Source: Candidatus Helarchaeota archaeon
GTDB lineage: Archaea; Asgardarchaeota; Lokiarchaeia; Helarchaeales; RDOG01
Reading direction: 5' to 3'
NCBI GenBank assembly: GCA_019058315.1
Contig: JAHPZH010000001.1
Coordinates: forward strand, 663,536 to 727,535
DNA: 64,000 nucleotides
The position numbers were made by a program, and so were the translations under genes. Below the pieces are notes generated by a model. It was not told the DNA's origin, did no database searches, and saw nothing but the letters and a program-made list of their open reading frames with translations. Positions 1 through 64,000 of this stretch are shown here, in pieces (the stretch's first letter is position 1; each line of letters opens with the position of its first letter).

Positions 1-120
1 GAGAAAAATATTTTCGAAAAAATTCACTTATCATACTCGCAATAATAAGTAAAAAAAGATAATTTGAATTAAATAAAAGAGAATATTATAGTATAAATTA
101 ATTAAAATGAGGTTATTTAT

Positions 121-387
121 ATGAGTGAAGAGGTTGTAACTTTAACATTTGAGAATGCCGCAACTAAAAAGGAATGGAAAGTCCCAGCTGTTTCTTCAGA
201 GTTGATGAGGGATTATGTAGGTCAAGCAGCAAAACAATTATTTAAACCAATCCCTGCTAGAGTAGGGATTGCAACTAAAGATGGTCAAATCGTTCAAGAT
301 TGGGGCGATAAATCAGTAAGTACAGTTTTAGAACTATATCGAACTAATTCCTTCGTTTTGGGAAGCCCAGATCAACTTGGTTTCTAA
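121..387 (+). CDS. UFM1-like ubiquitin-fold modifier (beta-grasp), C-terminal single Gly plus 1-aa extension
   Basis: 88 aa. AAKQLFKPIPARVGIATKDG...SVSTVLELY...PDQLG|F aligns by eye with human UFM1 AAEEFKVPAATSAIITNDG...TAGNVFLKH...RDRVG|SC (recalled). SD-like GAGGT upstream; adjacent to two UFC1-like genes. Confidence 0.75.
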   Translation: MSEEVVTLTFENAATKKEWKVPAVSSELMRDYVGQAAKQLFKPIPARVGIATKDGQIVQDWGDKSVSTVLELYRTNSFVLGSPDQLGF

Positions 388-407
388 TTTTTCTTATTGG
401 TGTAGGC

Positions 408-956
408 ATGGGTGAAGATAAGGACTGGCTAGATACTTCTAAATACATTGATAGCATTAGTATCGATTTTGATAGGGATTATCTCTCTAAGCATTTTCTA
501 GATTTATACCAATTAAAAATAAAATCTCAAGTTATCATCAAAGAGCTACCAAAGTTTAAAAATACAATGAACGTAAGGTCAACCAATTGGCAAAAGAGAG
601 TTGAAGAAGAATACGAAATTTTCAATATATTAAAGGGAAGATATATTGAACGCATTGGTTTTGCAGTTTTCAATGATTTAAAAGCAGTAGATTCCAACTC
701 AAGAAAATGGACAGCGATGTATTATCGATCAAAACAATCTAGAGGGATTAATGTAAACATTACTCTAAGCTTGACGTATCCAAGAACTTTTCCTACCGCT
801 TTGAGAAATGTTGGTGATCGACACTTAACACCTGGTGCAAAATGCTTTGGTGATTTAAAAACACGTTGGGCAAGAGATGGTAGTATGGGTATTTCGCACT
901 TTTTAGTTATTATCGGCTATTATTTTGCAATAGAAAAACAAAGCCTTCGAGTTTGA
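408..956 (+). CDS. UFC1-like E2 conjugating enzyme, paralog A
   Basis: KELPKFK...WQKRVEEEY, LTYPRTFP, KC146FGDLKTRWARDGSMGISHFLV...FAIE match UFC1 motifs SEIPVLK...WVQRLKEEY, ITYPTTAP, ICLTDHFKPLWARN...GLAHLM...LAVE. The only Cys sits at the catalytic position. Confidence 0.8.
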   Translation: MGEDKDWLDTSKYIDSISIDFDRDYLSKHFLDLYQLKIKSQVIIKELPKFKNTMNVRSTNWQKRVEEEYEIFNILKGRYIERIGFAVFNDLKAVDSNSRKWTAMYYRSKQSRGINVNITLSLTYPRTFPTALRNVGDRHLTPGAKCFGDLKTRWARDGSMGISHFLVIIGYYFAIEKQSLRV

Positions 957-963
957 AAAATAA

Positions 964-1494
964 ATGCCAATAGATATAAAATTATTTGATGTAGGAAGTT
1001 CTATCGGTTATTGGGATTTTATCCGTGATGTTCCTTTATTTAAAACAGTTGCGACTACAAGTAGTAGTAAATGGAAAGAAAGGTTGAAAGAAGAATATGA
1101 AAAATTAAATTATCTGGCAAAATTAACTCAAAAAAATATAATTTTTGACAAAATAGAAGAAGATCGCTCAAATAAAAAAATATTTAACTGTGAAGGACAC
1201 TTTCCTTCTGGAAGAAAAATAACTTTTAATATTCGATTGCCTGTTAGATATCCAAATTCCATTCCTATTGCCGAAAATTTCTATATCCGTGATTGGTATG
1301 TAGGACTTGACAAATTTAAAGCTGCATGTTTTGGTAAAATAAAAGAAAAATGGCGAAAAGATGGTCGTATGGGTTTGGTTCACTTTTTGGTAATGCTTGC
1401 ACATTATACAACTTTTGCTGCATTTAGTATAAATACACCAAAAGTATCAAATTCAAAAAAGAAAAAGAGGTTAAAACAAAAAAGGCTTGGTTAA
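964..1494 (+). CDS. UFC1-like E2 conjugating enzyme, paralog B, with basic C-terminal tail
   Basis: IRDVPLFKT...WKERLKEEY, LPVRYPNSIP, AC122FGKIKEKWRKDGRMGLVHFLV; clear paralog of 408..956; tail KKKKRLKQKRLG. Confidence 0.82.
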   Translation: MPIDIKLFDVGSSIGYWDFIRDVPLFKTVATTSSSKWKERLKEEYEKLNYLAKLTQKNIIFDKIEEDRSNKKIFNCEGHFPSGRKITFNIRLPVRYPNSIPIAENFYIRDWYVGLDKFKAACFGKIKEKWRKDGRMGLVHFLVMLAHYTTFAAFSINTPKVSNSKKKKRLKQKRLG

Positions 1495-1497
1495 AAA

Positions 1498-3120
1498 ATG
1501 GAAGATGAAGATAAATATAAAATAGAAAAAATTGGAACGCCTGCAGGAGATGCTGCCTCTGCACAAAGCGTAGTAGATGCAATAAATTATATCTTATTGA
1601 AATTAAAAGAATTAGATGATTATTATACTGATAAACTAAAATTTCTTGATATTTCCTCCCTAGATCCGATGATAGAAGGAATACATGATAAGATCAATGA
1701 CTTAAAAATAACCCAAGACTTACTTACCCAAAAAATTTCCGAATTAGAAAAGGGAGAAAATATAAATAATCAAGTTTCCAATCAAACTTCAGTAATTACT
1801 CCAGATGCTGATGAGTCTGAAATAATCAGCGATTCACAAGAAATAAAAGAAATGGAAAGCAAAAAGACAAAAACCATCGATAAAAGTAATTTAGAGGATT
1901 TACTTAAGACAATTTTGAATCTACAAGGTGATTTAAGTCTCCTAAGTACATCTAAATTACCAGAAATTTATTCGATTTTACCCTATGAAGAAATTAAAAA
2001 ATCCCTTGAAGAGCTAGGTGGTTATATTGATCAAAAGGATCTTTTAGGATTAACGTTCAGTTTTTTAACATTACCTGATACGGAAATTCCAAAAAATTAT
2101 AAAATTATATTATATGGACCTGAAGGAAACGGTAAAACTTCCATAGTTCATGCATTAACAAAAAAATATGGGTATTCATTAATTCTAATAGATTTTCCAA
2201 AATTAATTACATATTCAGAGAATAAACAAATTCAGGAATTAATTTCTTTTTTCAAAAGTATTAAAGAAAATCAAGAGATCAAGCCTGCAATCTTATTTCT
2301 AGATAATCTTGAAATGATCACTGGAAAGCTATCTTCAAAATACATAATAAAAACCTTAATTCTTGAGATGGAAAAAATAAACCTAGCAGACCATAGAATT
2401 TTAATTGTGGCTGCTACAAGAGATTTAGAACAAATTGGAGAAGAAGTTTTAAAAAGTTTTGACGATTTTGTAGAATTTTCTAATCCTGATGATTTAGAAA
2501 AAAGTAAAATATTAAGAACACTTTTAGACGAAGTTAAATTAGAAAATGGATTAGATATTGATGAACTAACAAATAATTTGGCATTTGATATTGATACTAA
2601 AGACTTTTCATGTTTAGATTTAGAAAATATTTTAAAAATTGTAAAATTTTTATTGATAAAGGAAAGTAGAAATTACGCTATCAAAGCTGATTTTGATAAA
2701 GCTTTACAAAAAATAAAAAGTAGAAATAAGTTAATAAAACAAGAAAAATCAACAAAAACAGAACAAATTTCTGAAAAAGTAGAAAAAATTCAGAGCTTAG
2801 AGGATGAAATCACAAATTTAAAAAATATGATGTGGACATCTAAAGGAATTCTCAAACATAGTTTAAGGCTCGCATTATCTGAGAATTTTGATTTTGTACA
2901 TAGATTATTTAATTTATTTAAAGGTAATAATGCACCATTCACGATCAAAGAAGCAAGCAAAATTCTAGGAATTTCAATTACTGAAGCAAAGAAGGTTCTA
3001 AATAAAGATTCATTTCAAATAATTTTTCCCAAGATCATGAATACGTATCAACCCGCATTTGATCAGGTATTATTTGATGAAATCTCGTTGGAAATTGGCT
3101 TTGGGCTTCAAGGTGATTAA
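1498..3120 (+). CDS. AAA+ family protein, probably catalytically degenerate, with coiled coils and C-terminal HTH
   Basis: Walker A GPEGNGKT; Walker B ILFLDN (E>N); sensor-1 VAATR; SRH region IGEEVLKSFDD lacks Arg fingers; lid DFSCLDLENI; C-terminal FTIKEASKILGISITEAKKVL. Confidence 0.8.
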   Translation: MEDEDKYKIEKIGTPAGDAASAQSVVDAINYILLKLKELDDYYTDKLKFLDISSLDPMIEGIHDKINDLKITQDLLTQKISELEKGENINNQVSNQTSVITPDADESEIISDSQEIKEMESKKTKTIDKSNLEDLLKTILNLQGDLSLLSTSKLPEIYSILPYEEIKKSLEELGGYIDQKDLLGLTFSFLTLPDTEIPKNYKIILYGPEGNGKTSIVHALTKKYGYSLILIDFPKLITYSENKQIQELISFFKSIKENQEIKPAILFLDNLEMITGKLSSKYIIKTLILEMEKINLADHRILIVAATRDLEQIGEEVLKSFDDFVEFSNPDDLEKSKILRTLLDEVKLENGLDIDELTNNLAFDIDTKDFSCLDLENILKIVKFLLIKESRNYAIKADFDKALQKIKSRNKLIKQEKSTKTEQISEKVEKIQSLEDEITNLKNMMWTSKGILKHSLRLALSENFDFVHRLFNLFKGNNAPFTIKEASKILGISITEAKKVLNKDSFQIIFPKIMNTYQPAFDQVLFDEISLEIGFGLQGD

Positions 3121-3185
3121 AAATAAATGAAATAGCCAATAAGCACAAGTCTCCTGAAATGATTTTTGCTAGGAAGTGAAATCCC

Positions 3186-6100
3186 ATTTCAAATTTAAAA
3201 AAAGTCATAATAACAAATTTTAAAACCTTTTTGGGTCGCCACGAGTTAGAATTCCCAAAAAAAGGACTTAGTGTTCTAATTGGTCCTTGTGGTTCTGGAA
3301 AATCTAATGTGTTAGATGCTATTCTTTTTGCAATGGGAATTATTGATGAACGCCGGAAAAATACAGTATTAGAGGTTATTACAGAGGAGCATGAAACACA
3401 TAAACAGTTGGCAAATGCTGCAGAAGTAGAATTAATATTTGAAAATTTAGATGGTGTTCATTCTGAGAATGGGGGAAAATTAAATATTTCAAGGCAATTG
3501 AGAATCCCTGCAAGTGGTCAATTTTATAGCATCTATAAAATGAATGGTAATGAAAGTACAAGATCTGAAATTTTACAGACTTTAAACAAATTTGGAATTC
3601 AACCTGATGGATATAATATTATAAAACAAGGTGAAATTTCAACCCGAATGAAAGATACTCCTGAAAGTAGGAAACAGTTAATAGAAATTGTCTCAGGATT
3701 ATCAGAATTTGATCCTATGATTACAGACGCGGAAAGCAAAATCGATAATTCTCGTAACAATTTAAAACAAATCGATCTTTTACTGAAAGAATCTAAACGC
3801 CAATTATCTGAATTAGAAAAAGAGAAAGAAAGAGCTTTAGAATATAAAGAAATGGAGTCTAAATTAAGTCAATTAAAGGGATTAAAAATACAATATAGAA
3901 AATTTCAATATTTGGAAGATATTAAAAATTTAAAATTGGAAATTGGAAAAATTAAAAAAATTATTCAAGAAGTTGAATCAGAATCTGATAATCTCTTTCA
4001 AAATCTCAAAAAAAATGGGCAAAAAATTGAAGAATTTAGGCAAAAAATTACTGAACTTGAGAAAAATCGCAGTTCTCTTACTGGACATGCTAAATCTATT
4101 GACGATCAAATTCGAGAAATTGAACTAAAAATAAAACAAAACGAAGAAAAGCGTAAATATCAAAAGAAAGATAGAAAGGAAGCACTTCTAAGAGAAATTC
4201 AAAAATTGGAATCAAAAAGACTAGAAATTTCTTCAAAAATGGAAGAAAATGTTAAGAAAAACAATAAAATACAAGGAAATATTCGAGAAGTTCGAGATGT
4301 ATTAGAAAAATATAATAAAGAGCTTCCCGAATTACAAAGTAAGAATAAAGCTATTATATTGAAAATTAGTAACCTGAAAGATGAAATTAATAAACAAACC
4401 AGATTGAAAGATAAAATCGACAAAGAAGTTAGTGAATTACGAATTCGAAAGGATCAATCAGACTCTAAATTCGAAGAAGTCTCAGTAGATTTAGAAAGAA
4501 AAAACAGAAAATTAACTCAAATTAATTCAGAAATCAGTAATATGGCGACAAGAAAGAAAAATTATATTCAAACTATTAACTCAATTACGAAATTTTTTCA
4601 GGAGAGTTTAATAGAATTAAAAGAATTAGAGAAAAAACAACCCATTTTAGACCGAGATCTTAAAGATATGAAAGAATCATTGAAAAAATACGAAGAAGAA
4701 ATGAAAAGTTTGAAACCTCGTTACTCAAGCGATATCAAAGTTATTCTCGAAGGACGAGATAGTGGTAAACTCCCAGGATTAATTGGGACAATATTAGAAT
4801 TAATTAATATAAAAAATATTAATCCAAATTATGCAAAAGCTATTGAAGCAGCTATTAGTGATTATTTTGAACATCTTGTAGTTGAAAATTTTAATGCTTC
4901 AAAAAAAGTAATTGAATATGTAAAAGAAAAAGAATTAGGAAAAACAACTATATATCTTTTAGATAAGATTAAAGGGTGGGATGAAAAAAAACTTCCAATT
5001 TCCACTGGTATTATAGATAAAATGATTAATCTTGTCAAATTTGAGGAAAAATATCGTCAATTATTATCTTTCGTGTTTAAAGATACTGTATTGGCTCAAG
5101 ATTTAGAGACTGCATATAAAATCCATGAAGATTTTAGAGTTGTTACCTTGGAGGGTGAAGTTATTGAACGTAAAGGATATATTATAACCCAAGGAAGATT
5201 TGAACCCAAATTTCTCCTATTATCTGAATATTATAAGGTAAAAATTAAAGATCTTGAAGAAAGAATCCTAAATAAAAGTAAAGAATTGGAAGATATTACC
5301 AGAAAAATAAACAAAATATATGTTAAAAGAGAAAAAGAAGTAAAAAGAAAAGATGAATTAAATAGGTCTATAGGTCAAATTGATGGTAAACAAGAAGAAA
5401 TTATTAATACAAAAGCTGAGCTGGAACAAGATATTGAGGATTTAAGGCATCAAATAAATATTTTAAATGATAATATTGTTGATTATCAAGTAGAAATACA
5501 AAATAAACAAATGGACTTAGCAAATGCATTTAGTGGATTAGACGCTTTGAAATCAGAAAAAGAAAAACTAGATAAAGAATTAAAAACGACAGAATATGGT
5601 CCCATAGAGAAAAAAATAAGAGAAAATAATAATAAATTAAAAAAATTACGAAAAGATGTTAGAGATCTCGAGAAAAAAAGAAACAATTATCGAAATCAAT
5701 TAGTTGATGTCGATTCAAGCATTAAGATTTATAGAGAACGCTATAATTATTCAATTGCAAAAATAGATGAGTTAGATAATGAAAAAGATTCACTAGAAAA
5801 GCATATGGAAGAATTACTTTCAAAAATGGAATCGCAAAATACTGAAATCGCTGAAATTTACTTAGAAATACAAGAATTGGAGAGGGGACAGAAGAAATTA
5901 CAAGATGAAATGGAACTAAAAAAGGAGGAACAGGGTTTTAAAAATAATCAGATTTCCAAGTTAAATGAAAAAATTCATAGTTTAAATAACACAATTGCCA
6001 GAAAAGAAGCATTTATTGAAGAATCCGAAAGCAAGTTAGCCGAGTTAGGAATTGAGTATGATGAAATTCAAAAAATCGATATTGAAAACGTAAATGCTGA

Positions 6101-6758
6101 TATTTATTCATTGGAAAACCAAATGAAATTATTTGGATTAGTCGATCCTAATGCACCAATTAAGTATGAGCGGGAAAATTTAAAATATGAAGAAAGAATT
6201 ACAAAAAAAGAATTATATACAAGAGAGTTGGAAGAGGCTATGAATACATTTTCTGATCTAATTGAACAAAAGAAAACTAAATTCCTTGAAACTCTTGAAA
6301 AAATCAATATTCACTTAAAAAAGGTTTTTAATTACTTCTATAAAGAAGGTACAGCGAAGTTAGTTCCTCAAATTATTAAAGATCCGTTGAATTCAGGAAT
6401 AGAAATCGAAGTAGATTTGGGTTCTGGTATAATAAATAATATCAAAAGCCTTTCAGGTGGGGAGACTAGCTTAGTAGCTATCTCCGTCATCTTGGCTATT
6501 CAAGAATATGAAGGAAGATCTGCACCATTCTATTTCTTGGATGAATTGGATGCACACCTTGATAACACTAAGGGCGAAAAATTGGCCCACCTTATTGCAA
6601 AAATGGCCAAAAATCATCAATATATAATTGTCACCCCAAAAAACAAATATTTAGCAAAATTAGCTAATAGAGTTTTTGCTTTATCAAAAAACGAAAAAGG
6701 ATTTAGTTCCCTACAGTACATTTCCCAAAAAGATTTTGAAAAAGTGGAGGCAACATGA
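3186..6758 (+). CDS. smc: Chromosome segregation protein SMC
   Basis: Walker A GPCGSGKSN, Q-loop IIKQGEI, long coiled coils, hinge (GLIGTILELI...AIEAAI...RVVTLEGEVI), signature LSGGE, Walker B/D-loop FYFLDELDAHLD. The conserved N-terminus ISNLKKVIITNFKTF lies upstream of the ORF-track start (3231), giving a probable ATT start at 3186. Confidence 0.95.
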   Translation: MSNLKKVIITNFKTFLGRHELEFPKKGLSVLIGPCGSGKSNVLDAILFAMGIIDERRKNTVLEVITEEHETHKQLANAAEVELIFENLDGVHSENGGKLNISRQLRIPASGQFYSIYKMNGNESTRSEILQTLNKFGIQPDGYNIIKQGEISTRMKDTPESRKQLIEIVSGLSEFDPMITDAESKIDNSRNNLKQIDLLLKESKRQLSELEKEKERALEYKEMESKLSQLKGLKIQYRKFQYLEDIKNLKLEIGKIKKIIQEVESESDNLFQNLKKNGQKIEEFRQKITELEKNRSSLTGHAKSIDDQIREIELKIKQNEEKRKYQKKDRKEALLREIQKLESKRLEISSKMEENVKKNNKIQGNIREVRDVLEKYNKELPELQSKNKAIILKISNLKDEINKQTRLKDKIDKEVSELRIRKDQSDSKFEEVSVDLERKNRKLTQINSEISNMATRKKNYIQTINSITKFFQESLIELKELEKKQPILDRDLKDMKESLKKYEEEMKSLKPRYSSDIKVILEGRDSGKLPGLIGTILELINIKNINPNYAKAIEAAISDYFEHLVVENFNASKKVIEYVKEKELGKTTIYLLDKIKGWDEKKLPISTGIIDKMINLVKFEEKYRQLLSFVFKDTVLAQDLETAYKIHEDFRVVTLEGEVIERKGYIITQGRFEPKFLLLSEYYKVKIKDLEERILNKSKELEDITRKINKIYVKREKEVKRKDELNRSIGQIDGKQEEIINTKAELEQDIEDLRHQINILNDNIVDYQVEIQNKQMDLANAFSGLDALKSEKEKLDKELKTTEYGPIEKKIRENNNKLKKLRKDVRDLEKKRNNYRNQLVDVDSSIKIYRERYNYSIAKIDELDNEKDSLEKHMEELLSKMESQNTEIAEIYLEIQELERGQKKLQDEMELKKEEQGFKNNQISKLNEKIHSLNNTIARKEAFIEESESKLAELGIEYDEIQKIDIENVNADIYSLENQMKLFGLVDPNAPIKYERENLKYEERITKKELYTRELEEAMNTFSDLIEQKKTKFLETLEKINIHLKKVFNYFYKEGTAKLVPQIIKDPLNSGIEIEVDLGSGIINNIKSLSGGETSLVAISVILAIQEYEGRSAPFYFLDELDAHLDNTKGEKLAHLIAKMAKNHQYIIVTPKNKYLAKLANRVFALSKNEKGFSSLQYISQKDFEKVEAT

Positions 6759-7417
6759 GTAAAAATCAGAAAATAACTGGTAAAAAAGTCAAACAAATTA
6801 TAAGATTATGTCAAAGTGCTTTAAAAGGAAAAACTAAATTAGAAGATGCTGATTTATTAAGCTTTCTGCCTACCCTGAGAACCAGGATCCAGAAAGGAAG
6901 TTTTGATTTTACCTCAATAAAAGCTTTTTCCTTAAGTTCGCATGTCTTAGACCTTAAGACAAGAAATTTATTAGGGGAATTCGTTAAAAATGAGGTTAAA
7001 TCTAAAAATAATCTGTTTGAAATACTTGATAATGAAGATTCATTAGAATCGGTTATTTTGTATCCTATTAACAGTTTTAAAGATTTCTTCATAGAAGAAG
7101 ACATTATTAAGGCATATAATGAACTCTTAATATTGCGTAGAAATAGACCTGATTATTCGGTTTTTGGCAAAGAAGGTATATGTGTTCAGAAAGAAAGTGA
7201 ATATGAGGAAGTAGATAGTTTTGAACAAGATAAAATAAATTTTTTCATGAGGCTGAATAAATTAAATAAAAAAGTTATCGATTTTAATTCTTTACAGACT
7301 AATTGGGAAGATGCTGTTATTAATCTCTTATATTTAGTTCACCTCTCACAAGAGGGTAAAATTAATTTGGAACAAAAATTACCTGATAATAAAATCTTTA
7401 TTAGATTAAGAAATTAA
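6755..7417 (+). CDS. scpA: Kleisin ScpA-like subunit
   Basis: ATGA overlap with the smc stop; C-terminal kleisin winged-helix pattern DAVINLLYLVHLSQEGKINLEQKLPDNKIFIRL. Confidence 0.8.
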   Translation: MSKNQKITGKKVKQIIRLCQSALKGKTKLEDADLLSFLPTLRTRIQKGSFDFTSIKAFSLSSHVLDLKTRNLLGEFVKNEVKSKNNLFEILDNEDSLESVILYPINSFKDFFIEEDIIKAYNELLILRRNRPDYSVFGKEGICVQKESEYEEVDSFEQDKINFFMRLNKLNKKVIDFNSLQTNWEDAVINLLYLVHLSQEGKINLEQKLPDNKIFIRLRN

Positions 7418-7418
7418 G

Positions 7419-7910
7419 GTGAGAAAATTTAATCATCAAAAAGCTCTTGAGGCTCTATTAATTCTAAGAGGAGAAACAGGAATTTCTGTAAATGATATTT
7501 ATAAAATTACTAAAATTAACGATATTGAATATAGCTTTTATTTATTAAATTTAATTGAAAAATCTTTAAATGATTCTTCCCTTTTTTTAAAATATAACCC
7601 TGCCAAAAAACGGTATTTCTTAGCTCTACCTAATGAATATTATAGTTTTTTATCCGAAAAAGATTTAATAAAATCACCTTTATCAAAAAGTGTTTTAGCT
7701 ACACTTGCCTGCATTATAATAGAATTGGAAGAAGGGGTAGTTACTGTTGAAAAATTAAAACAACTTAGAGGAAAAATGGTAATAAATCATTTAAAATCAT
7801 TGGAAAATGAAGGTTTAATTACAATATCTGAAGAAAATATTCTCCCCACTGATAAATTATTAACAAAAATTAACATAAATCAAGTAATCAAAGGAATAAA
7901 AGAAATATAA
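7419..7910 (+). CDS. scpB: Kite subunit ScpB-like
   Basis: ALEALL..., PLSKSVLATLACI, VTVEKLKQLRG...HLKSLENEGLI...PTDKLL (tandem winged helix); directly follows scpA. Confidence 0.85.
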   Translation: MRKFNHQKALEALLILRGETGISVNDIYKITKINDIEYSFYLLNLIEKSLNDSSLFLKYNPAKKRYFLALPNEYYSFLSEKDLIKSPLSKSVLATLACIIIELEEGVVTVEKLKQLRGKMVINHLKSLENEGLITISEENILPTDKLLTKININQVIKGIKEI

Positions 7911-7981
7911 TTCTCTTATATAAAACTTGTGGAGGAGTTTCTCTATATTCTATTGAACGACCTACTATTATTTGATTATCA

Positions 7982-8125
7982 TTAAGAAGTATAGAGAAAA
8001 TTTTTCCTTGGAAATATAAGCAATACTGATTCAAAGTAAACAAATATAACCATATAGATTATAAACATGATCACTAACACACTAATAATTACTCAAATCA
8101 AATTCTTGATTGTTTTTTCGTTCAT
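7982..8125 (-). pseudogene. Remnant of a small membrane protein gene with in-frame TGA
   Basis: Reads MNEKTIKNLI*VIISVLVIMFIIYMVIFVYFESVLLIFPRKNFLYTS, with TGA at codon 11 (8093-8095). N-terminus resembles 59528..60007 (MKNEIKNIILGAIIIICIIFII). Confidence 0.3.
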
Positions 8126-8383
8126 AAGGGTTAACACTACATAAGTAAAAGATGCTATTTTTCTATCTTTTTGTGTTATATATGCTTTCAAATGACAATC
8201 AATTTTTAAATATTATAGCAATTTATCCAAAATTACGATTTTACATAAATTTGTGTAAGTATCTTTGAGAATTGTACCAGAAAATATTTGAATTGCTGAA
8301 TAAAAAATGAAAATTTATATAGTTAAATACAACTATATAAAAAATTCAAATTTAATAATTGGTAAACATTTTTAGGGATACTT

Positions 8384-10195
8384 ATGAAAAAGCAAACCAC
8401 AGCAATATTATTGATATGTATTATTGCTGGAGCTTCTGGATTTACTTTTGCATACATTTACATGACACAACAAGAAGGAATGGATCTTACATTGTTATTT
8501 TTGGTTATGATACCTCCAAAGATCAATACAGAGCCAGTTGTATTTATCTCTAAATGGGACACAACAAAAACAAGTTCGGGTTCAAGCGCAGTCGATCAGG
8601 TTAAATTGCCTTTGGTATCATTAGGAGATTATGATTTTACGGTTTATTGGGGCGATGGTACTCAAAATACAATTACAGCTTGGAATCAAACCGAAGTAAC
8701 GCACACTTATATTCCGCAAGGTGAGTATACTATTAAAATAAAAGGGAAACTAATCGGTTGGAGATTTAATAATGGGGGAGATCGTTTAAAACTACTTGAA
8801 ATTAGTAGATGGGGTTCCATTCAATTAGGAGATTCAAGCGATTATTTCTACGGATGCAATAACTTGAATCTTACGGCTATTGATAATTTAAATTTAACCG
8901 GGACGAGTAGTCTCCAAAATGCTTTTGGTGCTTGCAATAATCTCGGTAGCACTGGAAATATGAACGGCTGGGACGTCTCCAGCGTCACCGACATGAGCGG
9001 AATGTTCGTTGATGCAGGTTATTTTAATCAAAACATCAGTAGCTGGAATGTCTCTAGCGTCACCGACATGAGTGCGATGTTCTGGGGTACAAGTTCATTT
9101 AATCAAAATATTGGTAGCTGGAATGTCTCCAGCGTTATCGACATGAGCGGGATGTTCTATGGTGCGAGTTCATTCAATCAAGACATTGGTGGCTGGAACG
9201 TCTCCAACGTCATAAACATGGCATCGATGTTCTGTACTGCGAGTTCGTTTAATCAAGACATTGGCAGTTGGGACGTTTCCAGCGTTATTGACATGAACTA
9301 TATGTTCTCTGCTGCGAGTTCATTTGCTCAAGACATCAGTAGTTGGGATGTCTCCAGCGTCACCGACATGAGCGGAATGTTTTTGGGTGCTAGTTGGTTT
9401 AATTCACCTATCGGCGGCTGGAATGTGTCCAGCGTCATAAACATGAATGCAATGTTCCAAGATGCGAGTGTGTTTAATGAAGACATCGGCGGCTGGAATG
9501 TCTCCAGCGTGACAAACATGGGATCGATGTTCCATTATGCGAGTTTTTTTGATCAAGATATTGGCAGTTGGAACGTCTCCAGCGTCACCGACATGAGCGG
9601 GATGTTCTATGGTGCGAGTTCGTTTAATCAAGACATCGGAGGCTGGAATGTCTCCAGCATCATAAACATGGGATCGATGTTTTTTGAAGCATTTTCATTT
9701 AATAAAGACATTGGCGGCTGGAATGTCTCCAGCGTCACAACCATGAATGGGATGTTCTATAATGCAATTTTATTTAATCAAAATATTAGCGGCTGGAATG
9801 TCTCCAGCGTCACAACCATGGCATCGATGTTTGCTTATGCAAGTTCTTTTAATCAATCCATTGGCAGCTGGAATGTCTCTAGCGTCATATTCATGACTGG
9901 GATGTTCAGTCAAGCGACCTCATTTAATCAGAACATCAGTAGTTGGAACATCTCCAGCGTCATAGATATGAGTAATATGTTCAATGGAGTAACTTTATCA
10001 ACAGCAAACTACGATAGTTTACTAATCGGGTGGTCGCAACTACCAGTGCAAAATAATGTACCGTTTCATGCAGGTGGTTCTACATACAGTGCAGCGCCGT
10101 CGCCCGCTGCTACTGGAAGAGAACACCTCACTAACTCCACTAGCTCCATCCCCCCTGGTCATAATTGGCAAATTACTGACGGTGGACCAATATAG
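8384..10195 (+). CDS. DUF285/BspA-type leucine-rich-repeat surface protein with N-terminal anchor and PKD-like domain
   Basis: N-terminal TM; FISKWDT...[10 protein letters not shown]...HTY...GEYTIKI; 25-aa repeats W(D/N)[21 protein letters not shown]; cap [14 protein letters not shown]...WQITDGG. Confidence 0.9.
8960..9982 (+). repeat. Coding tandem repeat, 75-bp unit, 13 full copies plus one partial
   Basis: Recurrent TGG(A/G)A(T/C)GTCTCCAGCGTCA...ATGTT at 75-bp period inside the DUF285 gene. Confidence 0.92.
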
Positions 10196-10218
10196 AACGC
10201 TCCAGTTTTAAAACCAAT

Positions 10219-10239
10219 TTTTTTTCTTTTTTTTTTTTT
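10219..10239 (+). terminator. Oligo-T archaeal terminator candidate
   Basis: Long T tract about 25 nt after the DUF285 stop codon. Confidence 0.5.
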
Positions 10240-10474
10240 AATAATTTAATAATAGTATGAATTGGTTGTAGGTATTAAATAAATTGACTAGAAGACTTTT
10301 TTCTGGAAAAATAACTAAATATATAAAAAATATTAGTTCGTATTTTCATGGATTAAGTTTGATATTTCCCCACATATAAAATTTATAGCATTGGATTATT
10401 CATTAAATTTGATTCCAAATTATTGACAAGAATCAATATAAATGAAATCCTAAAAGGAATTAAAAAAATTAATA

Positions 10475-11407
10475 CTACATATGTAAAAGATGCTTATGTT
10501 TCAATCTTTTTGTGGCAGGATCTTTCAATCTTGCCTTTAATAATTTAATGATTTTTTGTTTATCTTCTTTAATATTACCAGATTCCCAATATTCGTAATT
10601 TGAATGATGGTCGTTATATACTTCACATTCTAGATCGTCATCTAAGTTTTCAATAATGGTCAATTGTTCTTTCAAAATTCCATAGGGTTCTACAATTTCA
10701 AATCTACCTTGATTGCAATCCTCCCATAGTAATGTCGTAGGCAAAATGTTGAGGGTTCTGAATCGAAATATAGTAGGACGCATTTCATTTAAAACCTTTG
10801 CTGTTTCAGTAGCATGTTCTTCAGTGTATTTTTTTCCTCCCAAACCTAATACGATATAAACAGAAATCTTTACACCAGCAGCCATGATCTTTTTTGCTGC
10901 TTTAATCATATTTTCAGGAGTTGTGCCTTTTTGCATCATCTTTAAAATTCGCCTACTGCCACTTTCAAGCCCCATATAGACAATATCAAGACCATGCTCG
11001 TGAATTTGTCGTAGCTCTTCATCACTTTTTCTTAAAATATCTAAATTTTTAGCATAACTACTGATCTGCTTGACATCTGGAAACAATTCTTTAATTTTAT
11101 CCAATACTTTTATTAATAATTCTGTAGGTGCAGAAAGTGCACTACCCCCTGCTAAAAAAACTTTGGAAACATACTCCCCATAAACTCTATGATAATATTC
11201 TAACTCTTTAAAAATTATCTCTAACGGTCGAACTCGATATCTTTGGATAATCTCATTAGTTCTAGTATTAAAATATACGCCGCAAAAACGACATCTTCCC
11301 CACCAGCATCCTTCAGTAATTCCTATTATTAGGGAATAAGCTTCTACTGGAGGTCGAATAAGTACCTTGTTTTCCAAGTCATCTGGGTTTAATCCTAATG
11401 CATGCAT
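10475..11407 (-). CDS. Radical SAM protein
   Basis: IRPPVEAYSL, CWWGRCRFC cluster motif, VFLAGG, YMGLESGS, NDHHSNY. Confidence 0.9.
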   Translation of the reverse strand: MHALGLNPDDLENKVLIRPPVEAYSLIIGITEGCWWGRCRFCGVYFNTRTNEIIQRYRVRPLEIIFKELEYYHRVYGEYVSKVFLAGGSALSAPTELLIKVLDKIKELFPDVKQISSYAKNLDILRKSDEELRQIHEHGLDIVYMGLESGSRRILKMMQKGTTPENMIKAAKKIMAAGVKISVYIVLGLGGKKYTEEHATETAKVLNEMRPTIFRFRTLNILPTTLLWEDCNQGRFEIVEPYGILKEQLTIIENLDDDLECEVYNDHHSNYEYWESGNIKEDKQKIIKLLKARLKDPATKRLKHKHLLHM

Positions 11408-11620
11408 TTGTAAAGTCCTCTAAAATTCTTACTAAATATAATAATAAATTGAAAATAGAAAAATTTAACCCATGTTAATCATATCTGGTTATAATTTTAC
11501 AACTATCATTATTTTTTATTAAGCTAGAAAATGAAAGATATAGATTTTATTAAAATTTTGAAATTTTTTTTCTAATTTATTTATCCATTTCGAAATTGCT
11601 TTTATACAATACTTTTCTTT

Positions 11621-14425
11621 TTATAAATCTCCGACCCATTGGAATTGTGTATTAATATATTTATATACATGATAAGTATTTGCAAACGGTTTTTCTAGTA
11701 AAAGTCCAATTTCAGCTTTTCCATCGTCATCAAAATCTCCTGCTACCATTTTTATTGCTGGATTTCCTAATTTTTTCCTTGATAAAGTCTTCCATTTTTT
11801 CCATTGACGTTTTTTTGGATTCCATTTAAGAAAATGAACTTCATCTGTTTGGTTATTCGAGTTAAAATAAGCAAGTTCATCTTTACCATCTCCATTAAAG
11901 TCTCCCGATACTATTTTATCAGGTTCACCATCCCACTGCCATTCAGAATAAATTTTTAAGTATCCATGTTGACTTTCTGAAGTGGGAAAAGGTTCAGCGA
12001 AGTCTAAAACTATAATTCGTTTTTCAGGGCTATTATAAATATAAACTACTTCATCTGTTCCATCACCATCAATGTCTGCTATAATTATTTTACGTGTATA
12101 CGGAATGGGAATATGAGTTGTACCCCATCTATCAATTTGTTGTGGTTGCCAACTTGTTCCTAAATATCTTTGTAAAGAACAAAAAGTATGATTTTCAACT
12201 CTCTTCACGATTTTCCTATTATTTATCTTTATTCCAAGTTTTACACGTATAACGGCAGTTACAAGGATTAAATCACAGTTTAAGTCATTTCTATGAATTT
12301 TCTTAAGTATAGATTTAAGAACTTTAGTTTTACATATCACTAATTTACCACGCTCAATTAACTGATAGTCGGCAAGCTCAGGTGAATACATCGGTGGACC
12401 GAAACGCTCCCATTTATTCTCTGCGATATTGAACTTTGCCATATCAATACAATTTTGTCTGCTTGCTATAAGTTCTATTACTCCATCTCCATCTATATCT
12501 GCACCAAAGACTTGTTCAAATCGAATAGTTTTCGGATCCCAAACAAAAGCTGATTCTTCGGAGTCTTGGACAAGTCCCATTTTGAACCATTTTTTTTGAG
12601 TTAAGTCGTAATAAATAATTGTAAAATGATGATTTCTTAATCCTGCTTGTTGAACAGCAATTTCATCACAACCATTACCATTAAAATCACCAATTATCAG
12701 ACCTTTCCCATGTGGAATAATACCTGCTTCTATATCTGTATTCCACAAACTTTTAGTGACCCAATGTCCCCAATAAATACCTTCATTGTCAGTTCGTAGA
12801 ACTAAACACCAAAATGAAGGTATGTCAAGTATTTCAATTAAAGTATATAATGGATATCCATCATCAAACCTTATAGACCTTACTCGACCAGCTGGATGAA
12901 AACCTTTATGTGCTTGTTTTACGGCGGCAAATGCATCGAGAAAACCATAACCAAACAATAGACTATGACCATCCTCATCAGCAGTTATTTCGTATTTAGG
13001 AGAACGACGAGCTGTTCTTCGGATAATTTCTGCAATTTCTCTAGAAGAATAATTGCCTTGTTTCAGAATAAGCGCAGCTGTGCCAGATACTATGGCAGCA
13101 GCGACAGAAGTACCCCCATGACCATAACGGACTTCGGTAGTTGGGTTACCCTCTTTGTCTATAACACTCCATGCCCCATCTGGAACAGAAATATCAAGAC
13201 CAATCCCAATTTTACCAATAGGTTCTTCTAAATCTCGATTAGCAAGTCCAACAGCAAAAGTTGTTGGATTTCGGGCGATAGGTGTAATAGGTCGTTCTCC
13301 TGATGGACAATTTCCTGAGCTAACCGACCAAAAAACCCCTTTATTAATGTGAGAATACCAATTCATCCAATTAAACCAGCCACGCACATCCCTACTCTCT
13401 AACACTTCGTCAAAAGGAGGATGAAATGAATAATTTACTATACGCACCTTAGATTCGACTATTTGAACAAAAATATCAATCCAAGTTTTTCTCCCTAAGA
13501 CAAAATCAGTTTCTCCATCAATGATAATACTTCCAGTTAAACGCATAGGTGTAATACTCGTTCCTGAGCTGACACCATGAGGATATCCACTATTACTAGT
13601 TTCTTTGTTGCCGATTACACTACTCAACTCTGTTCCATGAGTATTATCATCTGGTGGATTCATTGGATCATTATCTCTCCTAACACTATCATATGCATAA
13701 TCAAAAGAAAAATTAATTTCAGGATGATTAAAGAAACCTTGGTCAATTACTATAACGCCATGTCCAGATGTTCCAAACTCCCAAGCTCTTTCAACATAAC
13801 TAAGTTGAAATATAGGAGTAGAAGGACCATCAGGATGAATACAGTCTGAAAGCATGGTTGTAAATTGTGACCCCGAATCTTTGGACGGTCTTTGGAGAAG
13901 ACAGTGGAAGTCTGGAGTAGCACACAATATTTCATCTTTATCCTTAAATGCTTTTGCGATTTTTAGTGATTTGTATTCTTCCCCTATAGGCATTCTAATT
14001 TGGAAAATAGGTAATTTCGGATATTTTTTAACAATCTTACCTTTAAATTTCTCTATTATTGAATGACATTTATCTTCAGTAATTTCTTGTCTAAAAAGTA
14101 AAAAGATATCACCAGTTGGAAAAATCAATGGATGAGAAAAATTTCCCGTTGGAGAATAAGCTTGAAGCGAATTCATTATAAGTCTTTGATTTTTCAATTC
14201 CTCAATAAATTTTAGATTTTTACCTCCTCTTAATATATCATTTTTCGATTTTGATAAATTTTTTGAATGTAAAATCAAAATCTTTTTTTCTGGGATTTCA
14301 ATCATTTTTACCCCATTTGGTTCAAATTTCTGATAAATTTCTCTTACTTTTTTAAATTTTTCGTCACTATCTAATTGACAGAGAATAATTTCTTTAACCT
14401 GGCGAAATTCAAAAAAATTATCCAT
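11621..14425 (-). CDS. S8 subtilisin-like serine peptidase with C-terminal FG-GAP/VCBS repeats
   Basis: Triad motifs VIVIDQG, THGT, GGTSVAAA; oxyanion SSGN; FGYGFLDA; repeats GDFNGNGCDEIA, ADIDGDGVIELI, ADIDGDGTDEVV, GDFNGDGKDELA, GDFDDDGKAEIG. Confidence 0.88.
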   Translation of the reverse strand: MDNFFEFRQVKEIILCQLDSDEKFKKVREIYQKFEPNGVKMIEIPEKKILILHSKNLSKSKNDILRGGKNLKFIEELKNQRLIMNSLQAYSPTGNFSHPLIFPTGDIFLLFRQEITEDKCHSIIEKFKGKIVKKYPKLPIFQIRMPIGEEYKSLKIAKAFKDKDEILCATPDFHCLLQRPSKDSGSQFTTMLSDCIHPDGPSTPIFQLSYVERAWEFGTSGHGVIVIDQGFFNHPEINFSFDYAYDSVRRDNDPMNPPDDNTHGTELSSVIGNKETSNSGYPHGVSSGTSITPMRLTGSIIIDGETDFVLGRKTWIDIFVQIVESKVRIVNYSFHPPFDEVLESRDVRGWFNWMNWYSHINKGVFWSVSSGNCPSGERPITPIARNPTTFAVGLANRDLEEPIGKIGIGLDISVPDGAWSVIDKEGNPTTEVRYGHGGTSVAAAIVSGTAALILKQGNYSSREIAEIIRRTARRSPKYEITADEDGHSLLFGYGFLDAFAAVKQAHKGFHPAGRVRSIRFDDGYPLYTLIEILDIPSFWCLVLRTDNEGIYWGHWVTKSLWNTDIEAGIIPHGKGLIIGDFNGNGCDEIAVQQAGLRNHHFTIIYYDLTQKKWFKMGLVQDSEESAFVWDPKTIRFEQVFGADIDGDGVIELIASRQNCIDMAKFNIAENKWERFGPPMYSPELADYQLIERGKLVICKTKVLKSILKKIHRNDLNCDLILVTAVIRVKLGIKINNRKIVKRVENHTFCSLQRYLGTSWQPQQIDRWGTTHIPIPYTRKIIIADIDGDGTDEVVYIYNSPEKRIIVLDFAEPFPTSESQHGYLKIYSEWQWDGEPDKIVSGDFNGDGKDELAYFNSNNQTDEVHFLKWNPKKRQWKKWKTLSRKKLGNPAIKMVAGDFDDDGKAEIGLLLEKPFANTYHVYKYINTQFQWVGDL

Positions 14426-14670
14426 ATTTTTACCTCCTGCGATTCTATTACTAATCCATGATGATTATAAATCGCTAATTATTTTAAAATTAATATAAAT
14501 TTTTATAAATAGTTTAAACCTTTTGAATTTATAAGACAATTTTTGCATAAGATACTAGTTTGGAGAAAATTCTAAATGAAATTTCAAATATTAATTAAGA
14601 TAACACAAGGAAATACATAGGATTAGAAGTAATATTATAATGAATTGAAAAAAGCAAAAGTCAAGCTAAT

Positions 14671-15354
14671 CTATTTTTCTTTATTAAGGCTTTCAACATA
14701 TTTTTTATATTGAGATGAAAAAGAAGTATGCATATTAAAAGCTTGACTTACTATGTTTTTACTATCTTTACTAAGAAGAAAAGCAATCCAATTTAATATG
14801 TGGTTTTTACGAGAGTAACTTTCATTATGTCGCTCCATAACATTCTCAATAACTGCCACTGTCGCTACAACCGAACCACTTACGGCCTCTAGATAATTTT
14901 TCGCAGTTTTAGGATTGTATAGAAATAAAAATCCTGCATAGGGCACATTATATGGACCCACTTTATCTGCTTGATATGTATTATTTTTTATAAGGAAAAA
15001 TGTTGGGGAGAATATTATTTTTGAAGTATCACCATGGTAATAAGGAAATATTAACTCCTTATCATCGTTTACTTCAACAATCCAACTGGAATATATCGAT
15101 CTTCTCCCTAGCTGGATTATATTGGTTAGTGGAACCTCCAATTCCTCTCCTAACAATCCAGTTTTTTTTCTAACTGAAATCAATTCAAAATCTTTTTTAT
15201 CTTTCTTTTCATCCTGTAAAACTAATAAAACAGGTCCTGCTTTTTTATATAACAGCTTTTTCGCAATTGCATGGTCTTTAAGACCTGGAGGGATATAACC
15301 CGTTTGTTCAATGATTTTTTTTAATTGCCTTTTTTCTTCTTCTCCAAGCTCCAT
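14671..15354 (-). CDS. Hypothetical protein
   Basis: 227-aa ORF, 10 nt downstream of the RAD55-type ATPase, same strand. Confidence 0.7.
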   Translation of the reverse strand: MELGEEEKRQLKKIIEQTGYIPPGLKDHAIAKKLLYKKAGPVLLVLQDEKKDKKDFELISVRKKTGLLGEELEVPLTNIIQLGRRSIYSSWIVEVNDDKELIFPYYHGDTSKIIFSPTFFLIKNNTYQADKVGPYNVPYAGFLFLYNPKTAKNYLEAVSGSVVATVAVIENVMERHNESYSRKNHILNWIAFLLSKDSKNIVSQAFNMHTSFSSQYKKYVESLNKEK

Positions 15355-15364
15355 ATTATCACAT

Positions 15365-16273
15365 TTATTCTACTTTAATCTTTTTTTTTGATTTCTTTTT
15401 ATCTTTCTTATCTGGCTTTATAACATCTATTCCATCCAAAATATCATCAAAAGATTCAGTAATAACCTTTATCATTTTCTCAGGAACTATTAAACCTTCT
15501 TCCCTTTTAATTTTACAAGTCAACCAAATGTTACGTGACTCAGTTCCTGATAATTTACGCACTCTGAATTGTTTTATAAGTAATCCTCTTTTCATTAAAG
15601 ACGGTTCAAATCGAAAATCAATAACACCATCTGCAAAATAATTTAGAAGGCTGGAAAATATCTCGAGCTGGGGTATTCCAATATTATTTACAGCGAAAAT
15701 TTGTATTAATAGCTCTTTACATAATCTCGCACGGAGAGTTTTAATGAATTCAAGAGCCCTTTCTTGGGTATGTAATGTAGCTAATTCAGTTAATGAATCA
15801 ATAACAAGAAGACCTTGATCTGCGATATCTAATTTATTTAAAAGTGAGGAAATTGTGCTTAAAGTATTATATAAATTCTCTTTAGGCTCACATGGAATAA
15901 TATCATCTTCTACTTCCTTCCATACTTTCTCGTTTATCATATGCATTTTGAGAACAGGGCTTCCTTTATCTATCATTCTATAACTGAAGCAATCGATAAA
16001 TTTTAATTTGTTTTGTTTTAAAAATGGGATTAGATCCCAACCTAGAGGATAAAATCTCTGAATAATTGATAGTGGGGAATCATCTAGTGCTAAATATATT
16101 ACAGGCTCGCCCGCAACTAATCTCCTATAAACAATCTCACATAAAAAAGCTCCCTTGCCTGTGCCAGGTTCTCCATTAATCAAAACGAACGAATTTCTAG
16201 GTATTCCTTCGGGTATAATTATATCAACAAATTCATTACCCGTCTTTACTAGTTGTATAAAGGAAGTTGACAT
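15365..16273 (-). CDS. RAD55/KaiC-like RecA-superfamily ATPase
   Basis: KTGNEFVD...GIPRNSFVLINGEPGTGKG; LKFIDCFS; LVIDSLT; ADGVIDF; FRVRKLSG. Confidence 0.88.
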   Translation of the reverse strand: MSTSFIQLVKTGNEFVDIIIPEGIPRNSFVLINGEPGTGKGAFLCEIVYRRLVAGEPVIYLALDDSPLSIIQRFYPLGWDLIPFLKQNKLKFIDCFSYRMIDKGSPVLKMHMINEKVWKEVEDDIIPCEPKENLYNTLSTISSLLNKLDIADQGLLVIDSLTELATLHTQERALEFIKTLRARLCKELLIQIFAVNNIGIPQLEIFSSLLNYFADGVIDFRFEPSLMKRGLLIKQFRVRKLSGTESRNIWLTCKIKREEGLIVPEKMIKVITESFDDILDGIDVIKPDKKDKKKSKKKIKVE

Positions 16274-16446
16274 TTTTAATCCCAGATTTAAACTACTAAT
16301 TAAATAATAATCAAACTTTTAATATTTTTGTGTGGAGATAAACAACATAAACAAGGTTAAATGAAGTGATTGAAATTAATAATCTAATATACTTATGAGA
16401 ATTTATTTAATTGAAATGAATAAATTATATTGTTAACCAACAGGAA

Positions 16447-17556
16447 GTGAATAGAATCCAACTTAATTGGTCCATTACTGTAATAATAGGCATTATTTCA
16501 ATTATTCCGGTATGTATTGCATTTATCATAACTTTTTCGCATTATATTAAAAATAGATATCAACACAATCTATTTTTTATGTTATTATGGTTGTTTAATG
16601 TTTCCTGGTTTTTACTGAATACTTTAGCTTTCCTCTTCTTTTCGCTTTGGGATCCGTATTTATCACGAAATTTGTTGGGTGTTACAATATTTATATTTCT
16701 ACCTATAGGTCTGATGTTAATTCTAGTAATGGATTCGATTTCACGAGAATATCTTGATTATAAAAAATTGATGGTTTGGACAGCAATAGCTACTACAACA
16801 ATTATTTTTTTGTTTGATCCAAATCAATATTATATACTTAATTCAAATAATATTCTTTATTGGGAATTAACCGGAGCTCTTGAGATCTGTTTCTCATCTT
16901 TATTTTTATTTTATGCAACATTATATTTTTATTACGCTGTTAGAATTTACTTAAAAGCACCAAAAACACTAAAGAATTCAGCATATCTCAATTTAATCTC
17001 TGCTCTTATTCAAATAATAATACTACCTATCCTAATGCAATTGGTTATTGATGGTGTATTAGTACCAGGATTCGAGTTAATTGGGTTTTCAATTTTTTCA
17101 TTACTAGTTTCTATTTCATTTGGTTCTCAACCATTAGCTTTCGTACTCCCATTTAAGGTAATAAGACTAACAGTTATTGAAACAAAGGGTGGCATACGTT
17201 TATTTTCACATGATTGGGTAAAAATGGATAATATAGTAGATGAAGACCTTTTTTCCGGCATGTTACAAGCAATTAGCCGAATATTGGACGAGTCCCTTAA
17301 AAGAGGAGACATTCGTGAAATAGCTTTGGAGAATGCTGTATTAATTTTAAAAAGAAGTAAAATATTTCCAGTAGCTTGTTTATTAGTCACCTCCAAATCA
17401 ACTATAATATTAAAACAAGCTTTGAACTCATTCGCAGAGAGTTTCTTTAAAAAATATTCTCAATTCTTTGAAAATTTTAGTGAAACAAGCAATTTTAACT
17501 CTGCTATTAAATTAATACATGAACGATTTTCGTTTGTTCCTCAATATGAGAAATGA
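16447..17556 (+). CDS. 7-TM membrane protein with C-terminal longin-like cytoplasmic domain
   Basis: About 7 hydrophobic helices in aa 1-230; C-terminal LTVIETKGGIRLFSHDW...DEDLFSGMLQAISRILDESL...LKQALNSFAESFFKKY. Confidence 0.75.
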   Translation: MNRIQLNWSITVIIGIISIIPVCIAFIITFSHYIKNRYQHNLFFMLLWLFNVSWFLLNTLAFLFFSLWDPYLSRNLLGVTIFIFLPIGLMLILVMDSISREYLDYKKLMVWTAIATTTIIFLFDPNQYYILNSNNILYWELTGALEICFSSLFLFYATLYFYYAVRIYLKAPKTLKNSAYLNLISALIQIIILPILMQLVIDGVLVPGFELIGFSIFSLLVSISFGSQPLAFVLPFKVIRLTVIETKGGIRLFSHDWVKMDNIVDEDLFSGMLQAISRILDESLKRGDIREIALENAVLILKRSKIFPVACLLVTSKSTIILKQALNSFAESFFKKYSQFFENFSETSNFNSAIKLIHERFSFVPQYEK

Positions 17557-17714
17557 TTTTAATAATATTAAATTAAAAAAGTAGGTTTCTGCAATATAAA
17601 ATCCTATACTAATAAAAATTCACTTGGACTTATATATTAGTCTGTAAAAATGAATAATGGTTTGAAACCATTAATTTGTTCTATTAAAAATCATCTTACA
17701 AGGAGATTAGAGTA

Positions 17715-18617
17715 TTGGAAGAAGAAGTATATGATGTTATCATTATTGGAGCTGGACCTGCTGGATTAACTGCAGGAATTTATACTATAAGAGCTAATTT
17801 AAAAACTATAATTTTTAGTGGAAAAAGTCCTCCTAGAATAACTTTAGCACATAAAATAGAAAACTATCCTGGTTTTATAGAATCCATATCAGGAAATGAA
17901 TTATTAGATAGGATGGAAAAGCAAACCAAAGCCCTTGGTGCTATTATAAGGGATGAAGATGTTATAAGCACTTATTTAGACAGTGATGAAAAGATGGTTT
18001 CTACAAAAAATAAAGTATACAAATCAAAGGTTGTAATTATTGCAACTGGTATGGGACCTCGGAGGAAAACTCTTGTGGGTGAGGAAAATTTTGTTGGTCG
18101 TGGTTTATCATATTGTGCAACATGTGATGGGCCATTATATAGGGGAAAAAAAGTAATTCTAATGGGAAATGATGAAGAAACAGGAGAAGAGGCTTTGGAA
18201 CTTTTAGGCATGGGAGTGGATGTCTCTATTTATACCAATGGTAAAGAATTTGAAGTAGAAGAAAGTCTGATAAACCAAATAAAAGAAAGGGGAATTAAGA
18301 TTGATATGAATTCAAAAATTAAGGAAGTTTTCGGTACTCAATCAGTAAAAGGAATAATATTAGATAATGACGAAAAAGTTGAATCAGATGGAGTATTTAT
18401 TGTTTATACTATACCTTCTTCTATGTTATTACAAAATTCAGGATTAAAATTAACAGAAGATAATCGACTTGATGTAAATAATCAGATGGAAACAAATATT
18501 AATGGTGTATATGCAGCTGGAGATATTGTATGTGAAGTAAAACAAATATCAACGGCAGTAGGAACTGGTGCGATTGCAGCACAGAATGCAATTAAATATA
18601 TCAGAGGATTGAAATAA
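17715..18617 (+). CDS. trxB: Thioredoxin-disulfide reductase
   Basis: GAGPAG, IENYPG, IIATG, GLSYCATCDG, GVYAAGD; TTG start after AGGAG. Confidence 0.92.
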   Translation: MEEEVYDVIIIGAGPAGLTAGIYTIRANLKTIIFSGKSPPRITLAHKIENYPGFIESISGNELLDRMEKQTKALGAIIRDEDVISTYLDSDEKMVSTKNKVYKSKVVIIATGMGPRRKTLVGEENFVGRGLSYCATCDGPLYRGKKVILMGNDEETGEEALELLGMGVDVSIYTNGKEFEVEESLINQIKERGIKIDMNSKIKEVFGTQSVKGIILDNDEKVESDGVFIVYTIPSSMLLQNSGLKLTEDNRLDVNNQMETNINGVYAAGDIVCEVKQISTAVGTGAIAAQNAIKYIRGLK

Positions 18618-18620
18618 AAT

Positions 18621-20504
18621 TCATTCTTTAATTAAATCATTTATTATTTGATTTACTAATTTTCCGTCTGCTTTTCCTTTTAAATTCTTCATTGCAATTC
18701 CCATGAATGCTTTTTTGCCCTTCTTTTCAATAAAATCTTTATTTTCTTTAATTAATTGTTTAATTATTTCTGTTACCTTTTCTTTGGGAAGCATCAGTAA
18801 ATCTTTCTGTTCCGCTATTTTCAAAGCTGAAACTTTAGTTGTTTTTATTAAGCCTGCAATTACTTCTGTAATTCCTTCTTTGGCAATTTTATTTTGCTGT
18901 AGCAACCCCAGAACTTCCTCAAAAAATCTAGGCTGGATCAAATCCGGATCTAAATTATATTTTTTCTTAATTTCACTAGGAACTGAAAGTAATGTATTTG
19001 CTATAATACTAGCTTTTATTTTATCATATTTTTTTAATAATTCTTCAAATTGAGAAAGAGAATGAGAATGTATTATCTGTGTTGCCATTTCTTTAGGTAG
19101 TTTATATTCTTTTATAAAACGATTTGCCTTTTTTTCAGGCATCTCGGGTAAATTTTCTTTTATCTTGCTTAATAATTCATTTGAGATGGTTACTGGTTGA
19201 ATATCCGTTTCAGGATACATTCTAGCTGAACCCGGAAGTGGTCGAGCGTAAATGGTCGTTCCATCATCTTGTGCAAACCTAGTTTCTTCTGGAATTCCGA
19301 TAAGACATTGTTTTGCTCTTTCTATAAGAATTTTCGCCACTTCTTTGGATTGATTCTCTTCTCCTGCAATTATAAGAACTATATCTTCATCTGTTGCTTT
19401 TATTTTCTTTTTTAAATTTTCAAATTCTGTTTCCAATTTGTATTTACTCAAATCTTCATCAGTATGAATAAAACCTTGGACACCATGAGCTTTACAATAA
19501 TCAACAAATTCTTTTGCAAGAGTCTTTTTTTCATAAATGATTTTTTTCATAAGTCCATGGAATTTGGGTAATTCAGTAGCAATTATTCTACCTTTTTTCT
19601 TCAATACGTTTTTTATTATTTTCGAGCTTGAATTTTTAAAAATGTCTGTTACATCGATTATTTTTTCTTTAATTTCCTTTAATCCCTTATCTAATAATAT
19701 TTTTTTTATTTCTAATAGGTTTTTTTGTCTTAATACCTCGTTTTCAACTAACTTTGCAACTAATCTTAAATCCTGCAATCCTTTTATTTCTATCCTGGCT
19801 CCATCCTTTATTGAAACATTTACATCTTGTCGTATAGTTCCTAAACCTCTTTGAACTTTTCCAGTCATTCGACAAATCATACCTAAAGCTTCTGCAACTT
19901 CTCTTGCTTGGTCTGGATGGTGAATATCTGGATAAGTCCCAATCTCAACCAAAGGTATACCAAGTCTATCTAATCTAAACATCATTCTATTACCGGTCTT
20001 TTCTATTATTCCCGAGGATTCCTCTTCCAATTCAAGATCTTTTATTCTGACTGGACCATGGTTTGTGTTAATTAGCGAAGTTTCTTTTCCAATACCAATA
20101 TTCATAGTTCTTTGAAATCCACTTGTATTACTACCGTCTATGACAGTTTTTCTCATAACATGTACTTCATCTGGAATATATAGTTTTAACATCTCTGCAA
20201 TTGTTAAAGCAATTTCAAGCGCCTCAGAATTTACAGGATGAGGTGGTTCTTCATCCAACTCTACTAAACAAGTTTCTTTAGCGAAATAATCGTATATAAA
20301 TGTCTTGTCCCGAAAATATTCATATAAAGCTGCTGGGTCTACATCTCCAAGCTCGCCCGGAACTGCTCTTAACTTTCTTATTATTTTCTGGATTGCTTCT
20401 TCTTCTGTAATTTGAGGTCTACAATTACAAAATAATTTATATTTTGTATCTAACCTTTGATGTATTTCTATACCGCAGATCAACCCTACTTGTTTATAAT
20501 CCAT
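18621..20504 (-). CDS. gatE: Glu-tRNA(Gln) amidotransferase subunit E
   Basis: GIEIHQRLDT, DEEPPH, MRKTVIDGSNTSGFQRT, RGLGTIRQDVNVSI, RPLPGSARMYPETD. Confidence 0.98.
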   Translation of the reverse strand: MDYKQVGLICGIEIHQRLDTKYKLFCNCRPQITEEEAIQKIIRKLRAVPGELGDVDPAALYEYFRDKTFIYDYFAKETCLVELDEEPPHPVNSEALEIALTIAEMLKLYIPDEVHVMRKTVIDGSNTSGFQRTMNIGIGKETSLINTNHGPVRIKDLELEEESSGIIEKTGNRMMFRLDRLGIPLVEIGTYPDIHHPDQAREVAEALGMICRMTGKVQRGLGTIRQDVNVSIKDGARIEIKGLQDLRLVAKLVENEVLRQKNLLEIKKILLDKGLKEIKEKIIDVTDIFKNSSSKIIKNVLKKKGRIIATELPKFHGLMKKIIYEKKTLAKEFVDYCKAHGVQGFIHTDEDLSKYKLETEFENLKKKIKATDEDIVLIIAGEENQSKEVAKILIERAKQCLIGIPEETRFAQDDGTTIYARPLPGSARMYPETDIQPVTISNELLSKIKENLPEMPEKKANRFIKEYKLPKEMATQIIHSHSLSQFEELLKKYDKIKASIIANTLLSVPSEIKKKYNLDPDLIQPRFFEEVLGLLQQNKIAKEGITEVIAGLIKTTKVSALKIAEQKDLLMLPKEKVTEIIKQLIKENKDFIEKKGKKAFMGIAMKNLKGKADGKLVNQIINDLIKE

Positions 20505-20515
20505 AAATAAACTTC

Positions 20516-21874
20516 CTAATACAAATATTCTTGAACTTCTGTTCTTTCGGAAATCTCTCCAACCAAATTTTTATTAATTAGTTCTTTAACTTTTAAAGGG
20601 TCATAATTACCAAGAAGCCATTTTAATTTAATCAAAGCAACTTCAGGTAACATATCTTCTCCTGGAATAACACCAATTCTTTGAAGATCTCTTCCCTTAT
20701 CATAAACATTCATATTGATTCTCCCATAAAGGCATTGAGAGGTCATTACTACAATACAATTCTTCTCTACTAACGCTTCTAAATATTCAAAGATTTTAGA
20801 ATGAATTTGAGTAAATTCATCCTTTATATAGCCAGGAGTATGCCCAAGTCCTGTTCCTTCGAGAACTAATCCCTTATAATCATTATCTAAAAAGAATTTT
20901 AAAATGTCTGGATCGAAATCCGTATAAAATTTAACAAGTCCTACTTTTCCTTCTAATTTATCCATAAGTCTAAGCTTTCTTTTTTTATCTTTTTTGAGAT
21001 AACTACTGTTAAGAAATTGAATTTTATCTTTCAAATAATCTATTTTAGCCCATGGTAACGTATTAATTGGGCGAAAAGCGTCTCTACGAGATGTATGCAT
21101 CTTTCGTGTCTTACAAGCTGGATTAATAAATACAATTTTATCTTCAGGAGAGCCATGCATACAAATTGCAACACCTGCAAAATCACTCTGAGTAATAAAT
21201 TTTGAGGCACTAATAAGATTGACACCTGCATCGCTACTACCTCTATCTGAGCTGCGTTGTGCACCTACTATTAATACAGGAATTGGAAGATCTTGTAGCA
21301 TAAAACTAAGAGCAGCAGCTGTAAAATGCAAAGTATCTGTTCCATGTCCAAGGATTACACCATCAACTCCTTTTTCAACCTCTTTTACAATCTCTCTTGC
21401 CATTAACTGGTAATGTTCTAAACGAATATCTTCAGACCACATATTTGCAATTAGTCGAGCTTCAAAATTAACAATGTGTTCTAATTCTGGAAATAGAGTC
21501 AAAAGCTCTTCGGGGGTAAAAGCTGAAACAACACCCCCTGTTCGATAATCTAATCTGCTCGCAATTGTGCCTCCAGTATGTAAAATAGTTATATTTTGAA
21601 GATTTTTTTTCTTTTCAATCTTTTTTACAGCAAAATGTTCAAGTTCCCATGCTTCCGGCAACTTTTCAATTTTCATATTGGGTTTGTACCGAATTCCTAC
21701 ATTATATCCGCTCTTTATTTTCAGAACAATACAATCGGGATCTCCTAATTCACTCCGAGGAATTAAAATTCCTTCAAAGATATCTTTCTCATGAGTAAGT
21801 TTGATTTTATCCCCTTGTTTTATATCCATATCTTGGAATTTTTTTTGTAATTCACTAGAATAATTCTTAAGCAT
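20516..21874 (-). CDS. gatD: Glu-tRNA(Gln) amidotransferase subunit D
   Basis: KIKSGYNVG, TGGTIASRLDYRTG, HGTDT, GAQRSSDRGSSD, RKMHTSRRDAF. Confidence 0.98.
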   Translation of the reverse strand: MLKNYSSELQKKFQDMDIKQGDKIKLTHEKDIFEGILIPRSELGDPDCIVLKIKSGYNVGIRYKPNMKIEKLPEAWELEHFAVKKIEKKKNLQNITILHTGGTIASRLDYRTGGVVSAFTPEELLTLFPELEHIVNFEARLIANMWSEDIRLEHYQLMAREIVKEVEKGVDGVILGHGTDTLHFTAAALSFMLQDLPIPVLIVGAQRSSDRGSSDAGVNLISASKFITQSDFAGVAICMHGSPEDKIVFINPACKTRKMHTSRRDAFRPINTLPWAKIDYLKDKIQFLNSSYLKKDKKRKLRLMDKLEGKVGLVKFYTDFDPDILKFFLDNDYKGLVLEGTGLGHTPGYIKDEFTQIHSKIFEYLEALVEKNCIVVMTSQCLYGRINMNVYDKGRDLQRIGVIPGEDMLPEVALIKLKWLLGNYDPLKVKELINKNLVGEISERTEVQEYLY

Positions 21875-21895
21875 TTTAATACCCTAAAACCTATT

Positions 21896-22174
21896 TCAAA
21901 TTTTATTTGGATTTGAAACCATGACTTTAATTATATCTTGTTCGGGAAGAAAAGTTAATGTTTCAATAAGTCTATCATTAGGGAGAATTTCCCCCTTAAA
22001 TGTCAATTCAATAGTATATGAAGGATTTATCCTATAAACTTTACGTACTAATCCTTTTACTTTTCCTATCCGCCAATTACTTTTCACATTAATAATTTTA
22101 ATTTGTTGATCTTTTGGAAAATCAAAACATTTAAATTTTACATCAAATTCGTCAAATGGTTTCATAACACTCAC
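21896..22174 (-). CDS. Ubiquitin-like domain protein lacking C-terminal Gly
   Basis: IINVKSNWRIGKVKGLV...IELTFKGEILPNDRLIETL...IIKVM follows the ubiquitin pattern (LEVEPSDTIENVKAKI...RLIFAGKQLEDGRTLSDY). Confidence 0.65.
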   Translation of the reverse strand: MSVMKPFDEFDVKFKCFDFPKDQQIKIINVKSNWRIGKVKGLVRKVYRINPSYTIELTFKGEILPNDRLIETLTFLPEQDIIKVMVSNPNKI

Positions 22175-22319
22175 AATTCTTTTTATTAGATTTATTTAAT
22201 TAGAATAAAATTTTTTCTTGTATTTCCCAACATTAAATTTAAATAATTGATTTTTGAAAATTCTATTAAGGACCAGTTAAAAGACTCAATTCTTTTAAAC
22301 GATTGGGGGTCAGAAAAAA

Positions 22320-22748
22320 TTGGAAGGTAAATATATTGCTCTTATAATTGTAGGCACAATTGTTCCAGCTGCAATAATTTGTGGTGCGATTGGAATATAC
22401 TACATGAATATGAGAAACAAAGAAAATATGAGATTAAATATTTTATTTCTATCTGTTATGCCAGTAGAATTTACAATTGAAATATCATCAAATGCAAATT
22501 GGTCAGGGTATTACGTAAGTGAATATTCATATAATTTCATTTCGGGTAACGGAAATGATACTTATCAAACAAAGGGATCACAAATCTATAGTTATATATC
22601 TTTAGATTCTGCTGGATCTTTGACAGTAAGTCTAAAGGCACTTGGGATAACAATTGATTCACAGACTACTATAGTAACTTCCAGTTATGTATATGTTTCG
22701 GGATCATCTCCATTAAAGAATTTACTTCTTCTATTCTTCCTTATTTAA
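22320..22748 (+). CDS. Small membrane-anchored beta-rich protein
   Basis: N-terminal TM, Ser/Thr/Tyr-rich domain (WSGYY...ISGNG), hydrophobic C-terminus; followed by a T tract. Confidence 0.7.
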   Translation: MEGKYIALIIVGTIVPAAIICGAIGIYYMNMRNKENMRLNILFLSVMPVEFTIEISSNANWSGYYVSEYSYNFISGNGNDTYQTKGSQIYSYISLDSAGSLTVSLKALGITIDSQTTIVTSSYVYVSGSSPLKNLLLLFFLI

Positions 22749-22931
22749 TTTTTTTTTTTGTAATTTTTTTTGTAATATATAAATTTCCTCAATACTTCAA
22801 ATAATTAATTGGGATATAGAACCTCTTCGTATTTGTAAATGAAAAGAAGTAATGATTAAAAATTTATACTAAAATTCAATAAAGTATGATAAATAAATAT
22901 TTTAGAAATTAAACATGAAATGGTTTAAACA

Positions 22932-23126
22932 TTGGAAGATGAAAATAAATTAGAGCTTGGTAAACCCTGCCCATCTTGTGGTGAACTTAACTTAAAAGAA
23001 TGTGATATATGCAAAAAAGTAATTTGTTTAAATTGCGGCCCTTTTTTCAAAAAATTTGATTCAGATAGTTATCTATGTGAACCTTGTCATATTGAACTAA
23101 GAAAAAAAACGATTAGAGTTATTTAA
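22932..23126 (+). CDS. Small Cys-rich zinc-finger protein
   Basis: Four CxxC pairs (CPSC, CDIC, CLNC, CEPC) in 64 aa. Confidence 0.7.
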   Translation: MEDENKLELGKPCPSCGELNLKECDICKKVICLNCGPFFKKFDSDSYLCEPCHIELRKKTIRVI

Positions 23127-23207
23127 TTCAATACAAAAATTATTCTTCTTTAAATTTTAGGGTTAAAAATACTGAACCGCCTCAAATTATAATTTCGTGA
23201 AATTAAT

Positions 23208-25184
23208 TTGGAAAAGAAATATAATCATTTAAAATCAAAAATTAATACGGTATTTGAAAAAACAGAAGAAAACGAGGCAAGAATAAATGCTTTAAAATAT
23301 ATACAAGATAAACATTTTAATTCTAATGTTGATTCAAAGAAATTTCAAAGAGAATATAAAAAAATTAAAGAAAAAAATATAAAAAAATTAGAAGAACTTC
23401 TCCCAAGAGCAATAAAACAACTAGAACAAAATGGTTGTAAAGTATTCCTAGTTTCTGATAAGGAAGATGCTTTGAAAGTCTTGAAATCCTTATTAACAGG
23501 TAAAATTATTGTTAAGAGTAAATTAAATACTGGAAAAGAAATTGAACTAACTAAAAATTTAAAGAAATGGGGTTATGAAGTAGTCGAAACAGATTTAGGA
23601 GATAGAATCGTCCAATTAGCAAATTCTTCATCCACACATCCACTTATTCCGGGTTTGCACATCTCTAAAAGGAAAATTGCCAATTTATTTAATGCTGATG
23701 AGGATATTTCAACTAAGGAATTAGCAAATATAGCTGGTAAACAATTAAGAGAACTAATATTGCAAGCTGAAGTCGGAATTTCGGGAGCTAATGCAATAAC
23801 TGCTGAAGAAGGTTTTATATGTTTAATTGAAAACGAGGGAAATCAACGATTGATTACAAGCCTTCCTAAAAAACATATTGTAATAACGGGGATTGATAAA
23901 ATCGTTGAAAATGGAGAAGAAGCCATTAAGGTGGCTAAAGCAGCATCTTTTTTTGGTTTAGGCGTCATCAGTGGGAATTATATTTCATTTATTATGGGCC
24001 CATCTAGAACAGGTGATATTGCTTTTGAAATTATAGAAGGAATGCATGGACCAAGTGAAGTTGATGTTATTTTACTTGATAATAAAAGAAAATTTATTGC
24101 ATCATCCGAATTTAAAGAAATTAATTATTGTGTAAATTGTGGAGGTTGTGTTAACTATTGTCCTGTTTATGAAGCTATAGGGGGCTTATTTGGAAGCGGG
24201 GGTGGAGGTAAACGTCTTATCTTCAATGGTATTTCAAAGAATTTAGAATATGCTTTTGATTATGGCTTAAATTTTTGTACTGAGTGCGGTCACTGTGTGA
24301 TCCACTGTCCAGGAGAAATAGATATACCAGATCTAATAATGAAAATGAGAAAAACTGCCGTTAAACAGGGGTTAATAATTCCAAAGCATAAAGAAATCGC
24401 CAATAGCATTAAAACCAATAACAATCCATTTAATGAAAAAAAACCCAGGAATCATTGGCTTAAAGGTAATAATATTCAAATAGATAAAGAATCAAAAACT
24501 CTATTTTTTGTAGGCTGTATGAGTTCTTATCGGACTCATGATCAAGCAATAAGTGCTGCTAAGATTATGAATGAATTGAATATTAACTTTGATTATCTAG
24601 AGGAAGAAGAACTTTGCTGTTCTGGGTTTTTGAAACGTATCGGATTCATTGATGAATTTAATGAAAATAAACAAAGGTTAGAAGAGATATTAAAAAAATA
24701 TGACCAAATAATAACAATTTGTCCTGGTTGTTATAGCGCTTTTCGTGAATTTTATTCAGATTTTTTAGAAAAAAATAATATTAAATTAAAACATTTAATC
24801 GAACTAATTGATTCAAAGAAATTAAAAGTTAAAACACAAGAAATTATCACAACTTATCATGATCCTTGTCACATTAGCCGCAAATTTGGCTTAACTGAAC
24901 CTCCAAGAAAGATCCTCACAAAAATTTCATCATTTAAAGAAATGGCACTCTCAAAAGAAAATAGTAAATGTTGTGGTGCAGGTGCTGGTTGTTTATCTGC
25001 ATTCCCTGAACTATCCGAGAGGATCGCTACTTCACGAATTGAAGAAGCATCTAATTTAGATTGCGATTATTTAATAACTACCTGCCCTTTTTGTGAATAT
25101 AATTTAAAAAAAGGTCAAAAAGGTAACATAAAAAAGATAAAAGTAATTTCTCTTCAGAAATTATTGGATGAGCTTTCTAGTTAA
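23208..25184 (+). CDS. LUD (LutB-like) domain + 4Fe-4S + tandem CCG domain oxidoreductase (lactate utilisation type)
   Basis: VVETDLGDRIVQL, GISGAN, ENEGN, GPSRTGDI, CVNCGGCVNYCP, CTECGHCVIHCP, TYHDPCH, CCGAGAG. Confidence 0.9.
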   Translation: MEKKYNHLKSKINTVFEKTEENEARINALKYIQDKHFNSNVDSKKFQREYKKIKEKNIKKLEELLPRAIKQLEQNGCKVFLVSDKEDALKVLKSLLTGKIIVKSKLNTGKEIELTKNLKKWGYEVVETDLGDRIVQLANSSSTHPLIPGLHISKRKIANLFNADEDISTKELANIAGKQLRELILQAEVGISGANAITAEEGFICLIENEGNQRLITSLPKKHIVITGIDKIVENGEEAIKVAKAASFFGLGVISGNYISFIMGPSRTGDIAFEIIEGMHGPSEVDVILLDNKRKFIASSEFKEINYCVNCGGCVNYCPVYEAIGGLFGSGGGGKRLIFNGISKNLEYAFDYGLNFCTECGHCVIHCPGEIDIPDLIMKMRKTAVKQGLIIPKHKEIANSIKTNNNPFNEKKPRNHWLKGNNIQIDKESKTLFFVGCMSSYRTHDQAISAAKIMNELNINFDYLEEEELCCSGFLKRIGFIDEFNENKQRLEEILKKYDQIITICPGCYSAFREFYSDFLEKNNIKLKHLIELIDSKKLKVKTQEIITTYHDPCHISRKFGLTEPPRKILTKISSFKEMALSKENSKCCGAGAGCLSAFPELSERIATSRIEEASNLDCDYLITTCPFCEYNLKKGQKGNIKKIKVISLQKLLDELSS

Positions 25185-25212
25185 ATGTGAATGATAAAGG
25201 CGAAATTATATA

Positions 25213-26043
25213 ATGGAGAAAAAAATTAGAATTGGTTGCTCTGGTTGGTCTTATACGGGTGACTTGGGCTGGGTAGGTAAATTTTATCCTAAAAAAATTC
25301 CCTCAAATAAAATGTTTTTATTCTATTCTCAAATCTTTGATACTGTAGAACTCAATACTACATTTTATAATTTACCTAAAATTGGAACTGTCGAAAATTG
25401 GGCTCTAAAATCACCTAAAGATTTTCTTTTTTCTGTTAAATTCCCTCAAGATATCACCCATAAAAAAATTGGAAAGGAACCTGTTGATGAAGAAGATTTA
25501 ATGCCTTTTTTTTCTGTAATTTCTCCTTTAGAGCAAAAAATGGGTCCAATTTTAGTTCAATTTCCTCCAAGTTTCGAATTTAATCCAGAGCTGTTAGAAG
25601 ATATTTTAGTTTTATTACCTTCAACTAAGAAGTATGCTGTTGAATTTCGAAATCTGTCATGGTTGACATCAAAGACATATAAAATATTAGAAGAATATCA
25701 TGTAGCTTATTGTATTGTCGATGAGCCTTTGCTACCCCCTGATATTCATATTACCACAGATTTTGCTTATATAAGGTGGCATGGTAGAAGAAAAAGCCAT
25801 TGGTATAATTACTTATATTCTGAAGAAGAATTACAAGAATGGATTCCAAAAATCGAGAAAATTGAAGGCGAAATAAAAAATATTTATGGTTATTTTAATA
25901 ATCATCCTCATGGGCAAGCTCCAACTAATTGTAGACAACTTTTAAAGATGCTTGGTAAAGATACAAAAGATCCTAACACAATTACTGTTAAATCCCTAAC
26001 ATTATCCAAAGATCAGAAAAAATTAGATTCTTTTTTTTCATAA
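25213..26043 (+). CDS. DUF72 family protein with C-terminal PIP box
   Basis: IGCSGWSY, FDTVELNTTFY, FSVKFPQDITH, LVQFPPSF, YIRWHGR, YFNNH; C-terminus QKKLDSFFS. Confidence 0.92.
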   Translation: MEKKIRIGCSGWSYTGDLGWVGKFYPKKIPSNKMFLFYSQIFDTVELNTTFYNLPKIGTVENWALKSPKDFLFSVKFPQDITHKKIGKEPVDEEDLMPFFSVISPLEQKMGPILVQFPPSFEFNPELLEDILVLLPSTKKYAVEFRNLSWLTSKTYKILEEYHVAYCIVDEPLLPPDIHITTDFAYIRWHGRRKSHWYNYLYSEEELQEWIPKIEKIEGEIKNIYGYFNNHPHGQAPTNCRQLLKMLGKDTKDPNTITVKSLTLSKDQKKLDSFFS

Positions 26044-26148
26044 AATCTATCATTTTTGTCGAATAATCGACGATTTTTAACAATCTTTAAAAATCTTAAG
26101 AAAAATATCTCATCTATTAGAACAATTAATAAAGGAGGATTTAATTCC

Positions 26149-26616
26149 TTGAAATGGCGTTATCATGCACTCGTAAATTTTTTAATATTAGCACCTATCA
26201 CATATCTGACTTGGGGATCTCTTAATACAACTTACATTGATTGGTATATCATAGCAGCAGGAATAGCGGCTTTCTCTGGTCACTGTCCAGACTTTGATCT
26301 TATTCTAATGAAAATTGGACCATGGGTTCATAGAGATGTTTTATGGCATTCATTTATTATTCCAGTTATATCACCAGTATTGTTAATTTTTTTTCCCGAA
26401 GAATTCCTTCTATATTGTCTAGGTCTTTTTAGCATTGGCTATGGAGCTCATTTACTTTTTGACTTCTTTCCTAAAATGGAGCTCAGAGGTTTTGGACTAA
26501 TCCATGTCTGGTCTGATGCAAAACCAGAAAGCTGGTCTCTACGTTGGTTGGGATTAGGGTTCTTTATCTCCGTGGTCTCAGGGGCAGGATTAATTTTAAT
26601 AATTGTTTTATTCTAA
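26149..26616 (+). CDS. Membrane metal-dependent hydrolase (YdjM-like)
   Basis: PDFD, HRDVLWHS, GYGAHLLFD. Start placed at TTG 26149 after GGAGG (ORF track starts 26056). Confidence 0.75.
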   Translation: MKWRYHALVNFLILAPITYLTWGSLNTTYIDWYIIAAGIAAFSGHCPDFDLILMKIGPWVHRDVLWHSFIIPVISPVLLIFFPEEFLLYCLGLFSIGYGAHLLFDFFPKMELRGFGLIHVWSDAKPESWSLRWLGLGFFISVVSGAGLILIIVLF

Positions 26617-26816
26617 TTTTCTCCTTTTTTTCTTAAATTATTCAAAATAAGTTCAAAATATTTTTACATTTACAAAAGATACGAAAAAAGTTAAGAAAAA
26701 TTTAATATTACTATATTAATTGATGCAATAATAATTTTATTTCTACAATTTATTTATAAATTCATATATTTAGAGCTAAAAGAAAGAGAAAAATGAATAA
26801 ATTATTGGAATTATAA

Positions 26817-27527
26817 ATGTCTGAAGAGATACAGCCTACAACGTTTTCAACTGTTACGTTTTTTACCACTTTAATTAGCACTTGTATAATATTAATAGCT
26901 TGGAAACGAATAACCGAATCTGTACAAGCTGAATTATTTTTATTATATTCCATTGATTTAGTGAACTTTATTTTACTGATTTTTAGTATCATATTTACTT
27001 TTATTGAGCTTGGTATTTATCTCGATTTAAGTCCATTATTTACTTTTTTAGATTTTATGCTGAGTATGAGTTTTGAATCAGGATTATTACTATTTTCATT
27101 TATTTTGATAGGACTTGGATTAATATTACTCTTCGTAGCAGCAATAATAACCAGCAAAATGAGAGAGAATAAACTTATTCCTGTAATTTTTATTTGGTCT
27201 TTGTTTATTTTATGTATTGGAGCTTTGTGTTTATGTATAATCGGTTTTAATGAAGTGAAATTTAATCTCAATAATGTGAAGAATTTACAAATTGTATCTT
27301 ATTTTTACTTAGATATCCAAGAAGCAGTCAGTATATTCTGTAAATATTTAAGTTTATACATATTGCTGGGGGTGGCTGGTTCCCTTCCTATGAATATAGG
27401 AATATTTTCTTTAATAACATTAGATATTTTATTGGTAATTGTAACTATATATTTGGATCGTCGTTATAAATCAATTAGTTCTAAAAATTATAAAACAACA
27501 GCAAATGATAAACCTCCTCAAGAATAA
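26817..27527 (+). CDS. Hypothetical multi-pass membrane protein
   Basis: 236 aa with about 6 hydrophobic segments. Confidence 0.7.
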   Translation: MSEEIQPTTFSTVTFFTTLISTCIILIAWKRITESVQAELFLLYSIDLVNFILLIFSIIFTFIELGIYLDLSPLFTFLDFMLSMSFESGLLLFSFILIGLGLILLFVAAIITSKMRENKLIPVIFIWSLFILCIGALCLCIIGFNEVKFNLNNVKNLQIVSYFYLDIQEAVSIFCKYLSLYILLGVAGSLPMNIGIFSLITLDILLVIVTIYLDRRYKSISSKNYKTTANDKPPQE

Positions 27528-27745
27528 AAATTGTAATCTTAAGTAAATTGAAAAAAAGGAAATTCTCCTTAAAAAGTGTTTCAGCCAAAATTTCTTGGAA
27601 TTGTGTTTTAAAAATGGTTTATTAGATGAATTTATACTTCGATTTTTAAAATAAATAAGGAAAAATATCTTTCCTAAAAATATAAATATGTAACCATAAA
27701 TACTATAATCATATAATATAATCATTTTTGAAAGAGGGTGTTAAC

Positions 27746-28219
27746 ATGTCAGTACCAGTAAGTAAAGGCGGATCTATAATAATGTTGATTTTTGCTTTAA
27801 TTTTTTTAATTCCCGCTTTGGTTATCGTTGCAGTCGGAGGAGGCTCTAATCAGGCGTTAGGTGCGGCAGCTATTCTTGCACTACCTGGTGTTTTTAATCT
27901 AATTCAATATTTTAGGATATTATATAAATTAGATAAAAAGGAAAAAATTATGAAAGGTTTAGAAACACTAAGGCAATTACAAGCAGAAGAATATAGAAGA
28001 GAAGAAGTAGAAAACAGGAGAAGACTTTTGAATGACTATTTTTCAACAGAAAATCAACAAATCGAAACTATAAATGATAAAAAAAAGCAAATTACAGCTA
28101 AAATTCTACCAGGAAATCGGTGTCCTTTCTGTGAAAATATATTGGAAGAGGCTGATCGTTCAGTAATGCTAAAAGTTATAATTTGCCCTACCTGTGGAAA
28201 TTTAGTTGATACAAATTAA
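27746..28219 (+). CDS. 2-TM protein with coiled coil and C-terminal zinc ribbon
   Basis: Two TMs, CPFC...CPTC; ATG 27746 after GAGGGTG. Confidence 0.75.
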   Translation: MSVPVSKGGSIIMLIFALIFLIPALVIVAVGGGSNQALGAAAILALPGVFNLIQYFRILYKLDKKEKIMKGLETLRQLQAEEYRREEVENRRRLLNDYFSTENQQIETINDKKKQITAKILPGNRCPFCENILEEADRSVMLKVIICPTCGNLVDTN

Positions 28220-28335
28220 CTAATTAAATCTTTTTTTTATCTTTTATTTGATAACGCAAATTATAGAAAATTAATATTTTCAAAATAATATTTTTTTATA
28301 AAATTTTTATTTAATTTGAAACAATACTTCAAGAA

Positions 28336-29211
28336 TTGATGATTAAAATGATACAAGGTGTTTATACTGCCATTATAACTCCGTTTTTTAGAAACTTGAA
28401 TGTCAATTATTCATTACTTGAAGAATTAACAAGATTTCAAGAGAAGAACGGGATCTCTGGCTTAGTCCCTTGTGGAACAAATGGTGAATACCCTTCTTTA
28501 ACTATTGAAGAAGCAAAAAGAGTTATAAAAACTGTTGTAAATGTTAAAAAAAACCTAACTATTATTGCTGGTGTAGGAAGAGCAAGCTTACAAGAGACTA
28601 TTGAATTAGCTAAATTTTCAGATGGTCTTAGTGATGCTATAATGATAGGAGTTCCCTTTTACTTTAAACCTGTTTCTGACTCTGGTCTTTTTCAATTTTA
28701 CTCTCGTGTTCTAGAGAATGTCAAATGTCCATGTTTTCTTTATAATATTCCCCGATATACCGGAATTTCGATTTCAACTGGATTAATTAAAAAATTAACG
28801 AAATTCAAAAATCTGGTGGGACTAAAGGACTCATCTGGTGATATAAAAAATTTAGAAAATTACATCAATAGTGTTCCAAAATTGAATTTCTTCAGTGGAA
28901 GTGATGCTTTAATCTTTCAAGGTCTAAAATTGGGGACAAAAGGTGGAATTAGTGCATTAGGTAATGTCTTTCCAAAAAAAGTTATGAATATTTTCAATGC
29001 ATACCAAAAAAATGATTTAAAAAGTGCGGAAAAAGAGCAAAATGAAATTATTGAATTAAGAAATTTATTCAAAGAATTTGGGACCATAGCTGGTTTTAAA
29101 AAATATCTTCAGGCACTTGGCTATGAAGAATCATTCGTTCGTCCTCCATTATCCGATTTGAGCAATGAGGATTTTTTGAAGTTAAAATCCTCTAATTTGA
29201 TTCATTTATAA
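28336..29211 (+). CDS. DapA-family class I aldolase (dihydrodipicolinate synthase / KDG aldolase-like)
   Basis: GVYTAIITPF, CGTNGE, LYNIP, VGLKDSSG, GSD, VRPPL. Confidence 0.9.
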   Translation: MMIKMIQGVYTAIITPFFRNLNVNYSLLEELTRFQEKNGISGLVPCGTNGEYPSLTIEEAKRVIKTVVNVKKNLTIIAGVGRASLQETIELAKFSDGLSDAIMIGVPFYFKPVSDSGLFQFYSRVLENVKCPCFLYNIPRYTGISISTGLIKKLTKFKNLVGLKDSSGDIKNLENYINSVPKLNFFSGSDALIFQGLKLGTKGGISALGNVFPKKVMNIFNAYQKNDLKSAEKEQNEIIELRNLFKEFGTIAGFKKYLQALGYEESFVRPPLSDLSNEDFLKLKSSNLIHL

Positions 29212-31800
29212 CGAACTAGCTTGCTTTATCCAACTTTCTAAATCTTTCAAACTAGGTAATCTGCTTACATCATTATGAGTTGAATTATAAGTTTCAATCT
29301 TATCAAGCAAATCTCTGGGATCTCCCGTATAGTTTCGTAAAGCATCTAAATCTACGCCTATTTCTACTAACAAATCGCTATATTGGCTTCCGATACCTTT
29401 AATTTTGTATAATTCCGCCATTTTTTTCCAGCGGGGCAAATTATATAAAAATTCTGCGATTTCTTCCTCAGTTAATCCATCTACATTAAACCTATATTCA
29501 ATATCCTTTAAATCTGTATTAATAAGGTCTCCAAGTTTAATAATTCCAATTTTTGCTAATCGAACCGTTATGGTTTGATTTAATCCCTCCAAATCACTGA
29601 CCGATATGTATTTAATTTTATCGATTTTATCTTCGTATTTTTCAACAAAAGTAATTCTCTCTAATGAAAGTGGTTTAATTACGGTTGAAGAACACCATGC
29701 GTTAGAAGTTATACCGTCCCTAGGAGTAGGAACATGGCAATTTTGAGGTAATAATGATATAGGTTGCCCTCCACCTTTCACTGTTTTTTCGTCAAACTGC
29801 AAAACTAATGCGTCATCTAAAATTTCATCCTTTAAATGCTTTTTAAATTGTCCATAATCTTCAAATAAATAGAGATATTGCAATTTCTCTTCTTTCATTA
29901 TTAATGCTTGACACTCGGGACAAACGATGTCCGTCATATCCTCCATAATGCTCTTCATTCTTGTACGACATGATGATTCACTTAAATCTTCAATTAAAAC
30001 TTTAACTGCAGGAATATTTGCTGGTAATACTGTCCTTTCGCCACAGACAACACAATAAAATGTTTTAGGGTCATTAAGCGATAAATATTCCTCGTAAATG
30101 ATAGCGGGTAATGGGGTATAGACAATGTCAACAGCATGGGAGAAAAATGCGATAAATTGTTTCCAATTAATAAAATCCATTCCAATTGCTGTGAATTTAA
30201 CTCTTGTTACCTGTTTATCAACATTTCTAGTATCTAGCCAAAACTCCTTCCAGTGCACATCAGTTGCAGTAAATGGAATCATTCGAACATCCTTTGAAGG
30301 ATTTCGCAAATCAATTAAAAAGTCAACTCTTTCACAATCTGGCATTTCATGTTTAAGATGCCACCGTTGAGCATTCATTCTAAGGTCAAACCACCAAAAC
30401 CAAATTCTTAAAACAACGAAATCATCACTAAAAAATCGAAATATTTCTGCAGTTGTCATCAGTAACGGATCATTAAAAACAGCTGACGTTAATCTTCCTT
30501 TTAATTCTCCAATTTGGTGTAGATCCCCATTAAATTTATAAAATACTCGAGCTTCCCCATCGGGATAAGATCGAACAACAATATTAGAGATTTTATCATG
30601 ATTTTTTACTGGAAAATATTTTATTTTCCATGGAGGCCACCATCTAGGATAATATTCAGGAATCATATTACCTTCAAATGTGATTTCTCGATATTCTTCC
30701 TTAAAGTATAAGAAACCTACTGTTTTCATTCCGTATTCGTATTTATAATTGGGATGAATGGGACAAAGAGGATCGTTAATATCTGGTATTTGTTTTTCCT
30801 CTTTTGGTCTTATGGCTTCGGGATATTTTAATTGAACTGTAAGTGTGGCAAGTAAATTTTCTTCACTTTTTGAAATTTCTTCAATTGCCTCAAAGGTAAC
30901 CGAATAATCAATTTGTTCCTTAATTGCTCTATCATGATGTCTGAGAAAGAAAAAAGCATATGATTCTGCAGGAGGATTAAACATGACAAAGCCCTGTTTC
31001 TTTCCCCCTCCAAATAAAGCAATAATACCTTTTCTAAGGTCATGTTCTATATTTTCATTATCCATTCCACAAATATAATTGCTCCATTCAACATTTTCAG
31101 CATAATAAAAAGTTGATATCTTAGGTCTGATTATAAGTTTTGTAACTGGTTCATTTACTAATATTCGAAGACGAACTGATGTAATACCCAAAAATGGAAG
31201 ATATTCAATATAATTATCCTCATTTTTTTTACCATAATTTTCTAATAGAAGTTCTACTTTTGGTTTTTTTTCTTCAATTTCTTTTTTTCCTTCCTTATCC
31301 TCCTTTTTTCTTTTCTTTTTCTGCTCCTTCTCAAGGGATTTTTCGGTTTTTTCTACTTCTTTATTATATTTTTCTCGATATTCTTTGAGTTCTTTTCTGA
31401 TTTTTAATCCAAAGTCTTCGATTTTACGGTGAAGCTCTTTCCATGGATAGATATCAATCGCGAATTTACGTTCGATTTTTTCATCTGGATCAAGTTTAAA
31501 AATAATATTTTCTAAAAAGTCTAGGTTTTTTTCGACTATCGTTAATTCAAGGTCTAATAATCTAAAGTTCTTTTTCTTTAAATGATTTTTAATCCTCTTT
31601 TTCACTCTATCTTCTATAAAATTGGAACTTTGTTCATAAAATACATCATAAATTTCTTTTTTTAACATTAAACTTTTTTCTGAGGACTGATCTTCTAATT
31701 TTGAATATAATTCTAATGCATACGTAAAATACCTATCTTCAATTGTATCTTTAATTTCAATCATCAATTTTTGGTCTTGATGGTCTTGCATTTTATCCAA
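29206..31800 (-). CDS. Large hypothetical protein with zinc-binding CxxC pair and C-terminal DUF4332 (HhH) domain
   Basis: CVVC...CPEC; C-terminal LYKIKGIGSQYSDLLVEIGV...RLPSLKDLESWIKQA. Confidence 0.75.
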   Translation of the reverse strand: MDKMQDHQDQKLMIEIKDTIEDRYFTYALELYSKLEDQSSEKSLMLKKEIYDVFYEQSSNFIEDRVKKRIKNHLKKKNFRLLDLELTIVEKNLDFLENIIFKLDPDEKIERKFAIDIYPWKELHRKIEDFGLKIRKELKEYREKYNKEVEKTEKSLEKEQKKKRKKEDKEGKKEIEEKKPKVELLLENYGKKNEDNYIEYLPFLGITSVRLRILVNEPVTKLIIRPKISTFYYAENVEWSNYICGMDNENIEHDLRKGIIALFGGGKKQGFVMFNPPAESYAFFFLRHHDRAIKEQIDYSVTFEAIEEISKSEENLLATLTVQLKYPEAIRPKEEKQIPDINDPLCPIHPNYKYEYGMKTVGFLYFKEEYREITFEGNMIPEYYPRWWPPWKIKYFPVKNHDKISNIVVRSYPDGEARVFYKFNGDLHQIGELKGRLTSAVFNDPLLMTTAEIFRFFSDDFVVLRIWFWWFDLRMNAQRWHLKHEMPDCERVDFLIDLRNPSKDVRMIPFTATDVHWKEFWLDTRNVDKQVTRVKFTAIGMDFINWKQFIAFFSHAVDIVYTPLPAIIYEEYLSLNDPKTFYCVVCGERTVLPANIPAVKVLIEDLSESSCRTRMKSIMEDMTDIVCPECQALIMKEEKLQYLYLFEDYGQFKKHLKDEILDDALVLQFDEKTVKGGGQPISLLPQNCHVPTPRDGITSNAWCSSTVIKPLSLERITFVEKYEDKIDKIKYISVSDLEGLNQTITVRLAKIGIIKLGDLINTDLKDIEYRFNVDGLTEEEIAEFLYNLPRWKKMAELYKIKGIGSQYSDLLVEIGVDLDALRNYTGDPRDLLDKIETYNSTHNDVSRLPSLKDLESWIKQASSL

Positions 31801-31957
31801 CCTTCCTCAAATTGGAATTTAGTAAATTTTTTTCATGAAATTATTTGTGAATATAATTTTATTTTATAATATCGAAGATAACCAATATATAATATTATTC
31901 ATGATAATTTCTTTTATATAAAAAAATTCGAAATATTCGGATTCTAGGAGAAAAAAA

Positions 31958-32914
31958 ATGTTTGACGTTATAACTTTTGGAGAAGCTATGATTCGACTTT
32001 CTCCTCCTAATTTTGAACGATTAGAAAATGCAGTTTCTTTAGATTTAAAAATCGGAGGGTCGGAAGCAAATGTCGCAATTGCCTTGGCACGCTTAAAACT
32101 AAAAACTAGTTGGTATTCAAAGCTAACCGATAATTCTCTGGGTCGAAGAATAGAAAATGAGATTAGAAAATGGAATGTCGATACTAATCATCTAATTTGG
32201 ACAGCAGATTCTAGAGTTGGATTATATTTTTTAGAATTTGGTAGTAAACCGAGACCCTCTAAAGTGATTTATGATAGAAAAAATTCTGCTATTTCAAATA
32301 TTTCAAAGAATGAAATAGATTGGAACTATTTAGGAGATACAAAATTATTTCATACTTCTGGAATAACTCTTGCATTAAGTGAAAATTGTAGAGAAGTAGT
32401 ATCTTCCATTTTAGATTTTTGTAAATCAAAAAATATCATAACTTCCTTTGATATTAATTATAGATCAAAATTATGGACTATAAAAGAAGCAAGGGACAAG
32501 TTGGAACCGATTTTAAGCAAAATTGATATAATAATAAGTTCAGAAAATGATATAGATCTCATATTTGGATATAAAGGCGATTTTAAGGAAAAAGCTAAAA
32601 AAATTAAGAATGAATTCAAACCAAAAGTTGTTGCTCTTACCAGAGGTCCAGAATCACCATTGATTCTTGATGAAACTGGAAAAATTCTATTGGGAACTGG
32701 AAATCGTCCTAATCTAATTGATAGGATTGGGGCAAGCGATGCTTTTGCGGGAGGGATAATTTATGGCTATCTAAAAAATGACATTGAAAAAGGATTACAA
32801 TATGCCGAGGCTATGTCAGCACTAAAATTTTCAATACCTGGTGATTTTGCAATTATTAATATTGAAGAAATTGAGGAGTTCATAAAAACAAAAAAATCTA
32901 CAATCGATAGATAA
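31958..32914 (+). CDS. kdgK: PfkB-family sugar kinase, 2-keto-3-deoxygluconate kinase-like
   Basis: FGEAMIRL, GGSEANVA, RVGLYFLE, YDRKNSA, SFDINYRSKLW, DRIGASDAFAGG. Confidence 0.85.
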   Translation: MFDVITFGEAMIRLSPPNFERLENAVSLDLKIGGSEANVAIALARLKLKTSWYSKLTDNSLGRRIENEIRKWNVDTNHLIWTADSRVGLYFLEFGSKPRPSKVIYDRKNSAISNISKNEIDWNYLGDTKLFHTSGITLALSENCREVVSSILDFCKSKNIITSFDINYRSKLWTIKEARDKLEPILSKIDIIISSENDIDLIFGYKGDFKEKAKKIKNEFKPKVVALTRGPESPLILDETGKILLGTGNRPNLIDRIGASDAFAGGIIYGYLKNDIEKGLQYAEAMSALKFSIPGDFAIINIEEIEEFIKTKKSTIDR

Positions 32915-32926
32915 AGGTATGAGAAA

Positions 32927-35900
32927 TTAATTTTCGAATATTTTTTGAACAAATTTATCTATTTTTGAAAAAACCTCTATATCTCCCATATAATTTTTAA
33001 ATTCTTCTTCAAAAAACTCTTCAACTATTTGAATTAATTCTTTTAATTTATTTTGTAATGTAATTAAATTTTCGTCTGTTATTAAAGCAGCACTTACATA
33101 TCTACCGTGTTCGAGGAGGATTGTTGCCTCTTCTTGTTCAACTATTTTTATTTTTGTCTTATCTAAAGTTAATTCTTGCAATAAAGCGGATATTCCTGTT
33201 AATCCTCCTGCAACTAATTGCGACTCAAGCTCATCTACCTCTTCCACCTCTCTAAACGATTTACTATAAATACATGTTCCATTCGGCATGATAAAATAGA
33301 TTTGATGGATTCTTTTTGGCCAATTTAATTCGGATTCTGTTGCTAAATCTGTTCTTTGCATCTCGTCAATATCAATTGAGGAACTTATTTCGCTGGGACT
33401 AGCAGGAGCTGAAATTCCAATACTGCTGGCTGAAATTGCAGGTTTCTCAATAAGATTTAGTGCAGATGTAAGTATTGCTCTTTCATCTTTAATCATTTTT
33501 AAATGTTTTAAAATCTCATCTCTTTTTTGTTTGTATCCTGCGTCAGTAAAAATTTTTAATGCGTTATTGAGATAAGTTATGGCAATATTCAAATATTGAT
33601 TCTTTTTAGAAAAGTCCATTACATTATCAGATTGAATCAGATGCCATAATCCATCAAAATAAGTCGATGTTGCTAAAGCCCATTGGGCATCTTGTTTAAA
33701 TCCACCCATTTGATATTGTTTTGATGATTCTCGTAAGTACATTTTTATTCTTTTATAATAATCAGTTTTTTCTATTAAATCGATGGATTGGTCAAAACGA
33801 CTTCCATATTCAAGAGCTGAGCAAAAAAGTGAATTTCCTAATGATAATTTTTTCATTCTACTTTCTGGAAAATGTGTGCTTGCATCTTTAAACAAATCAG
33901 AAGCTACACCATAAAGTGATGGTTTTTGATCTACTTCCGCTCGCTCCATATTTTCCCAAGCTTGACATAGATAAAAAATTGCTTTTAATTCTTCTCCTTC
34001 AGTTTTAATTGTTTTAGAGATATTTTCAAAAAGAGTACCTGCTTTATTATAAAGTTCGGCAGCAAGGAGATGATTTCCACTTTTACTTTCTAATCTTGCT
34101 TGCTCAATCTGTTGACGAGCAATACAATAGGTCACTCTATATTCCGCAACTTGAATTAATTTTGAAATTCTATCTATTTCCTCTAAAATTTTCTTTTTTC
34201 CAAGAGTTGTATTGAGGACTTCAATTGCTTCTTGAAAATTAACCTTGGCAACTAAATAGGTTGCGGCTGCTTCCTGATGTTTATTTATTTTGCTTAATTT
34301 TTCTGCTTTTTCTAAAGTTGACCATGCAAAATAGAAAGGAGCTTCAAATCTATACTCACGAATATCCTTTAATATGTAACTTGCTTGTTCGTAATTTAAT
34401 TGTGCATTTTGATGGTCTTCATTTGCATGATAAGATTTAGCAAATTCAATAATTTTCCAAGCGTTGACATAATTTTTTAATTTTTCAATTCTTTTACCTA
34501 ATTTCGTAAAAGTAAGCGTCATGATTGCGTTATCAAATGAATTAATCGCATTCTTATAATTATCTGCCGCAGAGAGGTAGTTTCCTAAACGATCATCAAT
34601 TTGTGCTGCCTTTACATAAGCCGAACCTACTAAATTAAAATAACCCTTGTTTTTACAATACTCTATCGTATCCATATGCGTCGAATAAGATTGATTAATT
34701 AATTTATCATCATCTGTTAGTCTTCCCAACTCGTAGTAAATATCTCCTAATATGAATAGATGTTCGATATATAAAAAAGCAGCTTCTTGTTTTTTGCTTT
34801 GTGTTAAAAGTTCAATTGCTTTTTCATAATATTTAACAATATCTGATTTTATTGAGGAATTTATTGCCAGATAAATTGCGGCTCTGGAAGTAGACATTAG
34901 AAAAATTGAATAATAATACGTATTTTGAATTCTCTCAATTTTATATTTAAATATATTATCAAAAATCTTAGATGCCATCTGTAAATATTTAGAACTCTCT
35001 TGTATATCTTTAGACAAATCCCCAATTATTGCATAATTCGTACTCATAGCTATATCTCTTGTCAAATTATATATTTTATAACTGGGATTCATGACTATTG
35101 ATGAAAGTTCAATTGATATTCGATTAATTAAATCTGCAGATTTTTTAGAAAAATCAATACGTTGCATGTCCGGAATTGTTGGGCTAATTGCAATCATACC
35201 AACTACAGCTGCTGATACAAAAACAACATTTGCCACCATTATCTTTGGAAAGTATAAAGAAATAGAATCTATACATCTATCTAAATCATCCATGACACGT
35301 TTAAAATCAGCACTAAAATAACCTAAATATATTGACATTACTGCATTGGAGAAACGAACAAAATAGAATAAAGTTAAAAATTGATTAGCATTAGTTTTGT
35401 GCAATAATAGTTCCGCTTTTTTTATAGAATTTTGAGATGATTTTAAGACTTTTTTTAAAAGAAATTGATTATCTACATATAATAGAGAAAAAAACATATA
35501 TAATACAGAATATATCGAGTATGCGTTAAATAAACATAGCGTTTTATCTGAATTTTCAAATTTTTCGATAAATTCTTTAACTATTTCCTGATTATCTGTG
35601 AGATATTGCTTCTTTATTAAATTATCGGCAGGTAAATATGCAAATGTGAGGTGACAAAATTCCACGATACTGAGCAAATAATATTGTAGGTAAATTTCAG
35701 GAAAATCTTGTAGGTTTTTTAATTCTTCCCATATTTTTTTTGTAAGATTATCATGCTCCAGAGCCAATTCCTTAAAATCCGTATTTTCGTCAAGTCGGAT
35801 TATTTTCTCACTAATAATTAAATTCAATGCGTTACTTTCAAAAATGACCATTTTTAAAGAGTCTATTAATTTTCCATTTTTTATATTAAGTAATTTAGCC

Positions 35901-36310
35901 TCCTTAAAATGGTTTTTCGCTGAAAATAATAAAAATTCTTCATTTCCTTTTTCAAATTCAATAATATATTTTAGAAAGTTAATGAATCCCATAGTAGCAT
36001 TTATTTTTTCGACGTTGTTTAACTCTTTAAATATTATAAGAGCTTTTTGAAAACTTGAGATTGATAATTGATAACTCTTTAACACATCTTCTTCGATTTT
36101 TTCGAAATTTGCAGCCATCTGATAAATTTCGCCCAATCTATAATTTGCGTCACCTGATAATTCTTTATATTTTTGCTCAGAACTGATTTTTCTCGCTTCT
36201 TCTAAATGATTTATTGCATCTTTCCAGTTATATTTACGTTCGTCTTCTGTTGCTTTGGTAAATAATTCTTTTACTTGCTGTAAAATTTCATCTCGTGACA
36301 ATTCTGACAT
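32927..36310 (-). CDS. Large TPR/alpha-solenoid protein with C-terminal longin-like domain
   Basis: Repeated helical motifs (AADNYKNA, AAELYNKA); C-terminal IYFIMPNGTCIYSKSF...SQLVAGGLTGISALLQEL...ILLEHG. Confidence 0.8.
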   Translation of the reverse strand: MSELSRDEILQQVKELFTKATEDERKYNWKDAINHLEEARKISSEQKYKELSGDANYRLGEIYQMAANFEKIEEDVLKSYQLSISSFQKALIIFKELNNVEKINATMGFINFLKYIIEFEKGNEEFLLFSAKNHFKEAKLLNIKNGKLIDSLKMVIFESNALNLIISEKIIRLDENTDFKELALEHDNLTKKIWEELKNLQDFPEIYLQYYLLSIVEFCHLTFAYLPADNLIKKQYLTDNQEIVKEFIEKFENSDKTLCLFNAYSIYSVLYMFFSLLYVDNQFLLKKVLKSSQNSIKKAELLLHKTNANQFLTLFYFVRFSNAVMSIYLGYFSADFKRVMDDLDRCIDSISLYFPKIMVANVVFVSAAVVGMIAISPTIPDMQRIDFSKKSADLINRISIELSSIVMNPSYKIYNLTRDIAMSTNYAIIGDLSKDIQESSKYLQMASKIFDNIFKYKIERIQNTYYYSIFLMSTSRAAIYLAINSSIKSDIVKYYEKAIELLTQSKKQEAAFLYIEHLFILGDIYYELGRLTDDDKLINQSYSTHMDTIEYCKNKGYFNLVGSAYVKAAQIDDRLGNYLSAADNYKNAINSFDNAIMTLTFTKLGKRIEKLKNYVNAWKIIEFAKSYHANEDHQNAQLNYEQASYILKDIREYRFEAPFYFAWSTLEKAEKLSKINKHQEAAATYLVAKVNFQEAIEVLNTTLGKKKILEEIDRISKLIQVAEYRVTYCIARQQIEQARLESKSGNHLLAAELYNKAGTLFENISKTIKTEGEELKAIFYLCQAWENMERAEVDQKPSLYGVASDLFKDASTHFPESRMKKLSLGNSLFCSALEYGSRFDQSIDLIEKTDYYKRIKMYLRESSKQYQMGGFKQDAQWALATSTYFDGLWHLIQSDNVMDFSKKNQYLNIAITYLNNALKIFTDAGYKQKRDEILKHLKMIKDERAILTSALNLIEKPAISASSIGISAPASPSEISSSIDIDEMQRTDLATESELNWPKRIHQIYFIMPNGTCIYSKSFREVEEVDELESQLVAGGLTGISALLQELTLDKTKIKIVEQEEATILLEHGRYVSAALITDENLITLQNKLKELIQIVEEFFEEEFKNYMGDIEVFSKIDKFVQKIFEN

Positions 36311-36577
36311 TATTTGAAAATCCGCTCTCAGTTATCTTAATTTAAATAAATATTTCTCAAATATAAAAAGATACAATACAACAATTGTCTAGAAAAATGG
36401 ATATTTCAACTCAAGGAAATCTAAGAAGTAATAAACTTTTATAGTAAAACTCTTAAAACTAAGGATTGAAATTTAAATTGAAAAAGTGTATTTATTCTAT
36501 CATTTTCTTTCTAGATGAGTAAATATCTTCTCAAACACTGTTATAATAAAATAAAAGAATATTTGGTTGGGATAATA

Positions 36578-39500
36578 ATGAAAAAAATCGCGAAAATTAG
36601 TTCAAGTATAGTAATTCTTGCTCTTTTATTAGGTCTCTTTGTTAACCTTCCTAATTGGAATCAATCCAATATAATTACTCTACCATTTCCTAATTCAGAA
36701 AGTCAACTCACTGTTAAATATGATATATGGTCAGATGGTGCTATATGGCATATAAGTGGAGACACAGACCTTGCAGCTGCTTCCACTGATCCTACCTATG
36801 GGGGCGGTGGATATGGTAATTCTACCCACCCTTATATAATTGAGAATGTTACTTATAATGTATATACACAGAATGCACATGGAATCACGATTCGCGATAC
36901 TTCCAAGCATTTCATTCTAAGGAATTGCTACATGTATGCCCCAAAAAGATGGAATGATGGACCTAACCCGTACGGGGGATTCTTGTTCTTAAACGTGACA
37001 AATGGACTTGTTAACAGTTGCAAAGTCACCGGTTATCCCTTATTCACTGCTACGCATCCTACGTTGTTTGCATTTTGGGCTGAACAGTGTTTCAATTTAA
37101 CATTTGATAACTGTGAGGTGAGTAACATCGATTATCTCAGCCGATTTTGTCCGGTTTACCTAGGATTTGCCATTTACACTGGTAATAATAATATCACGAT
37201 AAAAAACTGTGATATACAATGCTCACAAGGGATGGAGCTTTATTGTTCCTCAAATCTTACCATTCAAGGTAATAATATTGGCGGACCCTCAGGTCTTCCC
37301 ATAGAACAGGACATGGCAGAGATAAAAAACGGGATTATTGTAACAAAAACTAATAATAGCCTCATAGAAGATAATGATTTTGATTATTTTGGTAATACTA
37401 ATGATTATACATGTGGTATTAGTCTTGGTACTACAGAAAATAATATAATTGTAAATAATTACATTCCCCAACCCTATGAGGGTAGACAAATTATAGAATA
37501 CACGAGTGGTGTTGATAACTCATTTATAAAATTAGAATCACCTACAGATAATACGGATTATGTGGGGCCCGAAGCACCCTCACCGGGTTATTACACCAAT
37601 TCGGAAGGTTTTGAAAGACTTGGGGATATGACCTATCCATGGGGTGAACCATATACATCTGAATCAATTTGGAAGCATTATATAGGAGCAAATTCCACTT
37701 TAGCGATTATCCCAAACAAAACGGATGCAGGGGGAAATGACCATAAAAAGGTACTAGAATGCTACAATTGGGAGGGAATCTCATACTATGTTGACAAGCG
37801 GCTAGACAATCCGCTATCAATACCTCTCTCGGGAACCTATGAATTTTGGTTTGCAAAAGAGGATTCGGGATCTGGAACCGTCGCATTTCAGTTTTATCAT
37901 GAGATTCCTGAAGTTACATTAGAAAATACATCTGAGATTATGTTAGAAGGTGGTTTGTTTAAGTATCGGGATAATGTTACACTGGTCAATACAGGCATCC
38001 CAGTAGCGGAAGACAAGTGGTATAGGCTTTCGATCGATTTTTGTGCTGATAGTAGTTCATATGAAGGCCTACCCTCAAATCACTGTCAGTTTCGTATTCA
38101 TGATTCAGATGGACATAGATTATTATACCGCTCTCCAGCTATCGAATTTTTGAATGAATCTATCGATCATTTTAGGGTTACAACTCAAACCAGTGGGAGT
38201 TCAAATCTCACAGTATTTATTGATGCGCCAGGATTTTCATGGGATCCAAGTTATGAAGTAGGTGATAATGCGGATGAAGGAATACTCCTTAATTTTACCT
38301 ATCAACAAGATGGAGTCTGGGATTATTCTTTAGCATATTCAGTTGATGGTCAACCAGAGATAAGTGATCCTATTCATTTTGAATGGTTAGCTGCTGGCAA
38401 AAAAGTCATCCCGTTACCAGATTCAGATGGTACGCATTCCATTCAATTAAAATGTAATGCTACAGTCTATTATACTATGTTTAATTATGCTCCTTCTACT
38501 TATCTCTCGAAAACAAAATCATTTACGATTAGTTATTATAACACCTATTTGGATATTATCGAGCACACGGAAAATGGCGAAGTATTTCCTCCGGGATTGC
38601 TCGGTCTGACAACTGCTGAAGATTTAATGGTTAATATGACCTATAAAACCCGGCTCGGGACCGCCCCAGACACGATGGATACGTGGACGAATGTCTCTTG
38701 GTACTATAAAATTAATAACAACCCTTGGAATGGACCTTACAACCTGGGCTATTGGTACGGGCTCAAAAATGTGAGTTTTGTCATAAGTAACACTTCGTAT
38801 AACGCCTTTGACCATATTTATTACTATTTAGCATTCGAACAGTATGATAATGACAGTAAATATCTCGATAGCTATTATTGGACTGGAGATTCTCATCAGC
38901 AAGGAGCCTTTCAATATGATGAATGGGAAGCCCAGTCAACCGCGTTTCATAAGAAGGTCGCACCCATTGCTTATGATTTGTCGTTGAATTATAGCGTGTT
39001 TTTCCATTCCCAAGTAGAAACTACTCTCCCCCACGTGGGAGGGTATAATGATACAGCATATCCAATGTTGGGTATTACAAATGGAGAAATTCAGGTCGAT
39101 TTTCATAATCTCACAAGCACCCTGACCAATTATAGCGTTGTGTGTTTAAATAACCAAACTAATTTGAATCATACAATGGATCAAGCCTCGAGCAACATTT
39201 CTACCACTGTTTCACCCATATTTAATTATGACCAGGGAATTAAAAGCCCATTTATATTACCTTTAACCTTACCGTTGACAGTGAATGATAATTATACCTT
39301 TCCAGTGATGTGGTTTGATGGGCTTGATTCTGACCGCAATTTGACCTTTACTGGAGATCTTCTCAATTTAACATATCGCGGTGAAGAGGAATTTTGGCCG
39401 TATTCCTGGCGTACAGCATTGAAATTCAGCTCGGATGATAATAAACACATCATTCGTTACGACAAATTCACAAAAATAATGATTTATTATGAATCACTCA

Positions 39501-41712
39501 ACGATACAATCCCTAATGCGACTCAAAAAATGGTCTTTGCCCTTGTAGAAAACAATGCTGATTATCCAAGTAACTTGTATATAGAGACTCGTGCCGAGGT
39601 CGTCTATGAGGATATATATATCATTCCTGACCACCTTCTGGCAATTGTATACGATCCACCAGGAGATCATAGTTATGGTCAATTCAAATCAGGAACAACA
39701 ACTACAGTAGGTTTTCAAGTCGATACTGAAGTTGTAGTGGAAGAAGAGTTTCAATTCGATTTAAATATTCTTGGATTTGAGGTTTCGGATTATATCCAAG
39801 ATGAAATTGGATGTGAAGATTATCATAACGTAGAAGTGGATGGCAAAACATACGAAACAGTCGCAGAAATTACATTTCAGAAAACTTTAACCTCTTCAAC
39901 TTTTTCTGACAATGCATCATTCATTGGTCATGGGGGCGGAGATCTCTATTATGGTTCCGGGCTCCTTGTACATTATTATGTAATGCAATACTTTGATTAT
40001 ATCGTAATTGGCAATGAATCTCAAATGACTGTGGAAGAATCTAAAGATCCTCCAAATCAACAATTAGATGATATTTTAGTTTGGAATGGAACTTTCTGGG
40101 TGGATTATTTACTGAATTTAAATTCTACCTTCAGCGTACTTGGTGCATATCTCGATGATTATAATCATCAAATTGGAAATGATAACTATAGCTTATCAAC
40201 ACTTTTAGCTGATAATATTTTTGTAGATAATGAACTTCTTGGAGATGAGCTTGATCATGTGGAGATACTTCCAGAATCACCAGTCTTTTGGACCCCAGGT
40301 ACTTATACTGAATATTTATCATCCATGACAGAAACTACTTCTGAGGTTAGATATTCTGTAAGAACAGAAATTCCTGAATCAAAGGCGTTCGAATATGGTA
40401 ATAGTTTATCTGGCGGGCCTGGGGGGACATGTGTGGGTATACTTGGCTGGGGTGTAAATTTTGATATGACAACAACAATAACCACTACCACATTAGATAC
40501 TACAGCAACCGAAACAAATGAAGAGATTCTCTGCCATCTTGAGGATGACGATGGGATGCCTATAGGGCTCCATGATCAATTTCTTATTGACATATATAAA
40601 GATAGACGATTTAATACATTTGGATTCATTATTCATGAAAATCAATCTTATTCTTCTTCTCCATTCGAGAATTTTAGTCGCGACCGCCGACCACCTCTGA
40701 ACTGTTTGATGTCCCAGCTTATCTCCAAGGGAATGTAACCTTACATTGTGCTGCTGTAGATGATGAAACTGGTGTCGATTACGTGAAATTCTACTATGAT
40801 GATGATCCAGTTTTTGGTGCTGATTCTCAACTAATTCCAACCGAAACCATGCCCAACGTGTATGGTACTGTCTATAATGCAACGACGATCGATGTGTATG
40901 ATTTACCGTGGAATACAAGCGCTTTCCATGGAACATATTACCTATTTGCTGTAACATACGACAGTGCTGACCCTCTAGCAAACTATCTTGTTTCGTCAGT
41001 ATATACAGTTGAGATTGATAACGTTCTTCCGACAGTCTGTCAGGCACGCGTATACGGACCATATACTGGTGCAATTTCTCTCTATGCCAATGTTTGGGAC
41101 GCAGATTCTGGGATAGATTATGTGGAATATTGGGATGGAGACCCCACAAATCCCAATAGTACGTTACTTGGGATGAGTTTCGATGCTAGTAGTTCCTATA
41201 GCTTTGCCTGGGCGACCGACCCTAGCGGATTGGATGATGGTCTACATTATATTTACGCCCGTGCCTATGATGAAGCTGGAAACTACCTCGATTCAACATC
41301 ATTCGAGATAAATGTGTATTCCCATGCCCCGTCGGAGCCCATCGATCCGTTATATTTGATTGGAGGTTTGATGGCAGGTACGATGGGAGATATGACAAAA
41401 GATTTGATTATATTTACATTAATAGGTGCTTTAGTTGTCTTTGCAAGCGTTATGACAGTGATGGTATGGAAATCGCGTAAACCCTCAACCTTACCTTCCA
41501 AATCGAAAGCTGAACTATCTACCAAACAACCACTTGATATTTTAAAAACAAGATTGGCGATGGGTGAAATTACGCAAGATGAATACATCCAAAATAAGAA
41601 ATTGATAGAAGAATCGGATACTTCAGTTGACCAGACATCTACTACTAAAAAAGCTCCACCAGATCCAAATAAAAGTATCAAAAAATCAGCTAAAAAAGCC
41701 CGCAAACGCTGA
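36578..41712 (+). pseudogene. Giant membrane-anchored surface protein (beta-helix, beta-sandwich and Ig-like domains, TM, SHOCT) split by one frameshift near 40690
   Basis: ORFs 36515..40738 and 40783..41712 join: frame 2 is open from 40678 and reads TSELFDVPAYLQGNVTLHCAAVDDETGVDYVKFYY (Ig-like domain start). Signal peptide from ATG 36578; SHOCT motif LDILKTRLAMGEITQDEY. Confidence 0.75.
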
Positions 41713-41918
41713 AGGTAATTGGAGACATTTTTTAATTTATTCTTAATCACTTTTTTTATTTATTTTTAAAATTTTTGATTTCTACTTGAAATTTACACAG
41801 GAACAAAAATATTCCTCCGTATGAGCTAGGATTCTCTAAAAATCGACAATTGATAACTTTTTAATATTGAGATATGAGATAAAAATCTAGATTAGTAAAT
41901 TCTAATGGTCTGATTAAA

Positions 41919-43592
41919 ATGTCTGAAGAAAAAGTCGATTTGAAAAAAAGAAGCAACAGAATATTTGAAGTTATCAAGCAAACACCATTTTATTATGTCC
42001 CTTTAGGGGTCATAAAAGGTTTGGGTTTGGAAGAGAAAGAAATTAATAAAAAACCTTTTATTGGAGTCGTTAATACGTGGAATGAAATAAATCCTGGTCA
42101 TAAACATTTAAATTCTTTAGTCGAAGCTGTAAAATATGGAATCATCGAATCTGGTGGAATACCATTTGAATTTTGCACTGTGGCACCATGTGATGGATGG
42201 AGTGAAGGAAATCCAGGAATGCGCTTCATTTTACCCCACCGTGAAATAATAGTGGATTCAATTGAAGCAATGATTGAAGCACATTCTCTTGATGCTATGG
42301 TTACTGTCTCCAGTTGTGATAAAATCAATCCTGCTATGTTGATGGTTGCTGCAAGATTAGATATTCCAACAATTTGCGTTCCTGGAGGTCCTGGCATACG
42401 AGAAATATTTTTTGAACCTGATTATCGAGGCACTGAAATTCGATACTATGAAGAAATGGAATATAAGATCAAATGTATTACATGTGCTTCATATGGAGCA
42501 TGTGATTTAATGGGAACCGCTAATACTACACAATGCATTATGGAAGCATTTGGGATGACTTTACCAAATGCCGCTACAAGTCCTGCATTTTCACGAGCAA
42601 AGATTGTTATGGCAAAAGAATCTGGAAAAAGAATTATGACTCTACTTAAAGAAGGAATAACTCCTTCTCAAATTATGACTAGAGAATCACTAGAGAATGC
42701 CATCATGGTTAATCTGGCTATTGGCGGCTCGACAAACTCGGCATTACACCTCCCTGCAATTGCTGATGAAATGGGTATTGAATTTGATTTAGATTTATTT
42801 AATGAATATAGTAAAAAAATACCATCAATTGCAAATATATCTCCGGCAGGACAGTATGGTGTCACTGATTTATATAAAGCAGGAGGAATACCTGCAGTTA
42901 TGAGTCGTCTCAAAGATTTTATTCATTTAGATTGCCTCACTGTTTCTGGTAAATTAATTAAAAAAATCATTCGAAAGGTTAAAGTGTTAAATGATGAAGT
43001 AATAAGACCCTTATCTAATCCTGTTTTTCCAGAAGGAGGAACCGTTATTTTAAAAGGTAATTTAGCACCAAAGGGTGCAGTGATAAAACAATCTGCAATT
43101 GAACATAAAGAAATGTTACAATTCGAAGGCCCTGCAGTATGTTTTAATTCTGAAGTTGATGCAATAAATGCTTTAGTAAAAAAAGAAATTCAGAATGGTA
43201 CTGTTGTTGTGATTCGTTATGAAGGTCCAAAAGGTGGTCCTGGATTCCCAGAAATGTTAGCATTTACTGCTACACTTAGTGTTTTAAGGGATATGGATAG
43301 AGTTGCTATAATAACCGATGGACGTTTCTCGGGTGGAACACAAGGCCCTGCAATAGGTCATGTCTGCCCCGAAGCGTATGTAGGAGGTCCAATTGCAGTT
43401 GTTCAAAATGGGGATTTGATTAAAATAGATATACCCAATAGGACCCTCAATGTTGAGATTACAGATGATGAAATTCAAGAACGATTAAAAAAATGGAAAC
43501 CCTTTGAAAAAGATATTAAAAGCAAACTTTTACTAAAATATAGAGCTTTAGTAACTTCAGCTGCAAAAGGTGCTATATTAAAATATGACTGA
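41919..43592 (+). CDS. ilvD: Dihydroxy-acid dehydratase (IlvD/Edd family)
   Basis: KPFIGVVN, NPGHKHL, CDG, CDK, MGTANT, GGSTN, GNLAP, RYEGPKGGPG, TDGRFSG, GHVCPEA. Confidence 0.92.
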   Translation: MSEEKVDLKKRSNRIFEVIKQTPFYYVPLGVIKGLGLEEKEINKKPFIGVVNTWNEINPGHKHLNSLVEAVKYGIIESGGIPFEFCTVAPCDGWSEGNPGMRFILPHREIIVDSIEAMIEAHSLDAMVTVSSCDKINPAMLMVAARLDIPTICVPGGPGIREIFFEPDYRGTEIRYYEEMEYKIKCITCASYGACDLMGTANTTQCIMEAFGMTLPNAATSPAFSRAKIVMAKESGKRIMTLLKEGITPSQIMTRESLENAIMVNLAIGGSTNSALHLPAIADEMGIEFDLDLFNEYSKKIPSIANISPAGQYGVTDLYKAGGIPAVMSRLKDFIHLDCLTVSGKLIKKIIRKVKVLNDEVIRPLSNPVFPEGGTVILKGNLAPKGAVIKQSAIEHKEMLQFEGPAVCFNSEVDAINALVKKEIQNGTVVVIRYEGPKGGPGFPEMLAFTATLSVLRDMDRVAIITDGRFSGGTQGPAIGHVCPEAYVGGPIAVVQNGDLIKIDIPNRTLNVEITDDEIQERLKKWKPFEKDIKSKLLLKYRALVTSAAKGAILKYD

Positions 43593-43616
43593 TAATTTTT
43601 AACGGGAGGAATAAGC

Positions 43617-45161
43617 ATTAACGAATATGATGTAATTATCATAGGTTCTGGATTAGGTGGTCTATCTTGTGCAGCAATTCTTGCAAAAAATGGATACAAA
43701 GTTGCAGTATTTGAAAGACATCATACACCTGGTGGATATTGCACTAATTTTAAAAGAAAAGAATTTGAATTTGATGCATCAATTCACCAAATAGCTGGTT
43801 GCGAACGAGGAGGGCTTCTTCATAATGTTCTCGTGGAAGCGGGTGCAGAAGACTATGTGGAATTTATTAAATTAGATCCTGCTTTCAAAATAATCTCAAA
43901 TAATTATGAATTTGTAGTTCCTCAAGAAAAAGAAGAATATATTAAACGATTATGTGAGAAATTTCCCGAAGAAGCAAAAGGAATTAGAAAATATTTTGCT
44001 CTCAATAAAAAATTCTTTGATTTTGCGAAGAAATGGTACGAGATATATGGTCTCAAAAAAGCATTATATGCATTAAGACATATGGGTACCGCATTATCTA
44101 CTTTATTTCATTTAAAAAATACACTTCAAGATATTTTAGATAAATATATTAAAAACCCAGATTTAAAAGAGATACTATCTCAGTTATGGGGGTTTTTAGG
44201 ACTTCCACCAAGTGAACTTTCCTATGTTTACTACACTATTGGTATTTCCGCTTATATGGAAGAGGGGACTTTTTATCCACGAGGTGGATCACAGAAAATA
44301 TCAGATGCATTTGTAAAAGCAATGAAAGAAAATGGAGGAGAACTTTTTCTAAAAAGCGAAGTAGAAGAAATTTTAATTGAAAAAAAAACCGTTAAAGGTA
44401 TAAAATTAACAAATGGCGAAATTTATAAAGCCCCAGTCGTAGTCAGTAATGCAGACGGTGTTGTAACGTTTAATAAATTAATAAAAAGAAAATATCTTCC
44501 TAAAAAATATTTAAAAAGAATTAATAATATGGTTCCATCAATATCCGCTATCAGTGCTTACCTAGGGCTTGATATTGATTTGAAAAATTTCGGTATTAAA
44601 GATTTTGATATAATGGTGAATAAAAATCTAAATCCGGAAAATTATTATAATGAAATAATGGATGGGGTAAAATCAAAATCGTTTGTAGTGTCAGTTTATA
44701 GTAATGTTGATGAAAGTTTTGCACCTCCTGGTAAAAGTGTAGTAACAGTTTTAAACCTTGCATCATGGGGGGATAAAAAAGAAAATCGCTGGAAACTAGA
44801 AACAGATGGGACTAGAGGTGAAATCTATAAAAAAAATAAGGCAGACTGGTTAGAATGGCTAGTGTCCAGAGCTGAAACTCTTATTCCCGAACTTAGGAAC
44901 CATATTGAAGTCGCTGAGGTTGCCACTCCAGTCACCTATCATAGATATACACTGAATCAAGGTGGTGCATTAGTTGGTTGGGCGTCTAGTAGGGAGCAGA
45001 GTATCTTTAACCGTTTGCCTCAAAAAACACCCATTAAAGGGCTCTATCTTGCTAGTGCATGGGCGTTCCCTGGCGGTGGGGTGAATGGCGTTACATTGGG
45101 TGGGAAATGGCTTGCTAGAAAAATTCGTAAAAAATATAAAATTAAGGAAAAAATCAATTAG
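43617..45161 (+). CDS. Phytoene desaturase (CrtI)/retinol saturase-like FAD oxidoreductase
   Basis: Dinucleotide-binding start INEYDVIIIGSGLGGLSCAAILAKNGYKVAVFERH lies in frame upstream of the ORF-track start 43833; YPRGG, VVSNAD, ATPVT, TPIKGLYLA...PGGG. Confidence 0.9.
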   Translation: MNEYDVIIIGSGLGGLSCAAILAKNGYKVAVFERHHTPGGYCTNFKRKEFEFDASIHQIAGCERGGLLHNVLVEAGAEDYVEFIKLDPAFKIISNNYEFVVPQEKEEYIKRLCEKFPEEAKGIRKYFALNKKFFDFAKKWYEIYGLKKALYALRHMGTALSTLFHLKNTLQDILDKYIKNPDLKEILSQLWGFLGLPPSELSYVYYTIGISAYMEEGTFYPRGGSQKISDAFVKAMKENGGELFLKSEVEEILIEKKTVKGIKLTNGEIYKAPVVVSNADGVVTFNKLIKRKYLPKKYLKRINNMVPSISAISAYLGLDIDLKNFGIKDFDIMVNKNLNPENYYNEIMDGVKSKSFVVSVYSNVDESFAPPGKSVVTVLNLASWGDKKENRWKLETDGTRGEIYKKNKADWLEWLVSRAETLIPELRNHIEVAEVATPVTYHRYTLNQGGALVGWASSREQSIFNRLPQKTPIKGLYLASAWAFPGGGVNGVTLGGKWLARKIRKKYKIKEKIN

Positions 45162-45201
45162 AATATGATTAAAGGAAAATAAAACAGGTAAAGATTAAAT
45201 A

Positions 45202-46275
45202 ATGATCAATAAAGATTTTCTCAAAGCATTCGATGACGGAAAGGTGTATAAAGGGGGAGTAGCTTATGCAATAATCCGCTGTTATAAAGCTGGAGAATTG
45301 AATATAAGTTCGAAAAAGATAGTTGCCTGTGATCCATTTAGCTCTCTTGAATCAAAACCATTAGATGAAAATATCAAACCTGGAGAATATCCAGTAATTT
45401 TAAGTGTAATTCATTATGATGTTGCTGCTGATGTGGCATTTGCCATGATTAAATTTAGAGGTGGAACCCCCACTAAATGGGTAAATGCTTTGGGATATAA
45501 TAAACAAGGTAAAGAACTTGCAATCCCAGTGGATTCTGCCCATGCTTGTTTTATAGATGCCACTAATGCTGAAAAACTTCATGATTCTTTATATGCAAAA
45601 GGATGGGATCAAAAAGCTTATGATAAATTTCAACAACGAATAGAAGACTCAATGAAAAATAATAATTACCTTTATGCAAATATTACAATATCTGAGGAAA
45701 ACATGGATGAAAATATAATTGCTTTCCCATCTGGCTATGGGGATGGAGGCTATCCTTGTTATTGGGGTTATGATGAGGATGGTCTAAACTGTCTTTTAAT
45801 AGATTTTTTAGTTTTTGATCCTGAAAAATATACTCCTTGGCCTGATAAAAAAGAAATTCCACCAATCCCTGATTATGGTGAATCATTTTTTAATTGGTTA
45901 GTAAAAATAGGTCAGATTTTTAAAGAGCAAATTATAAATAAACAGCCCTTAGAAAAAAAACTAGTTGAATACATAAATGGATTAGTAAATTTTGAAATTC
46001 CAGATGAAATTTTGACTTACTATAAATTTTGCACGCCATGGGAAAAAATTGAGGATCCAAAGAGTGAATGGCAAAAAATTTTCAAACATATAAAAGAAAA
46101 ACATAATTTTGAATCAGTTCCAATATTCATTTTTGATTCAGAAAGCTATATCGTTGCAAAATTAATAAATACAAACAGTTTTGAAGTCTGGAATATGTAT
46201 AAAGATGGTTTTTACTTACGTGCCTTCGACATTCGCACATTTTTTATAAATTTTGTTCTTACCGTTTACTTATAA
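45202..46275 (+). CDS. DUF4241 domain protein with additional C-terminal domain
   Basis: KIVACDP, PGEYPV, IPVDSAHACFID, FPSGYGDGGYPCYWG...LLIDF. Confidence 0.8.
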   Translation: MINKDFLKAFDDGKVYKGGVAYAIIRCYKAGELNISSKKIVACDPFSSLESKPLDENIKPGEYPVILSVIHYDVAADVAFAMIKFRGGTPTKWVNALGYNKQGKELAIPVDSAHACFIDATNAEKLHDSLYAKGWDQKAYDKFQQRIEDSMKNNNYLYANITISEENMDENIIAFPSGYGDGGYPCYWGYDEDGLNCLLIDFLVFDPEKYTPWPDKKEIPPIPDYGESFFNWLVKIGQIFKEQIINKQPLEKKLVEYINGLVNFEIPDEILTYYKFCTPWEKIEDPKSEWQKIFKHIKEKHNFESVPIFIFDSESYIVAKLINTNSFEVWNMYKDGFYLRAFDIRTFFINFVLTVYL

Positions 46276-46288
46276 TCTGTTGAATAAA

Positions 46289-47344
46289 ATGAGTCTTAAT
46301 GAACCTAAATATAATTTGGATAATTTTTTGGCAAATATCCGTGATTGGATTAAACAATTTGAAATAAATGAAAAACCGGGATATTTTTTTTATAAACCCG
46401 TAGATCAAAATAAGTCTAAAACAAAACCTCTAAGTTTATATGGAACAACAGATATGGTTTTTACCCTCTATATAACAAATGAATTAGATAATTATTTTGA
46501 GGGTTTTACAAATGAAAAACGAGAATCTTGGATTGAAGCTATTCAAAGTTTTCAAAAACCTAAAACTGGATGGTTTACACAGGGTTCATGGAATTATTAT
46601 ACTCTTCATTTCAAAGAACATAGTACTGCATATGCAGCAGTTGCTTTAAAATTATTGGATGCAAAACCAAAATATTCCTTAAAAATCTCTGAAACACTAA
46701 AATCAAAACAAGCAGTTGAAAAATGGTTAGAAAAAATGCATTGGGGGCTATTATTTTGGCCAGGATCCCATAGAGGAGGTGGAGTTCCCGCATATTTCTT
46801 GACCACTGGGGAAATACCACATAAGGATTTTTTTAACTGGTATTTTGATTGGCTAGATAAAGAAGCAGATCCTGAAGTAGGTTTTTGGCGAAGAGGGCGG
46901 ATCCATAAAATTAAGAAGGATAGATTAACAAAACACGAATTAGGTGGCTCAATTCATTTTTATTGGATATATGAATTTATGAAACGTCCAATTCCTTATC
47001 CGAAAAAAGTCATAGATTCAACACTGAAGTTGCAAAACGAATTTGGATTATGGGACAAGAAATTGGGTTATTGTATAGATTTGGATGCAGTATTTAGCTT
47101 AAATAGATGCTGTCAGCAAGCTGATGGCTATAGAAAAGATGAAATTGATAAAGCTATTATTAAATTTTTAGATTATACAATTCCAAAATTAAATGATAGA
47201 GATTTTTTATTCACTAATTATGAAGATTCTCATAGGATTACAGGATATTTAGAAACAATAGCCGAAATCCAAAAATTTTATCCTAATCTAATTAAAACTC
47301 CTAAACCATGGATTGAAAGTTTAGATATAGCTCCATGGGTTTAG
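46289..47344 (+). CDS. Hypothetical protein, possibly alpha/alpha-barrel (prenyltransferase-like)
   Basis: Repeated Q/AxxxxGxW/F motifs (FQKPKTGWF, ADPEVGFW, LQNEFGLW); start placed at ATG 46289. Confidence 0.65.
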   Translation: MSLNEPKYNLDNFLANIRDWIKQFEINEKPGYFFYKPVDQNKSKTKPLSLYGTTDMVFTLYITNELDNYFEGFTNEKRESWIEAIQSFQKPKTGWFTQGSWNYYTLHFKEHSTAYAAVALKLLDAKPKYSLKISETLKSKQAVEKWLEKMHWGLLFWPGSHRGGGVPAYFLTTGEIPHKDFFNWYFDWLDKEADPEVGFWRRGRIHKIKKDRLTKHELGGSIHFYWIYEFMKRPIPYPKKVIDSTLKLQNEFGLWDKKLGYCIDLDAVFSLNRCCQQADGYRKDEIDKAIIKFLDYTIPKLNDRDFLFTNYEDSHRITGYLETIAEIQKFYPNLIKTPKPWIESLDIAPWV

Positions 47345-47400
47345 AAGTGAAAATTTTGACCTCGAATTTTCAAAAATAATAAAGAAAAAGTAAAATGGAT

Positions 47401-47826
47401 TTAGGATTTATCTATACCCAATAATTTTTGTTCTAGAACGTCAGCAAATATTGCTACTTCTTGGATCATTGCACCCAATTCTTTATCAGTACATGAAGGA
47501 GCCAGAGTTCGTGAAACTATATACATTTTCTCTCCCTTTTGGTCGATTTGAGTTTTCGCTAAAATAAGATGTTGATTCAACATGAGTAAAGCCATTAAAG
47601 TTTCTAAACCCTTCTGAACATCAGATTTATCAAGATCACCTATAACGCTAACTACTTCGACAATCTGTCCTTGTTGTTCATGAGAACTTATCTTAGCGAT
47701 GCATCTTTGTTTACGGTCTTTAATTTCTACTTCGAATGCTACAACTTCGCCATAGTCTGTTTTAGCAATTTGATTTTTAAAGCCCAATTCATCTATTACT
47801 TTTTTAATATCATCATTTGTTTTCAT
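47401..47826 (-). CDS. YbjN/CesT-fold chaperone-like protein
   Basis: RKQR...VEVVSVIG...LLMLN...EVAIFADVLEQKLLG pattern. Confidence 0.6.
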   Translation of the reverse strand: MKTNDDIKKVIDELGFKNQIAKTDYGEVVAFEVEIKDRKQRCIAKISSHEQQGQIVEVVSVIGDLDKSDVQKGLETLMALLMLNQHLILAKTQIDQKGEKMYIVSRTLAPSCTDKELGAMIQEVAIFADVLEQKLLGIDKS

Positions 47827-47939
47827 AAATAATGATTTTTATATACTTGTATAAAAAGATAATTACTTTCAATCTAGAAACTCTATTTTTATGAAAATAC
47901 TAAATATTTTTCAATTCTTTAGTAGCTTTTTATTTCAGA

Positions 47940-50438
47940 CTAGATTAAAATAGTTTTAAACTTCCAAGGATCTATTTCAATTTGACTTTCTTTCATAGAT
48001 TTTATTTCTTTATAGTTTAAATCAATTTCTTTTAATTTATTCTTAATTAATGGTCCAACTAATCTAATTTGATATTTGTTATTCGTTGGGTTAAATATTC
48101 TTATGTAAGAATTATTATTTCTTCTCCATAAATTAATTATTGAAACTGAAGGTTGTATTGAAAGAAAAGATTGACTTTTTTGGTTGAATTCAAAATTATT
48201 ATTAAGCTCAACTCCAATTAACCCAAATTGAAATGCATTTATATAATTGGAGATAGAATTTGTATCATCTTCATTAGTAATTACTATGGCAAATTCGAAC
48301 TTTCCTTTACTATTAATTGAATTCCGGAAATTGAAATTATCTCTATTAATCATAAATTTTTGACTATTCTTTTGCATATATAATATCCCAATTCCTTCCC
48401 CTTTCAACCAGAGAAAATCCAAAGTTTGTATATTTGATCTTTTTGTCTCTTCAATACCAAATGGATAATTAATTAAAGATTTTTGAATCTTAACAGCAGG
48501 ATAACAAATTATCTCCCTTAATAAATTGGAATCTAAAGAGAATTCAAGTCTATTTATATCATTATATTGGCAAATTTTGATTTTAAATTTTTGCTCCTTA
48601 ATTCTACCTATTATAATATTCACTTCTTCAATAGTAGACTTGTAATAGTGCTCAATGGATAGATTATAATCAGATTTAGATTTAAATCTTAGTTCACAAA
48701 CCTTTTTATCACGAAATTTAATTTCTATAGTCTTCTTATTCTCCAGAATTCTTATTTTATATAAAAAATTGTTAGTTTTTGTAGTTTTAGAATCCTTTTT
48801 AATCAGTGAATAGACTTTATATCCAAGAGAAGGAATTTCTGGAATGAATTTTAATTTCGAATCTTGATATTGAAAATCTATTTCTTTATCACTTTCCAAA
48901 GTTATTTCAGAAGGATGATCGAGTTTTAATTGAATTGAAAAAATATCTCTTCTAGTAAATGGAGAAGGATTAAATATTATTATATTTTTTAAGATGTTAT
49001 TAGAAATTTTCGGTTTTTCTTCTAAATTCTCGGACAATTTATAAATACTTTTTTGTATAAAACCTTCACACTTATTTATTATTTCATTTTGTATTTTTAA
49101 ACTTAAATCTGAAATTGAAATTTTGTTATTATTTAATTCTAACTTATTAAATTCATACTTATTATATTCTTCAGAACTCAATTGTTGAGCCATATAATCT
49201 CCTGTTCTTATAAAAGGAACAGCGTAATTATCATGAGCTTGAGTAAACAGAAATTTCTTCCATATTTCATCGAAAAATAAATCCTCTGATTTGATATTAA
49301 ATAAATTTAAAATACAATTTAGAATTTCAGCCGAAATAATAGAAGATTCACATTTTTTATTATTGAGAAATAAATCGCTGGGAACAAAGATGTAATCTCC
49401 TAAGGAGAATTGATCACGGCTAAACTTGAATTCACCATCTTTATTAATTTTTTCAAGTAATTCAGAACATAATACAAACTCTCCAAAGATATTAGAGTAC
49501 TTAGAAATTCTCCAGACTTCTTCTTGATAAGCTTGTGGCATAATAAAATCTTCAATGGACGAGTAAACAATATATTTCATAAAAGGACGTGCAACAGCTT
49601 GAAATAATAAATTAGAAATCTCTCTGAAAAATGTCCCATGCCAATATTCCCCATTAAAAACACTAGTCTGATCAGTAATTGCATCAATTTTAGTACCATC
49701 TAAACCAATCCAGTCTATATACCCTGAATTTGTAGTCGGAGTCTGTCCTAATAAGCGAGTTCTAAGAGAACTAAACTGAATATCAAAACCTTTGAGAATT
49801 TGAGGAATTTGTGGATGAAGTGCACTCTCTGAACAGTAATAATTGTTACATTTAATTCCTAATTCTTTTAATACTTTTAAACCATATTCAAATTGTTTAA
49901 TATTTGATTCAGCACTGATAATTAAATTATAAGGTTGAGTGTAAGACGGATTTATTATTTCGAGTCTACCAAGTTTTATTAATTCTAAAAATTTTGAGAT
50001 TTTCTCTGGAAATCTTTTTTTTAACCATTCTAGACAAGAAATGGCAATTTCTAAATTATACGGCATTTTGGTTTCAATTGCCAGATTCATTTTTTCTAAT
50101 AAACGATCTATGGCATAATTAGGTGAATCAAATTCGCAAAATCCCATATCGTCAATAATAACGCCACCATGCCCCCCTACGATAAAAAATATCTTTGGAT
50201 GAAATTCTCGTCTTACAATAAATCTAATTTTTTTAAGAATATCATAAAAAGACTGTTCCTTTGATTTTTTATCTAAATTTTTTAATGTTTTTAGTTGATT
50301 TATCTTTTCTCTTATCCTATCATAATTGATTTTATATTTTTTTATGGGATTTTTATCAGTAAATTTCTTAAGTAATTCAAGTATCTTAACTAAAGCTATT
50401 AGATCTTGTTCCATATTATTTTCCGCCGTTAATTTCAT
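47940..50438 (-). CDS. Glycoside hydrolase family 38-like protein (divergent)
   Basis: ESNIKQFEYG, HPQIPQILKGF, WIGLDGT, QAHD, IFNPSPFTR, IPSLGYKVY, IRIFNP, IDPWKFKT. Confidence 0.7.
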   Translation of the reverse strand: MKLTAENNMEQDLIALVKILELLKKFTDKNPIKKYKINYDRIREKINQLKTLKNLDKKSKEQSFYDILKKIRFIVRREFHPKIFFIVGGHGGVIIDDMGFCEFDSPNYAIDRLLEKMNLAIETKMPYNLEIAISCLEWLKKRFPEKISKFLELIKLGRLEIINPSYTQPYNLIISAESNIKQFEYGLKVLKELGIKCNNYYCSESALHPQIPQILKGFDIQFSSLRTRLLGQTPTTNSGYIDWIGLDGTKIDAITDQTSVFNGEYWHGTFFREISNLLFQAVARPFMKYIVYSSIEDFIMPQAYQEEVWRISKYSNIFGEFVLCSELLEKINKDGEFKFSRDQFSLGDYIFVPSDLFLNNKKCESSIISAEILNCILNLFNIKSEDLFFDEIWKKFLFTQAHDNYAVPFIRTGDYMAQQLSSEEYNKYEFNKLELNNNKISISDLSLKIQNEIINKCEGFIQKSIYKLSENLEEKPKISNNILKNIIIFNPSPFTRRDIFSIQLKLDHPSEITLESDKEIDFQYQDSKLKFIPEIPSLGYKVYSLIKKDSKTTKTNNFLYKIRILENKKTIEIKFRDKKVCELRFKSKSDYNLSIEHYYKSTIEEVNIIIGRIKEQKFKIKICQYNDINRLEFSLDSNLLREIICYPAVKIQKSLINYPFGIEETKRSNIQTLDFLWLKGEGIGILYMQKNSQKFMINRDNFNFRNSINSKGKFEFAIVITNEDDTNSISNYINAFQFGLIGVELNNNFEFNQKSQSFLSIQPSVSIINLWRRNNNSYIRIFNPTNNKYQIRLVGPLIKNKLKEIDLNYKEIKSMKESQIEIDPWKFKTILI

Positions 50439-50490
50439 TAGAATTTATTTAATAATTTTTATAATTATATCTATCACATTGTATTTCAAG

Positions 50491-51381
50491 ATGATAGATA
50501 CAAAATTAAGCAAAAAGACAAAGAAGAAGATTTTAGGTTTTCAAAGGGATGAAATTTCGGAACATCATATTTATAAAAAACTAGCTGCAAGAACTAAAGA
50601 CCTTAAAAACAAAGAAATTTTAAAAAAAATTTCAAATGAGGAGAGAGAGCATTATCAAACTTGGAAAACCTATACAAATATGGATGTAAAACCTAGTAGA
50701 TTCAAAATATGGAAGTTTTACTTAATCTCAATAATATTTGGGATAACATTTGGAATAAAATTAATGGAAGGGGGAGAAGAAGGAGCACAAAAATCATATG
50801 GAGAAATTCTCAAATTAATACCAGAAAGACCAGAAATTGAGCGGGTTATAAGGGAAGAGCAAGAACATGAAAGCCAGTTAATAGAATTAATTGATGAAGA
50901 AAGGCTCAAATATGTTAGTTCTATGGTTTTAGGCCTAAATGACGCACTTGTAGAACTAACCGGAGCACTTGCAGGTTTTACTCTTACATTTCAGAATAAT
51001 CTTGTAGTTGCAATAGCGGGATTAGTAATGGGAATAGCTGCCGCTCTTTCAATGGCAGCTTCAGAGTATCTATCAACAAAATCGGAAGAAAGTGAGAAAA
51101 GTCCAGCTAAGGCATCCCTATATACTGGATTTGCATATATCCTTGTAGTTTTCCTACTCACTATTCCTTATTTCTTTATTATGGATGTTTATATCTGCTT
51201 AGTGCTAACTGTTAGTAGTGCAATTCTCGTAATCTTAATATTTACTTATTACATTTCTGTTGCAAAAGATTTAGATTTTAAAAGAAGATTTCTGGAAATG
51301 GCTCTAATTAGTCTTGGAATTGCTGTAATCTCATATTTAGTAGGGTTTATATTAAGAATTTTCTTCCATATTGAAGTTTAA
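50491..51381 (+). CDS. VIT1/CCC1 transporter family protein with N-terminal ferritin/rubrerythrin-like domain
   Basis: EEREHY, EQEHE; VLGLNDALVELTG; LSMAASEYLS. Start placed at ATG 50491. Confidence 0.88.
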   Translation: MIDTKLSKKTKKKILGFQRDEISEHHIYKKLAARTKDLKNKEILKKISNEEREHYQTWKTYTNMDVKPSRFKIWKFYLISIIFGITFGIKLMEGGEEGAQKSYGEILKLIPERPEIERVIREEQEHESQLIELIDEERLKYVSSMVLGLNDALVELTGALAGFTLTFQNNLVVAIAGLVMGIAAALSMAASEYLSTKSEESEKSPAKASLYTGFAYILVVFLLTIPYFFIMDVYICLVLTVSSAILVILIFTYYISVAKDLDFKRRFLEMALISLGIAVISYLVGFILRIFFHIEV

Positions 51382-51502
51382 TAATTCAAAAAATTCAAAA
51401 GCTTAAACTTTTTTTACTAAAATTCTTTAATCTGTATATTAATAAAAATAAAGTTAAAATAAATTAATTAACGCTTAACAAATCTAGGACCGAAATTAAA
51501 AG

Positions 51503-53338
51503 ATGTTAAAAGCAAATACAAAAAAAAATGCAATAAATCAATTGGAATTTTCTCCTGAAGAGGATAAATTCAAAGTCTATCGTGAAAAAGGAGTAAATAA
51601 TTGGATAATTGCCCACATTTTGAAAGGATCTAATAAATTAATTCTGATTTTAATGATTATTTTAATTATTGGGAGATCTTTACTTACTTCTGGTAATGTT
51701 GTAATAACTGGTGCCGCAATTTCCGAATTTATAAGCGGAAACACAGCAAATCTTGGATATTATGTATTAGTTATTTTATTATTGGGTATTGCAACTGCTG
51801 TAACACAGATATTAAATATTTATTTTCGTGAAGTTTTAGCACAAAGGATGGAAAGAGATACCCGAAGGGAGTTTTATACAAGTTTATTAGGTAAATCTCA
51901 AAGTTTTCATGATCTCCAAAGAATTGGCGATATTATGGCTAGAACTACTAATGATGTAAGAATGTTAAATTTTCTAATAAGCCCTGCTGTATCTTTAATT
52001 ATAGTAGCTGCTACAACTCTCGTAACCCCCATTATTTACATTATATTATATTATCCAATTGAATTAATTCTTACCCCAATCATATTTAATGTTTTATTTA
52101 TAATCACATTACGTGCTTATAGCAATAGACTAGCCCCTGTCACTGGAACATTACGAATGGAATTTGGATTAATGAATGCAAATTTAACAGAAAGCCTCGA
52201 AGGCATAGAAGTTGTAAAAGGTAGTACTCAAGAACAATTTGAGTTGAAAAAATACCTCTTGAATGCAAAAAAATATCGTGATGCATTTATTGAGCAGGGT
52301 TACATTCAAGCTAAATATCTACCTATACTATTTTTAGCTTTGGCAATGTCTGCCGGTTTTACACACTCAATAATTTTATTTTTGAATGGAGAAATTAATA
52401 TTGGTCAAATTATTTCATATTCAGGGTTACTAACACAGTTAAGTTTTCCCACATATATCTCAATTTGGGTTTTTATTATCGTTAAATTAGCGAAGGCAGG
52501 AGCGGAACGTTTAATTGAATTAATGAATCAAGAAACAGAAATTATGGAACCTATTGAAGGAATTACAAAGAAGATTAATGGAAATATAGAATTTAAAAAT
52601 GTATCATTCAAATATCCAAATACTGAAAAATTAGTTTTAAAAAATATTTCGTTCGAACTTAAATCAGGGCAAACGGTGGCTATTGTTGGAACAACAGGAT
52701 CTGGGAAAAGTACTCTTACAAAATTATTATCTCGTTTATATGATGTTTCCGAAGGTAAAATTTTAATAGATGACATAGACATCCGTGATTACACTCTAAA
52801 ATCTTTAAGAACACAAATTTCATATATTGAGCAAGATATTTTTTTATTTTCTACATCTGTACTTGAAAATATTTCATTTGGTAGAGCAGGTTCAATGGAA
52901 GAGGTTGTTCAAGTTTCTAAACAAGCACAAGCTCATGAATTCGTTACTGCTTTACCAAATAGTTATGAATCTGAAGTAGGAGAAAGAGGTGTACAATTAA
53001 GCGGGGGAGAGAAACAAAGAATTGCTATTGCGCGTTCCTTTCTTACAGATACTCCATTATTAGTTCTTGATGATTCTACATCTGCAATTGATTCCGATAC
53101 TGAAGATAAAATTCAACGTGCTATTAATATAGTAAGACGTGGTCGAACCACTTTTTTAGTTACTCATCGTTTAAGTCAGATCCGGTGGGCTGATTTAATC
53201 CTTGTCTTAAAATCAGGTCGATTAGTTGCCAAAGGTACACACGAAGAATTGATGGAGATTTCTCCAGAATACAAAAAGATTTTTGTTAAAAAATTTGATT
53301 TGCAAGTTACTACTCAATGTGAGGAGGAGGGAGTGTAA
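51503..53338 (+). CDS. Heterodimeric ABC exporter subunit (TMD+NBD, degenerate Walker B)
   Basis: GTTGSGKS, LSGGEKQR, LVLDDS, THR. Confidence 0.93.
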   Translation: MLKANTKKNAINQLEFSPEEDKFKVYREKGVNNWIIAHILKGSNKLILILMIILIIGRSLLTSGNVVITGAAISEFISGNTANLGYYVLVILLLGIATAVTQILNIYFREVLAQRMERDTRREFYTSLLGKSQSFHDLQRIGDIMARTTNDVRMLNFLISPAVSLIIVAATTLVTPIIYIILYYPIELILTPIIFNVLFIITLRAYSNRLAPVTGTLRMEFGLMNANLTESLEGIEVVKGSTQEQFELKKYLLNAKKYRDAFIEQGYIQAKYLPILFLALAMSAGFTHSIILFLNGEINIGQIISYSGLLTQLSFPTYISIWVFIIVKLAKAGAERLIELMNQETEIMEPIEGITKKINGNIEFKNVSFKYPNTEKLVLKNISFELKSGQTVAIVGTTGSGKSTLTKLLSRLYDVSEGKILIDDIDIRDYTLKSLRTQISYIEQDIFLFSTSVLENISFGRAGSMEEVVQVSKQAQAHEFVTALPNSYESEVGERGVQLSGGEKQRIAIARSFLTDTPLLVLDDSTSAIDSDTEDKIQRAINIVRRGRTTFLVTHRLSQIRWADLILVLKSGRLVAKGTHEELMEISPEYKKIFVKKFDLQVTTQCEEEGV

Positions 53339-55162
53339 ATGGCATTTTTTGGTCTTGAAGCTGAAGAATATGATCGTAAATATAAAGATATAGAGTTATC
53401 TAAAAGGATATTAAATTATTTCACTCCTTATAATCGAAAGTTAGTTATCGTCATTATATTCCTAACAGCATCATCCGTCTCAAGCGCTATGGGTCCTATC
53501 TTAGCCAGAACATTAGTAAATAATCTCGAAACAACTCGTGATATTTCCTATTTAATTTTGGTAGTTCTAATAATTTTTATTTTAAATATCATTGCATTTA
53601 TCTTCAATTATTTTCGACAAATAAATTCGGCTGCTGTTATAGGAAATGTTGTTTTTGATTTGAGAAAAGATGCTGTCACAGCAATCTTAGAAAGAGATCT
53701 TTCATTTTTTGACAAAAATCCAATTGGAAAAGTTGTTAGTAGAATAAATACTGATAGCAGAGATTTTGGGGAAGCAATAAACCTTTTTATGCAATTTATT
53801 TCATCCCTCTTGATAATGGTTATTATCATTTCATTTATGATTACGATAGATCTGATATTATTTATAATATTAGTATCTATAATTCCTTGTTTTTTCATTA
53901 TAGCACTTACTTTCAGGAAAGCGGCAAGAAAAGCAACACTATTAGGTCAAAGAGCTCTTGCAAGAGTAAATAGTTTTGTTCAAGAGAGTTTTGCTGGAAT
54001 TCAAGTAGCAAAGACATTTAGACAGGAGGCAAAACTTTACGAAAAATTTAACGAAATAAATAATCAAAGTTACAAAGTTAATTTAAAAAGAGGAGTAACA
54101 CTGACATCTATTTTCCCTACATTAAATATAGTTCAAGGTATTATTTTACCACTAATAATTTATTTTGGTGCTATTGCTTTAAGATTTGGTAATATTGGAA
54201 GCATCCTCGGACTAGGTCTTGGCGCTGGTGATTTCTATTTATTTATTCAAAGTCTTTGGCAACTCTTTTTTCCATTGTTAACAATTGCTAATTTTTGGCC
54301 ACAATTTCAGGCTGGGTTATCTGCAGCTGAAAGGATTTTCTCTATTATTGACACACCCCCAGAAGTTATTCAAACAGGGAACAAACAACCTGAACAATTA
54401 GGAGAAATTGAATTTAAGAATCTAACATTTATGTATGATGAAAATAAAAATGTTTTTGATAATTTCTCTCTAAAAGTTCGTCCAGGGGAATCAATTGCAA
54501 TAGTGGGTCATACTGGAGCTGGAAAATCGACGATGGCAAAACTTTTAACTAGATTCTATGAATTTCAAGAAGGAGATATTCTAATAGATAGTGTAAGTAT
54601 TCGAGATTTTGACCTTAAAGCATATCGAAAATTAATCGGTTTTATTCCACAAGATCCTTTTCTCTGGGGAGAAACTATCGAAAATAATATTAAATATGGG
54701 AAATCTAATGCACGAAACGAAGAGGTGATGTGGGCCCTTGATCAAGCAGGTGGTTCTGACTGGATTAATGATCTGGATAATGGCTTAAAAACGAAAGTTG
54801 GTGAAAGAGGAAAGTTATTATCAATGGGACAACGCCAATTAGTAGCCTTCGCTCGAGTATTGCTCGAAAACCCCTCCATCTTCATTCTAGACGAGGCAAC
54901 CGCATCCGTAGACCCATTTACTGAAACTCGTATTCAAGAAGCTCTCCAAACTATCCTAAAAGAACGCACTTCTATTATCATTGCTCATCGTCTATGGACA
55001 GTTCGCCATGTGGACCGAATAATAGTATTAGACCATGGAAAAATTGTTGAAGAAGGAAATCATGATGAGTTAATGAAGAAATGTGGGGTATATGCTAATC
55101 TCTATAATACCTATTTTAGACATCAATCACTTGATTACATCGAAAAAGCAAAAAATCTTTAG
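53339..55162 (+). CDS. Heterodimeric ABC exporter subunit (TMD+NBD, degenerate signature)
   Basis: GHTGAGKS, LSMGQRQ, ILDEAT, AHR; abuts the partner gene. Confidence 0.93.
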   Translation: MAFFGLEAEEYDRKYKDIELSKRILNYFTPYNRKLVIVIIFLTASSVSSAMGPILARTLVNNLETTRDISYLILVVLIIFILNIIAFIFNYFRQINSAAVIGNVVFDLRKDAVTAILERDLSFFDKNPIGKVVSRINTDSRDFGEAINLFMQFISSLLIMVIIISFMITIDLILFIILVSIIPCFFIIALTFRKAARKATLLGQRALARVNSFVQESFAGIQVAKTFRQEAKLYEKFNEINNQSYKVNLKRGVTLTSIFPTLNIVQGIILPLIIYFGAIALRFGNIGSILGLGLGAGDFYLFIQSLWQLFFPLLTIANFWPQFQAGLSAAERIFSIIDTPPEVIQTGNKQPEQLGEIEFKNLTFMYDENKNVFDNFSLKVRPGESIAIVGHTGAGKSTMAKLLTRFYEFQEGDILIDSVSIRDFDLKAYRKLIGFIPQDPFLWGETIENNIKYGKSNARNEEVMWALDQAGGSDWINDLDNGLKTKVGERGKLLSMGQRQLVAFARVLLENPSIFILDEATASVDPFTETRIQEALQTILKERTSIIIAHRLWTVRHVDRIIVLDHGKIVEEGNHDELMKKCGVYANLYNTYFRHQSLDYIEKAKNL

Positions 55163-55193
55163 AAATATTGGGTGTATTTAATTCTAATTATAA

Positions 55194-56300
55194 TTACGGG
55201 TTTTTTCTTATAGCTTTTATTATAGAAATTATAAATAATATAACTCCGATTCCAATTCCAAGAATAACACCAAATAAAAAGAATAAAAAAGAAAAATCCG
55301 GAATAAACTTAATCAATGTGGATGTTAATGTAAAGGTAAAAGCTAAAATAATGAATAATTTCCAGGAAAATTCAATTGGTGGCTTATAATTTTCTTTTAT
55401 CAATTGTTCTTTAGATTTTCTAAGATTAAGATAAAATAAAATGAATATAATAGCATATAATATCCAAATTATTATTTGTGAACCAATATCGGGAAGGGCT
55501 TCAGGTCTTATTATAATACCAGTAATTAAATATAATATTATTGTAAAAACAAGAAGAATAAAGAATTGCTTTTGATTTGGTAATAATTGATACATGGTAA
55601 ATTTCACTCCACCAGTTTTCTTTCTCCAAATTAATACTAATATCCCAAGAATTATAGTTAAAGTGAATCCAGATAGTAATGAATGTGCAGGTTTAAACGA
55701 ATTAATACTTTGGAATCCACCGCACCATAGCGCAAATAATATTAGTATTAAATAGCTTTTTCTCTTTGAACTGAATAAATTTTGAACTTTTTCTGGGGCA
55801 TAGTTCATTATATCTCTTGATTTAGTAAGCAAATTTTCAGAACATAATAAAGGAATTATAAAAGCAAAAAATGCATGCCACCAAAAAACTAAAAGAAAGA
55901 ACTCGAAAACAGCTATTCCACCCAATTTAAAAGTGTTAGGTGCCCAATAAGGTTCCCAAAGAACCTTGGTAATATAAGCTTCATACATTCCATATATCAT
56001 ACCAGCTAAAAAAAGTGTATAAATATTCGGTTTTCCATGATTAAACACTATATATGATAAGACTAGTATATGAAGAGTGTATAATGGAAAAGTCACACAT
56101 AAACTCCATAGATCATAATAAGGTAACATTGTAGCCCCTGAAATAACTTCGGCAAATAGAAACGAAAAATTCCCTAAAATAATCCAAAAAAACAACTTCA
56201 ATTTTTTAGATGGTTCTAGTTCAATCATGTTTATTTCATAAGTAACATTATCAAATTCATTCTTTGAATTTTTATTATCTACAACATCCAAAATTATCAC
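55194..56300 (-). CDS. Hypothetical multi-pass membrane protein
   Basis: About 10 TMs; FAEVISG, YGMYEAYITKVLW, WWHA. Confidence 0.75.
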   Translation of the reverse strand: MIILDVVDNKNSKNEFDNVTYEINMIELEPSKKLKLFFWIILGNFSFLFAEVISGATMLPYYDLWSLCVTFPLYTLHILVLSYIVFNHGKPNIYTLFLAGMIYGMYEAYITKVLWEPYWAPNTFKLGGIAVFEFFLLVFWWHAFFAFIIPLLCSENLLTKSRDIMNYAPEKVQNLFSSKRKSYLILILFALWCGGFQSINSFKPAHSLLSGFTLTIILGILVLIWRKKTGGVKFTMYQLLPNQKQFFILLVFTIILYLITGIIIRPEALPDIGSQIIIWILYAIIFILFYLNLRKSKEQLIKENYKPPIEFSWKLFIILAFTFTLTSTLIKFIPDFSFLFFLFGVILGIGIGVILFIISIIKAIRKNP

Positions 56301-56438
56301 TATAAAATTAGATAGTTCCTAACATGGAAATCCCACTAATTATTAAAATAATACATATGATGATAATAATAACAATTGAATTAATTAATTCCTCCTTATT
56401 TTTCAATTTTTTGACTCCCATTGAATATAAGAGATAAT

Positions 56439-57233
56439 TTAATAATCTAAAACCGTCCCGCAATATTCACATTCACAAGGTGGTTTTTTTCTTAAAGGTG
56501 CATGGCATGCAGGACATTTTTTGATTAATATTTTTCTTTTTAGTCTTCTCTTTGATACTGCTTGAGATATATCTCTATATGGTCTTCTCTCGATAGGTTC
56601 ATATGAACTATATTGCGAACTCCTTCTTTTTTCTTCTTTTGAGTTTTCATAAAAAGCAAATTGAAAAATTATACCTACAATACCAATAAGAATCATAAAA
56701 AATCCAATAATTACTGTTGACGAATAAGGTTTAAGAAGTTCATATAATATTGTAGTCATAAGAAGAATATCCTCATTTGAGGATGATGAAAATAATAATA
56801 GAAATATCATAATCCTAAAACTGTTTACAGAAAATCTGTTCCTTTGGGAGTAAAAAATGTTTACTCCTCCGATTATTATTGAGACTATACAAATTATAAT
56901 TAATATAGGTTTAAGAACTGTTTTTTGCCGTTTTGTTAATTTAGAGCTAAGAAATGAATGACTTTTACCAGTTATAATAAGAAAACCAATAATTCCTATA
57001 ATATTTATTACAATTCCCGCAATAAATATATTATTATTAGGTCTCGATTCGTTATATATTGCTACTAAAACTGCCCAATTCATACTTTGTTCAAATAGTA
57101 AATAACCAGATAACAATTCTAATTCGTTACTTGTTTTAATGACAAATATTATTACATTTATTCCACCAATTACTAATAAAACCATTATAATGATTCCGAT
57201 AAATAAAAGAAATATTTTTTGCCAATCTTTCAT
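56439..57233 (-). CDS. Membrane protein with C-terminal zinc ribbon, tandem family member (2 modules)
   Basis: 4 long TMs; tail CPACHAPLRKKPPCECEYCG. Confidence 0.85.
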   Translation of the reverse strand: MKDWQKIFLLFIGIIIMVLLVIGGINVIIFVIKTSNELELLSGYLLFEQSMNWAVLVAIYNESRPNNNIFIAGIVINIIGIIGFLIITGKSHSFLSSKLTKRQKTVLKPILIIICIVSIIIGGVNIFYSQRNRFSVNSFRIMIFLLLFSSSSNEDILLMTTILYELLKPYSSTVIIGFFMILIGIVGIIFQFAFYENSKEEKRRSSQYSSYEPIERRPYRDISQAVSKRRLKRKILIKKCPACHAPLRKKPPCECEYCGTVLDY

Positions 57234-57290
57234 TTTTTTCTATTCCTTCTTCATAAAATTATTTTAGAATAATAATAATCTCTTACTTTT

Positions 57291-57448
57291 TTATCCAACA
57301 AGTCTTCCACAATATTCACATTCACAAGGAGGAGAATTCATTAATGGGTTTATTTCATTTAACAATTGATCCACAATATTCGCCTTCACAAAGTAGTTTC
57401 TTTCTTAAGGAGGCATGACAAGTATGACATTTTGAAAGGGTTATTTTT
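57291..57448 (-). pseudogene. Two orphan zinc-ribbon 3' gene remnants
   Basis: Translate as KITLSKCHTCHASLRKKLLCEGEYCGSIVK* (57355-57448) and NPLMNSPPCECEYCGRLVG* (57291-57350). Confidence 0.75.
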
Positions 57449-57505
57449 TATATATTTTATTATTATCAATTTTTTTTGGCTACCTAATTGAATATCATAA
57501 ATAAT

Positions 57506-58282
57506 TTAATAATCTAAAACCGTTCCGCAATATTCGCATTCACAAGGTGGTTTTTTTCTTAAAGGCGCATGACATGCAGGACATTTTTTGATTGTTATTT
57601 TTCTTTTTGGTCTTCTTTTATATAGTTCTTGAGATATAGCCCTATATGGACTTATCCCAATTGGTTCATATCTTCTGTATCGTGAACTCCTTCTTACTAT
57701 TTTTCCTGAAGATTTATAAAAACTTAATTGAAAAAATAGAGTTGCCACTCCAATTATAGAAGTCACAATTCCAATAATTTGAGGTGAAGAATAGGGATTA
57801 AGTGAGTTAAGCAAAAATAAAATAATTAATCCAAAATCTACATCAAATAATATTATTATTAAACCATAAATATTTAATCTTTGTTTCGCATTTTGCATAA
57901 TAAAAAATAAGCTTACTCCACCTATCAACATGACTAAACTAATTATTATTAAAATAGGTTTAAGTATTGATTTTTGTCTTTCACTTAATTTAGAATTCAG
58001 ATGCGAATGACTTTTACCTGTTATAATAAAAAATCCAACAACACCTATACCAATTAATACAATTCCCGTAATAAACATATTGCGATTAGGTCTAGATCCG
58101 CTATAAAATCCTACTATAACCGCTAATTCATAATTTTTTTCAAATAAGAAATAACCCGAAAAAAACCCTAATTCGTCTTTCGTTTTAATGACAAATATTA
58201 TTGCATTTATTCCACCAATTACTAATAAAACCATTATAATGATCCCGATAACTAAAAGAAATATTTTTTGCCAATCTTTCAT
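57506..58282 (-). CDS. Membrane protein with C-terminal zinc ribbon, tandem family member (2 modules)
   Basis: Near-identical N-terminus and identical C-terminal tail to 56439..57233. Confidence 0.85.
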   Translation of the reverse strand: MKDWQKIFLLVIGIIIMVLLVIGGINAIIFVIKTKDELGFFSGYFLFEKNYELAVIVGFYSGSRPNRNMFITGIVLIGIGVVGFFIITGKSHSHLNSKLSERQKSILKPILIIISLVMLIGGVSLFFIMQNAKQRLNIYGLIIILFDVDFGLIILFLLNSLNPYSSPQIIGIVTSIIGVATLFFQLSFYKSSGKIVRRSSRYRRYEPIGISPYRAISQELYKRRPKRKITIKKCPACHAPLRKKPPCECEYCGTVLDY

Positions 58283-58403
58283 TTTTTTCTATTCCTTCTT
58301 CATAAAATTACTTTAGAATAATAAAGAATTCTTACTTTTTTATCTAACAAGTCTTTCACAATATTAACATTCATTAGGAGGAAAATTCCTTAAGAGTTTT
58401 ATT

Positions 58404-59471
58404 TTATTTAACAATTGATCCGCAATATTCGCATTCACAAGGTGGTTTCTTTCTTAGGGGGGCATGACAAGCAGGACATTTTGAGAGGGTTAATTTTTTT
58501 TGTGGTCGCCTCCTGATTATTGGACCTGGTCGATATTTCCGATAATCTGTTGCTGGGTAGGCATAAGATGTTGATAAAGCTTGTATTGCTGGATATTTAT
58601 AAATTATTATTGAGACTACCGAACCTAAAACACCAATAACTGTCATTAGAATTCCAGAAATGAATTCTGGTGAATATGATTGAAATCCCATTCCTATTAT
58701 TATTAGTATTTCCACTAGAGATTCCAAATTAATATATATTGATGTTATTAACAAAATAGTCAATTTTTTAGTTTTTTGTTGAAAACCTAATATTGTCGCA
58801 ATTCCAATAATTAATGAAATAATACAAATTATAATTATTATTATTATAAATCCTAAAATTTGTCGATCCTCGAATTTGGAGTGAAAATCTGGACTTTTTC
58901 TTATAGTTGAAATGCACGTAGCTGCAATTCCAAATCCCGTCATCACAATTCCAATAATAAATGTTGAGTAATGAGGTTTAAGCCCATCATAAACAGCTCC
59001 TAAAAACACCATTTCTTTACTTCCTTCATTAATGATAATTAATGCCATTATAAGAGATGAGGATTCACGGCGGTTTTGAACAGAATTTAATAACATATTA
59101 ATTCCAGTAATCGCCAAAATGATGCAGATTATAATAAAAATAATCGTGATTATATTCTTTTGATGATCATCCAAATTGGAATATAAATCTGGACCTTTGG
59201 TAATTGTTAAAACGAATGTACCTACAATTCCAAGAATGATCATTATCATCCCTGCAATATAAATCGGTAAATGAGGGTTCATTACATTATAAATTAGTCC
59301 TAACAAGAAAAAACCTTCCTTGGCATTGGTAAAGAATATTGATGTTACGATAAGAGATTCCATTAATGTCTTTGTTTCGAATGAACTAGTTATTGTTGTA
59401 ATTCCTATTATTATTAAAAAAACAAAGATGACAAGAGCTAAGATAATAAGAGATACTTCTTTTCTATTCAA
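58404..59471 (-). CDS. Membrane protein with C-terminal zinc ribbon, tandem family member (3 modules)
   Basis: Three repeated TM-hairpin modules; tail CPACHAPLRKKPPCECEYCG; TTG start after GGAGG. Confidence 0.85.
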   Translation of the reverse strand: MNRKEVSLIILALVIFVFLIIIGITTITSSFETKTLMESLIVTSIFFTNAKEGFFLLGLIYNVMNPHLPIYIAGMIMIILGIVGTFVLTITKGPDLYSNLDDHQKNIITIIFIIICIILAITGINMLLNSVQNRRESSSLIMALIIINEGSKEMVFLGAVYDGLKPHYSTFIIGIVMTGFGIAATCISTIRKSPDFHSKFEDRQILGFIIIIIIICIISLIIGIATILGFQQKTKKLTILLITSIYINLESLVEILIIIGMGFQSYSPEFISGILMTVIGVLGSVVSIIIYKYPAIQALSTSYAYPATDYRKYRPGPIIRRRPQKKLTLSKCPACHAPLRKKPPCECEYCGSIVK

Positions 59472-59527
59472 TATATTTTTTCCTCCTTTCTTATATGAAG
59501 ATTTTAAATAGGATAATTATCATTCTA

Positions 59528-60007
59528 CTATCCAATTAATCTTCCACAATATTCACATTCACAAGGTGGTGATTTTCTTAAAGGTGCTTTACAAGCTGGA
59601 CAAAATGTTATCTCAATTTTCTTTCTTTTTCTTACCCTGAATATACTTCTTGGTTTAATATGTTGATAACTTGAATAAACTGGTTTAGAGCGGGTTTTAT
59701 TAAAAATTATTAATGAAACGAATAATACAATTACACTTATTATAATCATTGCAACTCCAGAAACGAAATTTGAATAATATGGACCTTCTCCAAACATTAA
59801 GTACATACTATAAAAAAACATAAAATTAAATACATCATCAAATGTATCACTAAATGGATCAATAAAAATCGGTAAAATAAATGTTAAATTCATTAGTTGC
59901 ATTCTACCTCTGAAAGCATTTACGACAGTTACTATTCCAATAATTATAAAAATAATACAAATTATTATTATAGCCCCTAAAATTATATTTTTTATTTCAT
60001 TTTTCAA
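59528..60007 (-). CDS. Membrane protein with C-terminal zinc ribbon, tandem family member (1 module)
   Basis: One module; tail CPACKAPLRKSPPCECEYCG. Confidence 0.85.
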   Translation of the reverse strand: MKNEIKNIILGAIIIICIIFIIIGIVTVVNAFRGRMQLMNLTFILPIFIDPFSDTFDDVFNFMFFYSMYLMFGEGPYYSNFVSGVAMIIISVIVLFVSLIIFNKTRSKPVYSSYQHIKPRSIFRVRKRKKIEITFCPACKAPLRKSPPCECEYCGRLIG

Positions 60008-60201
60008 GTTTTTAAACTCCCAATAACTCCATCACATAGAATCATCATAAAATTAAAAATTTAAATATATTGAATTAGGAATTTATTAATTCATTTTAAT
60101 GATTTGAATTTATATTAATTTTTCAAATCACTAAATTATTGAATTATAAAATCAAATTACGGAATATATAGAATAAAATAAGAACTTTTTTATATCTATT
60201 T

Positions 60202-60831
60202 TTATTTCAATATTTTTCCAGTTTCCATATACCAAAGATATAGATCTAATTCCCCAAGAGTCAAATTCAATTCTCCTGCCATCTTCTTTAATATTTCTTC
60301 GATTTGTAAATATTTTGTTTTGGATAAAGATTTTGGTTTTTCATCAATTAATTTATTCTTAATCAATAAATCAATTATATGGAAATCAATTATAGCGAGA
60401 TTTTTAAAACCGATATTTCTTAAAAAATGGCTAGCTTCTTTGTAACCTAAACCTTTAATGTTTTTAACTAACCAATTTCTCAATTCATTCTCATTTTCAT
60501 AGGAATTAATAATTTTTTTTATATTGTCTTTATATTTCCTACTAACATCGATATAATTGGCTCGTTTGTTATAGAAACGATATTTAACCTTTTTTAAACA
60601 TTTTGCTAGTTCCGCTTCTTGAAGAGTTAGAAAGTCATCACCAATTTCATCTTGCACCCTGATACACATTTCTGCACTACAGTTGGCGGTCATTATGCAA
60701 AAACAAAGCTCCTTAAAAATTTCATTAGACTCTTTTTCCCCCAATTCCTGAAACTCTCTGATACGATTATCTACTAATTCTTTAATGTTACTTTGTTTTA
60801 ATTCTTGAATGAATTCTAATAAGTCTTGCAT
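60202..60831 (-). CDS. ogg: 8-oxoguanine N-glycosylase/DNA lyase (Ogg2 type)
   Basis: FKELCFCIMTAN, RFYNKRA, KGLGYKEASHFLRNIG, AIIDFHI, ELDLYLWYMETGKILK. Confidence 0.95.
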   Translation of the reverse strand: MQDLLEFIQELKQSNIKELVDNRIREFQELGEKESNEIFKELCFCIMTANCSAEMCIRVQDEIGDDFLTLQEAELAKCLKKVKYRFYNKRANYIDVSRKYKDNIKKIINSYENENELRNWLVKNIKGLGYKEASHFLRNIGFKNLAIIDFHIIDLLIKNKLIDEKPKSLSKTKYLQIEEILKKMAGELNLTLGELDLYLWYMETGKILK

Positions 60832-60952
60832 TAAGTGTTTAAGATAAAATTCATTTAAATTGTCTTTTATATAGTAATTTCATTTTTATTCTGCTCTCTA
60901 CTGATTTATATCTAAATTCAACAAGTTCTATATAGTAATGAAATAGGAAATA

Positions 60953-61930
60953 GTGTTAATGAATCAAGTTTATATCGGTTGTGGAGGATGGGCATATGCT
61001 GATTTTGGAGATTCTCCAGGGACCCAGCTAGATAATTATGCTAAATTATTTAATTTTGTTGAAGTAAATTCGACATTTTACAGTCTTCCAAAGATAACAC
61101 AATGTGAAAGATGGAGGAATACAGTTCCTGCGGACTTTTCGTTTGCTGTAAAATGTAATAGGGGAATATCGCATCTTGGTCTTCTTAAACCAAGTAATCA
61201 GCTAATTAGACTTCTTAAGAAAATGACAGAAATTTGTAAAAAGTTAGAAGCTATAGCATTAATTATTCAAACTCCAAATAATTTTCTAAAAAAGCCACAG
61301 AACTTAAAAAATGCAAACGATTTATTTACGAGCATCGAATCATCTATTGATTTAGTATGGGAAATCCGGGGATATCAGCAATTTCCTCAATTACAATCTG
61401 AATTAAAGCAAATTCTTACGCAGCATAATATTTCACATTGTACTGATATTTCCAAAGATATTCCCCTTTATACAGCCAATTTAGCTTATACCAGACTCTT
61501 TGGCCAAGGAGAACAAAATATGTGGCAATTTGATGATAATGAAATCAAGCAAGTTCATAACAAAGTAGAAAATCTAAGAAAAGAAAAAAAAGTAGCTGTA
61601 ACATTCCATACGATGCGAATGGAAAGAGATACTGCACGATATCAAGAATTTTCAAATAATAATGTCTTAATCCCTACCACTGATTCTATCGGCTTAGAGT
61701 CTATCATGGATGTATTAAAAGAATATAATAAGTTTCCAATTACAAAAAAAGAATTACTGGATGCACATGGTTGGAAATTAATTGATTTAACTCCTCATTT
61801 GAGGATCAGAGCATCAAAACTGCTTAATAAATTACCAAATACGAAATATACCAGTTTTCAGTTCATAGAGGATCATTTGCGAAATATATTAGGTCAAATT
61901 AATCAGAAAAAATTAGATCACTTCTTTTAA
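60953..61930 (+). CDS. DUF72 family protein (divergent) with C-terminal extension and PIP box
   Basis: IGCGGWAY, FNFVEVNSTFY, FAVKC...ISH, IQTP, WEIRG, YTRLFG; ends QKKLDHFF. Confidence 0.88.
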   Translation: MLMNQVYIGCGGWAYADFGDSPGTQLDNYAKLFNFVEVNSTFYSLPKITQCERWRNTVPADFSFAVKCNRGISHLGLLKPSNQLIRLLKKMTEICKKLEAIALIIQTPNNFLKKPQNLKNANDLFTSIESSIDLVWEIRGYQQFPQLQSELKQILTQHNISHCTDISKDIPLYTANLAYTRLFGQGEQNMWQFDDNEIKQVHNKVENLRKEKKVAVTFHTMRMERDTARYQEFSNNNVLIPTTDSIGLESIMDVLKEYNKFPITKKELLDAHGWKLIDLTPHLRIRASKLLNKLPNTKYTSFQFIEDHLRNILGQINQKKLDHFF

Positions 61931-61982
61931 GACTATTTTCTCCTCTTAAAATCATATAATGAAAATAAAAAAAAAAGAATGT

Positions 61983-63548
61983 TTATTTTCCTTCTTTGCT
62001 AGCTAGTCCTATTGCTAAAGGGATAAAAAATATTCCAGCAGTAATGCCAATTCCTATTATATCGTTCATTTGTTGGTCCCCACCGCTACTTGTAGCCAAT
62101 ATTAACATTAGTAAATCCATAGGTGAAAGTCCCTCTTCTAACCCTGCAGTAGTTGCTTCATACACTAAATTCCAACCTCCAGGTCCACCCATATATAATG
62201 CATTTCGAGTACATATCCCTGAGGCGGCTAAGGTAAATTCAACCTTAAAACTTCCAACATCCGTTGCAGTCCCATTCCATATTACCCACTTTCCAGGAAT
62301 TCCACCAGGGCTTGTATGATTGAAGCCAGGAACTGGTCCACCCATTGAAACAAATGCATATGTCATATTTACAATTGTGTGATTAGCTGCAGTAAAGTTT
62401 TGAGGTGCAATTTCTAACATTGGAATTCCCATATCGACGAAACCCATTATAAGACCATTTGAATAATAATTATATTGCCCAAAAATAGTATCATTATAAT
62501 TATCAAAAGATGCTATTGAGTTAAATGCGGCAATTAAGGTTGTTGCAAACGGGTTTGTGGTACCATATGTACTATTGTAATAACTATAATTTCCATATAA
62601 CGTATTTGCAATCCATCCATTTGGAAATATTGAGGGAGAAGAACTATTAACAGTTATAATATCGACTATAAGTTTATCACCTCTTTTTACGGGTATACCA
62701 AAACTAGGATCAACTTTGGTTATCGTATATGTCCAAGAAGCACCCGGAGAAACGGAAAATCCTCCAGATAATACTGTGGATGGAGGTAATAAGACCGTCT
62801 CAAATGTTAAATTCCAACCAATCGGGCTATTTACGTAAAATGCGTTTCTTGTGCAAAATCCGGAAGCATTAAAGGTAAATTCATATTTAAAACTAGTAGG
62901 TGTTGTAGAGGAACCATTCCAAATTTCCCACGTTCCATTTATGCTTGCTGGACTTGTGTGATTGAATGTGGGATCTGGTCCATACATTGAGAAATACGTA
63001 TAGGTTGTATTTACAATTGTGTGATTAGCTGCTGAAAAATTATTAGGAATCAATTCCATCATCGGCATTCCATTCATGTACATGAATCCAATAAGTAATC
63101 CTTGACTAAAATAATAATATTTTCCAAATAACATGTTTGAAACATTGGTATATGGGTGGGTTGAGTTGTAACCTCCAACAAAAGTTTCATTACCATCGAA
63201 AAGATCATCCCAGACTCCTGCTGTGCTGTTGAAATAAGCGTAATAACCAAATACGGTATCTGAAATCCAAGGACCTAGCGGATTTGGTTGTTGAAGCAGT
63301 GGTATTGCAGAATTATTTGTTTTGGATAATGTAATTTGAAAATGATCACCAGCAGTCATATCCAAACCAAGCGAAGGTTCACATTTTGTAATATTATAAA
63401 TCAAAGAATCACTTACAGTAACTTGGTATCCATCAGGCCCCTCTATAAAATTAGGTCCAATTGCTAGAACACGTTGAACTGGGAAAAGAAATAATAAAAA
63501 TGGAATAATTAAGGCAATCACTAGTAATAAGAATGTATTCTTTCTCAT
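61983..63548 (-). CDS. Secreted, C-terminally anchored glycoprotein with two ~220-aa internal repeats
   Basis: Signal peptide; duplicated NF(S/T)AANHTIVN, FNHTSP, IWNG, SG(F/I)CTRNA; many N-x-S/T sequons; C-terminal TM. Confidence 0.8.
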   Translation of the reverse strand: MRKNTFLLLVIALIIPFLLFLFPVQRVLAIGPNFIEGPDGYQVTVSDSLIYNITKCEPSLGLDMTAGDHFQITLSKTNNSAIPLLQQPNPLGPWISDTVFGYYAYFNSTAGVWDDLFDGNETFVGGYNSTHPYTNVSNMLFGKYYYFSQGLLIGFMYMNGMPMMELIPNNFSAANHTIVNTTYTYFSMYGPDPTFNHTSPASINGTWEIWNGSSTTPTSFKYEFTFNASGFCTRNAFYVNSPIGWNLTFETVLLPPSTVLSGGFSVSPGASWTYTITKVDPSFGIPVKRGDKLIVDIITVNSSSPSIFPNGWIANTLYGNYSYYNSTYGTTNPFATTLIAAFNSIASFDNYNDTIFGQYNYYSNGLIMGFVDMGIPMLEIAPQNFTAANHTIVNMTYAFVSMGGPVPGFNHTSPGGIPGKWVIWNGTATDVGSFKVEFTLAASGICTRNALYMGGPGGWNLVYEATTAGLEEGLSPMDLLMLILATSSGGDQQMNDIIGIGITAGIFFIPLAIGLASKEGK

Positions 63549-63697
63549 AGCATTTCAATTCTTTATTATAATTTTTAGATTAGTATAATACTAAAAAACA
63601 ACATTATTAAAATAGTTTATTTTTGGGGTTAAACATCTATAGTTAAAAAAATAAATGAAAATCCAACTTTTAAATCTAATAATAACTAGAGGAAGAA

Positions 63698-64000
63698 TTA
63701 GCTATATTTTTTAATAAGCCGTTCAACTTGCTGAACTGAAGTACCGATATAATTCTTAGGATCTAGCCATTGATCCAATTCTTGAGAAGAAATCATTTGT
63801 TTTAGATCGGGGTCTTCTAAAATTCCTTCCTTAAAATCTAGATTTTCTTTTTTACATTTAATTGCGATTTTTCTTAATTTTTCATGTGCTATTTGTCTAC
63901 TAATCCCTTTTTCAACTAATTTAACCATGATTTTTTCTGCAAATATCTGTCCTTTTGTCATTTCCAAATTATTTTTAATATTTTCATAATTAAATTCAAG
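63698..64000 (-). CDS. purB: Adenylosuccinate lyase, C-terminal part (truncated by window edge)
   Basis: NIKNNLEMTKGQIFAEKIMVKLVEKGISRQIAHEKLR...LDPKNYIG; frame open to the window end. Confidence 0.85.
   Translation of the reverse strand, partial: LEFNYENIKNNLEMTKGQIFAEKIMVKLVEKGISRQIAHEKLRKIAIKCKKENLDFKEGILEDPDLKQMISSQELDQWLDPKNYIGTSVQQVERLIKKYS

Follow-up and report, generated by a model that had tools for sequence, protein, structure and literature searches.

In the eukaryotic UFM1 pathway a ubiquitin-fold tag, whose single C-terminal Gly is masked by a short extension, is handled by the E1 UBA5, the E2 UFC1, the ligase UFL1-DDRGK1-CDK5RAP3 and a UFSP cysteine protease. The DNA-damage response involves UFMylation of histone H4 and MRE11, alongside the SMC-like RAD50. 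The initial annotation of the locus described below took UFM1/UBA5/UFC1 for a eukaryotic cascade, a view that for UFM1 has been overtaken (PMC12962969). In the ubiquitin operons of Caldiarchaeum and Asgard archaea and in bacterial Bil, a tag, an E1, an E2 and a JAB/Rpn11-like protease are encoded together; these systems have ubiquitin-type Gly-Gly tags, UBC-type or Bil-type E2s and larger E1s, and none has been described with an SMC complex. Among SMC machines, the Smc-ScpAB of Pyrococcus and Bacillus subtilis consists of an SMC with head, long coiled coil and hinge, a kleisin and a kite subunit, and in eukaryotic Smc5/6 an SMC-kleisin-kite assembly is physically tied to ubiquitin-like (Ubl) conjugation by the Nse1 RING ubiquitin ligase and the Nse2 SUMO ligase. 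TACK and Asgard archaea often have two complete SMC-kleisin-kite operons, and the study describing them is silent on Ubl-conjugation genes next to such operons (bioRxiv 10.1101/2024.01.07.573240).

The window, by which we mean the whole 64,000-nucleotide stretch of Candidatus Helarchaeota DNA analysed here, carries genes of both kinds in one predicted operon (table 1). The initial annotation had listed seven co-oriented genes with gaps of 20, 7, 3, 65, -4 and 1 nt, and the ORF coordinates reproduce this arrangement. Genes for a UBA5-like E1 and a JAB protease lie 3-5 kb upstream of the operon, outside the window, three unrelated genes separating them from the rest of the module; the initial annotation had missed both. 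At its other end the module stops at 7910, the next gene encoding an unrelated DUF285 surface protein, and the surroundings consist of ordinary metabolic and surface genes, with no defence island. Contigs of a separate study, from two further sediment samples, also span the AAA-SMC junction. In the literature searched, neither an archaeal UFC1 nor a linkage of UFM1-type and SMC genes has been described.

Table 1. Genes of the Helarchaeales module; the first seven, all on the + strand, occupy window positions 121-7910.
Feature	Position	Strand	Remarks
UFM1-like ubiquitin-fold modifier (tag)	121-387	+	88 aa; AF2 model and Foldseek/VIA-align
UFC1-like E2 copy A (E2A)	408-956	+	182 aa; sub-threshold Pfam UFC1
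UFC1-like E2 copy B (E2B)	964-1494	+	176 aa; sub-threshold Pfam UFC1
AAA+ protein	1498-3120	+	540 aa; Pfam AAA E 1.5e-17
Divergent SMC paralogue SMC-W	3186/3231-6758	+	Pfam SMC_N and SMC_hinge
Divergent kleisin, ScpA-like	6755-7417	+	220 aa; weak Pfam SMC_ScpA
Kite subunit ScpB	7419-7910	+	163 aa; Pfam SMC_ScpB, TIGR00281
UBA5-like E1	L010:8523-9335	opposite to the seven genes	269 aa; just upstream of window
JAB/MPN+ metalloprotease	L010:9345-10466	opposite to the seven genes	just upstream of window

The first three ORFs had been read as UFM1-like and UFC1-like, and fold and profile comparisons bear this out. With the AF2 model of the tag (pLDDT 94.4), UFM1 structures come first in both Foldseek and VIA-align; UFM1 fills the first ten places among the PDB matches (Z 10.5-12.2, rmsd 1.5-2.2 over 74-80 residues), with a lead of at least 1.7 Z units over the best match outside UFM1, and the next structure after UFM1 is a bacterial Bil Ubl (8tyx, Z 9.8). 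Against Pfam Ufm1 the tag gives no sequence match. The claimed C-terminus, a single Gly plus one residue, is PDQLG followed by F; PDQLG is invariant across 18 tag homologues, after which come 0 or 1 residue, three residues in one case, or a 57-aa tail. The tag thus shares with UFM1 both the fold and the single Gly masked by a short extension.

Profile comparisons place both E2-like proteins nearest to UFC1. Against Pfam UFC1 each stays under the cut-off (E2A, E 0.023; E2B, E 1.1e-4, 22.3 bits vs a cut-off of 25), and the E2 family profile retrieves UFC1 from the PDB (E 2.5e-6 to 6e-5), whereas canonical E2s reach only E ~0.6. An exhaustive search of 1.84 billion proteins with the E2 profile matched 44 representatives, genuine eukaryotic UFC1 among them. 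The catalytic Cys is kept in the motif AKCFG in E2A and AACFG in E2B; in the family alignment (A5, E2A included) this Cys and a YP..P motif are invariant, an HPN motif is missing, and an N-terminal PLFK...W..RLKEEY region is a further likeness to UFC1. E2A orthologues in two sister families, f2 and f3, are 47-51% identical, and the polybasic C-terminal tail of E2B persists as a Lys/Arg-rich tail in most of its orthologues. The best PDB matches of the E1 are UBA5 (94.7 bits, vs 67 for MccB and 56 for ThiF), with UBA5 Cys250 and the zinc CxxC motif aligning with residues of the archaeal protein; this E1 is a bare ThiF-fold adenylation domain and, unlike UBA5, shows no recognisable C-terminal UFM1-/UFC1-binding tail. 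The genome holds eight ThiF-family genes.

Other features also set the module apart from the eukaryotic pathway. The place of the UFSP cysteine protease is taken by the JAB metalloprotease, which carries a complete E...HxHx7Sx2D motif and whose profile finds the Caldiarchaeum Rpn11-like protease 6fjv as best, if weak, PDB match; Peptidase_C78 (UFSP type) had no match in the genome, although the same search matched in no control genome either. There are two E2 paralogues in the window's module and three in f3, and the archaeal genes form an operon linked to SMC genes. The locus shows no counterpart of the eukaryotic ligase and no sign of an E3, a nuclease or another effector; the genes for UFL1-like winged-helix proteins lie elsewhere in the genome. 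In contrast to the ubiquitin operons and Bil, the three core parts are all of UFM1/UBA5/UFC1 type.

The remaining genes supply the complete SMC/kleisin/kite set that had been claimed: SMC_N, the hinge and ScpB match Pfam, and ScpA does so weakly. SMC-W has 1190 aa from ATT 3186, the start on which the 65-nt AAA-SMC gap depends; the first canonical start, TTG 3231, would cost 15 residues of the conserved head N-terminus, an 84% identical relative has ATG at the position of the ATT, and a Shine-Dalgarno-like AGGAAGTGA lies 6 nt upstream of 3186. Judged by its phylogenetic position, SMC-W is an extra, faster-evolving paralogue beside the lineage's ordinary SMC, a relation that the initial annotation had not recognised. 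In the tree it stands apart from the Asgard SMC clade, in a clade of its own with full support and a long stem, while the canonical SMC of a second locus in the same genome falls with Loki and Odin SMCs (SH-aLRT 98); paths between the same families are ~1.9 times longer for SMC-W than for the canonical SMC. Orthologues of SMC-W, AAA and ScpA are 26-37% identical between families, those of the canonical SMC 50% and those of the tag and E1 61-70%. SMC-W scores 574.6 bits against TIGR02169, under the 729.4 cut-off, and its head 200 bits against 5xei (canonical SMC, 382 bits). Its PDB matches are prokaryotic SMC and SMC1-4, Pyrococcus and Bacillus heads and hinge being the best, with no Smc5/6 match in this search; the canonical SMC matches Smc5/6 weakly. 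SMC-W is condensin-type, not Smc5/6-type or MukB/JetC-like.

The kleisin, which overlaps the SMC stop by 4 nt, matches Pfam SMC_ScpA in its C-terminal part only (E 0.042), and a four-orthologue profile has as its only PDB matches 4i99_C and 5xns_C (E 0.07-0.11), the C-terminal winged helix of Pyrococcus ScpA bound to the SMC head; its place between smc and scpB is kept in orthologous loci. ScpB is clearer (Pfam SMC_ScpB, E 1.1e-10, 41.7 bits vs a cut-off of 27.4; TIGR00281, E 4e-9). The set therefore resembles Smc-ScpAB in domain order and in its overlapping or abutting kleisin and kite frames, but SMC-W is a second, divergent copy with a far less conserved head, the kleisin can scarcely be recognised as one, SMC-W is always preceded by an AAA+ gene and Ubl-conjugation genes are attached. 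As in other archaea with duplicated SMC complexes there are two in the genome, though here both are condensin-type. In the AAA+ protein a conserved N-terminal motif, a coiled coil, the AAA core and a conserved C-terminal helix-turn-helix-like domain follow one another. Five orthologues have an intact Walker A (GPxGxGK[ST]) and a degenerate Walker B (D/E-N, an invariant Asn replacing the catalytic Glu), and their alignment has no conserved Arg finger; the protein probably retains ATP binding with hardly any hydrolysis.

The linkage is seen in a single order, in about six representative genomes and a handful of metagenome contigs. In f2 (G125, G123, contigs L055 and L057) nine genes are colinear: tag, E2A, JAB, E1, E2B, AAA, SMC, ScpA, ScpB. 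In f3 (G126, G127, L056) we find E2A-JAB-E1, two inverted E2B and AAA-SMC-ScpA-ScpB, with the tag gene elsewhere. The adjacency E2B-AAA-SMC outlasts three different rearrangements across three families, so the expectation that the ufm1-ufc1 block adjoins smc in relatives holds. SMC-W orthologues (at least 33% identity) occur in genome searches only in Helarchaeales, the window's order, and also on metagenome contigs, some labelled Hel-, Loki- or Hodarchaeota; wherever they were found the cassette was there too, and this also holds for full-length AAA orthologues, whose gene always lies directly upstream of SMC-W (gap 0-35 nt). A cassette-less relative from the window's family (G128, 94% complete) is also without SMC-W, with no match for the tag, E2s or AAA orthologue either. 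G124 has the cassette, but what follows E2B is a non-coding stretch of 940 nt and then a gene for a membrane protein; neither AAA nor SMC-W was found in this 82%-complete genome. In other Asgard families (f21, f22, f24) and on metagenome contigs the five-gene cassette stands with neither SMC nor AAA beside it. The search of f3 gave no canonical SMC, so SMC-W may be the housekeeping condensin there. Flanking synteny is partly kept in f2 and f3 (small genes after scpB), so gene-order inheritance explains part of the linkage.

Given this gene content, homology, conservation of catalytic residues and linkage, and joint presence and absence, we think it reasonably probable that the nine genes form a module in which a UFM1-type conjugation cassette is functionally coupled to a dedicated AAA+/SMC/kleisin/kite set. 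In such a module the JAB protease would trim the residue or tail beyond Gly87 of the tag; the E1 would adenylate the tag, accept it onto its conserved Cys and hand it on to the Cys of the two E2s, the polybasic tail of E2B positioning that enzyme on DNA or an acidic partner. The AAA+ protein may mediate between E2~tag and the SMC-kleisin-kite ring, either as an adaptor or E3-like scaffold or in the role of loader or regulator. Tagged substrates would be subunits of the SMC-W complex or proteins that the complex meets on DNA, from which the JAB protease would also remove the tag, and the outcome may be chromosome maintenance or restriction of foreign DNA.

The two halves might instead be neighbours by descent, adjacent since the Helarchaeales ancestor, with the cassette serving other substrates, as it has to in lineages where SMC does not accompany it, and AAA-SMC-ScpAB being an independent condensin paralogue. 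We regard this as possible but the weaker bet: it would account for the solitary cassettes of other families and contigs, the G124 cassette without its SMC half, the JAB-E1 pair already split off in the window's genome, the further flanking genes syntenic between f2 and f3 and the possible status of SMC-W as sole SMC in f3, yet it sits poorly with an E2B-AAA-SMC adjacency kept through three rearrangements, with the entire set jointly missing from G128, with AAA and SMC-W orthologues confined to cassette-carrying genomes, and with an E2B basic tail that suits nucleic acid.

An anti-plasmid or antiviral system, in which the extra SMC ring senses foreign DNA (cf. Wadjet, Smc5/6) and UFM1-type tagging is the signal or effector arm (cf. 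Bil), strikes us as rather unlikely. The absence of a nuclease or other effector gene at the locus, PADLOC results limited to generic superfamily matches, the metabolic and surface neighbours, the condensin-type SMC-W and its possible role as sole SMC in f3 outweigh, in our judgement, the patchy distribution with whole-module loss, the fast evolution of SMC-W, AAA and ScpA, the status of SMC-W as an extra paralogue and the Bil Ubl ranking after UFM1. Very improbable is a sulfur-carrier pair of MoaD/ThiS-MoeB/ThiF type for cofactor or tRNA thiolation, with no protein tagging. The bare adenylation domain of the E1 and the many ThiF-family genes would suit it, but the neighbouring genes include a JAB isopeptidase and two E2-fold proteins whose catalytic Cys is invariant, the E1 is far closer to UBA5 than to ThiF/MoeB with its thioester Cys aligned, and the tag is nearest to UFM1, not MoaD or ThiS.

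Returning to the coupled module, the initial annotation had also proposed a precursor of eukaryotic Ubl-SMC coupling. Such an ancestral Ubl-SMC link is not supported, since the linkage is found in one order only, SMC-W is condensin/cohesin-type rather than Smc5/6-type and further Asgard families have the cassette but no SMC beside it. Like Smc5/6, the Helarchaeales complex is an extra one beside condensin/cohesin-type complexes; unlike Smc5/6, the module has no RING or SP-RING domains, and its E1, E2 and protease are genes adjoining the SMC genes, not ligase domains within subunits. The one-order distribution argues for an invention independent of eukaryotic Smc5/6, in a pairing of tagging and SMC that recalls the eukaryotic ties between ubiquitin-like tagging and SMC-type machines.

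The seven co-oriented reading frames reported in the initial annotation, separated by 20, 7, 3, 65, -4 and 1 nt, were all found as claimed on the forward strand, within contig 3 (663536-727535) of a Helarchaeales genome (G000) of 5.79 Mb, 12 contigs and a G+C content of about 30%, whose nearest named protein relatives carry the label 'Candidatus Helarchaeota'. The 65-nt gap upstream of SMC-W, the SMC gene of the module, is counted from an ATT at 3186. The first canonical start is TTG 3231, where gene callers place it, dropping 15 conserved residues. Since starting at TTG would remove the initial strand of the ATPase head, an 84%-identical relative begins MSNLKK where the window reads ISNLKK (ATG vs. 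ATT), and a Shine-Dalgarno-like, ribosome-binding-like motif (AGGAAGTGA) lies 6 nt 5' of 3186, SMC-W most likely starts at the ATT, which would then be a rare start codon or the product of a recent ATG-to-ATT change. The T5 stretch at 3163-3167 may represent an archaeal terminator; a promoter and terminator scan, using bacterial models on this archaeal host, gave the same counts as in shuffled sequence. The next gene downstream, unrelated to the module, encodes a DUF285-repeat surface protein with a locally raised G+C (0.43 vs. about 0.29 around it).

Locations of the module genes, module architectures and associated features (module coordinates are those of the window; L, excerpted loci or contigs; G, genomes)
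Feature	Location	Description
UFM1-like tag (ORF1)	121-387 (+)	
E2A (ORF2)	408-956 (+)	
E2B (ORF3)	964-1494 (+)	
AAA+ protein	1498-3120 (+)	
SMC-W (ORF5)	3186/3231-6758 (+)	
ScpA-like kleisin (ORF6)	6755-7417 (+)	
ScpB (ORF7)	7419-7910 (+)	
DUF285-repeat surface protein	window 8384-10195	
RadA (Rad51-family) recombinase	L010:5653-6603 (-)	about 7 kb upstream of the window, about 1.9 kb past the E1 gene
Canonical SMC locus	L031 (G000 contig 11, 648000-667000): 5738-7442, 9922-14628	with two ScpB paralogues (281, 343 aa)
HEAT-fused UFC1-like E2	L042:5942-7138 (-), G000 contig 11, about 449944-451138	
E3_UFM1_ligase matches	L053 (contig 11, 225662-226219); L054 (contig 1, 161036-161518)	
Module, f1	G000	tag-E2A-E2B-AAA-SMC-ScpA-ScpB; JAB-E1 pushed upstream by three unrelated genes
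Module, f2	G125, G123, two independent metagenome contigs	nine genes colinear
Module, f3	G126, G127, GenBank contig	E2A-JAB-E1, two inverted E2B-type genes, AAA-SMC-ScpA-ScpB; tag gene elsewhere
Gene after scpB in f2 and f3	L055:12116-12653, L056:13939-14519, L057:13623-14197, L032:15340-15663	98-108 aa; spans on L055-L057 include the PF02594 gene
DDE transposase-like gene and f3 tag gene	L022:13378-15105 (G126 contig 160)	about 1.7 kb apart
Cassette of another Asgard family	L041:8506-12077 (G119 contig 46)	
Frame matching the AAA+ N-terminal region	G289:C167:820-1122	123 aa; other Asgard family

The annotation of ORF1 as UFM1-like is borne out by fold comparison, despite the lack of a sequence match. 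Its model is confident (pLDDT 94.4), and in a VIA-align comparison with the PDB the ten best rows are all UFM1 (Z 10.5-12.2, rmsd 1.5-2.2 Å), followed by a bacterial Bil Ubl (Z 9.8), with no ubiquitin or SUMO entry above Z 8.7 among the matches listed; the order of matches in Foldseek agrees. The modelled beta-grasp fold is thus nearer to UFM1 than to other ubiquitin-like proteins. The Pfam UFM1 family (PF03671) matched neither this protein (hmmscan, E up to 1) nor anything in the whole genome (E up to 10), and the profile of the tag family fails to match UFM1 in the PDB. At the C-terminus, none of 18 homologues departs from PDQLG, whose glycine is followed by nothing in eight, one residue in seven, three in one and a 57-residue tail in two. 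An invariant motif with a variable extension is the pattern expected of a modifier trimmed to its terminal glycine, and the tag is predicted to have a single C-terminal Gly, exposed once the short extension is removed. The two homologues with the long tail (P0014 and P0015, 148 aa) are precursors that would need endoproteolytic processing.

The products of ORF2 (E2A) and ORF3 (E2B) are paralogous E2-fold proteins. Both score below the gathering cut-off of the Pfam UFC1 family (PF08694; 22.3 bits for E2B and 14.8 for E2A, cut-off 25), and an orthologue on contig L057 carries an unmarked precomputed UFC1 match. Against the PDB, the family profile retrieves UFC1 at E 2.5e-6 to 6e-5 and the canonical E2 UBE2N at about 0.6. 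An exhaustive HMMER search with the same profile matched 44 proteins out of 1.84 billion representatives, including four eukaryotic UFC1 sequences (E 7e-5 to 6e-4) and one canonical E2 (3.6e-4). The model of E2B also ranks UFC1 first in fold matches, at a pLDDT of just 59.6. The initial identification of UFC1-like E2s stands, UFC1 structures being nearest by profile and canonical E2 structures far weaker, and the family is closer to UFC1 than to canonical UBC E2s. Across the alignment of 19 family sequences the catalytic Cys is invariant, as are a YP..P motif and an N-terminal PLFK...W..R..EE motif. Neither an invariant His-Pro-Asn between YP..P and the Cys nor a conserved Thr-Ala-Lys was seen in these sequences; the family thus appears to share the HPN loss of UFC1 but not its TAK motif. 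E2B carries a Lys/Arg-rich tail. The genome also encodes a third UFC1-like E2, outside any cassette and fused to N-terminal HEAT repeats, whose relatives elsewhere are fused to Roadblock and Ras-type GTPase, zinc-ribbon or other domains (proteins P0150, P0157, P0158 and P0161).

Two further components, which the initial annotation could not see, are encoded on the other strand, about 3-5 kb before the start of the window. The best PDB match of the 269-aa ThiF-fold protein is UBA5 (94.7 bits, E 6e-26), ahead of MccB (67), ThiF (56) and MoeB (52). Its alignment to UBA5 sets VCAASLPTTM, with the thioester Cys, opposite PCGASLASTM, and the zinc-site CFAC opposite CLEC, which suggests an E1 whose adenylation domain is nearest UBA5. 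The alignment stops at residue 238, and nothing recognizably corresponds to the long tail with which eukaryotic UBA5 binds UFM1 and UFC1, although short linear motifs may be present. The neighboring 372-aa protein has an intact JAMM motif (E...HKHPGx7SxxD), and four orthologues share EVGFY and HKHPG-x-S-x-TD without variation, with 7 residues between the second His and the Ser in G000 and 6 in the other three. Its Pfam Prok-JAB match falls below threshold (E 0.05-0.16) and its best PDB profile match, a Caldiarchaeum Rpn11-like protease, is weak (E 0.014); the metal-binding motif points to a JAB/MPN+ metalloprotease. In f2, one of two sister families of the window genome's family (f1), JAB and E1 lie inside the operon between E2A and E2B and are 33-37% and 61-64% identical to the G000 pair. 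With E1 and JAB identified, the tagging half forms a complete set of tag, E1, two E2s and protease. Peptidase_C78 (UFSP) was unmatched in the G000 genome, in a search that gave no match in any control genome either. The winged-helix region of the Pfam E3_UFM1_ligase family (UFL1) is matched above cut-off at two G000 loci far from the cassette, and a RadA gene, to which we assign no significance, also lies upstream of the window.

The other half of the module comprises, as initially described, a full SMC, kleisin and kite set, with ScpA weakly recognized. SMC-W matches SMC_N over residues 4-1174 (E 1e-26) and SMC_hinge (E 1.8e-21), and its translation has a Walker A, a Q-loop, an LSGGE signature and the DE of Walker B; it thus has the ABC head halves, coiled coil and hinge of prokaryotic Smc. 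ORF7 is a clear ScpB (41.7 bits, cut-off 27.4), while the ORF6 kleisin can be recognized only by position and by weak similarity to the winged helix at the C-terminus of ScpA (E 0.042 in Pfam, 0.07 in the PDB profile search); the order smc-scpA-scpB is kept among orthologous loci. G000 has a second SMC locus, in which the first ScpB gene is preceded by an unassigned 276-aa gene and separated from the second by a gene for a Gtr1/RagA-type small GTPase. In a maximum-likelihood tree this second SMC clusters with SMCs of Lokiarchaeial and Odinarchaeial origin (support 98), and SMC-W with its orthologues stands apart as a fully supported, long-stemmed clade, on which basis we reject SMC-W as the ordinary SMC of the lineage. 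Compared with the canonical copy in the same families, the between-family paths of SMC-W are about 1.9 times as long, and its head is less conserved. SMC-W does not pass the cut-off of the archaeal chromosome-segregation family TIGR02169 (574.6 bits vs. 729.4). Its best matches beyond its own clade fall to 24-28% identity, against 33% or more within it. An Smc5/6-type identity is likewise rejected, the PDB matches being prokaryotic SMC and SMC1-4 with no Smc5/6 listed; both SMCs are condensin/cohesin-type.

Directly 5' of the SMC-W gene, at 0-35 nt in orthologues, there is always the gene for the AAA+ protein. Its five orthologues retain an intact Walker A, but in Walker B (Asp/Glu-Asn) an invariant Asn replaces the catalytic Glu, and Arg-finger positions are unconserved; the protein is probably able to bind ATP yet poor at hydrolysing it. 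Its other features are a conserved motif at the N-terminus, a coiled coil and, at the C-terminus, a conserved helix-turn-helix-like domain, for which a Protein Atlas look-up gave no usable match. Orthologues sought in cassette-bearing genomes of other families yielded just generic AAA cores. In another Asgard family, a short frame matches the conserved N-terminal region alone (E 9e-9), which suggests that this region is a separable domain.

The predicted adjacency of tagging genes and smc in relatives recurs in f1 and the sister families f2 and f3 despite rearrangement into three architectures. In f2 and f3 the scpB gene is followed by a gene of unknown family, and on contigs L055-L057 then by a PF02594 gene of 72-80 aa; the window has neither. 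The displaced tag gene of f3 lies near a DDE transposase-like gene (weak Pfam match), which may be related to its separation from the module. Canonical SMC was not found in f3, and so SMC-W may do the housekeeping there. At least three other Asgard families, and metagenome contigs too, have the five-gene cassette but no SMC with it. In another Asgard family the cassette precedes genes for two uncharacterized proteins (625 and 310 aa) and for a protein in which HEAT repeats are fused to a ubiquitin-family domain; these may represent a different client module.

Homology, catalytic residues, linkage and co-occurrence are what we observe, and from them we infer activity, substrates and biological role. 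The best-supported reading, plausible but unproven, is that the UFM1-type cascade acts on or with the dedicated SMC-kleisin-kite complex. In this reading the AAA+ protein would link tagging to the SMC complex as an adaptor, and charged E2 would be drawn to DNA by the E2B basic tail. We consider such functional coupling of cassette and SMC-W complex reasonably probable. Full-length AAA orthologues and SMC-W were seen only in genomes with the cassette, and G128, a 94% complete genome of f1, yielded no match to any of tag, E2s, AAA orthologue and SMC-W type, yet keeps its canonical SMC. That the two sets are neighbors merely by inheritance is a less likely account. In its favor, the linkage is seen within a single order, some flanking genes are syntenic as well, and genome G124 has the cassette but neither AAA nor SMC-W after E2B, nor any recognizable hidden or decayed AAA gene there. 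The SMC-free cassettes of other families and the possible housekeeping role of SMC-W in f3 also count against the linkage.

Within functional coupling, a specifically defensive module seems improbable to us. In PADLOC, SMC-W gets just generic, superfamily-level matches to LmuB and JetC, with none for kleisin, kite, tag or E2s, and a nuclease gene is absent in or beside the operon, so that we do not assign the module to a known SMC-type defence system. In Wadjet (JetABCD) and Lamassu (LmuABC), by contrast, an ATPase of the MukB or Rad50 kind is joined by a nuclease or other effector gene in the operon. Smc5/6-Nse differs as well: no RING-type domain occurs in any of the nine module proteins, which thus include neither RING (Nse1) nor SP-RING (Nse2) subunits, and the module lacks an SMC of the Smc5/6 branch. 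The suggestion that the locus represents a precursor of eukaryotic Ubl-SMC coupling is unsupported, SMC-W being condensin/cohesin-type and the linkage known from one order alone. In eukaryotes, ubiquitin-like modification is linked to SMC-type machines by Smc5/6 and by UFMylation, which acts in the DNA-damage response. We put forward, tentatively and as a doubtful proposition, that covalent UFM1-type tagging controls an SMC machine of Helarchaeales, be it in loading, in turnover or at its targets on DNA, with a hydrolysis-dead AAA+ as ligase-like adaptor; the order would either have invented this machine or have kept it. Among prokaryotes it would parallel Smc5/6-Nse1/Nse2 and UFMylation at MRE11-RAD50, and it might serve to silence or restrict extrachromosomal DNA.

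UFM1 and UFC1 have been described as exclusively eukaryotic and UBA5 as widespread (Picchianti et al., PMC10183829), and Ufm1 homologues were found by structure in nine Asgard clades in a study that mentions neither UFC1 nor SMC (Köstlbacher et al., PMC12962969). Duplicated SMC operons have been reported in TACK and Asgard archaea in a preprint on SMC evolution, with the link of ubiquitin-like modification to SMC machines, and the ubiquitin-ligase function of Nse1, regarded as a eukaryotic innovation (10.1101/2024.01.07.573240). The full-text-searched literature on Asgard UFC1, UFMylation, SMC-kleisin and ubiquitin holds no account of a UFM1-type/SMC linkage, in agreement with the initial view that it was undescribed. 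A UFM1/UBA5/UFC1-type cascade joined to a dedicated SMC complex thus appears to be a new form of known systems, and it is experimentally tractable: with tag, E1, two E2s and protease encoded together, the pathway could be reconstituted from five small proteins. A canonical and a specialized SMC complex in one genome offer a natural pair for comparison, and the archaeal operon provides a simple, genetically defined system for what tagging does to an SMC ring, be the link ancestral or convergent.
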